Source: an uncultured Planctomycetota bacterium
GTDB lineage: Bacteria; Planctomycetota; Planctomycetia; Gemmatales; Gemmataceae
DNA length: 64,000 nt
Assembly (NCBI GenBank): GCA_963849325.1
Contig: CAWKHF010000012.1
Location: forward strand, 864,001-928,000
Direction: 5' to 3'
In this document: positions 1 through 64,000 of the stretch, piece by piece
Numbering within the stretch: the stretch's first letter is position 1
Layout of the letters: every line of letters begins with the position of its first letter
Made by a program: the position numbers and the translations under genes
Notes under the pieces: generated by a model
The model's input: the letters and a program-made list of their open reading frames with translations, nothing else
What the model was told of the DNA's origin: nothing
Database searches by the model: none

Positions 1-470
1 TGCACCTCGACGGCGTAGACCTTGCCCAGCAGACCGTCGCGGACGATGCGCCGCGCCTCGCGCACCGGGGCATGGACGCGATTGGCCAGGGCGAGCATGA
101 GATGGCGATGCTTTTGCTGGGCCTTGCGGACCAGGGCGGCGAAGTCCTCGGCGCGGACGCAGGATGGCTTCTCGCAGAAGACGTGACAGCCAGACTCCAG
201 GGCCGCGTCGATCGCCGGCGGCGCCAGGCGAGCTTCCATGCTCACCAGCGCCATCGATGGCTGCTCCTTGTGGAGCATTTCGCCCACGTCCTTGTAAGTC
301 GCTTTGAGCTTCGCTCCGAGCGCCTTCTGGGCCAGGGCAATCGTTTGGCCGCTCGGATCGGCCACAACGACGGACTCGGCTTCCTTCGTCCGTGCCAGCG
401 CCGGAAAGTATGCGTCCAGGTGAGCGCCCTGGGCGTGCGTGATGACACCGACCTTGATCGTCTCGGCCAT
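1..470 (-). CDS. Gfo/Idh/MocA family oxidoreductase (3' part runs off window)
   Basis: Manual translation from ATG 470: MAETIKVGVITHAQGAHL...GCHVFCEKP...LMLALANR...GLLGKVY. The HVFCEKP motif is typical of the family. Not in the ORF track because there is no stop in the window. Confidence 0.85.
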   Translation of the reverse strand, partial: MAETIKVGVITHAQGAHLDAYFPALARTKEAESVVVADPSGQTIALAQKALGAKLKATYKDVGEMLHKEQPSMALVSMEARLAPPAIDAALESGCHVFCEKPSCVRAEDFAALVRKAQQKHRHLMLALANRVHAPVREARRIVRDGLLGKVYAVEV

Positions 471-487
471 GTTCGTCTCGCGGTTTG

Positions 488-540
488 GTTTCGCCGCGAC
501 GCGCAGCGGAAGCGCGCTCCGCTGCGCGTCGCGGCGAAAC
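488..540. repeat. REP-like palindrome, family A (GCCGCGACGCGCAGCGGAGCGCG)
   Basis: gtttcgccgcgacgcgcagcgga...tccgctgcgcgtcgcggcgaaac; the same arm recurs at 8119-8146 and 42266-42332. Confidence 0.85.
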
Positions 541-561
541 GGGAATTGGTTCCACGACGAT

Positions 562-1272
562 CTATTCCTTGATCGTCGTCATCTTGTCCTCGGGAAACGT
601 GGTCAATTTGAGGTCCTTGAAGTGGACTTCCTGCGGCACGCCGTTGGAATGCAATTGTAGACCGATCGGCCCTTCCTTGATGCGATTCGGCTCGGGATCG
701 CGCCAGTCCACGACCAGCTTGCCGTTGACGCCCACGCGCACGCGGTTGCCCTGGGCGAGAATCTCCAGGTCATTCCAGTCGTGCTGCTTGCCAGCCTTCT
801 TCGCTGGCCCGCCGGGCACCGGCAGACCGTTTCGGCCATACAGGTCGTACATGCCCCAGCCGGACGGGAACATGACCAGATGGCCAGCGTAGGTATACTT
901 GTCGCCCTTCTCCGGCGCGACGCGGCCCCAGAAGGCGATGCCGGAGTGCATCTCGGACTGCACCAGCTTGACCGTCGCCGTCAGCCGGAAATCGCTGTAC
1001 TTGTCCTTCGTCAGCAGGTAAGTGCTGACCTTGATCGGCTTGGTGTTCTTGGCGACGATGACGCCGTCCTGGACCGACCAGAGATCCGCGTGGCCCTCCC
1101 AACCGTCCAGGTTTTTGCCGTTGAAGAGCTTGATCGTCTTCGATTCGCCCTTGCGCGGCGGGACGACAGGGGCTTCTTTCTTGTCCTTGTCGGCGGTCTG
1201 CGCGACCGTCAGCGACAGGACGAGGCAGGGTCCGGCCAGCCCGGCGAGAATGGAGAACCGTGTGCGTTTCAT
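562..1272 (-). CDS. DUF1080 (3-keto-disaccharide hydrolase-like) secreted protein
   Basis: Signal peptide MKRTRFSILAG...; LFNGKNLDGW, WNDLEI and GPIGLQLH motifs. Confidence 0.9.
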   Translation of the reverse strand: MKRTRFSILAGLAGPCLVLSLTVAQTADKDKKEAPVVPPRKGESKTIKLFNGKNLDGWEGHADLWSVQDGVIVAKNTKPIKVSTYLLTKDKYSDFRLTATVKLVQSEMHSGIAFWGRVAPEKGDKYTYAGHLVMFPSGWGMYDLYGRNGLPVPGGPAKKAGKQHDWNDLEILAQGNRVRVGVNGKLVVDWRDPEPNRIKEGPIGLQLHSNGVPQEVHFKDLKLTTFPEDKMTTIKE

Positions 1273-1350
1273 GGAGCGCCTCCTAACAGGGTGTGATGGT
1301 CCCGGCGCGACGATACCACCCGCCCGGAAGCGATGCAACGAGTTTCCAGG

Positions 1351-2514
1351 TTACTTTTCGCGCCGGCCGGGGACGAGATAGCGCAAGAATTGCAGACCGA
1401 GGAACACAACGATCAGCGGCACGATCAACCAGCCCACCTTCGGCCACCACACCGACAGGATCAACAGCAGCAGCACGGCCCACACCAGGGAACAGCCAAC
1501 CAGCGTCATGGTGCCCTTGAAGCCGACTTCCTCGGTCGCTTCCGGATATTCCAGCACGCTCGAACGCCGTCGTTCGACGCTGCGCCGGGCGGCGTCGTCC
1601 AGCTCCAGGGCGCGGATGGCGTCCTGCCAGCTCAAACCCTGCCGCTCCGCCGAGCGAGCTTCGATCATGCGCTCGAATGTGTCGATCAGCACCGGCCACG
1701 GATCCCAGCGTTCCCAGTATTCTTCATGCACTTGTCCGTTGGCGTCGCGCCAGTCCAGAAAGGCCGGGCCGTTCCAGCCCAACGGAAACAGCAGCTCGAC
1801 GCGGCCGGCGCTGCCGATCGCGGTCAGGCGCCACGCGGCTCCTTTTCGCCCGGCAACAAGGTGACGTGAAACAGCCCGCCGCGCTCGAATCGCCCGGCCA
1901 GCAGCACCGGCTCGCCCTCGCGCAACTCCTCGCGCTGGGCGAAGGCGGACACCTCCTGGATCTCGCCGCCCACGGTGCGAAGAATGTCCCAGCCGGGGAA
2001 CGCCGGTTTCTGGCCGGCAATCCAGAACGCCGTCGAGCACCTCGCCGGTCGCGCCGCGTTCCATCTCCAGCAGGCGGAAGGAGCCGATCGGCGCGGCGGC
2101 CTCGTCCTTGCGGTGGAGGAAGTCGGCGAGGCGGCGGAAGGCGGGATGCGTCGCCTCGGGCAACAGCGGCAGCAACACGCAGCCAGTGTCGTTGCGGATC
2201 ATCGCCGCCTCGTAGGCGATCTCCGGCGTCTGGTCGGCGGGGTGGACGCAAAGAACGTGACGCTCCGATTGCAGAGCGCGACGGAGTTGGGCCGGACGCA
2301 CGGTCCCAGCGCCAGCGACGAGGACCGCCTCGACAGCGGGGTCGGCCAGCACCTCTTCCACGTCGCCAACTCGGCGCGCCTCGCCGCCCCAGCGGCGCAG
2401 CACGTCCTCGCTCACGGGCGCCGTGTAAGCGATGACGCGATGACGGCCGGACTGTGCCAGGGCGCCGGCCATTTCCACGCCGTCGGGGTGGTCTCCCAGT
2501 AACGCGAAGCGCAT
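1351..2514 (-). CDS. Gfo/Idh/MocA-like oxidoreductase-domain protein with C-terminal TM hairpin (compensating frameshifts ~1870-2010)
   Basis: EEVLADPAVEAV, RHVLCVHP N-domain; junk segment mid-ORF is in-frame in an alternative frame (ORF 1724..2251). Confidence 0.65.
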   Translation of the reverse strand: MRFALLGDHPDGVEMAGALAQSGRHRVIAYTAPVSEDVLRRWGGEARRVGDVEEVLADPAVEAVLVAGAGTVRPAQLRRALQSERHVLCVHPADQTPEIAYEAAMIRNDTGCVLLPLLPEATHPAFRRLADFLHRKDEAAAPIGSFRLLEMERGATGEVLDGVLDCRPETGVPRLGHSSHRGRRDPGGVRLRPARGVARGRAGAAGRAIRARRAVSRHLVAGRKGAAWRLTAIGSAGRVELLFPLGWNGPAFLDWRDANGQVHEEYWERWDPWPVLIDTFERMIEARSAERQGLSWQDAIRALELDDAARRSVERRRSSVLEYPEATEEVGFKGTMTLVGCSLVWAVLLLLILSVWWPKVGWLIVPLIVVFLGLQFLRYLVPGRREK

Positions 2515-2532
2515 GCTTCCATCCTCGTAGCG

Positions 2533-2607
2533 ATCAGCAATCAGCGGTCAGCAATCAGCAAAGACCACATTGCTGATTGCTGACCGCTGATTGCTGATCG
2601 CTGATCG
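2533..2607. repeat. Inverted pair of heptamer tandem repeats (TCAGCAA/TCAGCGG and complement)
   Basis: atcagcaatcagcggtcagcaatcagc ... gctgattgctgaccgctgattgctgatcgctgatcgc. Confidence 0.8.
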
Positions 2608-5600
2608 CTACTTCTTCGGCTTCGTCGTGACACCGAGTTTTTCCAGGTCGGCCCCGGGGACTTTCGCTCCGACGAGGCGTTCGAGCGGCCAGCTCTCCGC
2701 GTCGAGAGTGTGCGCCGTGGCCAGGTAAAGCTGGGCGTGTCGCAGGGCCGGCGTCCCCCACCATTCGACCCAGGTTGTGTGCTCCTGTCGTTTCTCCGGC
2801 GGAGGTTTGTCGGCGGTGGCGGCAGCGAACCAGAGCCGGCGGTCGAAGGCGTCATTGTCGCTCTGCCACACGAGCAGGCCGCGCGACAGACCCTCGCCAT
2901 CGTACAACACCAGGCCGGCCTGGCTAGGTAGGCTAACCACGCCGGCGCGACGGCGGAATAGGTTGAGGAAGGCGCAGTCGTGCGTCTGCACCACGGCCGG
3001 CTCTTCCGGCGCGGCCGCTCGCGGATCGTCGGCGACGTGGACGACGGAGCCGCGCCCCGCCACGGTGGCGTGGTCGAAGAGACACTGCACGTTCGTCTTC
3101 CAGGCGAAGGGTCGAGATGTGCCGGGCGGCGAAGCTCGCGGAGGGTTAGTCTCGAACGTCAGACGGATCGCGTCCTCGCCGGCGATCAACAGCGTCTGCG
3201 TCAGCAGGACGCGGGCGCCGACGCCCTGGACGTGGATGCCGGTGCGACCGGAGACGAGGATCGTTTCGTTGACGACGCAAGAGCGACGCGCGCTCGGCGG
3301 CGGTATCGCCAGAGCCGTCAAGGACGATCAGGCCGCGGAAGGCCGACCCCTGGTTCTTCGGCGGCACTTCCAGACGGCTGCGGAACAGGCGGATGTCGCC
3401 GCCGCGAACCTTGAGCAGCCAGGGCAGCACCCGCGCCTCGGCGGCGTCGGAGAAGCGAAAACTGCCGTTGAGAATGTCGAGGCTCCCCTGCTCGATTTCG
3501 AGGAGCGCGTCCGGCGTTCCTTGGCCGGTGGGAACGAGGGTCAGCCGCTCGGACTTCTCGGCCGGCGGGCCGGAGGACTTCTCGGCCGGCGGCTCGAAGT
3601 AGAGCACCAGGCTGCTGCCCTTGAGGCGGATCGGCGACGTGAAGCGTTCGCCGCTGCCGGTGAGGTGGAGTACGACCAGGGCGCGAGCCGTCGCGTCTGC
3701 TGGACGTTTTGCAGATAGGCGCCGAGGTCGATCTGATTGAGGTCCAGCCGTTCGCCGTGATAGAGCGTGTCGGCGGGGGCGGGGATCTCGGGAGGGCCAG
3801 GGTCGTCGGGCACGGCGGGCGCCACGATGGCGAAGCGATCGAATGTCAGCGACAGCCAATTGTCACGCACCGGCGGCAGGGCGTCCAGGTCGCAGCCGAG
3901 CGGCTGGTCGGTGGCCGTGCTGGCGGCGAAGGCGACGAGAGAGTCGGCCGTGCCATACGTCCCGGAGGGCGTCTCGGCCGGCTCGGGAGGGCTGACTGTC
4001 GGCCAGGCTTCTGGAATCGCCACGTCGCCCTCGATGCGTCCCCACCGACGCCGCCAGGCGGACACGTCCGACCCCGCAATCGACGGTTTGCCCGCCAACA
4101 AAGTCTCCCAGCCGGCGTACAGACAGTTGATTGCGCGCCAACCCATTTGCTGCGTGCCGACATCGCTAGTCAGCCGCAGCAACTCGCCGCCGACCTGACG
4201 GGTCTTGCGGCTGAGGAGCGTGTCCCAGCCCAGCCACTGAAAAGCGGGTTCGCGGTCGGTCTCCTTGGCCGGCCCCAGGGTCAACAGCTCCTTGCCGCAG
4301 ATCATCGTCGAGCGCACTGCCGTGAGATGCGTGGGCGGCTCCGTGCCGGCCCGAACCTGCAACAACGGCCGATCGCCGCCGACAAGTAAGCAGTTGTCGA
4401 AGAGAACATGGGCCGCAGGCGCGTTCAGGTCCAGGACCGACAGCCCCGTCCCCCGAACGTAAGAGCGGCTAAAGCGGCAACGGCGGCCGTCTTTACTTCC
4501 GCCCGAGACGGAGGGAGGCGTCGCGGTGAAGCGCGCCAGCGTCACGCCGTCGCGCGGCTTGCCGGCGACGGAGAAGGTACAGCCGCTGACGGTCAAATCG
4601 CCGTCCTCGATGCGCAGAACGGCCGCGCCTTCGGACGGCGCCTCGGGCCAACGCAGGGCCACGTGGAGGTCTTGCAGAGTCAGGCTGCCGTGCTTGACGT
4701 CGAGGAAGACGAGCGGACCCGCTTCCTCGGTTCGCTGCCCCCTGGTCCGGCCGCGGCGTTCGTCGAGCGTCCGTTGCACGTCCCAGACGAGAAGCGGGCG
4801 GTAGCCTTTGCCGGGACGAAGGACCAGGCTGCGGTCGGCGACGACGGCCGGTACGTCGAAGAAGGGACCGTTGTCCCGTAATTCAATGACGCCGATCGCG
4901 CCGGCGGGGATGGCCTTGCAAGCGTCGGCGAGAGAGCGGAAGGTGTTGCCGGCGCCGGCGGACGACAGCCGACCGACGACCAGTTCGACCGTTGGCGCTG
5001 CCGGGGGAGGCGTGGCCCAGGGCGCTTCGATCTCCTTTCTCAGTGCGGCGAAATCGACGGGGTTGGCCGGCGGATAGAGGACCGGCCAGGTCGGTTTCTT
5101 CGGCGGGACCACGACCGGCGGCAGCCTGTCCGGCTTCTCGTCCGGTCGCGGCTTCGGGCTCGGCGGCCTGGGAGACACATCAATAGGAGGAGTCGTCGTC
5201 AACACGACCGGCGTGGGTTCCTCGGCGTGCGGTCCTCCCCGGTGGGCGCGGCGCAGGGACAGAACGATGCTCAATCCCACGGCCAGGAGGAGGGCGGCGC
5301 CGGCGACGGCGTGCCAGAAATACGGAGGCAGCGTCTCGGCGGCGGAGGGCAGGTCCACGGCCGTGGACTTGCGGGCGGCCAAGTCCGCGCGTGTGTGGCT
5401 CCGCGAGGGGGGCGGGGTCTTTCGGCCGTCGCTGGTTCGCCGACTCTTCTTCACGCCGCGCGTCGGCGTCGCGGCCGGCGCCACGGGCGCCGCCTCTTCT
5501 TCCTTCGCCAGACCCTCCAGCAAGTCATCGGTGGACAGCGGCGCCTCGCCCCGGGCAAGGGCTTCCAGGTCGCGCAACAACTCCGCCGGCGTCTGGTAAC

Positions 5601-6408
5601 GCTGCGACGGCGCTTTTGCCAGCAAGCGATGCACGATGACGGCCATCGGCCCGGACACGCGCGGATTGAACCGCCGCACGTCCTGCGGCTCCTCGTTGAG
5701 GATGCGGTTCAGCCGTTCGCCCAGTCCGCCCTTGGGGAAAGGAGCATGGCCGGCCAGCAGGTGATACCAGGTGCTGCCCAGCGAATACAGGTCGCTGCGA
5801 ATGTCCGCCAGGCCGCTGTCGCGCGCCTGCTCCGGGGCCATGTAGTCCAGCGTGCCGACCGTCGTCCCCGCTCGGGTGACGCGAAACTCGTCGTTGCCGG
5901 CCTCGCGGGCCAGACCGAGGTCGGTCATCTTGACCACCAGCCGCTCACCCTGGCGGCAGATGAGGAAGTTCGACGGCTTGATGTCGCGGTGGATGACTCC
6001 CTGCTCGTAGGCGTGGTCGAGAGCGCGGCAGCCTTGCAGGATGATTTGCAGTGCCTCGTCGGGGTCGAGAGGCCCTTTGCGATTGACGTATTCGTGCAGG
6101 TCGATGCCGTCGATGAACTCCATGGCGAGGAAATAGGTGCGGTTGGCCTCGCCGAATTCGTAGAGCGTGACGACGTTTTCGTGACGGAGCTTGGCGGCGT
6201 GGCGGGCTTCGCGGCGGAAGCGTTCGACCATGGCCGGCTTGGCGGCCATCTCCGGCGACAGCACCTTGAGGGCGACTTCGCGGTCGTGCTCGGTGTCGCG
6301 GGCCTTGTAAACCGCTCCCATCCCGCCGGTGGCGACGTGCGACAGCACCTCATATTTGCCGATCCGGATGTTCCGGCGCGGCCCCTTGGCGGGGGGATCC
6401 GAGGACAT
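2608..6408 (-). CDS. Hanks-type Ser/Thr protein kinase with TM segment and large C-terminal domain (frameshifts ~3690 and ~3290)
   Basis: GGMGAVYKA, VALKVL, HRDIKPSN, DLGLA, GTLDYMAPEQ, DLYSLG; TM helix around residues 365-385; continues through ORFs 3146..3859 and 2608..3321. Confidence 0.9.
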
Positions 6409-6590
6409 GACGCTCCCGAGGGAATGCTGCCGTGAAGCGAGACGGTGCGGCTCTCCCCTCAGGCAGCCAGGATTCTTCTTGACTCCTGATTATAACTTCG
6501 CGGACGCAAGCCCGTCAACGAATGTGCCGGCCATTCAGGCACCTCGCCCTGCCTGCGCGGCGGCGGAATCGGCTATGATGGGAGAAACTC

Positions 6591-6650
6591 TCCGAGCCGC
6601 GAGCGTCAGCGAGTGGGGACGGCACCGCTCGCTGACGCTCGCGGCTCGGA
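6591..6650. repeat. REP-like palindrome, family B variant (GAGCCGCGAnCGTnAGnGAG)
   Basis: tccgagccgcgagcgtcagcgag...ctcgctgacgctcgcggctcgga; related to 21485-21540 and 45275-45329. Confidence 0.8.
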
Positions 6651-6666
6651 CCCGCCGGAGTCCTTC

Positions 6667-7972
<1,306 letters not shown>

Positions 7973-7987
7973 AGTCTGTCCGTTAAG

Positions 7988-8100
7988 CCCCTCTCCCCCG
8001 GTACTCCGGGGGAGAGGGGTTGGGGTGAGGGGGCGCGCTTTCCCCGGGTTTCTCTCCCCCTCACCCCCAACCCCTCTCCCCCGAGTACGGGGGAGAGGGG
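7988..8100. repeat. Inverted pair of CCCCTCACCCCCAACCCCTCTCCCC hairpin repeats
   Basis: cccctctcccccggtactccgggggagaggggttggggtgagggg ... cccctcacccccaacccctctcccccgagtacgggggagagggg, between convergent genes. Confidence 0.85.
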
Positions 8101-8118
8101 AGATTACGCAACAGACGC

Positions 8119-8146
8119 TTAGCCGCGACGCGCAGCGGAGCGCGAC
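8119..8146. repeat. Half copy of REP-like family A
   Basis: ttagccgcgacgcgcagcggagcgcgac, identical to the left arm at 42269. Confidence 0.75.
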
Positions 8147-8151
8147 CGGTG

Positions 8152-10889
8152 TTACAGTCCATAGCGCTTCGCTGTCCGCGGATCGATGGAGCGCAGGGCG
8201 TTGGCCGCTTCCTTTCGTACCGCCGCCACGTTGTCTTGCAGCAGGGGCAGCAGCACCGGGACGGCCTCGCGCGCCTTGGGACCGAGATTGCCCACGCCCG
8301 AGCGATCATCCCTCGCGTGCTCGGGTCGCGGTCGCGGAGGGCACCCGCCAGGACGAGCACGACCTGCAACGTCCGCTCCGGCTCGATGCGCACCAGCAGC
8401 GTCGAGGCATTGAGGCGGACGCCGGCGCTCTCGCCATTCAGCTCGGCGACCAGCATGTGTACGGCCGCTCGGGCCTCCTCCGGGTCCAACTCGATGAGTC
8501 CCTCCACGGCCCGGAAGCGCGTGACCGGATACTGCGGCGGCCGGCTCAGGGCGACGAGGATCGGTACGAACGTCCTTGGTGTGCGTCCGGTCGATGCGCG
8601 TCAACGAGTCGATGGCGGCCAACTGCACTCCCGGATACGGGTCGTCGAGGGCGTCGCGCAGGGCCGGCACCGACTCGACGGACTTGGGATCGATGCGTCC
8701 CAGGGCCAGGGCGGCGGCGTAACGAACGTCCTTTTCCGGATCCATGAGGCACTCGCGCAGCGGCAGACGGGCCTCCTTGGCGGCCGGACCAAGGTGCCCC
8801 AGGGCCAGGGCGGAGGTGGCGCGGACTTCGCTCTGCCAGGCCAGCAGGTTGGCCACCAGGTACGGCACCGCGTCACGGGCCTCGGGACCAATCGCCTCGA
8901 TGGTCTCGGCGGCCCGCGAGCGCACTTCCGTGTCGGAATCCGTCAGCGCCGCCAGCACAGGGCCAAGCGCCTCCCGCGCGTCCGGCCCGAACCGATACAG
9001 CACCACGAGGGCCTTGCGACGGTACTCGGGGTTTGGATCCTTGAGCAGACCGACCAGGACCGGAATCGCCGCCGGCCCCATCTCGCTCAGGGCCATAAAG
9101 GCCGCTCCGCCCAGTTCGATGTCCTTGAGCTGTTCCGCCAGGGCGGGAGCGGCGGCCTTGGCCGCCGGGCCGAGATTGGCCAGGGCGAGCAGCGCCTCGT
9201 GGCGACGGGCATCGTCCGGCGCCTTGAGTTGCTCGATGAGGATGGGCACTACTTTGTCCGCCTGGCCGGGGTCGATGCGCACCAGGGCCACGGCGGCTCG
9301 GGAGCGCACGGCGGCGTCGGCCAGCAGGGCCGTCAGGTCGTGTACGGCGTCGCGCGCCACCGGGCCGAGTTGTCCGAGGGCGAGGGCGTAGACACCGGCG
9401 TGGGCGCGATCGCGCTGGATCGCCTGGCGCAGCGCGGGGACGGCCTGCTGTTGTGGCGGCAGCACCCAGCCCAGCGCCTCGCCGGCCAGGGCGCTACCCC
9501 GTCGCTCGTGTCCTTCAGGGCGTCGAGCAGCGCCGGCACTGCCGGCGGGCCGATGCGGGCCAGGGCGTAGCGAGCCGCGTCGCGTAGGGCATTGTCCTCG
9601 GCGGTGTTCTTGCGCGGCTTCAGGGCGGCGATCAGCGCCGGCACGGCGGCGCGAGCGTCCGGGCCGATCTCCGCCAACGCCTCGACGGCGGTGGGCGTGT
9701 CCAGGGAATCGGCCAACCGCGGTACCGCCTCGCGGGCCCGTGTCGGATCGATCTGGGCCAGGGCCAGGGCGGCGGCCAGAGCCACTGCCGGCGTTGTGTC
9801 CTTGAGCAGTCCGGCCAGGGCCGGCACGGACTCGCGGGCCACCGGGCCGATCAAGCCGAGTACCTCCGCCGCCATCCGCCGCACGGTCGCCTCGTCGTCG
9901 CGCAGGGCGGCGGTCAGCGCCGGCACGGCGAACGAGCCGATCGAGACCAGCAAGGCGCGAGCGTGCAGGGATTCCTTTTCCGTCCCCTTGGCCAGCGGAA
10001 TGAGGGCCGGCACGATCACCGGGACAGTCGGCCCCAGGTTCCACAGCGCCCAGCCGGCCGCCTTGGCGATCTCATCGCGGCTACTTCGGAAGGCTGCCAG
10101 CAGAGGCGGGACCGTCCCGGCGTCGCCGACCTGGCCCAGGACCAAACACGCCGCCGACACCACCTCCGGCCGGTCGTCCTTGAGGGCGGCGATCAGCGCC
10201 GGCACCGCCTCGCGGGCCGGCGGGCCGATCCAGAGCAAGGCGGCGGCGGCCCGCCGGCGCATTTCCGGCTTCTCGTCCTGGAGCGCCGCGCTCAGCACCA
10301 CAACGATGTCTTTCGCCGGAATGCCGATCCGTCCCAGGGCGCCGGCCGCTTCTTCGCGGAGTCCGGCAGCCGCCTGCCGTTGCTGCACAACGCCGATCAG
10401 CGCCGGCACCGCATCGGCCGCGCGAGGCCCCATCAGGCCGAGGACGCGGGCCGCCTCCTTGCCCACTTTCTCTTGCGGAAGGGCGTCGATCAGAGCGGGT
10501 ACGGCGTTCGGCCCCATGCGCACCAGGGCCGTTTCCACGCGCTCGTTGGGTCCGTCCTTCAAGGCCGCGACCAGACCGGGCGCGGCCGGCGCCCCGATCC
10601 GCACCAGGGCGGCGGCGGCGCGGCGGTGCAAGCGAATATCGCCGTCCTTCCGCGCTTCGAGCAGGACCGGCACCGCGTCGGATCCGGCATGGACCAGAGC
10701 GTCGGCCGCGCGGTCACCAATCGTATAATCGGGGTCTCTCAAGTCTCCAATCCATTGCGCCAGCGTCTTGCCCTCGTAGGTGGGCACGGTGGGTTGGCGA
10801 TAGCGATTCCACGCCAGATAGCCCAGACCCAGCAGTGGCAGCACCAGCAGCGCGACCTGGCCGAGCGTCTGCCATCGCGGGGACTTCAT
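8152..10889 (-). CDS. Membrane-anchored HEAT/PBS-lyase repeat protein (frameshifts ~9495, ~8565, ~8300)
   Basis: N-terminal TM (MKSPRWQTLGQVALLVLPLL); many 'ALGxIGPxAxxAVPALxxAL' repeats across ORFs 9333..11048, 8152..10044 and 8061..8507. Confidence 0.85.
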
Positions 10890-10920
10890 CGCATTCTCCC
10901 GTTTGCCGCCAGCGGCGCGA

Positions 10921-12162
10921 TCAGCGCACCGCGCCGCCGTTGATGCGAACAACCTGCCCGGTGAGAAAGGCAGCGGCCGGCGACACCAGCCAGCGGGCCA
11001 CGGCCGCCACGTCTTCGGGCCGGCCCCAGCGCCGCAAGGGCGTCTCACGCCGTACGCGCTCCTGCCAGCGCTGGGACGCTCCCTCGCCCCAGGCCGTGCG
11101 TATCCATCCCGGCGCCAGGCAGTTGACGCGCACCGTCGGGGCCAGGCTCACGGCCAGACTCTTGCTGAAGGCCATGACAGCTCCCTTGGACGCCGCGAAC
11201 AGCTCGCCGCTGTCGCCTTCCATGCCGGTCTCCGCCTGGTCCCAACCCATGTTGATGATCGTGCCGCCGCCGTCCTCGCGCATGCGCCGCCCGGCGGCAC
11301 GCGACAGAATCAGGGTCGCCGTCACATCGACCGCCAACAACTCACTCAGCTTGCGCTCGAACGACAAGCTCGCCGCCTCTCCGGTGAGCGTATCGGCGCC
11401 CGCATTGTTGATCCAGACATCGATCCCGCCCCAGCATTGCCACGCCTCTTGCACCAGGCGCCGGCAGGCGTCGGCGTCGGACAGGTTCGCCATTCGCACC
11501 TCGGCGCGGACACCTGCCCGCCGAACCTCCTCTGCAACCTCCACCGCCGCCTGCGGCGTGCGCCGGCCATGCACGATTACGTCCGCCCCGGCCGTCGCCA
11601 GCTCCAGGGCAATCGCCCGGCCGATACCGCTGGTCGAACCTGTGACGAGGGCGCGCCGCCCCGCCAATTCTCGCCCGGTAGCGCTGCCGTACAGGCGGAG
11701 TCCTTGCAGTTCGGCCAGCAGATCGGCGACGCTGCGCTTCCGCACGGGATGGACGAGACCGGGAGCGAGCTGCGCCAGCGGTTGCAGCACGAACGCCCGT
11801 TCGTGCAGCCGAGGATGGGGGAGGGTCAACCGCTCGTCGGCGTGGACCCGGTCGCCGTACAGCAGCAAATCGAGGTCGATCGTGCGCGGCCCATCGCGTT
11901 CCTGGCGGACGCGCCCCAGGTGTTGCTCGATGGCAAGCAGCACGTCCAGAAGATCGTTCGGCTCGCGCTCCGTCCGCAGCTCCGCGACCGCGTTGAGATA
12001 CGCTCCCTGCCCCGGCGGGCCGCCGACCGGCCGTGTCTCGTACCACGGCGACACGCGCATCACCTCGACGCCCTCCGTCTGCCGCAGGGCCGCCAATGCT
12101 CGCTCCAGGTAATCGCCCCGGTCGCCGAGGTTGCTGCCCAGGGCGATGTACGCCGTGATCAT
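10921..12162 (-). CDS. folK: 2-amino-4-hydroxy-6-hydroxymethyldihydropteridine diphosphokinase (FolK) fused to an SDR oxidoreductase
   Basis: AYIALGSNLGD, PRTIDLDLLLY, LPHPRLHERAFVLQPL, followed in frame by TGSTSGIG, NNAG, VNCLAPGWI and TGQVVRINGG. Confidence 0.9.
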   Translation of the reverse strand: MITAYIALGSNLGDRGDYLERALAALRQTEGVEVMRVSPWYETRPVGGPPGQGAYLNAVAELRTEREPNDLLDVLLAIEQHLGRVRQERDGPRTIDLDLLLYGDRVHADERLTLPHPRLHERAFVLQPLAQLAPGLVHPVRKRSVADLLAELQGLRLYGSATGRELAGRRALVTGSTSGIGRAIALELATAGADVIVHGRRTPQAAVEVAEEVRRAGVRAEVRMANLSDADACRRLVQEAWQCWGGIDVWINNAGADTLTGEAASLSFERKLSELLAVDVTATLILSRAAGRRMREDGGGTIINMGWDQAETGMEGDSGELFAASKGAVMAFSKSLAVSLAPTVRVNCLAPGWIRTAWGEGASQRWQERVRRETPLRRWGRPEDVAAVARWLVSPAAAFLTGQVVRINGGAVR

Positions 12163-13033
12163 TTCTCGTCGAGCCAGTGCAGGATGATCGAGGCGTAATA
12201 GGTGCCCGAGACGTTCGACGGCCGGCCGGGGGCGACGCCGTAGCCGCCATCGTCGTTGCGGCAGCGCGCGATGAAGGCCCGCACGCGGTCGGCCCCTTGC
12301 GGCTGCGTCTTGAGCATGTGGAACGCCCGCAGGACCCGATAGGTCGTCCCCAGATCGGAGCTTTCGGCGACGGCCTCGCCGAAGCCGCCATCCTTGCGCT
12401 GACCGGCGTTGAGCGCCTGGAGGACGTTGTCGGAGTGCTCGACCTTGCCGCCCAGGCGCATCACGGCGCAGACGGCGCCGCCGGTATCGCGGGCCACGCC
12501 GTCGCCCTTGCCGTAGGTGCCGTCGGCATGCCGCAGCTTGGCGATCTCGCGCAGCCAGGCGTCGGCGCGCGGCGGACGTTTGCCCAGCGCCTCGAAGCTC
12601 GCCGCCGTCAGGCGGATTTCCTCGAATGTCTTCGAGTTGTCATCGAGGTACTTGATGACGGGATCGGCGTAGAGTTCGACCGGCATCTTCAGCTCGACAA
12701 CGGCCATGATGCCGACGGCGGTGGGGCGATACGCGGCCTTGCCGCCGGGACGCGCGGCGAAGCCGCCGCCCTCCTTGTCGAAGCAACTCTTGACGAAGGT
12801 GACGCAGGCCGACGGATCGCGCGGTGCGCCGCCGAAATACTTCAAGGACCGCAGCGCCGCGGTGAGGGCGGGCAGGTCCGATTGACCGGTGCGAGCGTCG
12901 GGACGAAAACCGCCGTCGTCGGCCTGTAATTTCCGGAGATAGGCGAGGGTAGCCTTTTTTTGCGCGTCGCTCTGCGCGGCGCGGGGAGGACGATGACCAG
13001 CAGGCATAGGACGCCAAGCAGGGTGCGTTTCAC
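12159..13033 (-). CDS. Secreted prenyltransferase/squalene oxidase repeat (alpha/alpha barrel) protein (frameshift ~12960-12985)
   Basis: Repeated QxxDGGF / CRNDDGGYG motifs; signal peptide MKRTLLGVLCLLVIV in ORF 12842..13033. Confidence 0.8.
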
Positions 13034-13143
13034 GGGGGAACTCCTCGGCTGCGAAAGAGGCGGATCACCCTGTTTGTCCTACAGGGAAACCGCAACCGAT
13101 GCAAGCAGGCGCTCCCCAGGGGAAAGCTCGCGCACGATGGAGG

Positions 13144-13584
13144 TCAATCCCGACCAAAGTTCTTGGGCAAGTCGAACGCGAACGCTTTGTCCGTGAACCA
13201 AACCTGAAAATCGCCGTCCTCGCAGATTGCCTTGCCTTGGTGCAGGTGGATAATCAGCTGTTTCTTGGTCCCCCGCACACTCAGTTCGGCGGTGCGAGCC
13301 TGACATACATAATCAACCTTTCCGTGGGCGTCCTTGTGTTTGAGCACCGGATTCACCAACGTCCGCCCCTGGAACTTTTTCACGAAAATGGTGATAGGCA
13401 GCCCCGGTACGTTGACTACGTTGTTCTGCTTCAGGCGATAATAGAGATACCCGGCAGCGTTCATTTTTGTCTCCGCCGACCCCTCAATGGGAGCGGACGG
13501 GGCCGTTCTTCCGCACGGCCCCAAGAAGGCCGCCAGGAGAAGGACAGAAGACAGGATCGCACAGAAGCGGAGCGGATTGCACAT
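13144..13584 (-). CDS. Hypothetical exported protein
   Basis: 146-aa ORF with hydrophobic N-terminus and AGGAGG ~6 nt upstream of the ATG. Confidence 0.6.
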   Translation of the reverse strand: MCNPLRFCAILSSVLLLAAFLGPCGRTAPSAPIEGSAETKMNAAGYLYYRLKQNNVVNVPGLPITIFVKKFQGRTLVNPVLKHKDAHGKVDYVCQARTAELSVRGTKKQLIIHLHQGKAICEDGDFQVWFTDKAFAFDLPKNFGRD

Positions 13585-13679
13585 GGCCGTTGACCTCCTG
13601 GCGTGGCTTTCAAAGAGCGGAAAGATGCCAGCCGAGATATATACTCGCGGAGCGAAGGCGGGGCAACAGCGAGAACAGG

Positions 13680-13723
13680 AAGGGTGTCAGGAACCTTTTC
13701 GGATCCGAAAAGGTTCCTGACAC
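13680..13723. repeat. Perfect 48-bp REP-like palindrome, split by the IS4 element (remainder at 15240-15243)
   Basis: Reconstructed AAGGGTGTCAGGAACCTTTTCGGA|TCCGAAAAGGTTCCTGACACCCTT. Confidence 0.85.
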
Positions 13724-15228
13724 GAATGGCGTTCGGTTAAGCGTAGCCTCTTTCGCTGCTTGAACTTCTGACGATCTTGGAAAGGCGGCAGCCTCCTGCC
13801 ATGATGGAGTTGTCCAGACCTCATCATCTCAGGAGGCCGCCATGCTTAGTATGTCGCAAGCCCTCGAACGCATCAAGGGTGCTACCGCCCAATGGATCGA
13901 TGCCCCCCTCATCCATTCCCTCGCACGAGCGCTCCGTCTCGGCGAACATCAGCGTCGGCTGACTCCCCTGGTCACCACCCACTTGTTCATCCGCCAAATC
14001 CTCGAAGGGAACACCTCGGTCTCCGAACTCCGCCGCCTCGCCAAGCTTTCCTTCGCAGACTCGTCCTACTGCGAGGCCCGACAACGCCTGCCCGTGCCCT
14101 TCTTCCAACGACTGGGCGTCGCCGTCCTCGACCGCTGCCGCTCCAGCGACAACGACCCACGCGCCTTGTGGCATGGTCATCGCGTCTTTTTCCTCGATGG
14201 TTCCAGTTTCTCCATGCCGGACACGCCCGACTTGCATGCCGCCTTCGGTCAGAGTGGCCAGCAGGCCCAAGGCTGCGGCTTCCCCACGGCCCACCTGCTG
14301 GTGCAGTTTCATGCCTACACCGGCTATCTGATCAACGTCATGCCGGGACCGTTACGGACGCACGACCTGGCCGACCTGACCTGGACCCACCGCGGACTGC
14401 GGGCTGGCGACGTGGTGGCCGGCGATCGCGCTTTCTGCTCCTATGCTCACCTGGCGATGCGACACCAACGAGGCGTTTTCAGCCTCTTTCGTGCCCATCA
14501 GCGTCTTATCATCTCCTTCAAGCCGCGGCGGAAGCACGTCGCGCCGAACCGTCAGCCCCGCAAGGCAGAAGCGGGCTTGCCCCACTCGCGCTGGCTGCGT
14601 CGGCTGGGCCGCGACGATCAACTCGTCGAGTACGTTAAGCCAGCCGAGTGTCCGGCCTGGATGGACAGCCAGGAGTATGAATCCTTGCCGTCGTCGCTGG
14701 TGGTCCGTGAGGTGCGTGTGCCGATCCGGACGCCGACTTGCCGGGTGCGGGAGTTGACCCTGGTGACAACGCTGTTGGATCGACGGCGTTATCCGCCGGA
14801 GGTGTTGGCTCGGCTGTACGAGAAGCGTTGGGGCGTGGAAGTCAATCTGCGTCACCTGAAACAGACCTTGCGCATGGACGTGCTGCGTTGTGAGACGTGG
14901 CAAGGTGTGTGGAAGGAACTGTTGGTCTTCGTGCTGGTGTATAATCTGGTGCGTCGGGTGATGGTGGAGGCGGCGCGACAGCAAGAGGTGGAACCAGAAC
15001 GTATTAGCTTCGCGGATGCGTGGCGTTGGTTGCGGGAAGCGCGGCATGGCGAAGAATTGCCGCGGCTGCAGGTAGTACCGTGTCGTCCCGGTCGCGTGGA
15101 ACCGCGGGTGAAGAAACGTCGGGCCAAACCCTACGACTTGATGAACCAACCACGAGCCGCGCTGCGCGAGAGATTGTTGCATCAAACGTCACCACCACAA
15201 GAAGATGCGGCTTAACCGAACGCCATTC
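13724..15228 (+). mobile_element. IS4-family insertion sequence, 1505 bp, 19-bp terminal IRs, 11-bp TSD
   Basis: IRL gaatggcgttcggttaagc (13724-13742), IRR gcttaaccgaacgccattc (15210-15228); TSD gttcctgacac at 13713-13723 and 15229-15239. Confidence 0.95.
13842..15215 (+). CDS. IS4-family DDE transposase
   Basis: FLDGS, GDRAF, Y(2)R(3)E(6)K signature YEKRWGVEVNLRHLK; intact 457 aa. Confidence 0.95.
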   Translation: MLSMSQALERIKGATAQWIDAPLIHSLARALRLGEHQRRLTPLVTTHLFIRQILEGNTSVSELRRLAKLSFADSSYCEARQRLPVPFFQRLGVAVLDRCRSSDNDPRALWHGHRVFFLDGSSFSMPDTPDLHAAFGQSGQQAQGCGFPTAHLLVQFHAYTGYLINVMPGPLRTHDLADLTWTHRGLRAGDVVAGDRAFCSYAHLAMRHQRGVFSLFRAHQRLIISFKPRRKHVAPNRQPRKAEAGLPHSRWLRRLGRDDQLVEYVKPAECPAWMDSQEYESLPSSLVVREVRVPIRTPTCRVRELTLVTTLLDRRRYPPEVLARLYEKRWGVEVNLRHLKQTLRMDVLRCETWQGVWKELLVFVLVYNLVRRVMVEAARQQEVEPERISFADAWRWLREARHGEELPRLQVVPCRPGRVEPRVKKRRAKPYDLMNQPRAALRERLLHQTSPPQEDAA

Positions 15229-15259
15229 GTTCCTGACACCCTTACTTCTCGGCGGCTTT

Positions 15260-15858
15260 CTACCCCCCTACGATCAGCGACAGGATGCCGACCAGCTTGG
15301 GCAGTTGGCGGACGTGATACTCCTGCTGGTCGAGAGCCACCGCCGACCCCACCAGCCGCAGGAACCGCCACACCGACCCGGATGTAACGGCCCCGTAGAC
15401 CTCGCTCCCCGGCTGCCCCTCCCGTTCGTTGAACAGCCGCGCTCCGACCATCGCCGCCACACATTGCCCAAGCCCCGACTTGAGGTTCTCGTTCTTCGCC
15501 TCCACGATGGCGGCGACCGGGCTCCGCAGGAACTGTTGCTCCGGCGATCGGGACAGGATGAAGTCGCAATACCCCGCTAGCCCTTGGGACGCATCGACCG
15601 TGAAGTCGATCCCGGAGAAAACGCTGAACCGGTGTCCGAGCTGAGCCCGGAGGGCGGCCAGGAGCGGGGCGATCACCAACTCGGAACGGGCCTTCTCGGT
15701 ATTGATGGCCAGGGCGAGCGGGACGAACTCCGGCAGCAGGCGCGGAGCAGCGGCCCCGGCTCGACTTCGGGCGCGTCGCCGAACAGGTCGGGCACGTCCG
15801 TGAGGGTGAGGCCGAACCGGTCGATCACCTCGCGCAAGGTGAAGTCGCTGTATGCCAC
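15260..15858 (-). CDS. Putative PD-(D/E)XK-fold protein; integron cassette 2 ORF (frameshift ~15740)
   Basis: GTG start with AGGAGG RBS; MAYSDFTL...GYCDFIL...IVEAKNE...GLGQCVAAM...YGAVTSGSVWRFL; D...ExK pattern. Confidence 0.7.
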
Positions 15859-15881
15859 GCGCCCTCCTACACGCCTCTTTC

Positions 15882-15970
15882 GCCGAACACCCAGATCAGC
15901 AGCCAGTTGGCCAGGACAGATGTTGAAGCTTGGAAAGCCAGAATGGCCGCCCGGTCTGCTGCAGCGCCTG
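15882..15970 (-). other. Integron attC site, main part (R'' box displaced to 17804-17810 by the IS110 insertion)
   Basis: Reconstructed bottom strand: GCCGAAC-CAGGC-GCTGCAGC...GCTGATC-TGGGT-GTTCGGC; canonical 7-5-8...7-5-7 spacing, 96 bp, two extrahelical bases. Confidence 0.85.
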
Positions 15971-16056
15971 GATACTCATGAAGGCTCTTGAAGCACACTT
16001 GAAGGAGACAGCACTCAGCCGCTGTCTCCTTCACCTGCTAACAACGAGAGGTCTTC

Positions 16057-17106
16057 ATGCGCTACTTCCAACCTCCACCCGACACCCGATTCTATGCCGG
16101 CGTCGATCTCCACGCCAGATCCCTCTTCCTCGTCGTCCTCGACCACACCGGACAGATTCGCTACGCACGCAATCTCCCCGCCGCACCCCAGCCCTTCCGC
16201 AAAGCCATCACACCTTTCCGCGATGGACTCGTCGTCGGCTGCGAGTGCATGCACTGCTGGTACTGGCTGGCCGACGCCTGCCGCGACGACAACATCCCCT
16301 TCCTGCTCGGACACGCCTGGGCAATGAAAGCCGTCCACGGCAGCAAGACCAAGTGCGACCGTAAAGACGCCGAGGCCATCGCCCACCTGCTCAAGGGCGG
16401 CAACTTCCCGCTCGCCTACGCCTACCCCAAAGAACGACGTGGACTCCGCGACCTGCTCCGCGCACGCCTCCGCCTGGTCCGCCAACGCGCCGAACTCTAC
16501 GGCCACGTCCACACCGCACGACGACAGCTCAACTTGCCGCCCATCTCCAACGATGTCAAATACAAGTCCAAGCGTGCCAGCGTCCTGGCCGACATCGACG
16601 ACGACTGCGTCCGTCGCCGCGTCGAGGCCGACCTGTCGCTGCTGGAGCCGCTCGATACCACCATCCGACGACTGGAGAAGGACATCGAGGTCGCCGCACG
16701 ACAGCACTATGCCACCGAGATGGCCGTGCTGCAATCGACACCCGGCGTCGGCCTCGTCATCGCCCTGACCATCCTTTTGGAGATCGACACCCTCGAACGC
16801 TTCGACACCCGCCAGCAGTTCTGCTCCTATGCCCGGCTATGCGGCGCCCGCCAGGAGTCGGCCGGCAAGAAGGTGGGCACGGGCAACGCCAAGCAGGGCA
16901 ACGCCTGGCTGAAGTGGGCCTTCTCCGAGGCGGCCGTACTCAGCGCCCAGAAGGACGAACGCATCGGCCAGTACCTGGACAAGCTGTCGGGCCGTCTGGG
17001 CCAAGCCAAAGCCTTGTCGGCATTGGCCCACAAGCTGGGACGAGCCTTCTACCACATGCTCCACAAAAAGGAGGTCTTTCAGATCGACCAATTCCTGAGA
17101 CACTGA
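16057..17106 (+). CDS. IS110-family DEDD recombinase/transposase
   Basis: AGVDLH, CECM, KCDRKDA (DEDD RuvC-like); coiled coil; PGVG and ESAGK serine motif in the C-terminal domain; intact 349 aa. Confidence 0.95.
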   Translation: MRYFQPPPDTRFYAGVDLHARSLFLVVLDHTGQIRYARNLPAAPQPFRKAITPFRDGLVVGCECMHCWYWLADACRDDNIPFLLGHAWAMKAVHGSKTKCDRKDAEAIAHLLKGGNFPLAYAYPKERRGLRDLLRARLRLVRQRAELYGHVHTARRQLNLPPISNDVKYKSKRASVLADIDDDCVRRRVEADLSLLEPLDTTIRRLEKDIEVAARQHYATEMAVLQSTPGVGLVIALTILLEIDTLERFDTRQQFCSYARLCGARQESAGKKVGTGNAKQGNAWLKWAFSEAAVLSAQKDERIGQYLDKLSGRLGQAKALSALAHKLGRAFYHMLHKKEVFQIDQFLRH

Positions 17107-17780
17107 GAAGCCAGGGCGCGGCCGGCGAGCCGAAGCCGAACGGGAGCCGCTACGGGCTAACCCTTACGACGACCCCCACCATCCAGGGAGCATCGACTCC
17201 GCAGTGGGGGTCCGGGACCGCCCAGGCATCCAGCCGCTTTGATGGGACGCCGGCCGCGTCCGTATTATTTCGACCGCGGTGGTCGCAAAAACAGGCCGCG
17301 ATCCGCCGGTGGGTCGGGGGACCAACGGGATCAGCGTAACGCTGTCCCAAGGAATCGGGCTTGGCTTTGAGCCATCCCACGTCCTCCCGACCCCCGCCAG
17401 ACCGCGACCCGTGATCGCAAGGAGCCATTCGCCCGGACGATCCGCCCCAGTCGCCAGCCTGGCCGAACGGGACGCTCCTTTGGGGGAGTGAGCCAGTCGC
17501 TTTTTGAATGGCGGCGAAGCTGGGAACGTATGAATATCGGGACCGGCCAGGGCAGGTTCCCTGGCACAGCCGCCTGGTCCTTCGGGTCTGGGCCGCCGGA
17601 GTCCGCATGAGTGTTGGGTGCGGTTCGCCTCGGCCGTGGGCCGAAGGTGTTCCGCGTCCGTCGCTGATATCCAAGCCGGATCGCCGAGGACGATTGCTCA
17701 CTGCCGCTGCAACCTTGTTCGGTCATCCTTCCGGCAAGAAAAACGCCGGAGATACCCGTTCCCGTGGAAAATATTTTTAC
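17107..17780 (+). ncRNA. Candidate bridge/seek RNA region of the IS110 element (boundaries unknown)
   Basis: ~700 nt inside the element with no credible ORF; hairpins (e.g. ccagggcaggttccctgg 17547-17564); short matches to target and element ends. Confidence 0.55.
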
Positions 17781-17803
17781 TTGACACCAAGAGCCTTATG
17801 AGT
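17781..17803 (+). promoter_or_regulatory. Outward-facing -35 box; forms TTGACA-N17-GATACT promoter at the circle junction
   Basis: ttgaca at 17781-17786, exactly 17 nt to the element end at 17803; left end begins gatact (15971-15976); AT-rich tract just upstream. Confidence 0.75.
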
Positions 17804-17810
17804 GTTCGGC
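17804..17810 (-). other. attC R'' box (GCCGAAC on bottom strand)
   Basis: Lies ~30 nt after the stop codon of the 17840..18349 ORF; complementary to the box at 15882-15888. Confidence 0.8.
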
Positions 17811-17839
17811 CGCATTGTCTGCTGCAATCCTTGAGCGAA

Positions 17840-18349
17840 TTACCACCAACACCTGGCCTGCCCGACGCCTGACTTCGGGATCAGCCCAATCCAATCGGGA
17901 TTCAAGCGCCGTCCGTAGCGCCCGGAGGAGTGAACTCCCGCCACACGGGCGTAGCGGGCGAACACCCGCCGACTGCCTCCTTCAATACTCCGCAAAATAC
18001 ATTGCGTAAGCCTCTCGCGCTGTCCTGCGTTCAGGTGGCAACGCTTTAATCGATGCAGGATTTTTTCTTTGATGTATCCCGATCGAAAAAACCAGGGATC
18101 TACTTCGAGGAAGCAGATGGCATCTTCCACTGCTTCGGGTTCTTGCTGTCCCAACTCCTGGAGTCTCTTGGCAAGGCCGCCGGGGAAAGCTAAGTGATCG
18201 TAGAGACCCAGAAACGAATCGCGGGCAGAAGCGTAATTCTCCGAGCGATTTTGCACGGCTTCATTAAAGCGCCGATTCAGTGCGGCCAGGCGCGTCGTAC
18301 TCTCGACAATTTGCCGATGGCGAACGGTTATGCTGCGATTCTTGGACAT
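17840..18349 (-). CDS. Hypothetical protein; integron cassette 1 ORF
   Basis: 169-aa ORF, visibly more AT-rich than flanks, bounded by GTTCGGC 5 nt before the ATG and by attC after the stop; FLEVDPWFFRSGYIKE segment. Confidence 0.7.
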   Translation of the reverse strand: MSKNRSITVRHRQIVESTTRLAALNRRFNEAVQNRSENYASARDSFLGLYDHLAFPGGLAKRLQELGQQEPEAVEDAICFLEVDPWFFRSGYIKEKILHRLKRCHLNAGQRERLTQCILRSIEGGSRRVFARYARVAGVHSSGRYGRRLNPDWIGLIPKSGVGQARCWW

Positions 18350-18354
18350 ACGTT

Positions 18355-18373
18355 GCCGAACATCTGATTATGT
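18355..18373 (-). other. attI-like simple site
   Basis: Bottom strand ACATAAT-CAGAT-GTTCGGC (L box, 5-nt spacer, GTT core); no matching attC arm found upstream. Confidence 0.55.
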
Positions 18374-18381
18374 CGCGCACG

Positions 18382-18457
18382 TGCGCGATCTAGCAAGGCT
18401 GCTGCGCAACCTAGCAAGGCTGCTGCGCGACCTAGCAAGGCGCTGCGCGATCTAGCA
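18382..18457. repeat. Four tandem ~21-bp direct repeats
   Basis: tgcgcgatctagcaaggctgc / tgcgcaacctagcaaggctgc / tgcgcgacctagcaaggcgc / tgcgcgatctagca. Confidence 0.9.
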
Positions 18458-18668
18458 CGACTCTCCTTATCTATCCGCAACGTTGCGCAACCGTCAAGGA
18501 AAAACGACTCCCCTTTGAGATTTTTCAGCCTCGCCACCGCCACCGTGGCCAGGGAGTCGGTCTTGACGGCCCTGCGGCGCCTGCATTACTATTCGCCGGC
18601 CTCTCGGTGCCTGCGTGCCGTCGATACCGCACTCCCACCTCCGATACTGCTCCAGAAAGGACGCCGCC

Positions 18669-20722
18669 ATGTCGGACTCGCTCACTCGTCCGCGTCGATT
18701 CGCCGTGTCGGCCCCTTCTCGGCCCCCGAGCGCGTTCGCCACGTTTGTCCGCGGCGATTCGTCGCGGACAGCTCCGGCGGGGTGGATGGTCCCGGCGCTG
18801 GTTTTTCTTGTTACCCTGCTGCTCGCCGGCGCCCTGTACGTCCGCTTTCTCGACGTTCACCGCCATCTCTGGGACGCGCCGTTGCACGACCGCAACGCCC
18901 ATTATCTTTTCAGCCTGAAGCTGGCGACGGCACTGCGGAACGGCCAGGTGCTTGCGTTCCTGAATGATCTCAACGAGGCGCGCGTCTGGCCGCCCTTGCA
19001 CGGCCTGCTGGCGGCGTCGCTGCTGTTGGTGGGGGGGCTGGATTACCGCCTGGCCGTGTTGCCGAGCCTGGCCGGCTGGATCGGCGCGGTCTTGTTCGCA
19101 TTCCTGACGGCGCGACGAATGGTCGAGCGCGGCGGCAACACGGCCGGTCTTCTCGCCGCCCTGTTCGTCGCGGCCAGCCCCGCTCACCGTGCCTTTGCCA
19201 CGGACATCATGCTGGAGGGTCTCGGGGCGGGACTGTCCCTGGCCGCCCTCTATGGCTATCTGCTGGCCGTGCAGGGTCGGCCGGATGAGACGTGGAAGGG
19301 GCGTTGCCTGGGCGTGATCCTCTCCGCCCTGTTTCTGGAGAAATACAATTACTGGCTGCTCGTCGTCCTGGCCCTCCTCCTCGCGGAATGCCTGACGCGG
19401 CCGCGCCTGTACTTCGCGGCCGTTCGCCGCCATCTGCGCGGCATCGACTGGCGGCGGGCGCGGCGCAACTCCGCCATCCGCTGAACGGGGCCGTCGTTGC
19501 TGTCGTGCTCTTGAGCGCCGGGGTGTACCAGCATGGCGATCAGCCTCTCGTCGTGGCCGGCCGTAGTCTCTCGCTGTATCCTCCGCACAACTTGATAACC
19601 ATCGCCTACGTCCTCCTGTTCCTGCGCCTGGCCCCGTGGTGGTGGCGGACGGGTCGGCAGCGGGTCCGACAACTCGACGGCCGACTGCGGCAGGTGATCC
19701 TCTGGCACCTTTGTCCGCTGGCCGTGTGGTTTCTGCTGCCCAAGCACCTCAGTTACTTCCTGTGGTATCTCAGTCCCGCCGACTGCGGCCCAGGTCAGGG
19801 GATGGACCTCGCCGCCGGCGTCCGCGATTACAGCAACTGGCTGACACACGACTATCATCTCAACCCGGTATGCGCCCTGGTCGCTGTGGGGCTGTGTGTG
19901 GCGGGCCTGTTGGCCTGGCGATGCCTTCGGAGGGGGGGGCAGGTCGTGCTGGTGCTGACGGTGCTGGCGGCGGTGTTGACGGTGACGCACCCCAACCACA
20001 AGAGTCGCAACTTGCATTCGTGGATCGCGGCCATCTGGGTGGGTGCGGGCGCGGGGGCGGCGTCGCTGATTTATGGCCGCGCCACCGCCGGTTGGCCGCG
20101 TCTGCGGCCGTGGCTGGCCGGCGCGGTCGTGACCGGATTGGCATGGATGCAGTATCCCGCCCTGACGGCGTCCGGGCACGCTCCCGAGGGCGGGCCTCAC
20201 CCCGACCATCCGTCCATGCTCGACGCGACCGACGGTTATCTCGCCGACCTCGACGGCGCATGCCGCACCCTCATCCTGACGGCCGCGCCGGTCAAGCCGC
20301 TGACGCAATGGACGTTTCTGCAGCGCTTCGGCGATTTCAAACGTCTTGAAGAACGCTGGTATGGTTTCGGCGAGGCCGGCGCGGACAACCGCCGCGGCTT
20401 CGTCCGCTGGCTGCAAACGACGGATTGCGACACGCTGGTCTATTTCGAGGCGCTCCGTCCCCCGGAATCCTGGCCGGACACCGGGCCGGAGTGCCGGCCC
20501 CACGCCGAGTTGAGCGACGTTTTGCGAACGCAGCGTGTCTTCCACCTGGTCAAACAGTGGGACGTGCCGCATTATTTCTGCCGCGTACAGGTGTGGAAGC
20601 GCGACTCCGAAGCTCTCACCCTCCTGTCAGACGCTCCACGATGGCCTTCCCCTGGCGCAGTGCCTCTGCCGGCGCCGGGTTCGCCGGATTCAATTCCAGC
20701 GATAGCCCGCCTCGATAATTGA
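18669..20722 (+). CDS. GT-C type (ArnT/PMT, GT39-like) membrane glycosyltransferase (frameshift ~19460)
   Basis: Many TM helices; HDRNAH, WPPLHG, DIMLEGLG and KYNY motifs; continues in ORF 19292..20722. Confidence 0.7.
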
Positions 20723-21410
20723 TTTCGCGCAACACGGCCATCACGGCGGCGAGTTGTTGCTCCGTCAGGCAGCCCGTGAACAACGGCCAGTGCAGATCGC
20801 TGGCCCCGTCATTGTCGTCCAGGTGGACGTAGCCGAGCCGGTCGTCGGCTTGCCGTACCACGTCGGCGGCGTCTTCGCGGCTGAGAAGACAGTGGCCCAC
20901 GTCCAGGAGTATTCCGAGATTGGCGTGTCCGACCTGCCCCAGCCAGTCGAGCGTCCGCGCCGCCGTGGGCAGGGCGCGGCCGGGAACGTGTTCCACGCAC
21001 AGGCGAACCATGCGGGCGGCGGCGTAGTCGGCCAGCAGGGTACAGCTCTCGGCGAAACAGGCCAGGGCGGTCTCGCTGCCGTCGGTGCCGGGCACGAGGT
21101 ACGCGGTGGTCGCGCCGAGGCGAGCGGCGTCTGCCAACTGACGCCGCAGCAGTTCCAGAGCGGCCCGACGCAAGCCAACGTCGGCGGCGTCGAGTGCATG
21201 GCCCGCAGGCAGGTTGCGTCCCAGGGCCGCGCACGAGACCAGCAGGCCGGAGTCGGCCAACGCTTCCAGGTACACGGCCGGGCGATCCGTCTCGGCGACG
21301 ACATCGACACGGGAAAAACCAAGGGCGGCGAGTTGCGGCAGCACGGCGACGAAGTTGCCCGGCAGCGAGGTGGCGAAGGCGGCCAGGGGCCAGGAGTGAT
21401 TCGTGGTCAT
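20616..21410 (-). CDS. Sugar phosphate isomerase/epimerase (xylose isomerase-like TIM barrel)
   Basis: LCVEH, LLDVGH, YVHLDDNDG, YRGGLSLEL. Confidence 0.85.
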   Translation of the reverse strand: MTTNHSWPLAAFATSLPGNFVAVLPQLAALGFSRVDVVAETDRPAVYLEALADSGLLVSCAALGRNLPAGHALDAADVGLRRAALELLRRQLADAARLGATTAYLVPGTDGSETALACFAESCTLLADYAAARMVRLCVEHVPGRALPTAARTLDWLGQVGHANLGILLDVGHCLLSREDAADVVRQADDRLGYVHLDDNDGASDLHWPLFTGCLTEQQLAAVMAVLREINYRGGLSLELNPANPAPAEALRQGKAIVERLTGG

Positions 21411-21484
21411 GGGTGACACTCGATTGTCAGCACACGGCGCCGGCAAGCGCCGGCTGTCTTTCCTGGAGGATTATAGGAAAGAGT

Positions 21485-21540
21485 CGAGCCGCGACCGTTA
21501 GGGAGCGGAGAAAGCCACGCTCCCTAACGGTCGCGGCTCG
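21485..21540. repeat. REP-like palindrome, family B
   Basis: cgagccgcgaccgttagggagcg...cgctccctaacggtcgcggctcg. Confidence 0.85.
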
Positions 21541-21660
21541 GCTGGGCTGGCGACGTGACCGTCTGGTCCGTAAAAAAACCTCAACCTCACGCGGGCACGG
21601 ACACGCCCATCCGCCGTGCGGGGGCTGCGAACGCCAGGCACACCCATCCGAAGGCGGGGC

Positions 21661-22330
21661 ATGACGATTTACGAACGGGCACTGGCACTGGTCCGCGCCG
21701 GCGACACCGTCGGCCTGGGATCGGGGCACGCCTCGGCGGAGTTCATCCGCGAGCTGGGCGAGCGGGTGCGCGACGGTCTATCGGTGCGCGGCGTGGCGAC
21801 GTTGCGCGCCTCGGAGGAGTTGGCGCAGCGCCGGCATCCCGATCGTGTCGCTGGCCGAGGGACTGCCCCTGGCCTTGACCGTGGATGGGGCCGACGAGGT
21901 CGATCCGCACCTCGACCTCATCAAGGGTTACGGCCGAGCGCTGGTGCGCGAGAAGATCGTGGCGTCGGCGTCGCGCCGACTGGTCATCCTCGTCGGGCCG
22001 GGCAAGGAGGTGCCGGTGCTCGGCTCGCGCGGCAAACTGCCGATCGAGGTGGTGCCGTTCGCCGTGCCGTTGTGCCACGAGCGCCTGAAGAAGCTCGGCT
22101 GCACGGCCGTACTCTACGAGGAGAACGGCGCGGCGTTCGTGACGGACAACGGCAATCACATCCTCGATTGCGCCGTAGCGCCGATCCTGCATCCCGAGCA
22201 ATTCGAGGCCCATCTGCGTGCCATCCCCGGCGTCGTCGGCACCGGGCTATTTTTGGGCATGGCGGACACGGTGCTGGTGGGCGACGAGCAATTTCGATTG
22301 ATCGCCGAGAAACAGCGGAACATCCCCTGA
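21661..22330 (+). CDS. rpiA: Ribose-5-phosphate isomerase A (frameshift ~21830)
   Basis: [58 protein letters not shown]. Confidence 0.9.
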
Positions 22331-22344
22331 AAGGAGCGTGCATC

Positions 22345-23354
<1,010 letters not shown>

Positions 23355-23370
23355 CGATTTCAAAATTCCT

Positions 23371-23394
23371 GAGCGGGGGCGTCAGCCCCCGCTC
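23371..23394 (+). terminator. GC-rich hairpin downstream of gnd (possible terminator)
   Basis: gagcggggg-cgtcag-cccccgctc; weak U tract. Confidence 0.4.
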
Positions 23395-23865
23395 AGGAGT
23401 TTTGCCCGCGTCTGGCCAGCTTGCTTCAAGTCCGCGAAGCACCCGGCCGATAACTACCTCTGTACTCGTGACAAACCTCGGCAACGTCGCCTGGCCGCCC
23501 GAATGCCAAGGTCGTCAGGAAGCGTCGGACTCGGCCGCGCCAAGGCCGACGGGTCTGACTCAGACCTCCGTGTACCAAGCCCCCGACCCCCACGGAGGTC
23601 TGTTCCTGCGACCGACACGCCGCCGCTGCTCTGCCTCGTCCCCGCGAGGAGAGCAGCGGCGCCTCCCTCCCCGAGAGACCCCGGCAACCCCCTGCGAACG
23701 CCCTGACCGCTTCGGCTCGCGTCATTACCCCCTGTTTGTCCCCACCTGCGAAGCGGTACGACACCACGACACGCCGGGGTCTCTCGCCCTTTTCCCGCCC
23801 CCTTCCCCGCGATACTGGAAACGCACCCTCCAGTGCCTAAAACGATGGTGGTCCCGAGCGGCTGA

Positions 23866-25214
<1,349 letters not shown>

Positions 25215-25221
25215 AAACAAA

Positions 25222-25323
25222 AATGAACCACAGATGAACACAGATAAACACGGATAAAACAAGAAAGAGAAGTAGTCTTTTTTTGTTTTATCCGTGTTTA
25301 TCTGTGTTCATCTGTGGTTCATT
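25222..25323. repeat. 41-bp perfect inverted repeat built from 10-mer units (AACACAGATR)
   Basis: aatgaaccacagatgaacacagataaacacggataaaacaa ... ttgttttatccgtgtttatctgtgttcatctgtggttcatt, between convergent genes. Confidence 0.9.
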
Positions 25324-25682
25324 ATTCTTCGAGCCAGGCGCGGGCCTCGGCGGCCTTGCTGTGATCGAAATAGCGGATGGTCGCCGTCGTGAACGGCTTG
25401 CAGAAAGCGGCCATGCCCGCTTCCCACTTCGTTTCACCGACCAGGGCCAGCTTTTCCAGGTGGCCGAAGTGCTTGACGTTCGAACTTGATGTCCTCCCAC
25501 AGTGCCCCGGCGGTCCAGCCGTGGAAGTCGTGCATGGTGCAGAGCACCCGGAGCTTGCCATGCTGCTTGATGAGACGATCGATCTCGCTGCCAAAATGCT
25601 CGTAATCCGCGGCGGTCAGCTTGCCGCTGAGATTCACCGCCACGATCTTGCCGCCCGCCTCTTCGCGCAATTCCACTGGCAT
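25322..25682 (-). CDS. STAS/SEC14 (SpoIIAA-like) domain protein (frameshift ~25480)
   Basis: SGKLTAADY, HGKLRVL, FHGWTAGALWEDIKF, KLALVGETKW, IRYFD...ARAWL. Confidence 0.85.
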
Positions 25683-25844
25683 GGGAACTCTCCTGCTGAG
25701 GATTCGATTTACGCCCGGACGCCCGCCGACCGCACGGCGGCACCACCCTTTCATCCTATGCTGCCGGGCGGCGCCGAACCATCGCGGCCGACTGGCCGGT
25801 GACATCCGAACCGATGTATCCTGTTACGAAAGGAGGGACGAGCG

Positions 25845-27753
25845 ATGACAGCAGCCACGCATCCCAGCGAAAAACTCGAATTCAAAACCGAGCTAAAACA
25901 ACTCCTCCACATCATCACCCACTCGCTGTATTCCCATAAAGAGATCTTCCTGCGCGAGCTGATCTCCAACGCCAGCGACGCCATCAACAAGATCAAATTC
26001 GATTCGCTTTCGCATGAGGAAATGCTGGAAGGCAACAAGGACTGGAAGATCAAGATTATCCCTGATCGCTCGACGGCCACGCTGACCGTCTCGGACAACG
26101 GCATCGGCATGGCGCGTCCGGAGGTCATCGACAACCTCGGCACCATCGCCAAGTCCGGCACGCGCGCCTTTCTGGAGAGCCTGAAAACGAAGGACAGCCG
26201 CGAGCAACCGGAGTTGATCGGCCAGTTCGGCGTCGGCTTCTACTCCGCGTTCATGGTCGCCGACCGCGTGACAGTCCTCATCGCGCCCGGCCGGCGATCC
26301 GCGCGACGGCGTCAAGTGGGAGTCCGACGGCCAGGGGGAATTCACCGTCGAGACCGTCGAGAAGCCCACGCGCGGCACCGACGTCATCCTGCACCTCAAG
26401 GCCGAGGAGAGGGAGTTCCTCAACGAGCACCAGCTCCGCGAGATCGTCAAGCGGTTCTCCGACTTCATCGAGCATCCCGTGGTCATGGACGTCGAGAAGA
26501 CCGACGAGAACAAGAACAAGAGTGTCGTCGAGGAGACGCTCAACTCGCGCAAGGCCATCTGGCTGCGGAACAAGTCCGAGAACACGCCGGAGGAGTACAA
26601 CGCCTTCTACAAGCAGATCGCCAACGACTTCGACGATCCCGCCAAGATCATCCACTACACCGCCGAGGGCGTCAACGAATTCCGCGTCCTGCTGTTCATC
26701 CCGGCGCAGCGGCCGATCGAGTTGCGCTGGGGCGGCGAAGTGAAATTCGGCCCGCGACTGTACATCCAGCGCGTGCTCATCATGGACCACTGCGAGGCGC
26801 TGCTGCCGCCCTACCTGCGCTTCGTCAAGGGCGTGGTCGATTGCTCCGACCTGCCGCTGAACATCTCGCGCGAGATGCTGCAGCACAACCCGCTGCTGGA
26901 ACGAATTCGTACCAACATCGTCCGCAGCATCCTCAAGGCGCTCGAGGAGATGAAGGAGGACGAGTACGACAAGTACGTGAAGTTCTATCAGGAGCTGGGT
27001 TCGATCCTCAAGGAAGGCCTGAGCCGCGATTGGAGCAACCGCGAGAAGATCGCCGACCTGCTGCTGTTCGAGTCGATGAAGACGCCGGCCGGTCAGTACA
27101 CCACGCTGGCGAAATACGTCGAGGCGATGCCGGCCGAGCAAAAGGCGATCTGGTATCTCATCGGCGAGGACCGCGAAATGCTGGAACATTCGCCGTACCT
27201 GGAGAGTTTCCGCGCCCGCGGCCAGGACGTGCTGCTGTTGACCGAGCCCATCGATGAGTTCGCGCTGCCGGGCCTGGGCAACTACAAGGACAAGCCGCTC
27301 AAGGCCGCCGATCGCGACGAACTGGAGCAGAGCAAGGACGAAGCAGCCCAGAAAAGCGAAGGGCAAGAGAAGTTTCGGAAGCTGTTCGAGTATCTCCAGA
27401 CGAAGCTGCCGGAGGTGAGCGACGTGCGCCTATCGAGCCGGCTGAAGGAGAGCGCCGCCTGCCTGGTGGCCGGCGAGGGCGCGATGACGGCCCACATGGA
27501 GCGGCTGATGCGGCAGTTCGGCCGCGACAAGGAATTGGGGCCGTCGCGCCGTGTCCTGGAGCTGAACGGCGAGCACCCGGCCGTTCTGGCCCTGCAACAG
27601 CTGTTCGACAAGAACTCGGATGACCCGCGCGTCGAAACCTATGCCCGCCTGCTTTACGATCAGGCCGTCATCGCCGAAGGCTCGAAGATCGAGGACCCGA
27701 CGGCCTTCGCCCGGCGCCTCAACGATTTGCTGGTGCGGGGAATGAAGGAGTGA
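25845..27753 (+). CDS. htpG: Chaperone HtpG (Hsp90) (frameshift ~26280)
   Basis: [60 protein letters not shown]. Confidence 0.97.
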
Positions 27754-27890
27754 AAGGAACTTCGCTTTCGTCTTTGCACCCACGTCCAGGATCGGGTACA
27801 TCTGGAGTAAGGATTTGCCGCTCGCGGCTTAGCGAACAGCCGCAAGCGCCAAGCCACTTGCGGCTTTCTCCTCACGGGAGTGTGTGACCC

Positions 27891-28616
27891 ATGAAGCGTG
27901 TGCTCGTTCTCGTTTGTCTGTTTTTCCTGTTGACCCTCGGCCTTTCGGCCGTCGAACCCTCGCGGCGGACATCGAAGGAGGCGTTGAAGGAGTTCAACGA
28001 CCTCATCGGCTCCTGGCGCGCGACCGGCGAGCCGAACGGCACGCGCGAGGAGAAACAGCGCCACTTTTGGCGGGAACAAATCTCCTGGGAATGGCAGTTC
28101 AAGGGCGACGACGTTTTCTTGCGAGCCGCCATCGACAAAGGCAAATACTTCACCGCCGCCGAACTGCGCTACCTGCCCGATAAGGATCGCTATCAGCTCA
28201 CTGCCAAGACGCCCGCCGGCGAAACGCTCGTCTTTGAAGGCCCGCGCACCAAGAACCGTCTGACTCTGGAACGTCAGGACGAGAAGAAGAACGAAACGCA
28301 ACGGCTGATCGTGACGGTGCTGCACTTCAACCGCTACCTGTATCGTTACGAGGTCAAGCCGGCGAACCGGACGACGTTCGCGCTAGTCTACCAGGTGGGG
28401 GCAACGAAGGAGGGCGTGGACTTCGCCGGCGGCGACGACAAGCCCGAATGCGTCGTCAGCGGCGGCTTGGGGACGATGCCGGTGGTGTACAAGGGCAAGA
28501 CCTACTACGTTTGTTGCTCCGGCTGCCGCGATGCCTTCAAGGACGAACCCGAGAAGTACATCAAGGAATTCGAGGAGCGCAAAAAGGCGAAAAAGGAAAA
28601 GACGAAGGAGCATTGA
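27891..28616 (+). CDS. Exported protein with C-terminal YHS/TRASH-like metal-binding domain
   Basis: Signal peptide; ECVVSGG...YKGKTYYVCCSGCRDAFKDEPEKY. Confidence 0.8.
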   Translation: MKRVLVLVCLFFLLTLGLSAVEPSRRTSKEALKEFNDLIGSWRATGEPNGTREEKQRHFWREQISWEWQFKGDDVFLRAAIDKGKYFTAAELRYLPDKDRYQLTAKTPAGETLVFEGPRTKNRLTLERQDEKKNETQRLIVTVLHFNRYLYRYEVKPANRTTFALVYQVGATKEGVDFAGGDDKPECVVSGGLGTMPVVYKGKTYYVCCSGCRDAFKDEPEKYIKEFEERKKAKKEKTKEH

Positions 28617-28670
28617 TCTTCCGACCTTCCTCGCCGTGGAGGCAGCTTGGGTCGGGAAAGGCGGCTACCC

Positions 28671-29639
28671 ATGCTCGAATCGCGCTGGCTCGAATGCAAA
28701 CGACCGTCGCCGATGCTGCGCTTCGTGGCCGGCCGAGCCAGTCCGCGCAAACTGCGTCTGTTCGTCTGCGCCTGCTGTCGCCGATTGTGGCCGTGGCTGC
28801 GTGACGAGGCGGGCCGGCAAGCCGTCGAGGAGTTGGAGCGCCAGGCGGACACACGCGGGACGCTGACACCGACCGCGGCCGTGCGGAAACTGGCCCTGCG
28901 GAGTATGGACGCCGCGGACGAGAAGCGCCAGGCCGCGCTGGCGGCGCGGCAAGAAGCGGATCGGCGCCGGGCCGCCGTCTGGGGGTCCATCTGGGTCGGC
29001 GATCCGCCGGAGCCGTCGCTACTGGTCCGCAGCGCGGCCGAGGCGCTGGAGGCGTCGGCGATGGAGCAAGAAGCGCAGGCGGCGGTGCGGGCGGCCCAGT
29101 TGGTCCACTCTCTCGCCGAGGGGCTTCGCGACAGTGGCGAGGCGGCGCAGGAGGCCGTGCAGGTCGTCGTGGACGGCCGCCAGGCGGCCATCACACGCGC
29201 CTGCTCCGCGCGCTGGGTCCACCGCGCCGATCGAGAGGCCGACCGTCCCGTACCGCGCGGCAAGGCCGCCCTGCGTGCTTCCCAGGCGGCGCATTGGATC
29301 GAAATGCAGGAGGATTCCTTGCACGAGCGGCACGTGCGCCTCGACGAGCAGGCGGCGAAGGCGGAGCGCCGCGCTCAGGCCGCCCTCGTCCGCGACCTGT
29401 TCGGCAACCCCTATCACCCCGCCGCCATCGAGCCGGCGTGCCTGGATTGGAACGAGGCGTGTATCGTCAAGATGGCCCGGATCATTTACGACGAGCGCAA
29501 ATATCAAGACATGGCGATTCTCGCCGACGCGCTGGAGGAAGCCGGCTGCGACAATTCCGAGGTCGTCAATCATTGCCGCCAGCCCGGTGAGCACGCGCGC
29601 GGTTGCTGGCTGCTGGACTTACTGCTGGGGCGAGCGTAA
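28671..29639 (+). CDS. Gemmataceae-type paralogous hypothetical protein
   Basis: RKLRLFVCACCR N-motif; RDLFGNP...ILADALEEAGC...HCRQPGEHARGCWLLDLLLG C-motif. Confidence 0.75.
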   Translation: MLESRWLECKRPSPMLRFVAGRASPRKLRLFVCACCRRLWPWLRDEAGRQAVEELERQADTRGTLTPTAAVRKLALRSMDAADEKRQAALAARQEADRRRAAVWGSIWVGDPPEPSLLVRSAAEALEASAMEQEAQAAVRAAQLVHSLAEGLRDSGEAAQEAVQVVVDGRQAAITRACSARWVHRADREADRPVPRGKAALRASQAAHWIEMQEDSLHERHVRLDEQAAKAERRAQAALVRDLFGNPYHPAAIEPACLDWNEACIVKMARIIYDERKYQDMAILADALEEAGCDNSEVVNHCRQPGEHARGCWLLDLLLGRA

Positions 29640-32000
29640 ACGGGGCTGCATCTGCCGAATCCCCTCAAAAAACTCCGGCGCGTTCCGCACTCCCTCGATC
29701 AGCCCGGCCACCCCCTTGTCACCGAGGATTTCCTGGCGCGCCGGGTTGGCCGCGATGCGGCGGGCGATGGCTTGCTGCTCGTCTTTCGCGCCCAGACGAT
29801 CGGCGGCGGCTTTGAGGAACAGGTCGATACCCAGGCGCTTCACGTCGTCATCGGCATCGCTTCGGAGCTTCCGCCAGCGCGGCACGAGTCCGCGCACCTG
29901 CTTGTCGGACAGGCCGGCCAGGAACTCGGGAGCGAACAGCGGCAGCAGACTCAGGCCGTCGGAGTACGCCAGCACGAGGTTCGCTTGCTGCTGGACGGGT
30001 GCTGTGTGCGGGCGCGGTTTCCAGGTGCGGAGCAGAAGGGGCAGCACGGTGTCCGTCGCCAGCTCCGCGTACTCTTCGTAACGGCCGCGCAACAGGAGGA
30101 ATTGCGTCAGCACCAGGGCCTTGCTCAGACGGTCGGCGTCCGACCGGTCATTCTTCAGGCCGTCGCGGAAGAAGCGTTCGCCGTCCTCGACTGCATCGAG
30201 GCTGAGAAACACTTCGGCGATGTAGAGATCACGCCAGTGCAGCAGCTGTTCTTTCGTCGGCCGAACGTCCGCGGCACCGAACGGAGCGGGCGAGTTCGGC
30301 GCAGCCGCTTTCGGCGCGGCGGGCAACTCGGGCAGGAAAGTCGCCTCAAATTGTTGGCGTTTGGCGCGGGCGTCTTCGTCGCGGCCGAGCTTGGCGAGAC
30401 AGTAAGCGTGGAAGAAGAGCGCATCGCGGCTGCGGACGAAACGGTGGATGAACTGCTCGGGCGAATGATCGTCCACGTCCGGCGCCCCGACGGCGGCTTG
30501 CTCGTACCAGCGCCACGCCTCGGTGTATTCGCGGCGGAGCAGGTGGTAATGGCCGATCTGCGTTTTCTCGCGGGCATCAATCGCCTTCCAGTTCCGCGCG
30601 CCGGTGGCAGGGTCGAGCACGAGGGCGGGATCGCCCGGCCGCAGCGTCAGACCGCGCAGCGGCTCTTGTTCATTCCCGCCGAGTTCGAGCAGGTGCGATA
30701 GCCACGAGCGATAAGCCGGGCGGAACGTGGCCCACAGTGAGAGCCTGGCGTCCTTGGGCGACCAGCGCGGGAAGGTCACTTGCAGTCCGGAGAAGATCGT
30801 CCGCAACCGAGCGGGGTCCGCGTCCGGCGCCACCCGCACGCAGTTGCGGGCGCGGACGTCGGGCAGCAGCAGGAACGCCCAGGTCTTCGCCGGGTCGTGC
30901 GGCAACGGCTGTCGGGCGACGAGCGCCAGTTGCTCGCCGGTGGTCTCCCAGCCGACGAAGTTACACACGTCGTCCGCGCCGAGGACGCGATCGCCTCCGC
31001 CGGCCAGATCGGCCAGGTGAAGCGCGCCGGTTTCACCGCCGCGGAGGTATCCCAGGCGAGCACCGTCCGGCCGCCAGTGTAGATCGCGGATCGGTTTGTC
31101 GCCCTCGGCGAATGTCTGGACGGTGCGCGTATCCGGGGCGGCGACGTGCAAGGAGTGGACGAGGGGAGCTTTGTCCTTGCCCGGAGAAGTGCTGACAAAG
31201 GCGAAGCGGTTGCCGTCCGACGTCCAGACGGGGCGAGCGCTGCGCAAGTCCTCCAGACCTCGGCAGCCCAACCCGGCGGAGTCCGGCACGTGCCACCAGT
31301 CGGACTCGCCGGGCTTGCCGATCCAGATGCCACCGTCCGACGATGGCTCGATTTTACCCGCGAGCACACAGGCGATGTGGGCATTATCGGGAGAACAGTC
31401 GAAAATCAGGGCGTCGCCGGTATGCGGAAAGACCGGACGCGAGGACTGGGTCTGGAGGTCGTACTCGTACAGGCCGTGCCGTCCCGGATCGTCCTGCTGG
31501 ATGTAGAGGATGTGTTGGCCGTCGGGGTGCCAGCGGACGGCGAGGTTCGCGGCGACATAGCCGGGATGACCGCAGGGAACGGTGAACAACGGCACATTGA
31601 GCGGCTGACCGGGCTTGACTTCCTCGCGCAGCCAGCAGGTGTACAGCGTCGGCCGCGCGGCGTGCTGATCGCCGACCGGATCCTGCTCGGCGGGCAGACC
31701 GCCCTGGCCATTCTGGTCCTTGCCGGCGTCGCGGGCCGTCGTGAACAGCAACCGCTTGTCGGTGGGACTCCACAGCGGCGCGCTGACGGCGATGACGTCC
31801 GCGTCCGGCTGGAAGATTTTGGTCGGCGCCGCCCCCTCCGTCTCGACGACGAAGATGCCGTCGCGTCCGTGCTGGAAGGCGACTTGCTTGCCGTCCGGTG
31901 CGAAGGTGATGCTGCGGTCCTCGCGGACGGTCGCATTGCAACCAACCAGCAGAATGGATGCAAAGACCGACAGCCCAACACGGCGGAGTGTGAGCGACAT
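29619..32000 (-). CDS. Lipoprotein with TolB/PD40 beta-propeller repeats and helical C-terminus
   Basis: Lipobox LLVGC; FAPDGK, WSPTDK, WHPDGQ, WRPDGA repeats. Confidence 0.75.
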   Translation of the reverse strand: MSLTLRRVGLSVFASILLVGCNATVREDRSITFAPDGKQVAFQHGRDGIFVVETEGAAPTKIFQPDADVIAVSAPLWSPTDKRLLFTTARDAGKDQNGQGGLPAEQDPVGDQHAARPTLYTCWLREEVKPGQPLNVPLFTVPCGHPGYVAANLAVRWHPDGQHILYIQQDDPGRHGLYEYDLQTQSSRPVFPHTGDALIFDCSPDNAHIACVLAGKIEPSSDGGIWIGKPGESDWWHVPDSAGLGCRGLEDLRSARPVWTSDGNRFAFVSTSPGKDKAPLVHSLHVAAPDTRTVQTFAEGDKPIRDLHWRPDGARLGYLRGGETGALHLADLAGGGDRVLGADDVCNFVGWETTGEQLALVARQPLPHDPAKTWAFLLLPDVRARNCVRVAPDADPARLRTIFSGLQVTFPRWSPKDARLSLWATFRPAYRSWLSHLLELGGNEQEPLRGLTLRPGDPALVLDPATGARNWKAIDAREKTQIGHYHLLRREYTEAWRWYEQAAVGAPDVDDHSPEQFIHRFVRSRDALFFHAYCLAKLGRDEDARAKRQQFEATFLPELPAAPKAAAPNSPAPFGAADVRPTKEQLLHWRDLYIAEVFLSLDAVEDGERFFRDGLKNDRSDADRLSKALVLTQFLLLRGRYEEYAELATDTVLPLLLRTWKPRPHTAPVQQQANLVLAYSDGLSLLPLFAPEFLAGLSDKQVRGLVPRWRKLRSDADDDVKRLGIDLFLKAAADRLGAKDEQQAIARRIAANPARQEILGDKGVAGLIEGVRNAPEFFEGIRQMQPRLRSPQQ

Positions 32001-32263
32001 GGCGGACCCTCCCGTGATGCTTCCCGGCACGAAGAGCGACAAACTCTCTACCCTGTACGATCCACTGGAGAGGGAGATTATTCCCGAAGGGAGCAGGAAG
32101 GCTTGCGTCCAGGATGATCGGAGGAAAGGCACGACTTTCGCGGAGAGATTTTCCGATCTTGCTGGTAGAGTGAAGGAGTAACGCTTATAGTTTTGGTATT
32201 GTCGTGCAACCGAACGAGAGGGCGGCGAACGCCGTCCCCATCGACCGCGCCGGGGGAGCCGTC

Positions 32264-34114
32264 ATGCCCGTGCAAGTGAAGTGCCCTTCGTGTTCGACCG
32301 TCTTGAGGTTACCCGACGCTCTGCCGGCTGGCGGCTCCGTTCGCTGCCCCAAGTGCAAGACCGTCCTGCGCGTGCCGGGCAAGACGCCGGCGTCCCAACC
32401 TGCGCCGGCGCCGGCCAAGCCGCCGGCATCACGGGTCCAGGCGACGCCCCCGTCCGCCCCCAAGGCCGCCGTGAAGCGGCCGGCCTCGCCGTCGATTCAA
32501 CCCACTCTCGCCAAAGCGCCGCCACGCATCGCCTCGGAAGCCAACGATGTCACCACGACAAAGACGGGGTCGAAGAAGGGTCTTCTCTTCGGCATCCTGG
32601 GCTGCGCCGGCTTGCTCTTCCTCGTCTGCGGCGGCACTATCACCTATGGGGTTTACCGGCTCTACAGGGGTGGCAAGGAATTCGTTCAAGAAGTCAGGAA
32701 CCAGGTAGAGCAGGCGGCCCAGAAGAAAAAGACCGTGGATGTCGCCTTTATCCACGCCGATTGCAACTCCGCCATCGTCTTTCAGCTCGCTCGCATTCAC
32801 CAGTCCAAGTCGTCCCTGCTGCCGCCGCCGGACAAGCTCGACAAACTGGTTGACGAGACGATCAAGGAGACCGGCATCGACCTGCGTAAAGTCGAGCAGT
32901 TGATCGCGGTGACGGAGCCAATTCCGCAAGGGGAAAAGCCGGCCGATCCGCGGGCAAGTCGCCGGCCGCCGCCCGGCTGGCGCACCTACTCGTCCGCCGA
33001 CGGTCGCTTCTCCGTTTTCTTTCCCTCGGCCCCCAAGGTCAGCAAAAGCCGCGACGCCCAGGGCACGGCGACCCAGAATTACCAGGCGACGGCCCGAGGC
33101 GGACTACTCAATTACCAGGTCGTTTGCACCGATCCGCCCAAGGGAACTCCGGCGGCCCCCGCCCAATTCTATTTCGATCAGCTGGCGGCCGCGTTCGGCC
33201 CCTCCGTCAAGGGCAAGAAACCGATCGAGCAGAACGGCCTGCGCGGCATGGAATTCGACATGGAGATGAAGCAAGGCCGGATCACCGTCAAGATGATCAA
33301 TCGCGCGTTCGTCGTCGGCACGCGCCTCTATCAGGTGACGGCGTTCGCTCCCAAGGGCCAGGAAAATGCCGTCCAGTTCCGCGCCTACCTCGATTCGTTC
33401 CAACCGCAGTCGTCCGGCGGCAGCGAGGATGCGCCCCTCCGCGGCGCCGGCATCGTGCGCTTCACGGAGTCCGTCAATGGCCGGCAGGTGCTGGATCAGC
33501 TCTTGAAACAATCCGAGGAGGCCAACGCCGCGGGCAAGACCTACTACCGCAGTAAGTCGGAGAAGGCGGCCGGTGCGCCGCTGGCCGGACACGTGGCCGA
33601 CGAGCGCACTCTCGTCGTGGCGCCCGAGCCGATGCTCCGGAAGATGCTCGCCGCCCCGAACGTGCCGACGCCGCTCCGGGACAAGCTACGCGAGTTCGAG
33701 TTGGACAACGATGTCTTCGGCGTGACCGTGGTCGAACCGTTCAAGGCCCAACTCAAGGAGTCGCTGCAAGCCGCCGACCTCCCGCCCCAGCTGGCCAAAC
33801 TGAAATCGATCGATCAAGACCTGGTCGCCGTCCGGCTTATCGCCAACCTCAACAGCGATAAGCTCCTGCAAGTCACGCTCGAAGGCAAGAATGAACAATC
33901 CGCGAGCAATCTGGAGGAAACGTCGAAGAACGCCCTCGACATGGGCAAGGCGTTCTACCCCTTCCTCAAAGGACAGGTGCAGAAAGACGTGCCGCCCGAA
34001 TGGACCGACCTGGTGAACGAATACTTCAAGGTGATGGACCAGATTTTGACGGGCGGCATTAAGGTGACGAAGGAAGGCAAGAACGTCGTCCTGACGCTGG
34101 AGAAGCCTCACTAA
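32264..34114 (+). CDS. Zinc-ribbon (MJ0042-type) membrane-anchored protein
   Basis: CPSC...CPKC, Pro/Ala linker, TM helix, WRTYSSADGRFSVFFP domain. Confidence 0.75.
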   Translation: MPVQVKCPSCSTVLRLPDALPAGGSVRCPKCKTVLRVPGKTPASQPAPAPAKPPASRVQATPPSAPKAAVKRPASPSIQPTLAKAPPRIASEANDVTTTKTGSKKGLLFGILGCAGLLFLVCGGTITYGVYRLYRGGKEFVQEVRNQVEQAAQKKKTVDVAFIHADCNSAIVFQLARIHQSKSSLLPPPDKLDKLVDETIKETGIDLRKVEQLIAVTEPIPQGEKPADPRASRRPPPGWRTYSSADGRFSVFFPSAPKVSKSRDAQGTATQNYQATARGGLLNYQVVCTDPPKGTPAAPAQFYFDQLAAAFGPSVKGKKPIEQNGLRGMEFDMEMKQGRITVKMINRAFVVGTRLYQVTAFAPKGQENAVQFRAYLDSFQPQSSGGSEDAPLRGAGIVRFTESVNGRQVLDQLLKQSEEANAAGKTYYRSKSEKAAGAPLAGHVADERTLVVAPEPMLRKMLAAPNVPTPLRDKLREFELDNDVFGVTVVEPFKAQLKESLQAADLPPQLAKLKSIDQDLVAVRLIANLNSDKLLQVTLEGKNEQSASNLEETSKNALDMGKAFYPFLKGQVQKDVPPEWTDLVNEYFKVMDQILTGGIKVTKEGKNVVLTLEKPH

Positions 34115-34173
34115 GTTCTAAGTTCTGAATGAAGGGCATTTGATTTTCACTCAGAACTCAGAACTCAGAACTT
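34113..34173. repeat. Inverted heptamer tandem repeats (AGTTCTR / TCAGAAC)
   Basis: aagttctaagttctgaa ... tcagaactcagaactcagaactt, between convergent genes. Confidence 0.75.
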
Positions 34174-34176
34174 CGG

Positions 34177-37100
34177 TTATTTCGCCACGCGCAGCAGCAC
34201 CGACCGGGCTGCGTGCTCGCTGTTCTTGCCCTCGCGCCGCGCCAGCACCACGAACGGATGGCTTGTCGCGCTAACCCACGGCTCAGCGGAAATCACAATC
34301 GTCCTGCTCGTCTCCTGCGGCGTGATGAGGATGCCGTTGAGTCCGATGTCGAGTACGCGGACGCCGTGCGGCAACCCTTTCACGTCCAGCGGAATCCGAC
34401 CTCGAAAGCCGTTGCGCCGCTCGACCGTCACGGTCAGGCGCACCTCGCCGCCCGGCTTGACGGTGACTTCCGTCTGTCCCGTCGTCGTCACGATGTCGCC
34501 CGGCTCGATGACCTTCGGAACTCCGCCCGTTGCCTCGCGTACCATTTCCTTGCTGTCGAAGACGGCGCGAGCGATCAGCTTCAGGGGCGGCGCCTTGGCC
34601 GGGATAGTGGCAGTCGTCTCGGCGTAGAGAGCGAAGCTGGTGCTGTTTTCGTGGGCCGGAATGGTCGTGACCGGGGCGTGGAAGCCCGGCGGCAGGTCCA
34701 CCAGGCGGACCTCGATCGGTCCCTCGAAATCGTCATGGCGGTCGGCGATGACGTTGATGGCGACGGCGCCGCCCTTGTGGACGGTCGGCGCGATTGGGCC
34801 GAAGTTGACGGTGAAGCTCTGCCGCGGCGGACGCACGGTCAACTGGTAGGCGTAGTGAGGCCCACCCTGCCCGCGGGCGTCGCCGATACGCACCTGGTAT
34901 ACGCCGTCGGCGGGCGGGTCGAAGACGAGCCGCGAGTCCTTGCCGAAGGCGCCGCCGCCGTCGTCATTGCGATAATACAGAGTGACAATGGGCAGACCGT
35001 TCGCCGGGAAGGTCGTGCCGGGTGGATGGATCGACACCTTGTACATCGGCTGACCGAGGGGATGGAACGTCGGCGTGGTGCCGAGGTAGCCGCGCCGCCG
35101 ACCGCCGAGGCTCCAGAACTGGCAATCGTCGTCGGGGTTCTTCGGCAGCGCCCAGATGCGCAGCAACTCGTTGCCCAGGAGCATGTAATCGTCCATGGCC
35201 AGCTCGCTCCACGTCTCGATACGGATGCCCGTCGAGTTGGAATCGTGGTCGCGGAAGGTGGCATATGTTTTGGCAAGGCTGCGGAGCGTGGCGCGGGGCA
35301 GGAGCCGGCCTTTGTCGTCGAATACCTCGATCACCGAGTCGAGCGGCGAGCCGATCCGTCGTGCATTCACTTCCAGCAGGAAACGCTGTCCCTTGTTCGC
35401 CCGGAAGCGCCAGGTCTGTGTCGCGCCCGGCTGTCCGATGCGGCCGTTGGCCGTGCCGGGCACGGGAAGCGCCGCTCCTTCCACCGAGGAAGAGACTTGC
35501 GGGAACTCCTCGACCAGGACCGTCGGATTGCCGAGGGCCTTGATCGCCAGCGGCACCGGCAAGCGCGAAGCAAGGGCGGCGTTGTCCGGCGCCTTCACAC
35601 GCACGGAGCGAATGGGACCGAGATTGACGCCTTGCAAATGGATGTCCGCTTCCGTGCCGCGTTGCAGCCCGAGCGGAAAGACACTGCCGACAATGGGGAG
35701 TTCGCCGGTCTCCAATCGATACTTCATGCTGGGATCACCGCGATACTCGCGGTCGCGGATGCCGAGGGCGTACCACCCCGCCTGGACGCAAATGTGGCCG
35801 AGCAAGCCGTTGGTGCTCTCGGCCAGAACGTGGCCGTCGGCGTCGATCAGTTGCAGTACCACGTCGAGCTTGGCCTTGTCGGCCGGCTGCACGCGCACGC
35901 CGACCTCCTGGCCTTTCCGCCCCTCGAAGCGGTAATAATCCACGTCGCCGGCCCGGCCGATGCTGCCGATCACGGTCGCCGGCAGCCGGATCGGCTGCCC
36001 GGTACGCGGCGAATCGTTCGGCTCCTTCTCGCCGACGGGAGGCCGAGGTTTGATCGGCAGCGGTTCGGCCTGCGCTTTGCCGGTCGCCGCGTCGAGCAAG
36101 ACGAGAACACCATCGTAACGCCCCAGCGCCAGCTGCTTGCCGTCGGGACGAATGGCGAGACGGAGGGCCGTTTCGGGCTGCCGGTCGAACACACGGCGTT
36201 CGACCATGTTCGCGGTGTCCCACGCCTTGACGGTACGGTCCTCGCCGAGCGAGTACAGCGTCTTGCCGTCGGCGGCGTAGGCCAGGCGGACGACCGGCGC
36301 TTCGTGAGCGAAAACGGAATGCACAACTTTGCCGCCCTCGGCGGAGACCTGCCAGACGCGAATGCTTTTGTCCACGCCGGCCGCCGCCAGGTGCCGCCCA
36401 TCGGGACTCCAGGCGACGGCATAGACCCAGTCGGTGGACTCGCCCAGCGTGTACAGCCGCCTGCCGCTCGCCACGTCCCACACCTTGACAGCACGATCCG
36501 CCGCCACCGAGGCCAGCAGCTTGCCGTCCGGGCTGAAGGCGATGCCATACACGGAATCGCTGTGGTCCTTCAGGACGCGCAGCTCTTTCTTCACCGGCGA
36601 GGCCACGTCCCACAGTTTGATGAGCCGATCGTATCCGCAGCTCGCCAGCAACTTGCCGTCGGGACTGAAGGCGATGTCGTGAATGACGTCCGGATGTGTG
36701 TTGACGACGATCTCACCCGCCACGCTGGGGATGGCCCCCTCGGTGAAGTCATGGAGGCGAACTTCATGGACTTCGCCCATCGCACTGCTGGCGACGGCAA
36801 GCTGCTTGCCGTCGGGCCGAAACGCCAGGGCCGTCACGCGCGGATGCTGCCGCTCCACCTTCGCCAGCAAATCGCCCGTGGCGGTATCGAACAGGTAGAC
36901 CAGGCCGCGACCGCCGGCCGCGAGGACATGCCCGTCGGGATGATAGGCCAGCGCGGCGACGGGAGCGGCGACCGGCGCTTTCGGGCGAATGTCCGGGACG
37001 GTGACGCGGACGGCGCCGTCCTCCTTCGCCCCCGCATCGATCCAAGCCCGCAGCAGGGCGACCTCCTCGGGGCGCGGCTGCTTCTCCTTCTTGGGCGGCA

Positions 37101-37377
37101 TGAACGGCTTTTCCTTATGCTCGACCAGGCGGACGATGCGGCTGGCGTCGGCCTTACCAGGCGTGAGCACCGTGCCCTTGTCGCCGCCTTCGAGCAGCGA
37201 CTTGTACGTCTCCAGGTCCAGGCCGCCCTTGGGTTCGTCGCTGTTGTGGCATTCCGAGCAGTAACGGGCGAAGAACGGCTTGATCTGTTTGGCGTAGCTC
37301 GTCGTTTCCGCGCGGGATGAGGTAGGCGTGAGAGCCGCGAACAGAGCAGCCAGAAGAGAAAAGCGAAGGAAGCGCAT
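34177..37377 (-). CDS. Planctomycete cytochrome c + WD40 + PPC-domain secreted protein
   Basis: Signal peptide, CSECH heme motif, WD repeats (FSPDGK..., IKLWD), EKEPNDS / GDVDYYRF. Confidence 0.9.
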   Translation of the reverse strand: MRFLRFSLLAALFAALTPTSSRAETTSYAKQIKPFFARYCSECHNSDEPKGGLDLETYKSLLEGGDKGTVLTPGKADASRIVRLVEHKEKPFMPPKKEKQPRPEEVALLRAWIDAGAKEDGAVRVTVPDIRPKAPVAAPVAALAYHPDGHVLAAGGRGLVYLFDTATGDLLAKVERQHPRVTALAFRPDGKQLAVASSAMGEVHEVRLHDFTEGAIPSVAGEIVVNTHPDVIHDIAFSPDGKLLASCGYDRLIKLWDVASPVKKELRVLKDHSDSVYGIAFSPDGKLLASVAADRAVKVWDVASGRRLYTLGESTDWVYAVAWSPDGRHLAAAGVDKSIRVWQVSAEGGKVVHSVFAHEAPVVRLAYAADGKTLYSLGEDRTVKAWDTANMVERRVFDRQPETALRLAIRPDGKQLALGRYDGVLVLLDAATGKAQAEPLPIKPRPPVGEKEPNDSPRTGQPIRLPATVIGSIGRAGDVDYYRFEGRKGQEVGVRVQPADKAKLDVVLQLIDADGHVLAESTNGLLGHICVQAGWYALGIRDREYRGDPSMKYRLETGELPIVGSVFPLGLQRGTEADIHLQGVNLGPIRSVRVKAPDNAALASRLPVPLAIKALGNPTVLVEEFPQVSSSVEGAALPVPGTANGRIGQPGATQTWRFRANKGQRFLLEVNARRIGSPLDSVIEVFDDKGRLLPRATLRSLAKTYATFRDHDSNSTGIRIETWSELAMDDYMLLGNELLRIWALPKNPDDDCQFWSLGGRRRGYLGTTPTFHPLGQPMYKVSIHPPGTTFPANGLPIVTLYYRNDDGGGAFGKDSRLVFDPPADGVYQVRIGDARGQGGPHYAYQLTVRPPRQSFTVNFGPIAPTVHKGGAVAINVIADRHDDFEGPIEVRLVDLPPGFHAPVTTIPAHENSTSFALYAETTATIPAKAPPLKLIARAVFDSKEMVREATGGVPKVIEPGDIVTTTGQTEVTVKPGGEVRLTVTVERRNGFRGRIPLDVKGLPHGVRVLDIGLNGILITPQETSRTIVISAEPWVSATSHPFVVLARREGKNSEHAARSVLLRVAK

Positions 37378-37515
37378 GATGATATGTCTCAGTTTTTTTC
37401 GTTAGCCCAGCCCTTCAGAGGATATTGCATCCGCTCGGCGATTGCAACGCAACGCTTTCTCGGGAAAAAACCGGAGAGGTTTCCTCATTCCTCTCGGATG
37501 GAGGCGCCTCCCCTC

Positions 37516-38130
37516 TCAGGGTAGTTGGGCCACAAGTCCGGTGAGCGGGTCGAAGACATCGATGCGCGAAGTGGTCAGGAATCGAGATGGGAAAAGAACA
37601 AGGCAATCGTGACCAGGGTTTGTGGCGGATGGATACACAATTCCCTCGAAGTGGCCATCGTGGAACACCGCGTCTCCCAGCACTTGCGTCGGAGCATTCG
37701 GGACTCCCTTCCAGGGCGCGAGGATTTCGGTAACCGCCTGGATGCCGAGTTGGAGACGAGTGAGTGGGTCGCGGAGGTCCAAGAGACGGGATGCGCGAAC
37801 GTGGGCGCCAATCATCGCGACGGGATCGGGACGCAGTCCGCCCGCCGCCAAGAGCGCCTGCCCGGCAGGGGTCGTAGCCGCCTGGTAGTACGGTTGGTTT
37901 CCCTCTCGATGAGCGGTGTCCGCATCGAGCGCGGCGTACAGGGCAGCCGGTCCATTGGGGCGGACAAACCGACTGCCGTAGGCCCCTCCCGCCGCGGCGA
38001 GCAAGGGTTGCACCGTGGCGAAGTTCGAGAAGTGGCGGAGGTGGATGGATCGAAAGATGATGGCGGCAAGGGGGATGGCCTGCGGTCGGGCTGCCGCGAT
38101 CGCCCCAGCGAGGCGGGGCGGGTTAAGCAT
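37516..38130 (-). CDS. RES domain toxin
   Basis: FRSI, GSRF, ALYAALDADTAHRE, LLDLRD, TQVLG, GIVYPSA, LVLF. Confidence 0.85.
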   Translation of the reverse strand: MLNPPRLAGAIAAARPQAIPLAAIIFRSIHLRHFSNFATVQPLLAAAGGAYGSRFVRPNGPAALYAALDADTAHREGNQPYYQAATTPAGQALLAAGGLRPDPVAMIGAHVRASRLLDLRDPLTRLQLGIQAVTEILAPWKGVPNAPTQVLGDAVFHDGHFEGIVYPSATNPGHDCLVLFPSRFLTTSRIDVFDPLTGLVAQLP

Positions 38131-38542
38131 AGATCGGGCTCGATCCCCACTGCGATTCCAGCGTCCCTAGTACCATTTTCGCCTGCCCCTTGCGAATGGC
38201 ATCCAGAGGGGTCGTCTCGAAGCCTGCCCCTGGACTAACGAGCCACACAAGGGCGGCGGCGTCGGAGCCAAGGTGCTCGGCCAAGAGTTTCCGCATGCGC
38301 TGGAATACGCGCCGATCTTCCGGGCTGAGACCGTCTGCTATCTCGTCGATCTGGGCCTCATCTGGGATGCCGGCCACTGGCGCGATAGACCTATCCTCCA
38401 AAGAGGAAACCGTCGACGGGGCCGGCGATTGTTTACCTGTCTTTCGCCCCCCTGTCTGCTTCGACGCCTTCTTGCCCGAAGAGACCGTGAGGGGATCTTT
38501 CTTCGGTGCTTTCGTCTTGCCGGATCGTTTGGCCTTGCCCAC
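38123..38542 (-). CDS. Xre/MbcA/ParS-type antitoxin (DUF2384-like C-terminus)
   Basis: AALVWLVSP...TTPLDAIRKG...VLGTL; overlaps the toxin start by 8 nt; GGAGG upstream of GTG. Confidence 0.8.
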   Translation of the reverse strand: MGKAKRSGKTKAPKKDPLTVSSGKKASKQTGGRKTGKQSPAPSTVSSLEDRSIAPVAGIPDEAQIDEIADGLSPEDRRVFQRMRKLLAEHLGSDAAALVWLVSPGAGFETTPLDAIRKGQAKMVLGTLESQWGSSPIYA

Positions 38543-38607
38543 TGTTCACCTCCTCCACGTCGATTGTATCCCGTTCGTATCGTTCGTTTGGAGGTCAATC
38601 GGAATCG

Positions 38608-41105
38608 TCAACGGTTGAACATGAACTCCTTCGAGGACAGCACGGCCCAGAACAGGTCTTGCAGCGCCTCGCGGCGTGTCGTCTTGGTATCGGCGGCCGC
38701 CTCGGCCAGCAGCACCTGAAACGTCTTCTGCTCCGTCGCCGTCGGCGGACGGCACAGGGCCAGCACGAACAAACGGCGTATCGCCTCGTCATCCGTCACC
38801 TTGTCGCGCAGCCACGTTTCGACGCGCGAACCCTTGGCCCGAATCTTGTCGTTGAGGGTTTGACCATTGTTCAGGTGCAGCGCCTGGCCAACGCTGGAAT
38901 CTTGCTGCCGTTCGCAGGAACACGTCTGGCGCGCTCGGGCCGGCCGAAGGCGTCGAGGAATCGCGACACCACCAGCGAGTCGGGCAGTTGCAGTGCCCGC
39001 GTACCGAGTGGATAACCGCTGTAATTGCTGGCGGAATCGCCGGCGGCCGAGCTGACTTTCGTGAACGACGTCGGCACGCCCGTCACTTCCGAGTAGGCGT
39101 CGAGGATGACCTCGGCCGGCAGGCGGCGGATCAGGTAGTGCGAGTAAAAGCGATCGTCACCCTTGTTGGCCGGCAGCGGCCGCGACGAACGCTGGTAGCT
39201 CGCCGAGTTCAGGATGGTGCGGATCAGGTGCTTGACATCGTACTTGTGAGCGATGAAGTCCTTGGCCAGGGCGTCGAGTAACTCGGGGTTGGTCGGCGGA
39301 TTGGTCTGGCGCAGGTCGTCCTCGGCCTCGACCAAGCCGCGTCCCATGAAGTTGCGCCAGACGCGATTGACCAGCGCCTTGGCGAAATACGGATTGTCCG
39401 CCGCCGTCAGCCAGTCGGCGAGATAGGCACGGCGATCGACGGGGCTGTCCAGTGACAGTGGCTTGCCATCAAGAGGCGCCGGCGGCATGGGCACACCGCG
39501 GCGCAGGTGCGGCACGTCGCCGGACGGCAACGATTGCACGTTGACGTCGCCGGAGCGCTCGCCATTCTTGAGGGCCACACGCGCGAACAGGTTGGCCATG
39601 CTCCAGTATTGGTCCTGCGTCCACTTCTCCAGCGGATGATTGTGGCAGCGACAGCAGGTGATCGACATGCCCAGGAAGGTCACGGCGGTCGCTTCGGTCA
39701 GGTCGGTGATGTCCTTGTGCAGCACGAAATAGTTGGCGGCGCCGTTGTCGAGACTGCCGCCGCTGGCCGTGACGATGTCGCGGGCAAAACGGTCCCACGG
39801 TTTGTTGTCCGCGACACTCTGACGGACGAACTGGTAGAACGACCACACGGCCGGTTGCGGCAGGCGGCGCGTGGTGATGAGCAGCATGTCCGACCACTTG
39901 TACGTCCAGTAATCGACGTACTCCGGCCGTTCCAACAGAGCATCGATCAACCGTGCCCGCTTGCCCGGCGACTTGTCGGCGAGAAACTTCTGTAACTCTT
40001 CCGGCCTGGGCAGGATGCCCGCCGCGTCGAGATAGGCCCGGCGCAGGAACTCGGCATCAGTACAAACCGGCGATGGTGGGATGCGCAGCGCTTCCAGCTT
40101 TCGCAGGACCAGTTCGTCGATGAAATTATGCTTCTCCGCCGAGGTGAATATCTTGGGATCGATGGCGCCCGGCAACGGCGAGGCGATGCGATTGGCGGCG
40201 ACGAGGTTGGAGTACCAGACCGTGATGGCCGCCTCTCCGTGGCCGGCGACCTGGACCAGACCATCGGCGTTGACGGTGGCGACGAGGTCTTCGCTGCTGT
40301 TGAACTTGGCCCAGCGCGTCACGTCTTCGGAATGACCGTCGGAGTACCAGGCGCGGACGACGACTTGTAGCGTGTCCTTGGGCTGGAGGACCGCCGCGGC
40401 CGGCAGCACTTCCAGGCGTTGAATACGAGGGTCGTCGGCGCGCGGTGCCGGCGCCCCGGCGGCGATCCAGTCGGCCAGGACGTGGTAGTCCGCCGAGCCA
40501 GTCTCGATCTTCTGTCCGCCGCCGTGCGGCATCGTCTGCGTCGGCTTGAGCAGGACCAGACTGCGGGCCGGCTCGCTGCGATCGACGCGCCGCCCCAGCG
40601 CCTGCCGCGTCAGTGCGAAATGATCGCTATGCGGGTCGAAGCCGCGTAGTGACAGCTTGAGTCCGCCCTTGCCGGCGAGGGCGCCGTGACAGGATCCGGA
40701 GTTGCAGCCTGTTCGCGTCATCATGGGAATGACGTGATTGCGGAAGCTCCAGCTGAACGGTTCCTTGACCTTGCGAACGGTTACTTTCACGCTGGCTTGC
40801 CGATCGGCGACGACGGCGGTGATCGTCGCCTCGCCATCGTCGGCCGCGCGCACGATACCATTAGCATCTACACTCGCCGCAGCCGGATTGGAGGATGTGA
40901 ACTTCGCCTGCAATGTTCGCTCGCCGACGACTCGTCCGTCTTCCTCGGCAACGACCAGCAGGCGCTGGCTGGCGTGCGGCCCGGTCAGCGTGATGTCCGC
41001 GGGCCGAATCTTCAACTCGGAAGCCACGAGCACAGACGGAGAGAGAGAAAAGCAAAGGCCGATGACGGCCGAACAACAAATGGTGTTCCGCATGATGCGT
41101 CTCAT
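38608..41105 (-). CDS. DUF1549/DUF1553 (PSD1) protein with Ig-like domains (frameshift ~38930)
   Basis: CNSGSCHG, FLRRAYLD, CCRCHNHP, VNRVWRNFMGRGLV, SSKEFMFN. Confidence 0.9.
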
Positions 41106-41128
41106 TGCAAATCCGAACCGGAAGCGTA

Positions 41129-41182
41129 AATCCGAGCCTGAAGCGTAAGCGAAGTTCTTCGCTTACGCTTCAGGCTCGGATT
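41129..41182. repeat. REP-like palindrome (26-bp arms) with a partial tandem copy at 41109-41129
   Basis: aatccgagcctgaagcgtaagcgaag-tt-cttcgcttacgcttcaggctcggatt. Confidence 0.85.
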
Positions 41183-42252
41183 GATCTTGTTTTATCCTTT
41201 CGACTTGGCGGCGCGTTCGGGCGCAGCGAGCGGACGACAGTGCCGGCCTGCCACATTTCGCTGTCGGCGACCTCTTTCAACTCTTTTTCGAGCTGTTGGC
41301 GATAATCGCTGCGGCTGTTGGCTTCCAGCACGCGCCGCGTCTCGTCGCCCTCGGCCACCTTGCGATACAGTTCCTCGAACACCGGCCGGGCGGCGTCGCG
41401 GAAGTGCCGAAACCAGTCCAGAGCGCCGCGCTGCGCCGTCGTCGAACAGTTGGCGTACATCCAATCCATGCCGTTCTCGGCGATGAGCGGATACAGGCTC
41501 TGCGTCGCCTCCTCGACCGTCTCGTTGAACGCCTCCGACGGCGAATGGCCGTGCTCGCGCAAGACCTCGTACTGCGCCAGCCACAATCCGTAAATCGCTC
41601 CCATCAGCACGCCGCGCTCGCCGGTCAGGTCGCTGAAGACTTCTTTCTGGAAGGTGGTCTCGAACAGGTAGCCGGAGCCGATGGCGATGCCCAGCGCCAG
41701 CGCTCGTTGTCGCGCCTTGCCGGTCGCGTCCTGGTGGATGGCGAAGCTGGCGTTGATGCCCTTGCCTTCGAGAAAGAGCCGCCGCACCGTCGTGCCCGAA
41801 CCCTTCGGCGCGACGAGAATGACATCGATGTCCTTGCTGGGCACGACGCCGGTCTGGTCGCTGTAGACAATGCTGAAGCCGTGCGAGAAGTACAGCGCCT
41901 TGCCTTTCGTCAGGTGCGGCTTGAGGGAGGGCCAGAATTCCTTCTGGCCGGCGTCAGAGAGGAGATACTGGATGATCGTGCCGCGCTTGGCCGCCTCTTC
42001 CAGCGGGAACAGTGTTTGTCCGGGCACCCAGCCATCCTGCACGGCCAGATCCCAGCTGCGCGTCTTCTCGCGCTGACCGACGATCACCTTGACGCCGTGG
42101 TCCTTCATGTTGAGCGATTGGCCGCGGCCCTGGACGCCGTAGCCGAGGACGGCGACCGTCTCGGGTCCGAGGATGGCTTGCAAGCGCTCGGGTGGATAAT
42201 CGGAGCGCTCCACCACGGTTTCCTTCACGTTCCCAATCTGAATCTGGCGCAT
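41170..42252 (-). CDS. ilvC: Ketol-acid reductoisomerase
   Basis: GYGVQGRGQSLN, FSHGF, VAPKGSG, SDLTGERG, NETVEEA, CSTTAQRGA. Confidence 0.95.
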   Translation of the reverse strand: MRQIQIGNVKETVVERSDYPPERLQAILGPETVAVLGYGVQGRGQSLNMKDHGVKVIVGQREKTRSWDLAVQDGWVPGQTLFPLEEAAKRGTIIQYLLSDAGQKEFWPSLKPHLTKGKALYFSHGFSIVYSDQTGVVPSKDIDVILVAPKGSGTTVRRLFLEGKGINASFAIHQDATGKARQRALALGIAIGSGYLFETTFQKEVFSDLTGERGVLMGAIYGLWLAQYEVLREHGHSPSEAFNETVEEATQSLYPLIAENGMDWMYANCSTTAQRGALDWFRHFRDAARPVFEELYRKVAEGDETRRVLEANSRSDYRQQLEKELKEVADSEMWQAGTVVRSLRPNAPPSRKDKTRSIRA

Positions 42253-42265
42253 GGATCTCTTCCCA

Positions 42266-42332
42266 CGTTTAGCCGCGACGCGCAGCGGAGCGCGAGACCG
42301 TCGCGCGCTCCGCTGCGCGTCGCGGCTAAACG
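42266..42332. repeat. REP-like palindrome, family A
   Basis: cgtttagccgcgacgcgcagcggagcgcg...cgcgctccgctgcgcgtcgcggctaaacg. Confidence 0.85.
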
Positions 42333-42401
42333 AAGACACGTCATCACTGTATAGTAAGCCGGAGACCTTGACCACCCAACCACCTAACCACCCAAGTACC
42401 C

Positions 42402-43479
42402 ATGTTGATCGTTGATGCTCACCTGGACCTGGCCTGGAACGCCCTGGATTGGAACCGCGACCTGCTGCTGCCGGCGGCCGACATCCGCCGCCGCGAGTGC
42501 GAGCTGGGCATGACCGGCAAGGGCCGTGGCGAAGGCACGGTGTCGTTTCCCGAGCTGCGTCGCGGCGGTGTCGGCCTGTTCATCGCCACGCTGTTGCCCC
42601 GCCTGCTGCGGGCCAACCTCATGCCCGCCATCCAGCGCTACGAGCGGATGGAGGGTGCCTATGCCGCCGCCCACGGACAGATGGCGTATTACCGTGTCCT
42701 CGAACAGCAGGGCGTGCTGCGCTGGATCAAAGACGCGCCGAGTCTCGAAGCCCACGTCCGCGCCTGGCAGAGCAACGCCGACAAGGAACCGCTCGGCTTC
42801 ATCCTCAGCATGGAAGGGGCCGACCCCGTGCTGTCGCCGGAGCAGGTCGAGGAGTGGTGGCAAGCGGGACTGCGGATCATCGGGCCAGCCCACTACGGCG
42901 TCAGTCCCTACGCCGCACGGCACCGGCACCGAGGGCGGACTTTTCCCGCAAGGGCCGGCCCTGCTCAAGGAAATGGAGCGCGTCGGCATGGTCCTCGACG
43001 TGACGCATCTGTCCGATCAGTGCTTCGACGAGGCGCTGGACATCTACGGCGGGCCGGTGCTGGCCAGTCATCACAACTGCCGCGCCCTGGTGCCGGACCA
43101 GCGACAGTTGACCGACGAGCAGATCGAGCGGCTGATCCAGCGCGGCGCGGTGATCGGCGCCGCCCTGGACGCCTGGATGCTGGTGCCCGGCTGGGTGCGC
43201 GGCCAGACGCGGCCGGAAGAAACCGGCGTCAGGCTGGAGACAATGGTGGACCACATCGATCGCGTCTGCCAGCTGGCCGGCAACGCTCGTCATGCCGCCG
43301 TCGGCACCGACCTGGACGGCGGCTTCGGCCGCGAACAATCGCCGTATGACCTGGACACCATCGCCGACCTGCGGCGCCTGCCCGACCTGCTCCGCCGCCG
43401 CGGCTACGACGGCGAGGCGATCGCCGCCATTCTGCATGGCAACTGGATACGGTTCTTCTCCGAGGCATTGCGACGCTGA
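42402..43479 (+). CDS. Membrane dipeptidase, peptidase M19 (frameshift ~42910)
   Basis: VDAHLD, SMEGAD, LDVTHLS, ASHHNCR, HID, GTDLDGG, GNWIRF. Confidence 0.9.
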
Positions 43480-43539
43480 GTCGCGGCCGTCATGCCTATG
43501 TCGAGGAGACGCCGCCAGTCGATATCGAGGGAAACGTTG

Positions 43540-44292
43540 ATGTCCACGAACTCGGCCACGACTGACCGTTCCTCCTTCTGGGCTAAGCAAATCGCGCCGC
43601 GAATAACCGTTGGCCAGATCGCCTTCGATTTCGCGTTCGGGATTGCGCTCCCCGTGATCTGCCTGTATTTTGACCCCATCGTCTTTCACGCGACTTTTGG
43701 CGAACCTCTCCTCGGCCGTCATGCCGTTGTCGCCGGCATAGCCATCGGCCTTGGGTTGCTTTCGCTATCTGCATGGATGTTGATTCGGTGGCCGCCGGCT
43801 TTCATGGCCGGGCTCTTGGCTGGAGGCGCGATCTTTGCCACACTGCTCGGCTTGGTCCTTCTTCCCTTTAGCCTAATCGGCCTGTTCGCCTGCATAGGTG
43901 TTCTCGGCTTTTCGCCATTTGTGACAGCCTTTGTCCTCTGGCGAAATGCCGTTCGCGCGTACCGGCGGACTCGCCAGGGCAGAAGCGAAAGATGGGTGCT
44001 GATAGGGGTGGCTGCTGGTCTGGCAATGTCCTGCGCGGGACCGTGGGTCGTCCAGTCGTATGTCACCTACGAATCTTCACGGGCATTGGAAATGGTACAG
44101 TCGCCTGATGCGGTTGAAGCCGCGCAGGGACTTTCCGTATTCAAACGATTGCGTGTCTTCGCCAACTATGATCGGCTTGTTTTCGCATATGAGGCAGAGA
44201 AGGATGCAGAACGTCGTGAACAGTTAGCTGAGGCGTACAAGGAGTTAACGGGCACGGAAATCGAGCATCGGCTTGCAATCCTCCGGGATTGA
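43540..44292 (+). CDS. Hypothetical multi-pass membrane protein
   Basis: Five or six hydrophobic segments; more AT-rich than neighbours; start uncertain (43492 or 43540). Confidence 0.65.
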   Translation: MSTNSATTDRSSFWAKQIAPRITVGQIAFDFAFGIALPVICLYFDPIVFHATFGEPLLGRHAVVAGIAIGLGLLSLSAWMLIRWPPAFMAGLLAGGAIFATLLGLVLLPFSLIGLFACIGVLGFSPFVTAFVLWRNAVRAYRRTRQGRSERWVLIGVAAGLAMSCAGPWVVQSYVTYESSRALEMVQSPDAVEAAQGLSVFKRLRVFANYDRLVFAYEAEKDAERREQLAEAYKELTGTEIEHRLAILRD

Positions 44293-44536
44293 CACCGGGC
44301 TTTCGCCGCCCCGGGAACTTCCTTTGGGGATGATGCGACGGCGAACACAGGTACTCCTTTGGCGGCTGCCGAAAAAGGCGGTTGCCTCGGTCGAAAGGGA
44401 TGTTTGCGCTTCGGTCGCGGGAAATCCATGCGGATCTCCTCTCGGATTGCTCGACGAAGGACCGAACAGGGAAGGGAGGCGTGTATCGGTTCGCGGCGGA
44501 GATATCTCGGCCGGGTTGCCTCCAACACGGAGTAGG

Positions 44537-45289
44537 ATGCTCATGTTCCGGCAGTTGGCAAGGATGCTCTGGTTGCGGCGATTCCAGTCCCTTCGGCGCA
44601 CGCTGACCTTGACAGCGGCGTTGTCTCTGGGATGGAACGCGGCCCAGACAGCACAGGCGCAAGTCGGATCGCGCGGCAGTGATCACGGCGCGGTCGTCTG
44701 CCCCGGCGGCTGTTACGGCGGCGCTCACCCGTTCGGTTGCCGCGGCTACGGCGGTCCCGGATACTACGGCTTCTTCCGGCGCTACTGGTCCTACGGCTTT
44801 TACGGGCCGAACTATCTCTACGGACCCAACGACGGCATCAATGGCTTCGAGCCGGGCTACGGTCTGGTCTATGCGATCCCTCCCTGCGCTCGGGATGCTG
44901 CCAATTCCGCGATCCCACCCTCCGCCGCCTCCGGCTCCTCGACCTCCTCGGCCAACACGAACACGCCGGGCACCGCCACCACTACCCCTGCGGCTTCGCG
45001 GGCGGACAACACTCCTCTGCCGGAGAACGCCGCGCGCGTGCTGGTGATCGTGCCGGAGAATGCGGAGGTCTTGTTCAACGGAGGCAAGACCGCTCAGACG
45101 GGAACGATCCGCGAGTTCGTCTCGCCGCCTCTGGCGCCCGGCAAGAACTTCACCTACGAAATGGTTGTCCGTCGCCCGGATGCCGGCGGCGGGACGATGG
45201 AAGAAAAGCGCTCCCTCCGCGTTCGTGCCAACGAGCAGTATCGCATCGATTTTACCGAGTCCCTGATTCGGTCGGAGCCGCGACCGTGA
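44537..45289 (+). CDS. TIGR03000-like planctomycete exported domain protein
   Basis: Signal peptide, Gly/Tyr-rich segment, VPENAEVLFNG...REFVSPPLAPGKNFTYE; start uncertain. Confidence 0.8.
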   Translation: MLMFRQLARMLWLRRFQSLRRTLTLTAALSLGWNAAQTAQAQVGSRGSDHGAVVCPGGCYGGAHPFGCRGYGGPGYYGFFRRYWSYGFYGPNYLYGPNDGINGFEPGYGLVYAIPPCARDAANSAIPPSAASGSSTSSANTNTPGTATTTPAASRADNTPLPENAARVLVIVPENAEVLFNGGKTAQTGTIREFVSPPLAPGKNFTYEMVVRRPDAGGGTMEEKRSLRVRANEQYRIDFTESLIRSEPRP

Positions 45290-45329
45290 GGGAGCGGGAG
45301 AAAGCCCCGCTCCCTGACGGTCGCGGCTC
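45275..45329. repeat. REP-like palindrome, family B
   Basis: gagccgcgaccgtgagggagcggg...cccgctccctgacggtcgcggctc; contains the upstream gene's stop codon. Confidence 0.85.
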
Positions 45330-45344
45330 GGTTTTTCCGCGCGC

Positions 45345-45608
45345 TTACTTCTCGACCACGTCCTCCATTCGAGCGATGGCGACGATTTCGGTGCGCACCA
45401 GCAGGAGGCGGCGGCGGTTGCGCTTGATGCCGGTGTGGACGGACGCGGCCACGTAATTTTCGCGCGTCGTGTCGGTGTCGCGCAGATCGTGCAGGTCGGC
45501 GTTGCGCAGCTCCAGGAAGTGCTCATCCACCCGGTTCAGCGTGCCCAGGCAAACGTATTCGGTACGCAGATCGACGATCACACGCTGGCCGATCAGCTCG
45601 TCCAACAT
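45345..45608 (-). CDS. Small Sm/Lsm-like fold protein (87 aa)
   Basis: LIGQRVIVDL...GTLNRVDEHFLELRNAD (Sm1-like) and LLLVRTEIVAI (Sm2-like). Confidence 0.6.
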   Translation of the reverse strand: MLDELIGQRVIVDLRTEYVCLGTLNRVDEHFLELRNADLHDLRDTDTTRENYVAASVHTGIKRNRRRLLLVRTEIVAIARMEDVVEK

Positions 45609-45709
45609 TTCCCTTCCCTCACTCGTCCGCAGGGATACCCGGCACGACCGGCGCCTGCTATTGTAACGGAAGTTTTTCCCAAAAGACCTCCCGAGACCGC
45701 AGCGCATCC

Positions 45710-46504
45710 ATGTCAACCAATCCCTTGTCCGCGGCCGAACGCTTTCATCAAACCGCCCTGGCACGCTTGCAGCAACTGCTGGACGTTCAGCGCGACGCTC
45801 TGGACCGGGCCGCCGAGTGGTGCACCGAGGCCATCGCCGCGGACGGCCTGGTGCATTTGTTCGGCTGCGGACACAGCCGTATGTTGTGCGAGGAAATGAC
45901 GCCGCGACAGGGCTGTTTCGTCGGCTGGCACACCATCGTCGAGCTGGGACTGACGTTCCACAACCTGATTGTCGGTCCCAACGGCCTGCGCCAAAGCCTG
46001 CACCTGGAGAAGACACCCGGCTATGCCGAGCAGATCCTGCGCAACTTCGCCTTCGGGCCGAAGGACGTGATGATCGTTATTTCGACCAGTGGTATCCGTG
46101 AAGTCATCATTGAGATGGCGGAGGCGGCGAAGCAGCGCGGTCTGCGCGTCATCGGCGTCGTGAGTCGGGTCCACTGCGAGCAGGCCCGGCCGGCCCACGT
46201 CTCGGGCAAGAAACTCCTCGACTTGGCCGACGTCATTCTGGATAACGGCGCTCCCGTCGGCGATTGTTTGTTCGAGCTGGAAGGCGGCGCCGGCAAGACC
46301 GGCCCGTTCAGCACGCTGGGCGGCGCGCTGGTCATGAACATGCTGCGCTGCGAGGTGGCGCAGCGGTTGGTGCGGCGCGGCATCGAGCCGGTGTTCCTGC
46401 CCAGCCACCAGTTCGTCGGCAGCCGCACGGTGGAGGAACAATTGGATTTCTTTTACGCCCAGTACGCCCGCCGCATTGCTCCTCTGTACGCAAGGCAAGG
46501 ATAA
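45710..46504 (+). CDS. SIS domain sugar isomerase
   Basis: HLFGCGHS, ISTSG, ADVILDNGAPVGD. Confidence 0.85.
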   Translation: MSTNPLSAAERFHQTALARLQQLLDVQRDALDRAAEWCTEAIAADGLVHLFGCGHSRMLCEEMTPRQGCFVGWHTIVELGLTFHNLIVGPNGLRQSLHLEKTPGYAEQILRNFAFGPKDVMIVISTSGIREVIIEMAEAAKQRGLRVIGVVSRVHCEQARPAHVSGKKLLDLADVILDNGAPVGDCLFELEGGAGKTGPFSTLGGALVMNMLRCEVAQRLVRRGIEPVFLPSHQFVGSRTVEEQLDFFYAQYARRIAPLYARQG

Positions 46505-46514
46505 ACTGTCAAAC

Positions 46515-46637
46515 AGGGACTAGGGACTAGGGACTAGGGAATAGGGGCAAGAGATGAGGGAGGAGAAGCCAGAGGGCAGGGGCCAGGCAAAAAGCTTCTT
46601 CCCTATTCCCTATTCCCTATTCCCTAGTCCCTATTCC
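46515..46637. repeat. Inverted heptamer tandem repeats (GGGACTA / CCCTATT)
   Basis: gggactagggactagggactagggaata ... ccctattccctattccctattccctagtccctattcc. Confidence 0.85.
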
Positions 46638-47623
46638 AAGCGGCGACTGTTGCTGCTGGCGTTCATCATGGGGGCCGGCATGGCCGTCCTGCTGGCGGTC
46701 CTCTTCCGCGATGCCATCCCCGAGCTTTGGCGAGGCGACGACGCCTTCACTCGTTTCCCACCCGGCGCTCTGGCCGATTACGTTCCCGAGGACAGCGAAG
46801 CCGTGCTGGCGGTACACGTGCGGCCCTTGCTGGACTCGCCGGCGGGGCGCCGACACCTGGCGCCGGCCTTGCAACGACTCGTCCGCCCGGGTGAAGGCCG
46901 TTTTCGCTGGATGGACCTGCTCGGCATAAGCCCCTTGGAAGACCTGGATTACCTGCAAATTTCCTTCACACCGGGCAGCGGTGGCCAACCTCTGTGGCTG
47001 TGCGCGGCCGACTGGACCGTTCGCGCTTCGAGATCGGTCCAGGCAAGCTCCAGAAAAAGACCGTCGATCATTTCGCGGTCCTGGAGTACGCGAATCGCAC
47101 GGCGAAGACGGCGACGCTGCTCGCCCCGGTGGGCGATGCCGTGGTAGCCAGTGACACGCCAAGCCGGGTGATCGCGGCCCTGAACTACGTGCGCGACCCT
47201 CATCCCGTCACGATCCGCAACGAGACGTTGCGCCAAGGGCTGGCGCAGGTCGATCAGCGACAAAGCCTCTGGCTCGCCGCCGCGCTCAAGAGTCTCGGCC
47301 CGATCGCCCGCATCGAACCGTTTTGGCTGGAGACCATCTTGCGACCGTTGTTGACGCACGCCGACAGCGTCCATGGCGGACTCACCTGCACCGAGGACGT
47401 GCGGGTCGAACTGCACTTCCACACGACCAGCATCGAAAGCGCGGCCCGGCTGGAGACGGACTTGCGGAACATCTGCGAGGTGGCCGGGGGCGCCCCCCTC
47501 CTGTTTGGCCGAGACAAAGAACTGCTGCCGCTGTTTCGTTTGCTCGCAGCCGGACAGACGAGCCGCGAGGGCAAGATGGTCTTGCTGCGCTGCCTTCTGG
47601 CAGAGGAACAGCCGGACGGATGA
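46554..47623 (+). CDS. Hypothetical membrane-anchored protein (frameshift ~47000)
   Basis: TM segment, then YVPEDSEAVLAV; continues in ORF 46994..47623. Confidence 0.6.
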
Positions 47624-47902
47624 GCGCGGAGGGAAAGAAAGCGCGAGGGGCCGCGCCGGGTCGTTAATTGGCGGAGATGCTGGTAAACGAGTTAAGCGGA
47701 TGTTTGTCCCACGTGTGCGATCCTCCTTCCAAGCGTGCGTCCGCCAGTATAGTGCCCGCCAGCGGCGGGAGAAGGGGTTCCGCTCACAGCCCCCGTTAGG
47801 TATAAGGATTTACGACTACCTTTGCACAATCTTGCGAAGGCGTGGGAGTTGCGCCGGCGACAACGGCCGGTTCCCGAACACCGCCCACCCGAAGGGGATG
47901 TC

Positions 47903-49589
47903 ATGATTGCGCGTTCCGCCTCGGCTTTCGCCCTCGCGGTCATTCTGTCCGTCTCGTCCGGCCCCGCCACGGCTCAGGATGTCGAGAGGTATTCCCTGGG
48001 CGGCCCCCGCCTGGCCGTCGGCGACCCCGCACCCAAGCTCGCGGTCCAGGAATTCGTGCGCGGGCAACCCGTGGCGGAACTCGAGTGCGGGACGGTCTAC
48101 GTCCTCGAGTTCCTGGAAGTGTGGCTGCCCACCGTGCCGGGCCGCGATCCCGCACCTGAACGACCTCCAGAAGAAATACCCCGCCGTCGTCTTTATGAGC
48201 GTCGGGGTGTACACCCCGACGAACGACCTCATCGCGTATGTGAAGAGAACCGGCGACCACATGGGGTATCGGGTTGCCGTCGATCGTGTGCCGCCGGACA
48301 AACACCCGTACACCTGTGGGGCGATGGTTCAGGGCTGGCTGGAGCCGGCCGGCGAGGAGGGCGTCCCGACCTCATTCGTCGTTGACAGCAACGGCCGCAT
48401 CGCCTGGGTCGGTCACCCGACGGACCTGGATGCGGACAAAGCCGGCCGGCCCCTCCGTCAGATCGTCTCCGGCAAGTGGGATTCGAAGTCGGCCGCCGCG
48501 AAGTTCGCCGCGTCCCGCGGTGCTGACGCCCGCCGGCGGATCGACCAGTTGCCCAAGACCGAGCGCGATGCCGTCCACGCGCTCCACGAGCGGGTCGGCC
48601 GGGTCGAGGCGGTCATCCGTGGGAATACCGTTACCGGCGTGCGGTTCGACCCACGCCGAGTCACCGATTCGGTCATCGCGGACCTGGCAAACGGGCTCCG
48701 AAAGCTGAAAGGACTCCAGGATCTGGACCTTTGCGGCGCGGACATCACCGACGCGGGGATCCAGTCGCTTCGGACGTTGACGGCAATCGAAACCCTCGAC
48801 ATCAGCTGCACCCGCACGACGGACGCGGGGCTAGCGGACCTGCGGGACTGGAAACACCTCCGGGTTCTGAACCTCCAGGGTACCCGGGTTACAAGTGCCG
48901 GCTTGAAGAGACTGAAAGCGATGCCCAAGCTGGTGAATTTGAACCTTTCGGGCCTACCCATGACGGCCGAAGGGCTGAGGGTCCTTAAGGATTTACCCGA
49001 ACTGCACGTCCTTAACCTTTCCAGTACGGGCGTGACCGACGACATGCTCAAGGAACTTCGGGGGGTGCAGGGGCTACACGGCCTCGATCTTTCCAACACC
49101 CTCATCACGGATGCGGGAGTGAGGGAACTGAAGGACTTATCGCTGGGGTATTTGTCCCTTAAGAATACCCGAGTCGTGGGGAGGGGGTTCGCGGAGCTGT
49201 CGGAACGGATCAACACTCTGAACCTGTCCGGCACCGGAGTCACCGATGCCGGGTTATCGGAGCTGAATCGGTTCCCCAACCTCCGTCAGCTGAAGCTCGA
49301 CGGGACGCGGGTGACGGACGCGGGGTTGGCCGGGCTGCGTGGAAATCGGCGACTCCGCTCCCTTTCCTTGACCGATACCCGGGTGACCGATGCGGGCCTC
49401 TCGAGTCTCCGCGATCTGAAGGACCTTGATACATTGCAGCTGGGCGGGACCGGGGTAACGAACCGCGGGTTGCGCGAAGTAGAACGGTTCAAGACCCTCA
49501 CGTTCTTGGACGTCGCCTGCACCAGGGTGACGAAAGCGGGCGTTGATGACCTCCGAGCTGCTCTGCCAACTCTCCTAATCGCATACTAA
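47903..49589 (+). CDS. TlpA/redoxin-domain plus leucine-rich-repeat protein (frameshift ~48115)
   Basis: Signal peptide, LAVGDPAPKL, VYVLEF, CPPC...IPHLN, GVPTSFVVD; about a dozen LxxLxLsxTxVTDaGL repeats. Confidence 0.8.
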
Positions 49590-49972
49590 CTTGCCGGCGA
49601 ATACGCTCTGCGAATCCGAGCACTCACGGGTCGGCCACGTCCCGGTACGGAACGCGGATCCCGACGCCGCCCGCACAGGAATGTGCGTGTTACACGCCGG
49701 CACGTACTTTCTTGTGCATGGACCGCACCGACCCCGGCGAGCAGTACACGAGATAACTCTCGACCGGTGGGAGCGTTTGCCACCGGGTCATCAGTAGGCA
49801 AAGACCTTCGCGCGCTTTATATTTATCGTATTCGCCAGGCTCCCCCGGTTTCCTTCTCGTAGAGGTGGCGCATGCGTCGTTGGTATTTCCTCCTCGCTGC
49901 GTCCCTGATGAGCCGGACGGCCGCATCCGTCCATGTGGATCAACCGGATGGATAATCGTGGAGGCCAAGCGT

Positions 49973-50686
49973 ATGCCGTTGCATAATTGGACCGAGCTTC
50001 CGGGATGGGAAGGCGTTCATCATCTGTGGATCACTGAATTACTACACTGGATCAAGCCTCGTTTACCGGAGGGTTATCGAGCCTACATCGGCTCGGCTCC
50101 GGCGGTCGCCATCGGCGCCCCCACGGAGCGACCCGATGGCAGCGTGCGCCAATGGACCGAGGAGCAACCCTCGGCCACCCCGCCTTCTACCGTCTCCTCT
50201 CCGGGGGAGGCATCCACCGAGGAACCGGATGAAGAAATCGCTGTCGCCGCTCTCGATCCGAGCATGGCGCTTTACGTGCAAACCCGTGGCCGGTTGATCG
50301 CCGCGGTGGAACTCGTCTCGCCGCGCAACAAGGATCGGCCTGTCGCCCGCGCCACCTATCTCGCCCGTTACCTGGGCTATTTGCTGGAAGGCGTGCATCT
50401 GCTTCTCGTTGATGTCCATCGCCGCCCACTTCATTTTTCTTTCGCCGATAGCATCGCGCAGGAGCTGCACATCGTTCAGCCTCCCTGTCCTGCTCCTCTG
50501 GCGATCAGCTACCGTGTGGGCGAACCGGCGGCCAGCGGCGGCCGGTTCCTGGCGATTTGGCGGCGTCCCCTTGTCATCGGAGGGCCGTTGCCGCAGATGC
50601 GCCTGCCGCTGAGCGTTACCGCCGACGTCGCCGTTGACCTCGAACAGACCTACGGGCGGGCCACCGCGGACGCCTACCTGACGTGA
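49973..50686 (+). CDS. DUF4058-like (PD-(D/E)XK) planctomycete protein
   Basis: MPLHNW...HHLWITEL, AAVELVSPRNKDRP, GVHLLLVD, LPQMRLPL, DLEQTY. Confidence 0.8.
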   Translation: MPLHNWTELPGWEGVHHLWITELLHWIKPRLPEGYRAYIGSAPAVAIGAPTERPDGSVRQWTEEQPSATPPSTVSSPGEASTEEPDEEIAVAALDPSMALYVQTRGRLIAAVELVSPRNKDRPVARATYLARYLGYLLEGVHLLLVDVHRRPLHFSFADSIAQELHIVQPPCPAPLAISYRVGEPAASGGRFLAIWRRPLVIGGPLPQMRLPLSVTADVAVDLEQTYGRATADAYLT

Positions 50687-50713
50687 TTGTTGTCTCCCGA
50701 ATGGAGGTGATCC

Positions 50714-53004
50714 ATGATCTGCCGGCGTTTGCTTTTCGTAATAACCCTATCCGCCCTGGCCCTCGACCCCGTCCGCGCCGAACCGCTGCCGGACACCAAG
50801 CCTCTCACCCGCCAGGGCGACCTCGCCGCCCAGATGGTCGAGGGCATCGATAAGTACCTGATGCGCGAGCTGGCCGCATCGGTCGAGAAGAGAATGCAAT
50901 ACTGGAAGCCCGATTTTTCTTCGGCGGAAGCGTACCGGAAATCGGTGCAGCCGAACCGCGAACGGTTGAAGAAGATTCTCGGTGTTGTCGATGAGCGCGT
51001 ATCGCCGGTCGAGATGGAATACGCCGGCACGGCGAAACAGCCCGCTCTCGCCGCCGAGACAGCTGCCTACAAAGTGTATGCCGTGCGTTGGCCGGTGCTT
51101 CCGGGCGTGGACGGCGAAGGATTGTTGCTCGAACCGAAAGAGAAGGTCGCAGCCCAGGTAGTTGCTCTGCCAGACGCGGACTGGACGCCGGAAATGTTGG
51201 TCGGCCTGGCTCCCGGCGTGCCGAAGGAAGCCCAGTTCGCTCGCCGGCTGGCCGAGAATGGCTGTCGCGTGCTCGTTCCGGTGCTGATCGATCGCAAGGA
51301 TACTTGGTCGGGCAATCCAAAACTGGGCCGCATGACGAATCAACCCCACCGCGAGTTCATCTATCGCATGGCCTATGAGATGGGGCGACATATCATCGGC
51401 TACGAAGTGCAGAAAATATTGGCTGCGGTAGACTGGTTCTGCCGAGAACAAAATCATCTTCCCGTCGCGGTCGTGGGCTACGGCGAGGGGGGACTATTGG
51501 CTCTTTACAACTCTGCAATCGATCGGCGAATCTGGCTCACGGTTGTGAGCGGTTATTTCGGACCACGCGAAGGCATCTGGCAGGAACCGATCTATCGCAA
51601 TGTCTTTGGTCTGCTTCGTGAGTTCGGCGACGCGGAGTTAGCCTCATTGGCGGAATCCGCGCTACAAGTTGAGCCGGTCAAAGGGCCGTTTGTGGACGGG
51701 TCGCCGGCCGCTCGCGCCAATCGTGGTGGCGCGGCACCAGGCCGGCTCTTGACACCAACCGAGAAAACCGTCCGGGAAGAAATGGCTCGAGTTAAGAAAC
51801 TTGATTATTTTTTTAATGCGCCCGTGCGCCTCAAGGTGATCGAAAAGGCGTCCTGAGGGGGGGACAAGGTGTGCTTGGCCTCCCTGAACTCGTACTGCTC
51901 TATCAAAAACTAAAACCTGAAGGCAAACCGCCGACAGATAACCGTAAAGACTTTGATCCCGCCCTGCGCCAAAAACGCCAGTTCGAGCAACTCGTCGCTT
52001 TCACTCAGCAGTTGATGCGCGATTCCGAGCGCTATCGCCAACAACACTTCTGGACCAAGCTCGACACGTCGTCGCTGGAGAAGTATCAGAAATCCTGCGA
52101 ACCCTTCCGCAAGCAGCTCGATGAGGAAGTCATCGGCAAACTGCCTTCGCCAACGCTGCCGATGAACCCGCAGACGCGGCCGCTCTACGACGAACCGAAG
52201 TGGAAGGGCTACGAGGTGACGCTCGACCTTTATCCCGACGTCTTCGCCTACGGTATTCTTTTGTTGCCCAAGGACCTCAAGCCCGGCGAGAAACGGCCGG
52301 TCGTCGTCTGCCAGCATGGCTTGGAGGGACGGCCGATCGTCGTGTGCAATCCCAGGGAGCGGACGAAACACTACAACTCGTTCGGTGCCCAACTCGCCGA
52401 CCGAGGTTACATTGTCTACGCGCCGCAGAACCCGTACATCGGCCACGACAACTTCCGCGTCCTCCAGCGGAAGGCCAATCCCCTTGGGCTATCGCTGTTC
52501 TCCTTCATCGTCCGCCAGCACGAGCGCACGCTCGATTGGCTGGCCACGCTGCCGAACGTCGATGCCGAGCGCATGGCGTTCTACGGCCTGTCTTACGGCG
52601 GCAAGACGGCCATGCGCGTGCCGGCGCTCTTGCCGCGCTACTGCCTGTCCATCTGCTCCGGCGACTTCAACGAGTGGATACGCAAGAATGTCTCACTCGA
52701 TTATCCGAGCAGTTATATGTTCAGCCCCGAATACGAAATGCCGGAATTCAACCTCGGCCACACTTTCAACTACGCCGAAATGGCGGCGTTGATCGCGCCG
52801 CGACCATTCATGGTCGAGCGCGGCCACGGCGATGGTGTCGGTGTCGATGAGTGGATCGCTTACGAATACGCCAAGGTGCGCCGACTGTATAGCCAGTTGC
52901 GCATCCCCGAGCGGACGGAGATCGAGTTTTTCGCCGGCGGCCACGAGATCCACGGCCAGGGTACGTTTCGGTTCCTCGATAAGCATTTGAAATGGCCGCG
53001 CTGA
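50714..53004 (+). CDS. Secreted tandem alpha/beta hydrolase (dienelactone hydrolase/esterase-like), split at ~51855
   Basis: GYGEGG in the first domain; GLSYGG, RPFMVERGHGD and GGHEI in the second; the two ORFs abut with a 14-nt gap around a G run. Confidence 0.8.
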
Positions 53005-53014
53005 CGCCAGCGGC

Positions 53015-54592
53015 TCAGCGGCTCGGGCTGGCGAGAAACGGCGTGAGGAACGGCAGGTTCTGCCAGGAAGCGGGCGGCTCCAGACGATGGCTGAGTGGTC
53101 CGGGCAGGACGTCGCGGTAATCCGCCTTCAGGTACACGCCGGTCAGGTTGACGAAGCCGGCTGCCACGGCCGTCGCCACCAAGAGCGATCGTCCCCAGTT
53201 CAACCGGCGCAGGGCGTCGATGGGTCGCAGACAGAGGAGGGCGAACAGCGGCACCGTCTCCGTGACCAGCCGCGAACCCCAGCAGTGCCCGCCCCACCAG
53301 CAGTTCCACGAGGCGATCAGCGCCAGGTGAAGAACGATGGCCGTCGCACAGAACCAGCGCCAGCCGGCCGGCCCATCCGATGGCTCGGCGGTCGTTCGCA
53401 GGCGGCGGACTTGCGGCAGACACATCGTCAGACCCAGCAGGATCCACGGCTGATAGATGAAGAGTCCGTGGGCTGGGCTGAGCAGTAGGGGAATCAGCGT
53501 CTCGCGGCCGCGCCAGGACAACCCCGGCGCCTGGCCGACCGACGGTCCCAGCGGGTTGCCGTAGGTCGATTGGTAGTACCAGGCCCAGGGCGCGTAGGCC
53601 AGGACAGCAACGACACCCACGAATAGAGCACGACGCGGCGTTCGTCCTAGCAGCCACAGCCCGAACGGTAGGATCAGCACCGCCGACGTCAGCCGGCAAG
53701 CGAACGTCATGGCCAGGGCCACACCCTGGAGCAGCGAACCGACCCGGCTCGTCTGTCGTGCGCTGCGGAACTCCACCAGCAACGCCAGCAGCATCCAGAA
53801 GAGGACGCCGCCGTGCTGCCACAGCGCCTGCCCCACCGTGCTGCACAGGCCCGAGCCGACAGCGAGTAACAGCGTCGTCAGTGCCGCCGAGCGGGCATCC
53901 ACGAGATGCAGGGCCAGCAGGAAGAACAGGCCCAGGCACGCCGCCGCCAAGCCCGACGCGACCTCCTTCTCCAGCCGGTCCTGCACGGCGATCCGCTGCA
54001 AATCCGCGCCCAGAAGACGGGCCAGCGCCGCCGACGGCAGGGCGAAGAGGACCATCCCGGATGGGTACGCGGAGTGAATGCCCCTGGCCGTGCGCAGGAG
54101 GAAGTACGGCAGCTCGCCCGGGCCGTTGTAGTGGTTGAGGGCCGCGTACAGGTCGGCGAAGGCCCGCAGGTCGCTGCGGCCATCACATACCAGGCTGGTC
54201 GCTGTCAGCAGAATCGGCTTGGTATCGCCGGACGTGACCGGCCGCGTCTGCGTCAGGAAGAACAGCCCGGCCGGCAGCACAATCAGCAGGCCAGCCGCGC
54301 GATACGGGAGGCGCGCCCGGTCGGTGGCGAACGTCTCGACGTTGTCCCACAGATGCCGTACCGCCGCGCGCACGCGGCGGCGGTAGGTGGCGGCACCGAC
54401 ATAGCGCAGCAGCGGCAGAACCGTCGCCACGGCCACCCACAGGACGGGTTTGCCCTGACAGCGGCCGAGTTGCACGGCCGACACCATGACGAGCATCGTT
54501 TGCAACACGTTCAGCGCGTCGAGTGACGGGATGGACCATCGAAGGCGTGTCGGTGCGCCGGCGATCGGCACTCGCTCCGTGGCGCGTTCCAT
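53015..54592 (-). CDS. Multi-pass membrane protein, probable GT-C glycosyltransferase
   Basis: TSGDT, SAYPSG, QALWQHG, LLSPAHGLFIYQP, WWGGHCWGSRL. Confidence 0.65.
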   Translation of the reverse strand: MERATERVPIAGAPTRLRWSIPSLDALNVLQTMLVMVSAVQLGRCQGKPVLWVAVATVLPLLRYVGAATYRRRVRAAVRHLWDNVETFATDRARLPYRAAGLLIVLPAGLFFLTQTRPVTSGDTKPILLTATSLVCDGRSDLRAFADLYAALNHYNGPGELPYFLLRTARGIHSAYPSGMVLFALPSAALARLLGADLQRIAVQDRLEKEVASGLAAACLGLFFLLALHLVDARSAALTTLLLAVGSGLCSTVGQALWQHGGVLFWMLLALLVEFRSARQTSRVGSLLQGVALAMTFACRLTSAVLILPFGLWLLGRTPRRALFVGVVAVLAYAPWAWYYQSTYGNPLGPSVGQAPGLSWRGRETLIPLLLSPAHGLFIYQPWILLGLTMCLPQVRRLRTTAEPSDGPAGWRWFCATAIVLHLALIASWNCWWGGHCWGSRLVTETVPLFALLCLRPIDALRRLNWGRSLLVATAVAAGFVNLTGVYLKADYRDVLPGPLSHRLEPPASWQNLPFLTPFLASPSR

Positions 54593-54635
54593 GCGGGCCG
54601 TGACCTCCCGGGAGCCATCGCGTGCCTGCCGGGTC

Positions 54636-55136
54636 TCAGAACTCCGGGACCGGCTGCAGAGACTGGCCCTGTTGGTCGTAAAACGCTTCGTGCAGGAGAA
54701 AGACCTGGCGAGCCGTGAAGCCCAGTCCTTGGAGCTGACGGCTCAGCTGGTGGTAGGCGTGGCGATCCAGCCGCCGCGAGAGCAGTGACTGGAAGTGACG
54801 CGGGCACAGGTCCATCTCGACCGGCGCAACCGCGTGCAGGGGGAAGGTAAGGTAGCGGACGGTGCCTTGTTGCTGGCAGACCGTACAGCGATGCTTTTCG
54901 GTCCGAAGCACGAGCGGCTCGCCCTCGCCCTGGGCCAGCGCTTCCTGACAGTCGGGACAGATCGCCAAGCCGGCGAGGCGGTCCCACGGACAGCCGGCCG
55001 ATTGGCATCGACTGCACGGTTCTCGCGCTGCGACTCCTTGCTTCACCACGCGCAGCCCGTCCATCGATTGTCCTCCCCCAAGTCCGCCGCATTGATGAAG
55101 GATGATTTCCAGACCATCATCATTCATCTTCGGCAA
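54636..55136 (-). CDS. Cys-rich (multi zinc-finger) hypothetical protein
   Basis: CSRC, CPDC, CTVC and CPRH pairs; start uncertain. Confidence 0.65.
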   Translation of the reverse strand: MPKMNDDGLEIILHQCGGLGGGQSMDGLRVVKQGVAAREPCSRCQSAGCPWDRLAGLAICPDCQEALAQGEGEPLVLRTEKHRCTVCQQQGTVRYLTFPLHAVAPVEMDLCPRHFQSLLSRRLDRHAYHQLSRQLQGLGFTARQVFLLHEAFYDQQGQSLQPVPEF

Positions 55137-55508
55137 GCGCCCGGCCGTCTCTCCCCTTTTTCCGCGGAGAAAAGCGGTCGGGCTCGGTCGCCGGCCATGC
55201 CCCGCCTGTCGCTGTAAGCCGCTCTAAGCAGGTGGTGTCGTGTTCGTTAACTTCCGTTTACACGCGCCACTTCCGGGAAAAACGCACCCCTCCGGCTCGC
55301 GTCAGCCTGTCACGTCGCAAGTGTTTGGGAATAAATGAGATACGGCTACGGACCTCGGCGGAGGCGGCGGGACGGCGCGATCCTCTCTCGAAGACACCGA
55401 TTCGGCATGTCAAATGCAATTCACCCGCATCATTAACCAGGACGGGCGACGTGAATTGTGCCCGTTGCGAGTCGTGCCAACGAAGTCTGTCGCTGAGGAA
55501 GGCCATCC

Positions 55509-55982
55509 ATGTCAGCAGCCGTTTCCTCCCTTCTGGGGTATCCGACCATGCCAACCGTCATCCGACCCGCTTTGCAATCCTTACGTCGTCTGCCAACGCT
55601 GCACCAGGTCGCCGAATCCTGGGGCAAGCTGGAACTGAAGCTGGAGACCGAGGACACGCGCTACTGGATCACCACCGAGGGCGTACCCCACAAGACCAGC
55701 GGAACTCCCATCAATTACGTCATCGATTACGTCACCGTCGAGAAGCTCTCCGACGACGGCAACTGGGATCTCAAGGCCGTCTACAGTCCCGAGGCGTGGA
55801 AGCTGTCGCAGGCGTTCGATTACTGCCAGATCCTCTACCAGGAATTGAACCGCCTCAACACCGCCCTGGAAGAAAACTTCAGCTGGGGTCTCGTCAAGGA
55901 ACGCGAGCAGTTGCAGGCCGAGCTGGAAGCGGCCAACAAGATCATCTTCGAGTTGTCGGACAAGGTCCGCTCGCGCTGCTGA
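55509..55982 (+). CDS. Hypothetical protein with C-terminal coiled coil
   Basis: 157-aa ORF with GC-rich third codon positions; start uncertain. Confidence 0.6.
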   Translation: MSAAVSSLLGYPTMPTVIRPALQSLRRLPTLHQVAESWGKLELKLETEDTRYWITTEGVPHKTSGTPINYVIDYVTVEKLSDDGNWDLKAVYSPEAWKLSQAFDYCQILYQELNRLNTALEENFSWGLVKEREQLQAELEAANKIIFELSDKVRSRC

Positions 55983-56164
55983 GTCGCTTCTGCCAACACT
56001 CCTCCCTCTTCGCGTGTCGCCACACCACGATTCGCGGCAGACCGGATCGTCGCGGGCTACGCGCTGCCCAGCCTGTACTCTCGATGATCCGGTCTGTATA
56101 CTTTCACCTGTGGAATTGCACGCCAAAGCTCGTCCGTTTCATGGCTGAACCCACATAAGGCAGG

Positions 56165-56791
56165 ATGGCGATGCGATATGTAAAGTATACCAAGGAAGCC
56201 CTTGAAGAGGCCGTTCGGCAGAATCACTCCTTCTCTGGCGTCTTGCGAACGCTGGAGCGGAGGCTATCGGGTGGAACGCATTCGCATCTGGTTCGGCGAG
56301 TCAAGGCATTCGGTATCGATACATCACACTTTCTCGGTCGTGCATCCAACCGAGGCCCGAATCATAGGGGACCTAAGAAACTCCTTTGGGGCGAAGTCCT
56401 TGTGCTCCGTACAAACGGGCGAAGGCAAAAGGCGCATGTGTTACGGAGAGCTTTGCTGGAATTGGGTAGGGAATATCGATGCGAGGGGAAGGGCTGCTCC
56501 CTGACCGACCGATGGCTTGAGAAACCGCTAGTGCTCCACGTCAATCATAAAAATGGAAACTGGTTGGATGATCGCGCCGAGAACTTGGAGTTCCTTTGCC
56601 CCAATTGTCATAGTCAGACGGCGAACTACTGCCGAGGGATGCGGCCGGATCAACGGACAAGTATTGCGCCGTGGTGCAGGGAGTATCAGAAGCGCAGGAA
56701 AGGCCCCGTGACGGAATTGGCAGACGTTTGTGGCTTAGAACCACAGGTCCTAATGGACGTGAGGGTTCGAGTCCCTCCGGGGCCAGTATAG
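56165..56791 (+). CDS. HNH endonuclease
   Basis: YTKEALEEAV...GGTHSHL...GIDTSHFLG N-domain; LHVNHKNGNWLDDRAENLEFLCPNCHSQT. Confidence 0.9.
   Translation: MAMRYVKYTKEALEEAVRQNHSFSGVLRTLERRLSGGTHSHLVRRVKAFGIDTSHFLGRASNRGPNHRGPKKLLWGEVLVLRTNGRRQKAHVLRRALLELGREYRCEGKGCSLTDRWLEKPLVLHVNHKNGNWLDDRAENLEFLCPNCHSQTANYCRGMRPDQRTSIAPWCREYQKRRKGPVTELADVCGLEPQVLMDVRVRVPPGPV
56702..56785 (+). tRNA. tRNA-Leu(TAG)
   Basis: Acceptor GGCCCCG/CGGGGCC+A; D loop GAATTGGCAGA; anticodon arm TGTGG-CTTAGAA-CCACA; long variable arm GTCC-TAAT-GGAC; T arm GAGGG-TTCGAGT-CCCTC; CCA not encoded. Confidence 0.95.
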
Positions 56792-57808
56792 ATGTCCCTC
56801 TCCATCCCACTGCCACTTCTTATCACCGGCATCTCCGGCGTGGCCGGTTACAATGCGCTGCCGTACTTCCAGCGGTGCCACCCCGGACAGGTACACGGCA
56901 TCCGCCCGACGCAGACGTGGCAGCTGGTCGGACCCGGCATCGTCGCCGTGGACACGCAGGATCGTGACGCCCTGTTTGAACTGTTTCGCCAACACGGCTT
57001 CCGCGCTGTCCTCAACTGTACGGGCAACTGCGCCCTCAAATCGTGCGAGTTGGACCCGGCGATGGCGTGGCGCACCAACGTCGTCAGCGCCGTCAACCTC
57101 GCGGCCGCGGCCCGCACCTTCGGCGCTCGCCTGGTCCACCTGTCGTCGGACCTCGTGTTCTCGGGTGCCGGCGCCGGCGGCTACGTCGAGACCGACGCGG
57201 TCGATCCGGTGACGGTGTACGGGCGGACGATGGCGGAAGGCGAGCGGGTCGTCCTTGACACCGACCCGGACGCGGCCATCCTCCGCATCTCGCTGCCGAT
57301 GGGGCCGAGCTTCAACCGTCACGCCGGAGCCATCGACTGGATCCAATCGCGCTTTCGCAACGACCGGCCAGCGACGTTGTACCTCGACGAGGTGCGCTCG
57401 TGTACCTACACCGACGACCTCAATCGTGTTTTCGAATTGTTCCTGGCCGAACGACAGGCGGGCGTCTTCCACGCCGGCGGACCACGTCCTTTGACTCTTT
57501 ACCAGATCGCCCAAATCGTCAATCGCACGGGCGGCTATGACCCCCATCTGCTCAAAGGCTGTCCGCGCCGCGACGCCGGGCCGATGCCTCCGCGGGCCGG
57601 CGACGTGAGCATGAACAGCGACAAGCTGATCGCGGCCCTCGGTGACAATCCCTTCCAGCCCTGGCCGCTCGGCGACGAGTTGGTCCCGACGCACCGCCGC
57701 TGGCACTTCGAGCGGCCGACGGAGGAGCCTGGCTCGTTCGAGTGGTTGGCGGCGCGGCTGTATCGCTATCCCTCGCCGGAGCGTTCGGCCCCCGTCGGCT
57801 TGGAGTGA
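56792..57808 (+). CDS. RmlD-like extended SDR (dTDP-4-dehydrorhamnose reductase family)
   Basis: ITGISGVAG, VHLSSDLVFSG, DPVTVYGRT, ILRIS. Confidence 0.85.
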   Translation: MSLSIPLPLLITGISGVAGYNALPYFQRCHPGQVHGIRPTQTWQLVGPGIVAVDTQDRDALFELFRQHGFRAVLNCTGNCALKSCELDPAMAWRTNVVSAVNLAAAARTFGARLVHLSSDLVFSGAGAGGYVETDAVDPVTVYGRTMAEGERVVLDTDPDAAILRISLPMGPSFNRHAGAIDWIQSRFRNDRPATLYLDEVRSCTYTDDLNRVFELFLAERQAGVFHAGGPRPLTLYQIAQIVNRTGGYDPHLLKGCPRRDAGPMPPRAGDVSMNSDKLIAALGDNPFQPWPLGDELVPTHRRWHFERPTEEPGSFEWLAARLYRYPSPERSAPVGLE

Positions 57809-57826
57809 GGCGGAACGGCGGCGGCA

Positions 57827-58246
57827 TCAATACAACTCGACCATCTGTTCGCCGCCGTGGGCTGGATTGCCGATCAAGCGCTGCTTCATCGGATCGACGA
57901 CGAAATCCAGCCCTTCCAGGGGGAGTTGACCAATCAGGATAGGGCAGTCGTCCGGAACCTCAAGGACATCGCCACGCCAAACGCGGTCCTGGATCGTCAG
58001 TTGCACTACTCCGTACTGTTGGAGCATCACGGGGTCTCCGCTGGTGCGGGCGCGGCGGCGATCAAAGGACAGTAGCCCCAGCTGGGCAATGATTCCCTTC
58101 GGTAGCATTAACGTGCTTGTCCCGGTATCCACGAGGGCGTCCATCACTTCGACACTCCGCACCTGTTCGGGCTTGAGCAACCCTCTGTGGGCGCCGAAGA
58201 GGTCTTCCAAATTCTCGACCTTGGCCGTCACCAGGATCTTACCCAT
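57827..58246 (-). CDS. Clan AA retropepsin-like aspartic protease
   Basis: ALVDTGTSTL and ILIGQLPLEGLDFVVDP. Confidence 0.85.
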   Translation of the reverse strand: MGKILVTAKVENLEDLFGAHRGLLKPEQVRSVEVMDALVDTGTSTLMLPKGIIAQLGLLSFDRRRARTSGDPVMLQQYGVVQLTIQDRVWRGDVLEVPDDCPILIGQLPLEGLDFVVDPMKQRLIGNPAHGGEQMVELY

Positions 58247-59227
58247 CCTTGTCTCCATCGGCGGCCTCGCGGTAGGGGAAAAGGGTCTACATGGACTTGT
58301 TCTTCGATTGTAGCCCCCTGCGTCCGCGAAGGCGAGAGAAGTAAACTTTCGTCTTTCTTCCGCACACTTTGTACCGAGGACACGGCCCACGCCACCAGCA
58401 GAGACGCCGCCAAGCCGCAGACGAGGCCACGTTGCCAGGGTGTCATCTTCCGCACACCGGGCAGCAGTCCGAAGGACGCCGCCATCGCCGCGGCGGCAAG
58501 CAACAACCAACTGCTCGGCGGCGGCGGAGTGTAATCGTAGAAGGAACTGGTCAACCACAGCCCCGGCAGCAGCACCATCACGGGCGCGGTCGCCATCACC
58601 GGCGATGGCCGGCATGCACTCCGCAACAGGATCGGCAGCAGCGCCGCGGCCAACGCGCCGGCCAGTTGCGTCAGCTTGAGACTGTGGCCGTAATGCAGCA
58701 CCAGTGCCGAACCCGCCGAGGCGATGAGCAAGGTCAGTGGCTGCGTCACGCCCGGCGCGCCGGGCCGTGAACGCCAGCACCGACCAGAAGAGCAAGCCGG
58801 ACAGGCCCAGGCCAGCCAGCCAGGCCGCGACCTCAAGCCGCGCGGTGTCCTGGCGCATCGCTGGCGGCAGCACGAACCAGACGACGGCAAACCAGAGCAG
58901 GCCGCGCGACAGCCAGCGCAGCCAGGACGGACAGGAACGCCAAACGTCGAGAAAGCTGAGGGCGACGGCGAGGGGGACGAGGTAGAACAGCCGATCCGTC
59001 GCTTCACGCGGAGGGAAAGGGCGCCAACCATCGATGCCAGCGTGGCCGACCAGGTAGCCGGCGCCGACGGCCAGTGCGATATTCCAAACGCTCGATTCCG
59101 CAGCGCCCGCCCGACGCCACAACGGCCAGGTCGCCAGCAACACCACCGCGCTGGTCAGGGCCGGCAGAGCGGCCCCATACCAGAGCATCCATCGAACGAA
59201 GGACGGACTGTCCGCATCCAGAGACAA
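58228..59227 (-). CDS. Hypothetical multi-pass membrane protein (frameshift ~58760)
   Basis: TM helices in the N-part of ORF 57827..59227, continuing in ORF 58228..59031. Confidence 0.6.
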
Positions 59228-59265
59228 ACGGGGGCCTCCCGTTTCGCGGCGTGCGCCGGAGGGCG

Positions 59266-59853
59266 TTACTGAATCCCCTCGATCGCCACGGTGATGCGCA
59301 CCTCATCGCCGATGGCGGGGACGCCGTATTTCATGCCGAAGTCGCTGCGGTTGATGGAGAAGGTCGTCTCCCAGCCGGTGCGCGGCTTGCCGCTGCGCGG
59401 ATCCTTGGCGGTGCCGAGGCGTTCGAGCTTCACCGTTACCGGCTTGGTGACGCCGTGGATGGTCAAATCGCCGGTGACATCGTAGGTCTTCTCGTCGGCC
59501 GCCTTCATGCGCGTTGCTTTGAAGGTCATGGCCGGGAACTCCTTGGCGTTGAAGAAGTCCGGGCCTTTGAGGTGCTTGTCGCGGTCGGCGTTGGCCGTGT
59601 CAATACTGTCGATCCGAACCTCGATGTCCAGCTTGCAGTCGGCCGGGTTCCGTTCATCGAAGGCGAACGAACCGGAATACTGGTTGAAGCGGCCATAGAT
59701 GTGGCCGACGTTGAAGTGCTTGACGCGGAAGATCAGCGAGGAATGGACGGGATCCACGGTGAAGGTGTCGGCCGCTCGTACCGTGGAGAAACCGGCCGAC
59801 AGACTCAGGCCGAGGGACAGAACGGACCAGGTGAGAAGGCCGCGGGAACGCAT
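59266..59853 (-). CDS. yceI: YceI family lipid/polyisoprenoid-binding protein
   Basis: VDPVHS, SIDTANADRDKHLKGPDFF, GDLTIHGVTKPV, INRSDFG. Confidence 0.92.
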   Translation of the reverse strand: MRSRGLLTWSVLSLGLSLSAGFSTVRAADTFTVDPVHSSLIFRVKHFNVGHIYGRFNQYSGSFAFDERNPADCKLDIEVRIDSIDTANADRDKHLKGPDFFNAKEFPAMTFKATRMKAADEKTYDVTGDLTIHGVTKPVTVKLERLGTAKDPRSGKPRTGWETTFSINRSDFGMKYGVPAIGDEVRITVAIEGIQ

Positions 59854-60022
59854 GGAGGACTCCTTTCGTCAGGGAAATGGGACACGCCCCGGTGGACGGG
59901 TCTTCCGATAGACGCCCGGCCGACCGGAGCTATTCAATTTAGTGATTGCCGAGCGGGGCGGCAGTCCGGAAACTAACTCTGGCTTTCCGAACGGTTGGAG
60001 AACTTATCGCGGTGTGAGTGCC

Positions 60023-61242
60023 ATGAAATACGTCATCGTCATCCCGGACGGCTGTGCGGATGAACCGCAGGAATCGCTGGGCGGCAAGACGCCGTTGCAG
60101 GCGGCCCACAAGCCGAACATGGACCGCATTGCCCGCGAGGGCGTGGTCGGCCGCTCCAACAACGTGCCGCCGTCACTGACGCCGGCCAGCGATGTGGCCA
60201 CCCTGAGCCTGTTCGGCTACGACCCCTTGATCGTCTACACCGGCCGAGCGCCGCTGGAGACGGCGGCGATGGGCATTGCGCTCGGCCCGGACGACTGGGC
60301 CATCCGCTGCAACCTCGTCCACGTCGCCAACGAGTGCATGCGCGACTTCACCGCCGGACACATCTCCAGCGAGGAAGGCCGGCCGCTCATCGAGGCGCTG
60401 CACGCCGAGCTAGGCGGCGCAAGGGGACCGGACGGCGCTCGCCTCGAATTTCACCCCGGCGTCAGCTATCGCAACATCCTCGTCTATCGCCCCGCTTCCG
60501 GCACCACGGCCCCCTTCTCGGCGCAGACGAAGACGCAGCCGCCGCACGACGTTCCCGATCGGCCCATCGCCGACCACCTGCCGAATGGGCCCGGAAGCGA
60601 TCTGTTAAGGAGCTTGATGGAGCGAAGCCGTCCGATCCTGCACGATCATCCGGTCAATCGCGAACGCCGCGGCGCGGCCAGCGCGACGCGACCCAGACAT
60701 GGCTGTGGGGCCAGGGGCGAGCGCCGCACTTACGGCCGTTCGCCGAGGTATACGGCAAGCGCGGGGCCATCATCAGCGCCGTCGATCTGGTGCGCGGCGT
60801 CGGCGTGCTGCTGGGCTGGCAGCGCATCGACGTGCCGGGCGCGACCGGTTATCTCGACACCGACTACGCCGCCAAGGGCCGCGCCGCCGTCGCCGCCCTG
60901 CCGCATCACGATCTCGTTTGCGTCCACGTCGAGGCGCCGGACGAGGCGTCGCACGAAGGCCGCGCCGACGCCAAGGTGCAGGCGCTGGAGGAGATCGACC
61001 GTCACATCGTCGGCCCGCTGCTGGAGGCGCTGCCGCGACACGGCGATTGGCGTATTCTCGTCTCGCCCGATCACCGCACGCCGCTGCGGACGCGCGCTCA
61101 CGCCTATGGCATGGTGCCGTTCGCCTTCGCCGGCAGCGGCGTCGTCAGCAAGGGACAGGCGTCTTACGATGAGGTTGTCGCCGAGGCGAGTGATCTGGCG
61201 TTCGAGAAGGGACACGAGTTGATGCGGCGTTTTCTCGGGTAA
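60023..61242 (+). CDS. apgM: Cofactor-independent phosphoglycerate mutase, ApgM type (frameshift ~60680)
   Basis: IPDGCADEP, GKTPLQAA, PASDVA, WLWGQG, ATGYLDTDY, HVEAPDEASHEG, PDHRTP. Confidence 0.9.
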
Positions 61243-61307
61243 AGGCGCGTCGGAGAATAGCTTCCGTCTCGCGGTGGCTCGCAGAATCGCATTCTGGGTT
61301 GTAGGTC

Positions 61308-62534
61308 ATGAAAGCATCCTCCGGTAGCGAATGGTTCGAGGATGCCCTTGACGGGTTCACGGCGTACTTCCTGACCAGTCTGCCGGTCCTTCTTGGGGTT
61401 CTGTTCGGGGCAGACTTCCTGTACGGTCGTGATCGGCAGGTTGTCCCGCGCCTCGATCCGGTTTCCGCCTCTATCCATTTTGACGCTTACCACTACCTGG
61501 ACATCATTCGAACGGGTTACTCCTACAACCCGACGCGCCAGTCGCGGGTCGCCTTCTTCCCGGCTTATCCATTCCTCGCCCGCTGGCTGAGCCAGGCTAC
61601 GGGACTACTGCCGGAAGAGGCGGCGCTGTTGGTAGCCCACGTCGCACTCCTCGCTGCCTTTGTGCTTCTGGCTCGCTATGTCCGCCTACGCTGGCCGGAA
61701 GCGACCGCGGGTCAGCGCGGTATGGTATTGGTCGTTTTCGGCCTATGGCCCTTGGGGCTGTTCTTTCGCATGCCGTACAGCGAGAGCCTATTCCTGTGCA
61801 GCATGTTGGCTCTGCTCTACGGTATGGCCCGGAGATGGCCGCTGGCCGTCCTGGCGGTTCTGGCGGGCTTCGGCACCGCCGTCCGTCCGGTGGGGGTAGC
61901 TCTGACGGCCGCCTTTGCTTGGTACGTCCTGACACGAACCGGACAATCATGGGGGAAGAAGGCCGCTTGGGTGTTGTTGCTGACGCCCTTGGCCTGTTGG
62001 GGGTTATTGAGCTACATGGGGTATCAGTGGTTGGCCTTCGGCACGCCCTGGGCCTTCGCCCAGACACAAGAACATTGGAGCATGTTGGCCCCACCGGATC
62101 GCAGCTGGCCGGCAAAGCTGGGATCGCTGGCGATCCTGGAGCCGATCTGGGGAGCGTATCTACCCGACTACCCGCGCTACTGGGCTAACGCTGAGGAACA
62201 GACGAGTCCGCTGTTCAGCCTGATCTTCTGGAACCCAGTCTTGTTCGTGCTGGCGTGGGCGCTGCTGGGGCTGGGGGGCTGGAAACGCTGGTTGACGGGA
62301 AGCGAACTGGTTCTGGGGATGACCTTGCTGGCCATTCCCTATCTGACGCGCAGCTACGAGATGTCGATGGCCGCTCATGGCCGCTTCGCCGCTGTGGTCG
62401 TCGTCAATTACCTGGTTATCGGCCGGCTGCTGGCTCGCGTGTCGCCCCTGGTCATGGCCGCTGTATACGCGGTCTTCGCCTTGGGGATTTGCCTGCTCAC
62501 GGCCCTTTACGCGACGAACCATCTCATTTTCTGA
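61308..62534 (+). CDS. PIG-V/GT76-like membrane mannosyltransferase
   Basis: FDAYHYLDIIRTGY, AFFPAYP, YSESLF, RPVG. Confidence 0.85.
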   Translation: MKASSGSEWFEDALDGFTAYFLTSLPVLLGVLFGADFLYGRDRQVVPRLDPVSASIHFDAYHYLDIIRTGYSYNPTRQSRVAFFPAYPFLARWLSQATGLLPEEAALLVAHVALLAAFVLLARYVRLRWPEATAGQRGMVLVVFGLWPLGLFFRMPYSESLFLCSMLALLYGMARRWPLAVLAVLAGFGTAVRPVGVALTAAFAWYVLTRTGQSWGKKAAWVLLLTPLACWGLLSYMGYQWLAFGTPWAFAQTQEHWSMLAPPDRSWPAKLGSLAILEPIWGAYLPDYPRYWANAEEQTSPLFSLIFWNPVLFVLAWALLGLGGWKRWLTGSELVLGMTLLAIPYLTRSYEMSMAAHGRFAAVVVVNYLVIGRLLARVSPLVMAAVYAVFALGICLLTALYATNHLIF

Positions 62535-62733
62535 CCGAATGTAAATGTTTATATTCCGGAAGTTTACGACGGAATATGGAATATAGACCTCCGCCCCTCT
62601 TGCCGATTTCCTTTCGGTTTGGTAAGAAAAGCTCATTACGAGAAACCATCCATCCAAGCAGAACTGCCCTCCGTAGCCCGATGGTTCCCAGGAAAAATAG
62701 GGAAGCAGAGGTAATCCAGCCGTGTCCAGACAC

Positions 62734-63832
62734 ATGACCTTGCGGTGGTGGAGGAGAGGGCTTTTCTCGGTCTGCGCCGCACTGTTCCTGTTTTCGCTTT
62801 TCCTGCTGATCGCCAGAAAGAAATTCCCCGAAGCGTCCGCCAACGGAGGCAGCAGTACGTCTTCGCCTGCGGCGGAGCGCGCGGAGACCAAGTACGCGCT
62901 CGAGCACGACTTCGGCATGGTGAAGCCGGAGGAATCGCTGACGCACCGATTCCACATCCATAACGACACGTCCCTCCCCTGGACGGTCCAGAAAATCCAT
63001 AGCATGCTGTGCTTGCACGGTCGGCCGGCTGTCCCGGCCCGTTATCCCTCCGGGCGAGAGCGGGGATGCGGAGTTGACGTACCGAGCGCCCTCCGACGAG
63101 GGCAACGATCAACGCACGGTCACGATCGAGTTTGAAGACGAGAACAGCCCTGTTTACGCGCTGACAATTCGGGCGCGCATTCGGGAGCCGTTGAGCATCG
63201 ACCCCAAGCAGCTTAACTTCCCCCACGTTAACAGGGGGCAAGAGGTTGCGAACTTTCTGCAAATCCGCAATCACACGGAGCGGGACATCGAATTGTCCTC
63301 CGTCCAATCGGACTGCCCCTGGCTCTCCGTGGACCGTCCGATCCTGGAAAACGTCAAGGGTCCGGCGGGAGAGGCGCGGCAGGTCTGGCGTGTGCCGGTG
63401 CGGGCGGTAACGCACGACCTGCCTTCGGGATGGCACGAGGCCAAGGTGGAGGTCCGGACCAGCGACCCCAAGGCAGGCAGCAAACAGGTCGCCGTGCATT
63501 TGCAGGTCAACGAACCTGTCGAAGCCTGTCCCGCCCAGATGTTTTTCGGGACCATGCCGGCACAGGGGACGGCCCGCCGCCTGGTTCAACTGCGTTTCTC
63601 CTCGGAACAGGCGGCGCCGGCCGGCCCGGAAGCGATTGTCCTCCGGCACGACTTGAACGAGACGCTGCGGTTGACTTGCCTGCGGCGAACGGCGGCATGC
63701 TGGGAACTATCCGGGACCATCGCGGCAGGGCAGAATCCGGGCGTGATCCAGGGAACCATCGAGGTGAGCTTTCCCGGTCTCGCGCTCCCATCGCTGAAGA
63801 TTCCGGTCCTGGCCCGAGTGGAGGGACCATGA
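62734..63832 (+). CDS. DUF1573 (Ig-like) domain protein (frameshift ~63005)
   Basis: TM anchor, HDFGMV...HRFHIHN, SC(A)CT motif across the frameshift, PKQLNF repeat. Confidence 0.75.
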
Positions 63833-64000
63833 GCATCTGGAAGCGATGCCTGGGGCTATTGGCGCTGGCCGTCACTGCGACCTGCTGGTCCGTGGCCGGG
63901 ACCGCGCAAGGCCGCGCTGACGAGAAATCGGAAGATCCGCCGCCAACGGAGCGCCCCGCTGGCGACATGGTTCTGTGGTCCGCGCTGCGTGCAATTTCTC
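63829..64000 (+). CDS. Start of probable C39-like cysteine peptidase (partial, frameshift ~63970)
   Basis: ATGA overlap with the upstream stop; signal peptide; CGPRCVQFL in a shifted frame at the window end. Confidence 0.5.
   Translation, partial: MSIWKRCLGLLALAVTATCWSVAGTAQGRADEKSEDPPPTERPAGDMVLWSALRAIS

Follow-up and report, generated by a model that had tools for sequence, protein, structure and literature searches.

An IS110-superfamily element of the ISGsu4/ISMahy12 group, IS1111-like in anatomy, inserted in an integron attC site of a planctomycete

The 64,000-nt stretch of planctomycete DNA analysed here (the window) contains an intact, probably still mobile IS110-superfamily element of the ISGsu4/ISMahy12 group that is IS1111-like in its anatomy and inserted site-specifically into an integron attC site, a reading whose probability we put at about 0.8. 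To our knowledge, a single close-knit group centred on Pseudomonas has been the only source of insertion sequences that inactivate or reshape integron recombination sites. Here a very distant branch of the superfamily hits attC at a nearby nucleotide, both in planctomycetes from soil and in marine Gammaproteobacteria whose integrons are chromosomal, and this widens the view of integron parasitism beyond clinical settings. A broader reading, to which we give even odds, holds that integrons are parasitised by RNA-guided DEDD recombinases of two independent lineages, the second being the ISGsu4/ISMahy12 group, which would cut attC at the R''/spacer boundary, 6-7 bp from the site used by the IS1111-attC group. 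The lineage would have crossed between Gammaproteobacteria and Planctomycetota by adapting its guide heptamer in a single base, from CTAAC to CGAAC, to the attC R box of the host phylum, and it would produce a two-module 3' RNA of ~550-700 nt with target- and donor-type guides, one of them equal to the right-end/flank junction. If this is true, attC targeting arose at least twice in the superfamily, and the clade is an example of a guide that was reprogrammed in nature on passing from one phylum to another.

The features of the element and of its target are collected in Table 1. Removal of 15971-17803 restores GCAGCGCCTG joined directly to GTTCGGC and, as the initial annotation had stated, yields a 96-bp hairpin with attC spacing and two extrahelical bases. 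The insertion is site-specific, as is usual in the IS110 superfamily, and the claim that it lacks a target site duplication also stands, as nothing is duplicated beyond one G common to both ends, which makes the boundary 15972-17804 equally valid. The imperfect inverted repeats noted at 15974-15990 and 17788-17803 are present with one indel between them; their perfect core spans 10 bp (15981-15990 and 17788-17797) and extends to 16/17 with that indel. The left terminal extension measures ~6-10 nt and the right one 3-6 nt, according to where the repeat is taken to end, an arrangement of the kind that parts of PMC11187229 describe for IS1111-type elements, with subterminal inverted repeats of ~11-13 bp and short asymmetric terminal extensions. 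The non-coding DNA is likewise distributed in the IS1111 manner, with 86 nt upstream of the transposase gene (tnp) versus 697 nt downstream.

Table 1. Positions (window coordinates) of the element, its target site and neighbouring features.
Feature	Position	Strand	Basis or remark
Two serial ORFs, 61 aa and 139 aa, GC3 0.85-0.86	15260..15858	-	Begin 24 nt past the attC R' box, the next-cassette position
Larger part of interrupted attC (spacer-L''...L'-spacer-R')	15882..15970	-	Profile match before and after excision
Insertion sequence, 1833 bp, intact	15971..17803	+	Flank comparison, excision scan, second full copy
Left end	15971..15990	+	GATACT 15971-15976, candidate -10 of circle-junction promoter; conserved in planctomycete and gammaproteobacterial copies
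Left-end subterminal inverted repeat core AAGGCTCTTG	15981..15990	+	Conserved in planctomycete and gammaproteobacterial copies
Perfect 13-nt hairpin in 5' leader, between left end and tnp start	16000..16033	+	Inverted-repeat search
Transposase gene, 349 aa, intact	16057..17106	+	Pfam; GC3 0.83
3' non-coding region (697 nt), proposed source of guide (seek/bridge) RNA	17107..17803	+	Identical in two full copies
Module 1, ~150-nt domain	17113..17263	+	Closed by long-range helix 17113-17127 with 17248-17263 (inverted repeat and folding); contains first R-box antisense heptamer
GCCGAAC, reverse complement of right flank GTTCGGC; candidate right-target guide	17135..17141	+	Same post-stop position in gammaproteobacterial copies
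Second GCCGAAC, module 2	17462..17468	+	CCTAAC in C12b (flank GTTAGGG) and in L029, L033 (flank GTTCGGC)
ATGAATATC, reverse complement of left-end bases 1-9 (GATACTCAT), one mismatch; candidate left-end guide	17530..17538	+	Predicted unpaired
ATGAGTGTT, last 6 nt of right end plus flank GTT (17798-17806); candidate right-end and core guide	17607..17615	+	Predicted unpaired
GCTGCAACCTTGTTCGGTC, sense-strand look-alike of target across insertion point	17706..17724	+	Only in copies >86% identical; absent in L029, L031, L032, L033
Right end	17781..17803	+	-35-like TTGACA 17781-17786; tail ATGAGT 17798-17803
Right-end subterminal repeat CAAGAGCCTT	17788..17797	+	Sequence inspection
Detached R'' box of attC (GCCGAAC on -, GTTCGGC on +)	17804..17810	-	Flank comparison and excision scan
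Cassette-like ORF, 169 aa, no Pfam family	17840..18349	-	Ends 30 nt before attC R'' box; ORF, Pfam and codon-position analysis

The encoded protein had been annotated as an IS110/IS1111-type DEDD recombinase, and Pfam bears this out, detecting an N-terminal DEDD (RuvC-like) domain (DEDD_Tnp_IS110, PF01548; 44.8 bits, cut-off 29, E 1.4e-11) and a C-terminal Transposase_20 domain (PF02371; 61.5 bits, cut-off 21.3, E 1e-16). The translation contains the motifs GVDLH, ECMH, KCDRKDA and ESAGK, which we take to hold the catalytic residues. The same genome holds a second full copy (G000:C7:540433-542265) that differs at 13/1833 positions, all within tnp and three of them altering the protein, and the ORFs of both copies are intact. 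Also present are a copy truncated at its 5' end, with 86% identity, a MITE-like derivative on C5, in which the left end is reduced to 76 nt and the right end to ~300 nt, and two solo right ends adjoining GTTAGGC or GTGCGGC; in this genome, three copies or derivatives besides the window element share its flanks.

Judged by its layout and by the genomic setting of its relatives, the target of the element is a genuine integron attC site, as had been proposed. The rejoined site comprises 96 nt (15882-15970 plus 17804-17810) and has the R''/L''...L'/R' boxes of an attC, with two extrahelical bases on the bottom strand. Its 7-nt R boxes are fully complementary (GCCGAAC at 15882, GTTCGGC at 17804), and its larger part reads GCCGAAC-ACCCA-GAT-CAGCAG...CCGG[T]CTGCTG[C]AGC-GCCTG on the + strand, both extrahelical bases lying on one arm (T15955 and C15962 on +, A and G on -). 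We scored the site with an nhmmer profile that was built solely from 11 attC sites beside the integron integrase of a related planctomycete (genome G002) and that served as a stand-in for the IntegronFinder attC covariance model. This profile matches the intact window at 15885-15971 with 41.1 bits (model positions 1-89), and the score rises to 50.0 bits (E 5.9e-12, model positions 1-95) once 15971-17803 is excised. Among 25 alternative deletion boundaries, 50.0 bits was obtained solely at 15971-17803 and the equivalent 15972-17804, the next best giving 49.2 and the rest ≤44.9.

The repeat to which the site belongs occurs, in a search with hand-picked seeds, 47 times in its own genome, scattered as singles or pairs, and the sequence ...GCAGCG-NNNN-GTTCGGC is common to about 12 uninterrupted sister sites that were selected visually among 68 pattern matches. 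A fuzzy 16-mer search allowing 3 mismatches was discarded after it returned 564 matches, mostly spurious. Such scattering, with a single site and no cassette array in the window, could suggest that the target is some other dispersed palindromic repeat, REP-like, such as many IS110-family elements prefer; ISPa11 targets REP, according to parts of PMC11187229. We consider this very improbable. In G002, an integron integrase scoring 428 bits (cut-off 265) is followed directly, within 10 kb, by 12 matches to the same repeat, 11/12 of them in one orientation, and the coding-like ORFs of this array stop 2-5 nt ahead of the repeats; because both strands hold long ORFs there, ORF length was uninformative as a guide to cassette orientation and codon-position GC was used instead. 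The attC family also documents integron sites in Gemmataceae-like genomes, including a same-orientation array behind its integrase. The box layout agrees with that of the smr attC, a class 1 example (L118), and so does the spacing, in which 6 nt separate the two extra bases and 3 nt and then 5 nt follow before the R box, although the second extrahelical base is C in the window site versus G in the smr bottom strand. Folding gives no evidence for an attC, the hairpin energies of -16.9 (+) and -19.0 (-) kcal/mol being no better than those of 300 dinucleotide shuffles (z = -0.5 and -1.1). A search of the window's own assembly for the integron integrase (TIGR02249) gave no match over the cut-off, the best reaching 85 bits at C10, but isolated attC sites and clusters without an integrase (CALIN) are known to occur, as described in parts of PMC4889954, and gammaproteobacterial relatives of the element lie near integrases. 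At the gathering threshold, Rfam, which holds no attC family, reported only a tRNA over the window and matched neither an attC nor a bridge-RNA family.

Flank comparison, the sister sites and the excision scan all place the insertion where the initial annotation had put it, at the R''/spacer junction: on the attC bottom strand (window +) the element sits immediately 5' of the GTTCGGC box, which corresponds to the R''/spacer boundary on the cassette strand. It is antisense to the flanking cassette-like ORFs, in agreement with the orientation given there, and occupies one end of the site, near its 5' end, in a single orientation. To compare other copies and homologues, their flanks were aligned after automatic end finding, which worked for 55/77 loci; 46 were kept by eye and, with L020, the window element and C12b, make up a set of 49 elements. 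Left out were the loci without found ends, L031 (non-fitting right flank), L058 (contig ending at the right end) and seven loci for which the script had picked a wrong right end (L050, L056, L064, L071, L078, L088 and L092). The right flank begins with GTT in 44/49 elements, drawn from the window's own genome, Gemmataceae MAGs and marine Gammaproteobacteria, while the left flanks inspected end in T in gammaproteobacterial copies and in G in planctomycete copies; the planctomycete copy L031, with right flank GCCGAGC, is out of pattern. The position and the orientation recur in many copies and in two phyla. Four gammaproteobacterial copies have an integrase in the same region of their replicon, and all four are antisense and lie on its cassette side, 2-17 kb from intI.

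Whether the element belongs to the attC-targeting subgroup known from Proteobacteria or to another lineage had been left undecided. BLASTP and a 24-row maximum-likelihood tree place it outside the described IS1111-attC subgroup (ISPa21, ISPst6, ISKpn4) and within the deep-branching ISGsu4/ISMahy12 group, which uses a different nucleotide position. Its nearest relatives are a Gemmataceae MAG copy (93% identity) and gammaproteobacterial copies (45-51% over residues 11-348), the latter forming the sister clade of the window clade with support of 96/97 and 100/98; the L033 row of the tree is a frame-shifted ORF with a branch length of ~9 and was disregarded. The closest copies, found in Gemmataceae MAGs, also suggest the taxonomic affiliation of the host. 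ISGsu4, ISGsu5, ISMahy12, ISShfr7 and ISShwo5 are ISfinder entries under IS110, as listed in part of the source data of PMC11187229. The printed sequences of ISMahy12 and ISGsu4 share long motifs with the window protein, which points to the same transposase lineage, and four Marinobacter loci (L074, L083, L093, L098) have the same first 15 residues as ISMahy12; the full-length similarity to the ISGsu4/ISMahy12 group refers to copies that were equated with ISMahy12 by reading its printed sequence. These gammaproteobacterial copies also have the left-end GATACT, the right-end -35 box and the insertion beside GTTRRRY, and they differ from the window element in protein identity, in a shorter 3' region (~440 versus 697 nt) and in the R-box heptamer, which is of CTAAC type versus CGAAC in the window. 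A literature search by IS name found no paper that reports attC targeting by ISGsu4, ISGsu5, ISMahy12, ISShfr7 or ISShwo5.

The element resembles the IS1111-attC group (ISPa21, ISPst6 and ISKpn4, more distantly ISPa25) in its DEDD transposase, subterminal inverted repeats and long 3' non-coding region, in an insertion near the R''/L'' end of attC that is specific in site and orientation and runs antisense to the cassettes (described in parts of PMC3001079 and PMC11187229), and in the footprints, or solo ends, that it leaves in attC sites. Given this common choice of attC end, orientation and general anatomy, it might be a diverged member of that subgroup, in which case neither its lineage nor its target position would be new. 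The divergence of the proteins and of the ends makes this highly unlikely. BLASTP aligned the transposase with that of ISPa21 (from plasmid pME-1a) over 167 aa at 24% identity (E 1e-4) and with that of IS4321 over 263 aa at 20%, so that relatedness over the full length was found with neither of the two IS1111-type proteins compared. In the 24-row tree ISPa21 and IS4321 form a pair that three long, starred branches set well apart from the window clade. A tblastn search of 72,556 plasmids returned 313 records, each below 60% identity, and among the 90 matches listed there was no Enterobacterales record and no copy of IS4321, ISPa21 or ISKpn4. In the portion of the identity matrix available from PMC11187229, ISShfr7 and ISShwo5 are ~17% identical to ISPst6, whereas members of the ISPst6/ISPa21 cluster exceed 76% identity to each other, and the window transposase falls outside that cluster. 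The ends of ISPa21 have no similarity to those of the window element, and comparison with the empty smr attC puts its insertion point 6-7 nt further inside the site, between spacer and L'', as opposed to between R'' and spacer. The 697-nt 3' region with its two similar modules also sets the element apart from the IS1111-attC group, and the hosts differ, Planctomycetota and marine Gammaproteobacteria here versus Pseudomonas and clinical class 1 integrons there. The ISGsu4/ISMahy12 and IS1111-attC groups thus offer a natural comparison of two solutions for recognising one structured DNA site.

The 3' region has a conserved secondary structure: compensatory changes occur in 14/42 and 13/56 predicted pairs of its two folded parts in 8 planctomycete copies. 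At ~550-700 nt, the proposed RNA region, which consists of two similar modules, greatly exceeds the characterised seek and bridge RNAs in length. The segment at 17607 covaries with the right end. The exact right-end/flank 9-mer occurs in the element's own 3' region in 42/49 elements, compared with 4/392 foreign tails, and a 5-mer version in 49/49 versus 0/245 foreign tails, though the covariation classes follow the clades and the independent events are therefore few (about five or six). This segment and the one at 17530 lie in predicted unpaired stretches between conserved helices. A left-end match of the 17530 type, with at most one mismatch to the reverse complement of left-end bases 1-9, is found in four planctomycete elements (window, L027, L028, L029) and in no gammaproteobacterial element.

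On the target side, the R-box heptamer at 17135 changes between the clades with attC type, CTAAC accompanying GTTAG and CGAAC accompanying GTTCG; at this position gammaproteobacterial copies have GCCTAAC, GTCTAAC or GTATAAC beside GTTAG or GTTAT flanks. Within clades it does not track the flank, as L029 and L033 have GCCCAAC beside GTTCGGC, and many gammaproteobacterial copies have GTCTAAC beside GTTATG. The second heptamer (CCGAAC at 17462) was rejected as a covarying guide, being inconsistent in L029 and L033 (Table 1). In the window element by itself, the 3' region is only modestly enriched in target 7-mers (9 versus a shuffle mean of 3.1, 22/1000 shuffles reaching 9) and in donor-junction 7-mers (2 versus 0.28; 54/1000). 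For the left half of the target, this region yielded no convincing guide: CGCCTGG at 17571, which matches the left flank, lies in a helix with compensatory changes, is not conserved and is best regarded as chance, and GCTTTGAT at 17236, conserved in both clades, matches the left junction in 4-5 nt only.

RNA-guided recombination is the likely mechanism of the window element, given its structured 3' region, the short R-box and right-end matches and the right-end covariation in 49/49 elements. Parts of PMC11187229 report that the 3' non-coding region of IS1111-type elements yields a transposase-bound seekRNA of 70-100 nt in which the top-strand match lies 5' of the bottom-strand match, and that junction promoters form in the circle. 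The IS1111-attC group supplied two of the first seekRNA examples, those of ISKpn4 and ISPst6, which come from the 3' region and match both target strands. By analogy with the characterised IS110/IS1111 elements, the window element would excise as a circle, in which the right-end -35 (TTGACA; TTGAC is conserved in both clades) and the left-end -10 (GATACT) would stand 17 nt apart as a candidate promoter that may drive tnp and the downstream non-coding RNA. This RNA would stay bound to the DEDD transposase, and its single-stranded segments would pair with GTTCGGC of the target, through the antisense heptamer GCCGAAC, and with both ends of the element itself, through ATGAGTGTT for right end and core and ATGAATATC for the left end. 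Recombination may then take place at a 2-nt core (KG), so that the left junction of the window copy reads GG and the right junction TG, with no true duplication. No circle junction was seen in the metagenome and metatranscriptome contigs that contain relatives.

Integron integrases recognise attC sites by structure. The transposase protein could in a similar way recognise the folded attC hairpin or R box itself, and the 3' region could serve mRNA stability, regulation or end recognition; we judge this unlikely. It would fit a heptamer that does not follow flank variation within clades, the missing left-target guide and a 3' region much longer than known guide RNAs, but it sits poorly with a heptamer that shifts between clades in step with attC type, with an internal copy of the right-end tail that covaries throughout the set and with candidate segments predicted to be unpaired between conserved helices. 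Moreover, the IS110/IS1111 members tested, among them ISKpn4 and ISPst6, which target attC, all use RNA from their long non-coding end, as far as parts of PMC11187229 and PMC11208160 report.

An RNA-guided window element would have much in common with IS621 and its bridge RNA and with ISEc11 and its seekRNA, as described in parts of PMC11208160 and PMC11187229: a DEDD recombinase, a circle with a junction promoter (proposed for the window element) and short target and donor guide segments with a common core (here candidates). The antisense match of the window element lies 5' of the sense match, as in the IS1111-type seekRNAs described there. The window lineage differs from IS621 and ISEc11 in a putative guide-bearing region that is several times longer and in which a left-target guide was not found; its target is a structured recombination site, whereas theirs is a linear sequence. 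Group IIC-attC introns, according to parts of PMC3001079, also insert near the attC 5' end, antisense to the cassettes, but as retroelements they have no DEDD transposase and encode a ribozyme and a reverse transcriptase, both of which are absent here; Rfam at its gathering threshold finds only a tRNA in the window.

Metagenomic homologues of the element number in the thousands, and their sequence diversity could allow guide-target rules for an uncharacterised, putative long guide RNA to be read by covariation. Contigs of two RNA libraries cover parts of tnp and of the 3' region, which shows relatives in soil samples and not transcription. Among sequencing runs, relatives of the element occur only in small shares (≤0.11), and all of these runs are soil-type metagenomes.

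In silico excision of the insertion sequence joins ...GCAGCGCCTG|GTTCGGC, and the rejoined target is a 96-nt imperfect palindrome that extends from GCCGAAC (15882) to GTTCGGC (17810), one arm of which contains two extra unpaired bases (T15955 and C15962, + strand). Because only a single G is common to both junctions, a true target duplication is absent. The initial annotation had described this junction, the palindrome with its two extra bases, the imperfect inverted repeats and the lack of a target site duplication, and all of these statements were correct. The features of the element and its surroundings are compiled in the table. Two full copies are present in the host genome; their 3' regions (17107-17803 in the window) are identical and their transposase genes (tnp) contain 13 differences. 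Seven of the 13 are located in the first 60 nt of tnp (window 16075-16134), and six of these seven are C to T changes.

Features of the insertion sequence, its candidate guide segments and its surroundings (window positions)
Feature	Position	Strand	Remarks
Insertion sequence	15971-17803	+	compact mobile element, 1833 bp
Left end	86 nt, upstream of tnp	+	sequence reading
Transposase ORF	16057-17106	+	349 aa; both Pfam domains of IS110-family DEDD transposases
Non-coding stretch	697 nt, tnp to right end	+	sequence reading
Inverted repeats, imperfect, near tips	15981-15990 / 17788-17797 (perfect 10-bp core)		16/17 in extended form with one indel
Candidate segment (a), GCCGAAC	17135	+	28 nt past the stop codon; exact reverse complement of right flank
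Candidate segment (b), ATGAGTGTT	17607	+	final six right-end bases + GTT
Candidate segment (c), ATGAATATC	17530	+	reverse complement of left-end bases 1-9, one mismatch
Segment (d), second GCCGAAC	17462	+	repeat of R-box antisense heptamer
Segment (d) target look-alike	17706	+	resembles target
Flanking cassette-like ORFs	17840-18349; 15260-15858	-	sequence reading
tRNA gene	56702-56785	+	sole Rfam match within the 64-kb window

Insertion of the element is site-specific, in the host genome as in others. The second full copy, on contig C7, is bordered by ...CCGGTCTRCYGCAGCGNNTG| on its left side and |GTTCGGC on its right, and the same flanks enclose a MITE-like derivative on contig C5 that contains ~300 nt of the right end. 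GTTAGGC and GTGCGGC border two solo right ends, GTTAGGG borders a copy truncated at its 5' end, and uninterrupted sister sites (~12, chosen by eye from 68 pattern matches) have the form GCAGCG-NNNN-GTTCGGC.

Several of these loci have additional features. Between the C7 copy (G000:C7:540433-542360; L002/L005) and its GTTCGGC flank, the terminal 96 bp of the element (positions 1738-1833) are repeated in tandem; right ends are doubled in a similar way at loci L044 and L067, and L033 has a 9-nt remnant of the right end. In the C5 derivative (G000:C5:954502-954869, - strand; L004/L008), which is located inside another attC, an internal deletion has fused 76 nt of the left end to the ~300 nt of right end, and the segment homologous to 17500-17803 is retained without the first R-box heptamer module. 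The solo right ends are 46-nt footprints at G000:C12:510833-510878 and C7:458540-458586 (L009 and L010), beside GTGCGGC and GTTAGGC, and they resemble the degenerate IS footprints reported for the attC-targeting IS1111 group (the IS1111-attC group: ISPa21, ISPst6 and ISKpn4). Short stretches at G000:C12:1472093-1472437 and C4:31256-31386 (L007 and L006) share 71-88% identity with the 5' portion of tnp and are probably remnants of related elements.

Whether the target is an attC is not settled by hairpin energy, as the folding of the rejoined 96-mer does not surpass that of dinucleotide-shuffled sequences (z -0.5 and -1.1); the comparative evidence is decisive. In the 8.2-Mb host genome, nhmmer yields 47 matches to the target's repeat family, which are dispersed as singles or in pairs 650-850 bp apart, and in a profile search of the host assembly no integron integrase passed the TIGR02249 cut-off. 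Copies of the element (L029 and L033) also occur in a related planctomycete genome, G002, in which an integrase scores 428 bits (cut-off 265) and 12 matches of the repeat family are located within the 10 kb after it, 11 of them in the same orientation; ORFs with coding-type codon-position GC stop 2-5 nt ahead of the repeats in this array. With an attC profile built solely from 11 of the G002 array sites, the intact window gives a match of 41.1 bits that ends at the element, and deletion of 15971-17803 raises the score to 50.0 bits (E 5.9e-12); among 25 shifted deletions, 50.0 bits is reached only by this deletion and its one-base equivalent. The integrase-linked array and the excision scan bear out the proposal that the rejoined site is a genuine attC. 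Its box layout and extra-base spacing (extra base, 6 nt, extra base, 3 nt, 5-nt spacer, R box) are the same as in the class 1 smr attC, whereas on the bottom strand its second extra base is a C and that of smr is a G. Based on the box geometry and the G002 array, the window + strand corresponds to the attC bottom strand, and since the flanking cassette-like ORFs are on the - strand the element is antisense to them; the insertion is thus positioned between R'' and the spacer and opposite to the ORFs, as originally annotated. In G002, the integrase (G002:C11:780065-781009) is followed by its array (L114, G002:C11:781000-791000), and the cassettes are downstream of intI in the same orientation as intI; this is the 'inverted integrase' layout, unlike that of class 1 integrons, which is divergent. 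Descriptions of integrons in Planctomycetes, as well as of lone or integrase-less attC clusters, already appear in PMC4889954 and PMC2426708.

In MAGs of Gemmataceae, Planctomycetaceae and Fimbriiglobus, copies with 68-93% protein identity have flanks as in the window with two exceptions: the right flank of L031 is GCCGAGC, and in L033 a short right-end remnant is interposed. Marine Gammaproteobacteria contain many elements of 45-51% identity with the same GATACT left tip and a TTGAC-bearing right end, inserted at the immediate 5' side of the classical attC R box (GTTAGGY or GTTATGY). Metagenomes hold copies by the thousands. The right flank begins with GTT in 44 of the 49 elements whose ends could be placed, a set that leaves out dropped rows such as L031, whose right flank did not fit. 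All four integrase-linked gammaproteobacterial copies are antisense on the cassette side, 2-17 kb from the integron integrase, and a soil RNA library includes one contig with an empty form of the target, ...CCTGG|TTCGGCC. The flanks, the attC profile and the transposase domains together support the earlier interpretation of an attC-targeting IS110/IS1111-type element in a planctomycete. In the Kangiellaceae genome G004, three integron integrases score above the cut-off, and on the cassette side of each, at a distance of 2-4 kb, is a copy of the gammaproteobacterial relative of the element.

The initial annotation left undecided whether the element belongs to the known attC-targeting subgroup; BLASTP, phylogeny and a differing cut site assign it to another lineage. 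Judged by protein comparison, the window element is outside the IS1111-attC group. The comparison transposases were those of ISPa21, which resides in the smr attC on plasmid pME-1a, and of IS4321, both taken from public plasmid sequence; in BLASTP the alignment with the window protein covers only 167 aa for ISPa21 (24% identity) and 263 aa for IS4321 (20%). In a 24-row maximum-likelihood tree, in which the L033 row derives from a faulty translation and is disregarded, the window protein clusters with the Gemmataceae copies, with the gammaproteobacterial clade as sister group, and ISPa21 and IS4321 are placed together behind three long, well-supported branches. The ISfinder sequences printed in the source data of PMC11187229 place ISMahy12 and ISGsu4 clearly in the window's transposase family; the identity matrix in that source relates these two to ISGsu5, ISShfr7 and ISShwo5 at 54-70% and to ISPst6 at ~17%, and gives ISPst6, ISKpn4 and ISPa21 as mutually >85% identical. 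According to the same source, some members of a deep-branching group classed as IS110 are exceptional in having subterminal repeats. The element thus pairs an anatomy of the IS1111 type with a transposase that falls outside the IS1111 cluster. Relative to the empty smr attC, ISPa21 inserts after CTAAC-AATTCA(T), 6-7 nt inward of R'', whereas the window clade cuts directly at the R'' end. The window element is a member of the IS110 superfamily that targets attC, belongs to a lineage other than the IS1111-attC group and uses a neighbouring cut site. The presence of IS110/IS1111 elements in attC and their RNA guidance were already known; the novelty lies in the lineage and its host range, in the precise insertion site and in the long non-coding region with its two modules. 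In the full-text articles that were searched, no statement was found that the ISGsu4/ISMahy12 group targets attC, and a literature search combining the IS110 family, attC and Planctomycetes found no relevant paper.

The length of the 3' region is several-fold that of any characterised guide RNA. The region forms conserved helices, and 14/42 and 13/56 of the predicted pairs show compensatory changes. At the position of segment (a), gammaproteobacterial copies carry GCCTAAC, GTCTAAC or GTATAAC, so the heptamer follows the attC type of the clade, individual flanks not being tracked within clades. An element's own 5-mer tail recurs at internal site (b) in 49/49 elements as compared to 0/245 for foreign tails (six tail types), and the exact 9-mer is found for 42/49 own versus 4/392 foreign tails, counts that represent few independent events because tail classes follow clades. 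The segment (c) match is perfect in L029, and no equivalent was found in gammaproteobacterial copies at ≤1 mismatch. Segments (b) and (c) are in predicted single-stranded stretches on either side of a conserved helical domain. The enrichment of guide matches in a single element is modest, and for the left half of the target no guide was identified.

Tested relatives are described as being excised as a circle that forms a junction promoter, with RNA from the long non-coding end guiding the transposase to its target (PMC11187229, PMC11208160). By analogy, we infer the whole guide, circle and core scheme for the window element. Joining of its ends would place TTGACA (17781) and GATACT (15971) 17 nt apart as a putative circle-junction promoter, and TTGACA-type and GATACT boxes are kept in both clades. 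The last right-end base is either T, as in the internal segment, or G, as in the target, a variation that fits a 2-nt core (KG) common to donor and target. Every element begins with G, and T is the final base of every left flank among the gammaproteobacterial copies, both of whose junctions therefore read TG. The window element has its antisense match before its sense match, the order reported in PMC11187229 for the guide RNAs (seekRNAs) of IS1111-type elements.

A second mobile element is present at window 13842-15215 (+), with a 457-aa ORF that contains a Pfam DDE_Tnp_1 domain (IS4/IS5-like). It is located just past the cassette-like ORFs at 15260-15858, which it may have truncated.

Follow-up and report, generated by a model that had tools for sequence, protein, structure and literature searches.

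We found that the non-coding right end of an active IS1111-type insertion sequence in the window (the whole 64,000-nt stretch of planctomycete DNA analyzed here) holds a conserved structure with covarying helices, and comparison with related elements supports its assignment to the bridge/seek type of guide RNA. Probably, a long and structured guide RNA is encoded by positions 17107-17805 in the same orientation as the transposase; one of its loops (module 1) would be the working target loop and a second, look-alike loop (module 2) a retained paralog serving mainly as scaffold. Conservation, helix covariation, and the covariation of both the right-end guide and the module 1 3′ strand with DNA form the basis of this reading; transcription, processing, protein binding, and catalysis would be expected by analogy. 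To our knowledge, no guide RNAs other than bridge/seek RNAs specify both recombination partners, and all described examples that we know of have one target loop and one donor loop within 150-190 nt. The predicted RNA most likely belongs to this known kind and departs from the described examples by its length, its duplicated loop, an inserted hairpin and, relative to the ISKpn4 group, the point of insertion.

The element occupies ~15971-17804 within an attC-like repeat (Table 1) and is an active IS1111-type member of the IS110 family, with 17107-17805 as its non-coding right end. Its transposase is of the DEDD (RuvC-like) kind with a PF02371 C-terminal domain and ends in a stop codon at 17104-17106 (all coordinates were re-checked on the sequence); the inverted repeats are subterminal, with 5-7 nt and 2-4 nt beyond them, and the longer non-coding side is the right one (~700 nt, compared with 85 nt on the left). 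Insertion is specific for site and orientation, all left flanks belonging to one repeat type with empty sites in the same genome. Comparison of filled and empty sites revealed no target duplication and a crossover core of 2 nt, which is GG at 71 of 72 left junctions in the planctomycete clade and either TG or GG at right junctions among relatives. Once a circle forms, GATACT in the left end would be placed as a −10 box, paired at 17-nt spacing with the TTGACA of the joined right end. A gene for an IS4-type DDE transposase (PF01609) is located 750 nt upstream on the plus strand (13842-15215), and the locus is therefore a mobile-element cluster. Beside the target repeat, two overlapping minus-strand open reading frames (ORFs; 15260-15679 and 15673-15858) resemble one gene split by a frameshift, and the longer piece had no Pfam match.

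Table 1. Features of the element, its target site, and the predicted guide RNA (window positions)
Feature	Position	Strand	Basis or remark
Left part of attC-like target repeat	15882-15969	+	Inverse core GCCGAAC at 15882-15888; left flank ends ...GCAGCGCCT at 15969
Core dinucleotide GG, left junction	15970-15971	+	Both bases ambiguous in comparison of filled and empty sites
Left end	15972-16056	+	Begins ATACTCAT; invariant among relatives examined
Left subterminal inverted repeat	15977-15990	+	Within left end
DEDD transposase/recombinase	16057-17106	+	349 aa; Pfam PF01548 (44.8 bits) and PF02371 (61.5 bits), both above cut-offs
Module 1, upstream stem-closed loop	17113-17263	+	RNAalifold and pair counts
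Module 1 closing helix	17115-27 / 17248-61	+	Encloses internal loop and variable distal part
Module 1 5′ strand with GCCGAAC	17135-41	+	Complementary to target core
Module 1 variable distal part	~17149-17225	+	Skipped in two related metatranscriptome contigs
Module 1 3′ strand, GCCGCTT-TG	17233-41	+	Tracks the element's own left flank
Domain B, long hairpin (~170 nt)	17276-17445	+	Arms 17294-17322 / 17381-17409; 27 pairs, 6 changed on both sides
Module 2, second stem-closed loop	17446-17524	+	Directly upstream of donor-binding part
Module 2 helix P1	17446-59 / 17510-24	+	8/13 pairs changed on both sides
Module 2 GCCGAAC	17462-68	+	5′ strand of loop
Module 2 hairpin P2	17474-90	+	RNAalifold structure
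Module 2 3′ strand, GTCGCTTTTTGAATGG	17496-17511	+	No independent tracking of left flank
Donor-binding multiloop	17525-17627	+	Single strand 17525-17538, then hairpins P3, P4, P5
Left-end guide (putative), ATGAATATC	17530-38	+	In single strand of multiloop
Hairpin P3	17545-65	+	Donor multiloop
Hairpin P4	17569-96	+	Contains CGCCTGGT
Hairpin P5	17598-17626	+	Loop bears right-end guide ATGAGTGTTGG, 17607-17
Less conserved tail	17628-17780	+	Internal pseudo-target 17703-17722, where the tandem repeat of the second full copy (L002) begins
Right end	17781-17802	+	TTGACA (−35-like) at 17781-86; holds subterminal inverted repeat
Right subterminal inverted repeat	17788-17802	+	Right end closes ...TTATGAG at 17802, then TG
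Core TG (17803-04) and right target flank TTCGGCC	17803-17811	+	Comparison of filled and empty sites

About 150 related elements were compared overall. A protein-guided scan of one genome per species returned 367 relatives, from which 79 loci were kept (7 from planctomycetes at 68-93% protein identity, the others at 45-51% and nearly all from Gammaproteobacteria), and a metagenome scan contributed 80 loci. The whole ~700-nt non-coding region could be aligned in 8 planctomycete relatives at 75-88% identity, and a covariance model of 17440-17627 found matches in 12 of 151 genomes of the family. The gammaproteobacterial relatives are elements of ~1.59 kb (1.6 kb) whose non-coding region of ~470 nt has its parts in the same order, and module 1, module 2, and the donor-binding part occurred in every full-length clade member that we examined. 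Domain B is confined to the subclade of the window, being absent from locus L104, from a more distant family (G090), and from the gammaproteobacterial relatives; the ~700 nt therefore correspond to the 470-nt layout of the clade plus domain B and a longer tail. An Rfam scan of 15500-18500 at E values up to 10 returned only a chance sX7 match outside the region.

Structural alignment of homologous right ends, which the earlier note had named as a check of its guide RNA proposal, did uncover conserved and covarying helices. Across 17440-17627, RNAalifold predicted 53 pairs, of which 38 change on both sides, compared with 17.5 in shuffled alignments (0 of 500 reached the observed count) and 12-15 in slid controls; in the same 20 distinct sequences 92.8% of alignment cells were paired, against 77.8% in shuffles, figures that come from an alignment fitted to the model and thus favoring the structure. 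The upstream part (17100-17445), aligned for 8 sequences with plain MAFFT, gave a smaller excess in the same direction, with 94.0% of cells paired compared with 89.4% in shuffles, and 18 of 90 pairs changing on both sides compared with 11.5 in shuffles (0/500) and 0-4 in slid controls. The two alignment folds disagree on the partners of 17441-17444, and that small helix is uncertain.

In addition to the structure, several short matches in 17107-17780 had been read in the earlier note as guide loops, and we re-found each at the position given: CGCCTGGT at 17571-17578 (with a second occurrence inside the transposase gene, 16471-16478), the 11-nt direct repeat GCCGAACGGGA at 17135-17145 and 17462-17472, ATGAGTG at 17607-17613 and again at the right end (17798-17804), and TATGAATATC at 17529-17538. 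The accompanying caution that matches so short could be chance was well placed. Among 1000 dinucleotide shuffles of 17107-17780, an exact match of at least 8 nt across the empty-target junction arose in 216, a 9-nt match to the right junction in 54, and matches of at least 7 nt to the right end and the left end in 179 and 228, respectively; only the 11-nt repeat (0/1000) lay beyond chance. Given that the matches are at chance level within the window, the case for guides rests on comparison with relatives.

The strongest result of that comparison concerns the right end, where the junction has the sequence ATGAG-TG-TTCGG and the P5 loop carries ATGAG-TG-TTGG. Of 29 planctomycete loci, 27 have a guide whose 5 nt ahead of the core are identical to the right end of the same element, whether of type ATGAG, ATGAC, ATGCG, or ATGTG; the remaining two are off by one base. 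More distant families match guide and right end in other sequences (TAAGG, AGAGC, TGAGC, AATCC, and ATCCG, each in both places), as do the gammaproteobacterial relatives, with ATAGG in 13/13 and ATATG in 35/35 (48 of 51 rows, the other 3 having been mis-picked by the search pattern). Judged by this covariation of sequences, the proposed match at 17607-17617, including the ATGAGTG first pointed out, is a real donor guide that changes with the right end. The first core base of the guide is nearly always T, that of right junctions T or G, and that of left junctions G, a pattern consistent with a TG core in the donor being brought against a GG core in the target.

The match to the left end (17530-17538) is probably a guide as well, though here the evidence divides. 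The consensus ATGAGTATC is fully complementary to G plus ATACTCAT, with one mismatch in the copy of the window, and one compensating change is found in the G090 family, whose left end ATAATCAT goes with the guide ATGATTTTC; against this, the segment is almost invariant in the gammaproteobacterial relatives despite their varying left ends. The proposal that CGCCTGGT guides the element to its target did not survive: it forms the 5′ arm of P4, in which 8 of 8 pairs change on both sides, so that it covaries with its partner arm and not with the target, and relatives that share the left flank AGCGCCT carry different P4 arms. Its identity with the empty target is chance.

The one repeat beyond chance had been taken to mark tandem guide modules, and two look-alike target-loop modules are indeed what we found. 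Both GCCGAAC copies lie in the 5′ strands of stem-closed loops and are complementary to the conserved core of the site; elements of the planctomycete clade conserve the motif as CC-N-AAC, and the gammaproteobacterial relatives, whose sites read GTTAG, have CTAAC. Within the window, alignment of the two 5′ strands with each other scored above shuffles (a score reached by 1 of 500), and so did that of the two 3′ strands (15 of 500). An nhmmer search of module 1 with a module 2 HMM detected the similarity weakly, with 8 matches at E < 10, none of them below 0.01, in 56 sequences, compared with 0 in 280 shuffles. Of 53 distinct non-coding regions from the gammaproteobacterial relatives, 37 showed the motif order T-B-T-B of the two-module layout, which none of 1060 shuffles did.

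The two modules differ in how their 3′ strands relate to the site. In the gammaproteobacterial relatives, the module 1 3′ strand matched the element's own left flank at 3.00 of 6 variable positions compared with 1.96 in permutations (0/5000), with a signal at the exact register only (z = 5.6), and the planctomycete loci pointed the same way (3.76 of 7 compared with 3.52 permuted; 10/3000). The corresponding values for module 2 were 2.03 compared with 1.52 in the gammaproteobacterial relatives and 2.62 compared with 2.65 in the planctomycete loci. At positions where the 3′ strands differ, the flank equaled module 1 in 50 of 117 (38.3 permuted; 10/5000) and module 2 in 22 of 117 (25.8 permuted; 4449/5000). 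Related elements are not independent and these permutation tests overstate significance, the direction nonetheless being the same in both clades. Taken together, the comparisons suggest that in the gammaproteobacterial relatives it is only in module 1 that the 3′ strand follows the left flank. For the GCCGAAC strands, no covariation with the right flank beyond constant bases was detected in the gammaproteobacterial relatives, and their putative core-complementary role rests on conserved complementarity. Covariation of guide segments with the target, which the earlier note had named as a check, gave a divided picture: a signal for the module 1 3′ strand against the left flank, and none seen for the core-complementary strands. 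The note's further suggestion that the duplicated motif may serve variable attC sites would have the two copies cover different core variants, and this is unsupported: in 16 of the 27 planctomycete relatives with a readable right flank, neither copy matches the site at its central base, and the second copy sits in the loop whose 3′ strand does not track the site. GAATGG (17506-11) was also considered as a left-target guide and rejected, as the variable segment precedes TTG in the gammaproteobacterial relatives and the bases that follow pair in the closing helix.

Two alternatives assign module 2 a larger part. In the first, modules 1 and 2 would both bind target-type DNA (attC variants or the arms of a palindrome) while the multiloop holds the donor, giving a bridge RNA with three loops. 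We regard this as a possibility to be held tentatively, short of likely: the core-complementary motif and its architecture are kept in both modules across two phyla, the 6 nt before the module 2 core are highly variable between conserved motifs, as in a programmable segment, and module 2 lies directly upstream of the donor-binding part. However, the left flank follows module 1 at the positions that distinguish the two 3′ strands, module 2 does no better than permutation in the planctomycete loci, and the variable 6-mer had no partner in the flanks or ends (best z ~3.5) or in the RNA itself (z ~4.3, at low absolute pairing). An evolutionary extension of the same idea, to which we likewise lend limited credence, is that the clade spanning Planctomycetota and Gammaproteobacteria uses such an RNA with two separately evolving target-type loops; the upstream loop would have taken over left-flank recognition after duplication, the donor-adjacent loop would bind a second DNA segment (the other attC-like arm or alternative sites), and the planctomycete halves, split by the 170-nt hairpin, may become separate target and donor RNAs. 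The second alternative holds that the 187-nt unit of module 2 and donor multiloop (17441-17627) is the sole functional bridge RNA; the upstream 330 nt would take no part in guiding and would be either a leader or a duplication undergoing decay. In size and layout, this unit agrees with the published forms, the long ones of 148-172 nt and the short one of 82 nt (review PMC13604230), and a deletion derivative on contig C5 of the same genome retains only 17502-17810 and the left end. We consider this alternative rather improbable nevertheless: every full-length clade member that we examined, even at 45-50% protein identity, retains module 1, and of the two 3′ strands the one that follows the left flank belongs to module 1.

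Contigs 85-95% similar to the region were present in four of four metatranscriptome runs, one of them (691 nt) spanning 17120-17810, though these contigs stem from relatives, may hold DNA, and cannot show RNA ends; gaps in their depth (e.g., 17636-17731 in run X3) were not interpretable. At 17245-17271, the module 1 closing helix is followed by a U-rich run, resembling a terminator, and itself overlaps a promoter-like site that is not conserved outside the subclade. A split into two RNAs through the terminator-like hairpin (17245-61) and the promoter-like site (17239-68) was considered and rejected, both being single consensus matches that are not conserved in relatives. The plus strand is favored by family precedent, by G-U counts, by consensus energy, and by P5. 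That the helices instead act as DNA, or that the RNA is a minus-strand antisense regulator of the element and not a sense guide RNA, strikes us as very unlikely: the minus strand does fold better as a single sequence (z = −3.33 compared with −1.37), and the strand tests favor plus weakly (alignment fold −68.95 compared with −66.47 kcal/mol), but P5, the hairpin of the right-end guide, forms in the plus-strand consensus only, G-U pairs exceed A-C pairs (79 to 16 and 26 to 18, in structures themselves derived on the plus strand), and all family members that have been tested make the RNA in the sense orientation of the transposase gene (PMC11187229).

The absence of a credible ORF between the transposase stop codon and the right inverted repeat, as first reported, agrees with our results: three long open frames in 17107-17780 had no Pfam match, indel runs relative to 8 relatives were mostly not multiples of 3 (e.g., 16 of 18 in locus L019), and substitutions relative to the same 8 were spread evenly over codon positions. 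That the region could be a decayed passenger gene, which would have overturned the guide RNA proposal, we give practically no weight, as it lacks these signatures of coding and conserves helices instead, with module 1 starting 7 nt past the stop codon in the window, even though a passenger ORF between transposase gene and module 1 does exist in one relative, of the G090 family. That ORF (L126:1528-1836, on contig C5 of G090) encodes 102 aa with a CHC2 zinc finger (PF01807, 40.3 bits).

Returning to the reading with module 1 as the working target loop, we propose that the guide RNA would be made by read-through of the transposase transcript, with a promoter formed when the ends of the element join. 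In module 1, the 5′ strand GCCGAAC would pair with the 7-nt attC-like core and the 3′ strand GCCGCTT-TG would copy the left flank and core, while the donor multiloop (17525-17627) would read both ends of the element, the left one through a complementary strand and the right one, with the core, through a hairpin loop that copies it. By analogy with IS621 and ISEc11, the RNA-bound recombinase would then align the circular element with its target through base pairing, and strands would be exchanged across the 2-nt core, which is TG in the guides and mostly GG in targets.

The target itself is plausibly an attC site, and we use attC-like as a fair label for its sequence. Inverse cores GCCGAAC and GTTCGGC lie ~90 nt apart in the repeat, and uninterrupted copies elsewhere in the genome read ...GCAGCGnnT-GG-TTCGGC. 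At up to 3 mismatches, the repeat had 22 matches in the genome, in small clusters over 9 contigs, and the reversed sequence used as control had 1. The fourth position of the core is occupied by C and not by a purine, and an attC-like hairpin formed in one of four single-strand folds of repeat copies (z = −1.7). No array beside an integron integrase was found for these repeats in the assembly, which is 85% complete and in which the best match to the integrase model TIGR02249 scored 85 bits against a cut-off of 265. Flanking ORFs on both sides lie on the minus strand, so that the element is antisense to them, at the 5′ core end of the site. Three genomes of the same genus yielded no orthologous empty site.

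Other traces of the element are scattered through the same genome. A second full copy (L002, contig C7) is 99% identical and inserted in the same orientation into the same repeat family, and a further copy, truncated at its 5′ end, is 85% identical. The deletion derivative (L004/L008; contig C5, ~954490-954908) measures ~420 nt and consists of the left end fused to window positions 17502-17810; it has lost 5 nt of P5, and its guide for the right end, AGGAGT, disagrees with the right end that it carries, AGAAGG. Three solo right ends of ~55 nt, TTGACA included (L009, L010, and L013; contigs C12 and C7), are each followed by a target core and have no transposase gene nearby. In the second full copy (L002:3353-3455, contig C7), the last 97 nt are tandemly repeated, starting exactly at the internal pseudo-target (window 17703-17722); tandem right ends likewise occur in the G090 family, and short ones in L023 and two gammaproteobacterial loci (listed loci L117, L023, L034, and L057). 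The tandem right ends suggest that elements insert into pseudo-targets within each other's tails.

Among known systems, the closest are the IS1111 elements, whose guide RNA is encoded beyond the 3′ end of the transposase gene and carries its match to the top strand 5′ of its match to the bottom strand (PMC11187229); the earlier note had stated this downstream position correctly, and the structured region of the window is placed likewise. As described by Siddiquee et al. 2024 (PMC11187229) and Durrant et al. 2024 (PMC11208160), the seekRNA or bridge RNA systems of ISEc11, ISPa11, and ISKpn4 share with our element a DEDD recombinase, subterminal inverted repeats, and a downstream non-coding region, together with a stem-closed loop with the top-strand match 5′, a donor multiloop (the donor-binding bases being often in a multiloop; PMC11208160), and a promoter expected at the circle junction. 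In contrast to the IS1111 long forms of 148-172 nt given in the review PMC13604230, the structured RNA predicted here measures ~520 nt, and it differs from IS1111 seekRNAs in having two look-alike target-type loops instead of one and an extra 170-nt hairpin. The second loop, this lineage-specific hairpin, and the long tail together account for the extra length in the window. Titles and abstracts on IS1111 or IS110 that mention seekRNA, bridge RNA, or attC contained no two-loop bridge RNA of this kind, which may be described elsewhere; the supplementary legends of PMC11187229 give no sequence or coordinates for the ISKpn4 RNA, and the figures they accompany may bear on the two-loop claim.

With IS621, the predicted RNA shares two-strand recognition of target and donor and a 2-nt core common to the guides, and the base after the TG core in the guides matches the right flank, as in a handshake guide (PMC13626964). 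IS621 differs in that its RNA lies upstream of the gene, its loops are simple internal loops, and its CT core is the same in donor and target, whereas here the first core base is T in the guide and G in most targets. According to PMC3001079, IS1111-attC elements (ISPa21, ISPst6, and ISKpn4) also insert near one attC-type core and antisense to cassette genes. According to PMC13604230, that group inserts at GAA*CG, 6 nt from GTTAG, a feature that we did not find in the present clade, whose crossover is at the core itself (T-KG-TTCGG). ISPpu9/Ssr9 (PMC12288879) is similarly an IS110-family system with an RNA gene downstream of the transposase, solo copies of its end module, and several circle forms; the solo 55-nt right ends and tandem right-end repeats seen here match its extra end copies, though ISPpu9 differs in targeting REP sequences.

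Bridge/seek RNAs are being engineered for genome insertion. This comparison defines a second IS1111 lineage at attC-like sites, with an insertion position that differs from that of the ISKpn4 group. If the target loop is indeed duplicated, and the copy not adjacent to the donor-binding part is the one that tracks sites, the guide RNA scaffold would tolerate both long insertions and loop duplication, these elements would provide a natural system in which to model split or multi-target guides, and the system would allow a direct test of how insertion elements cope with variable targets such as attC.
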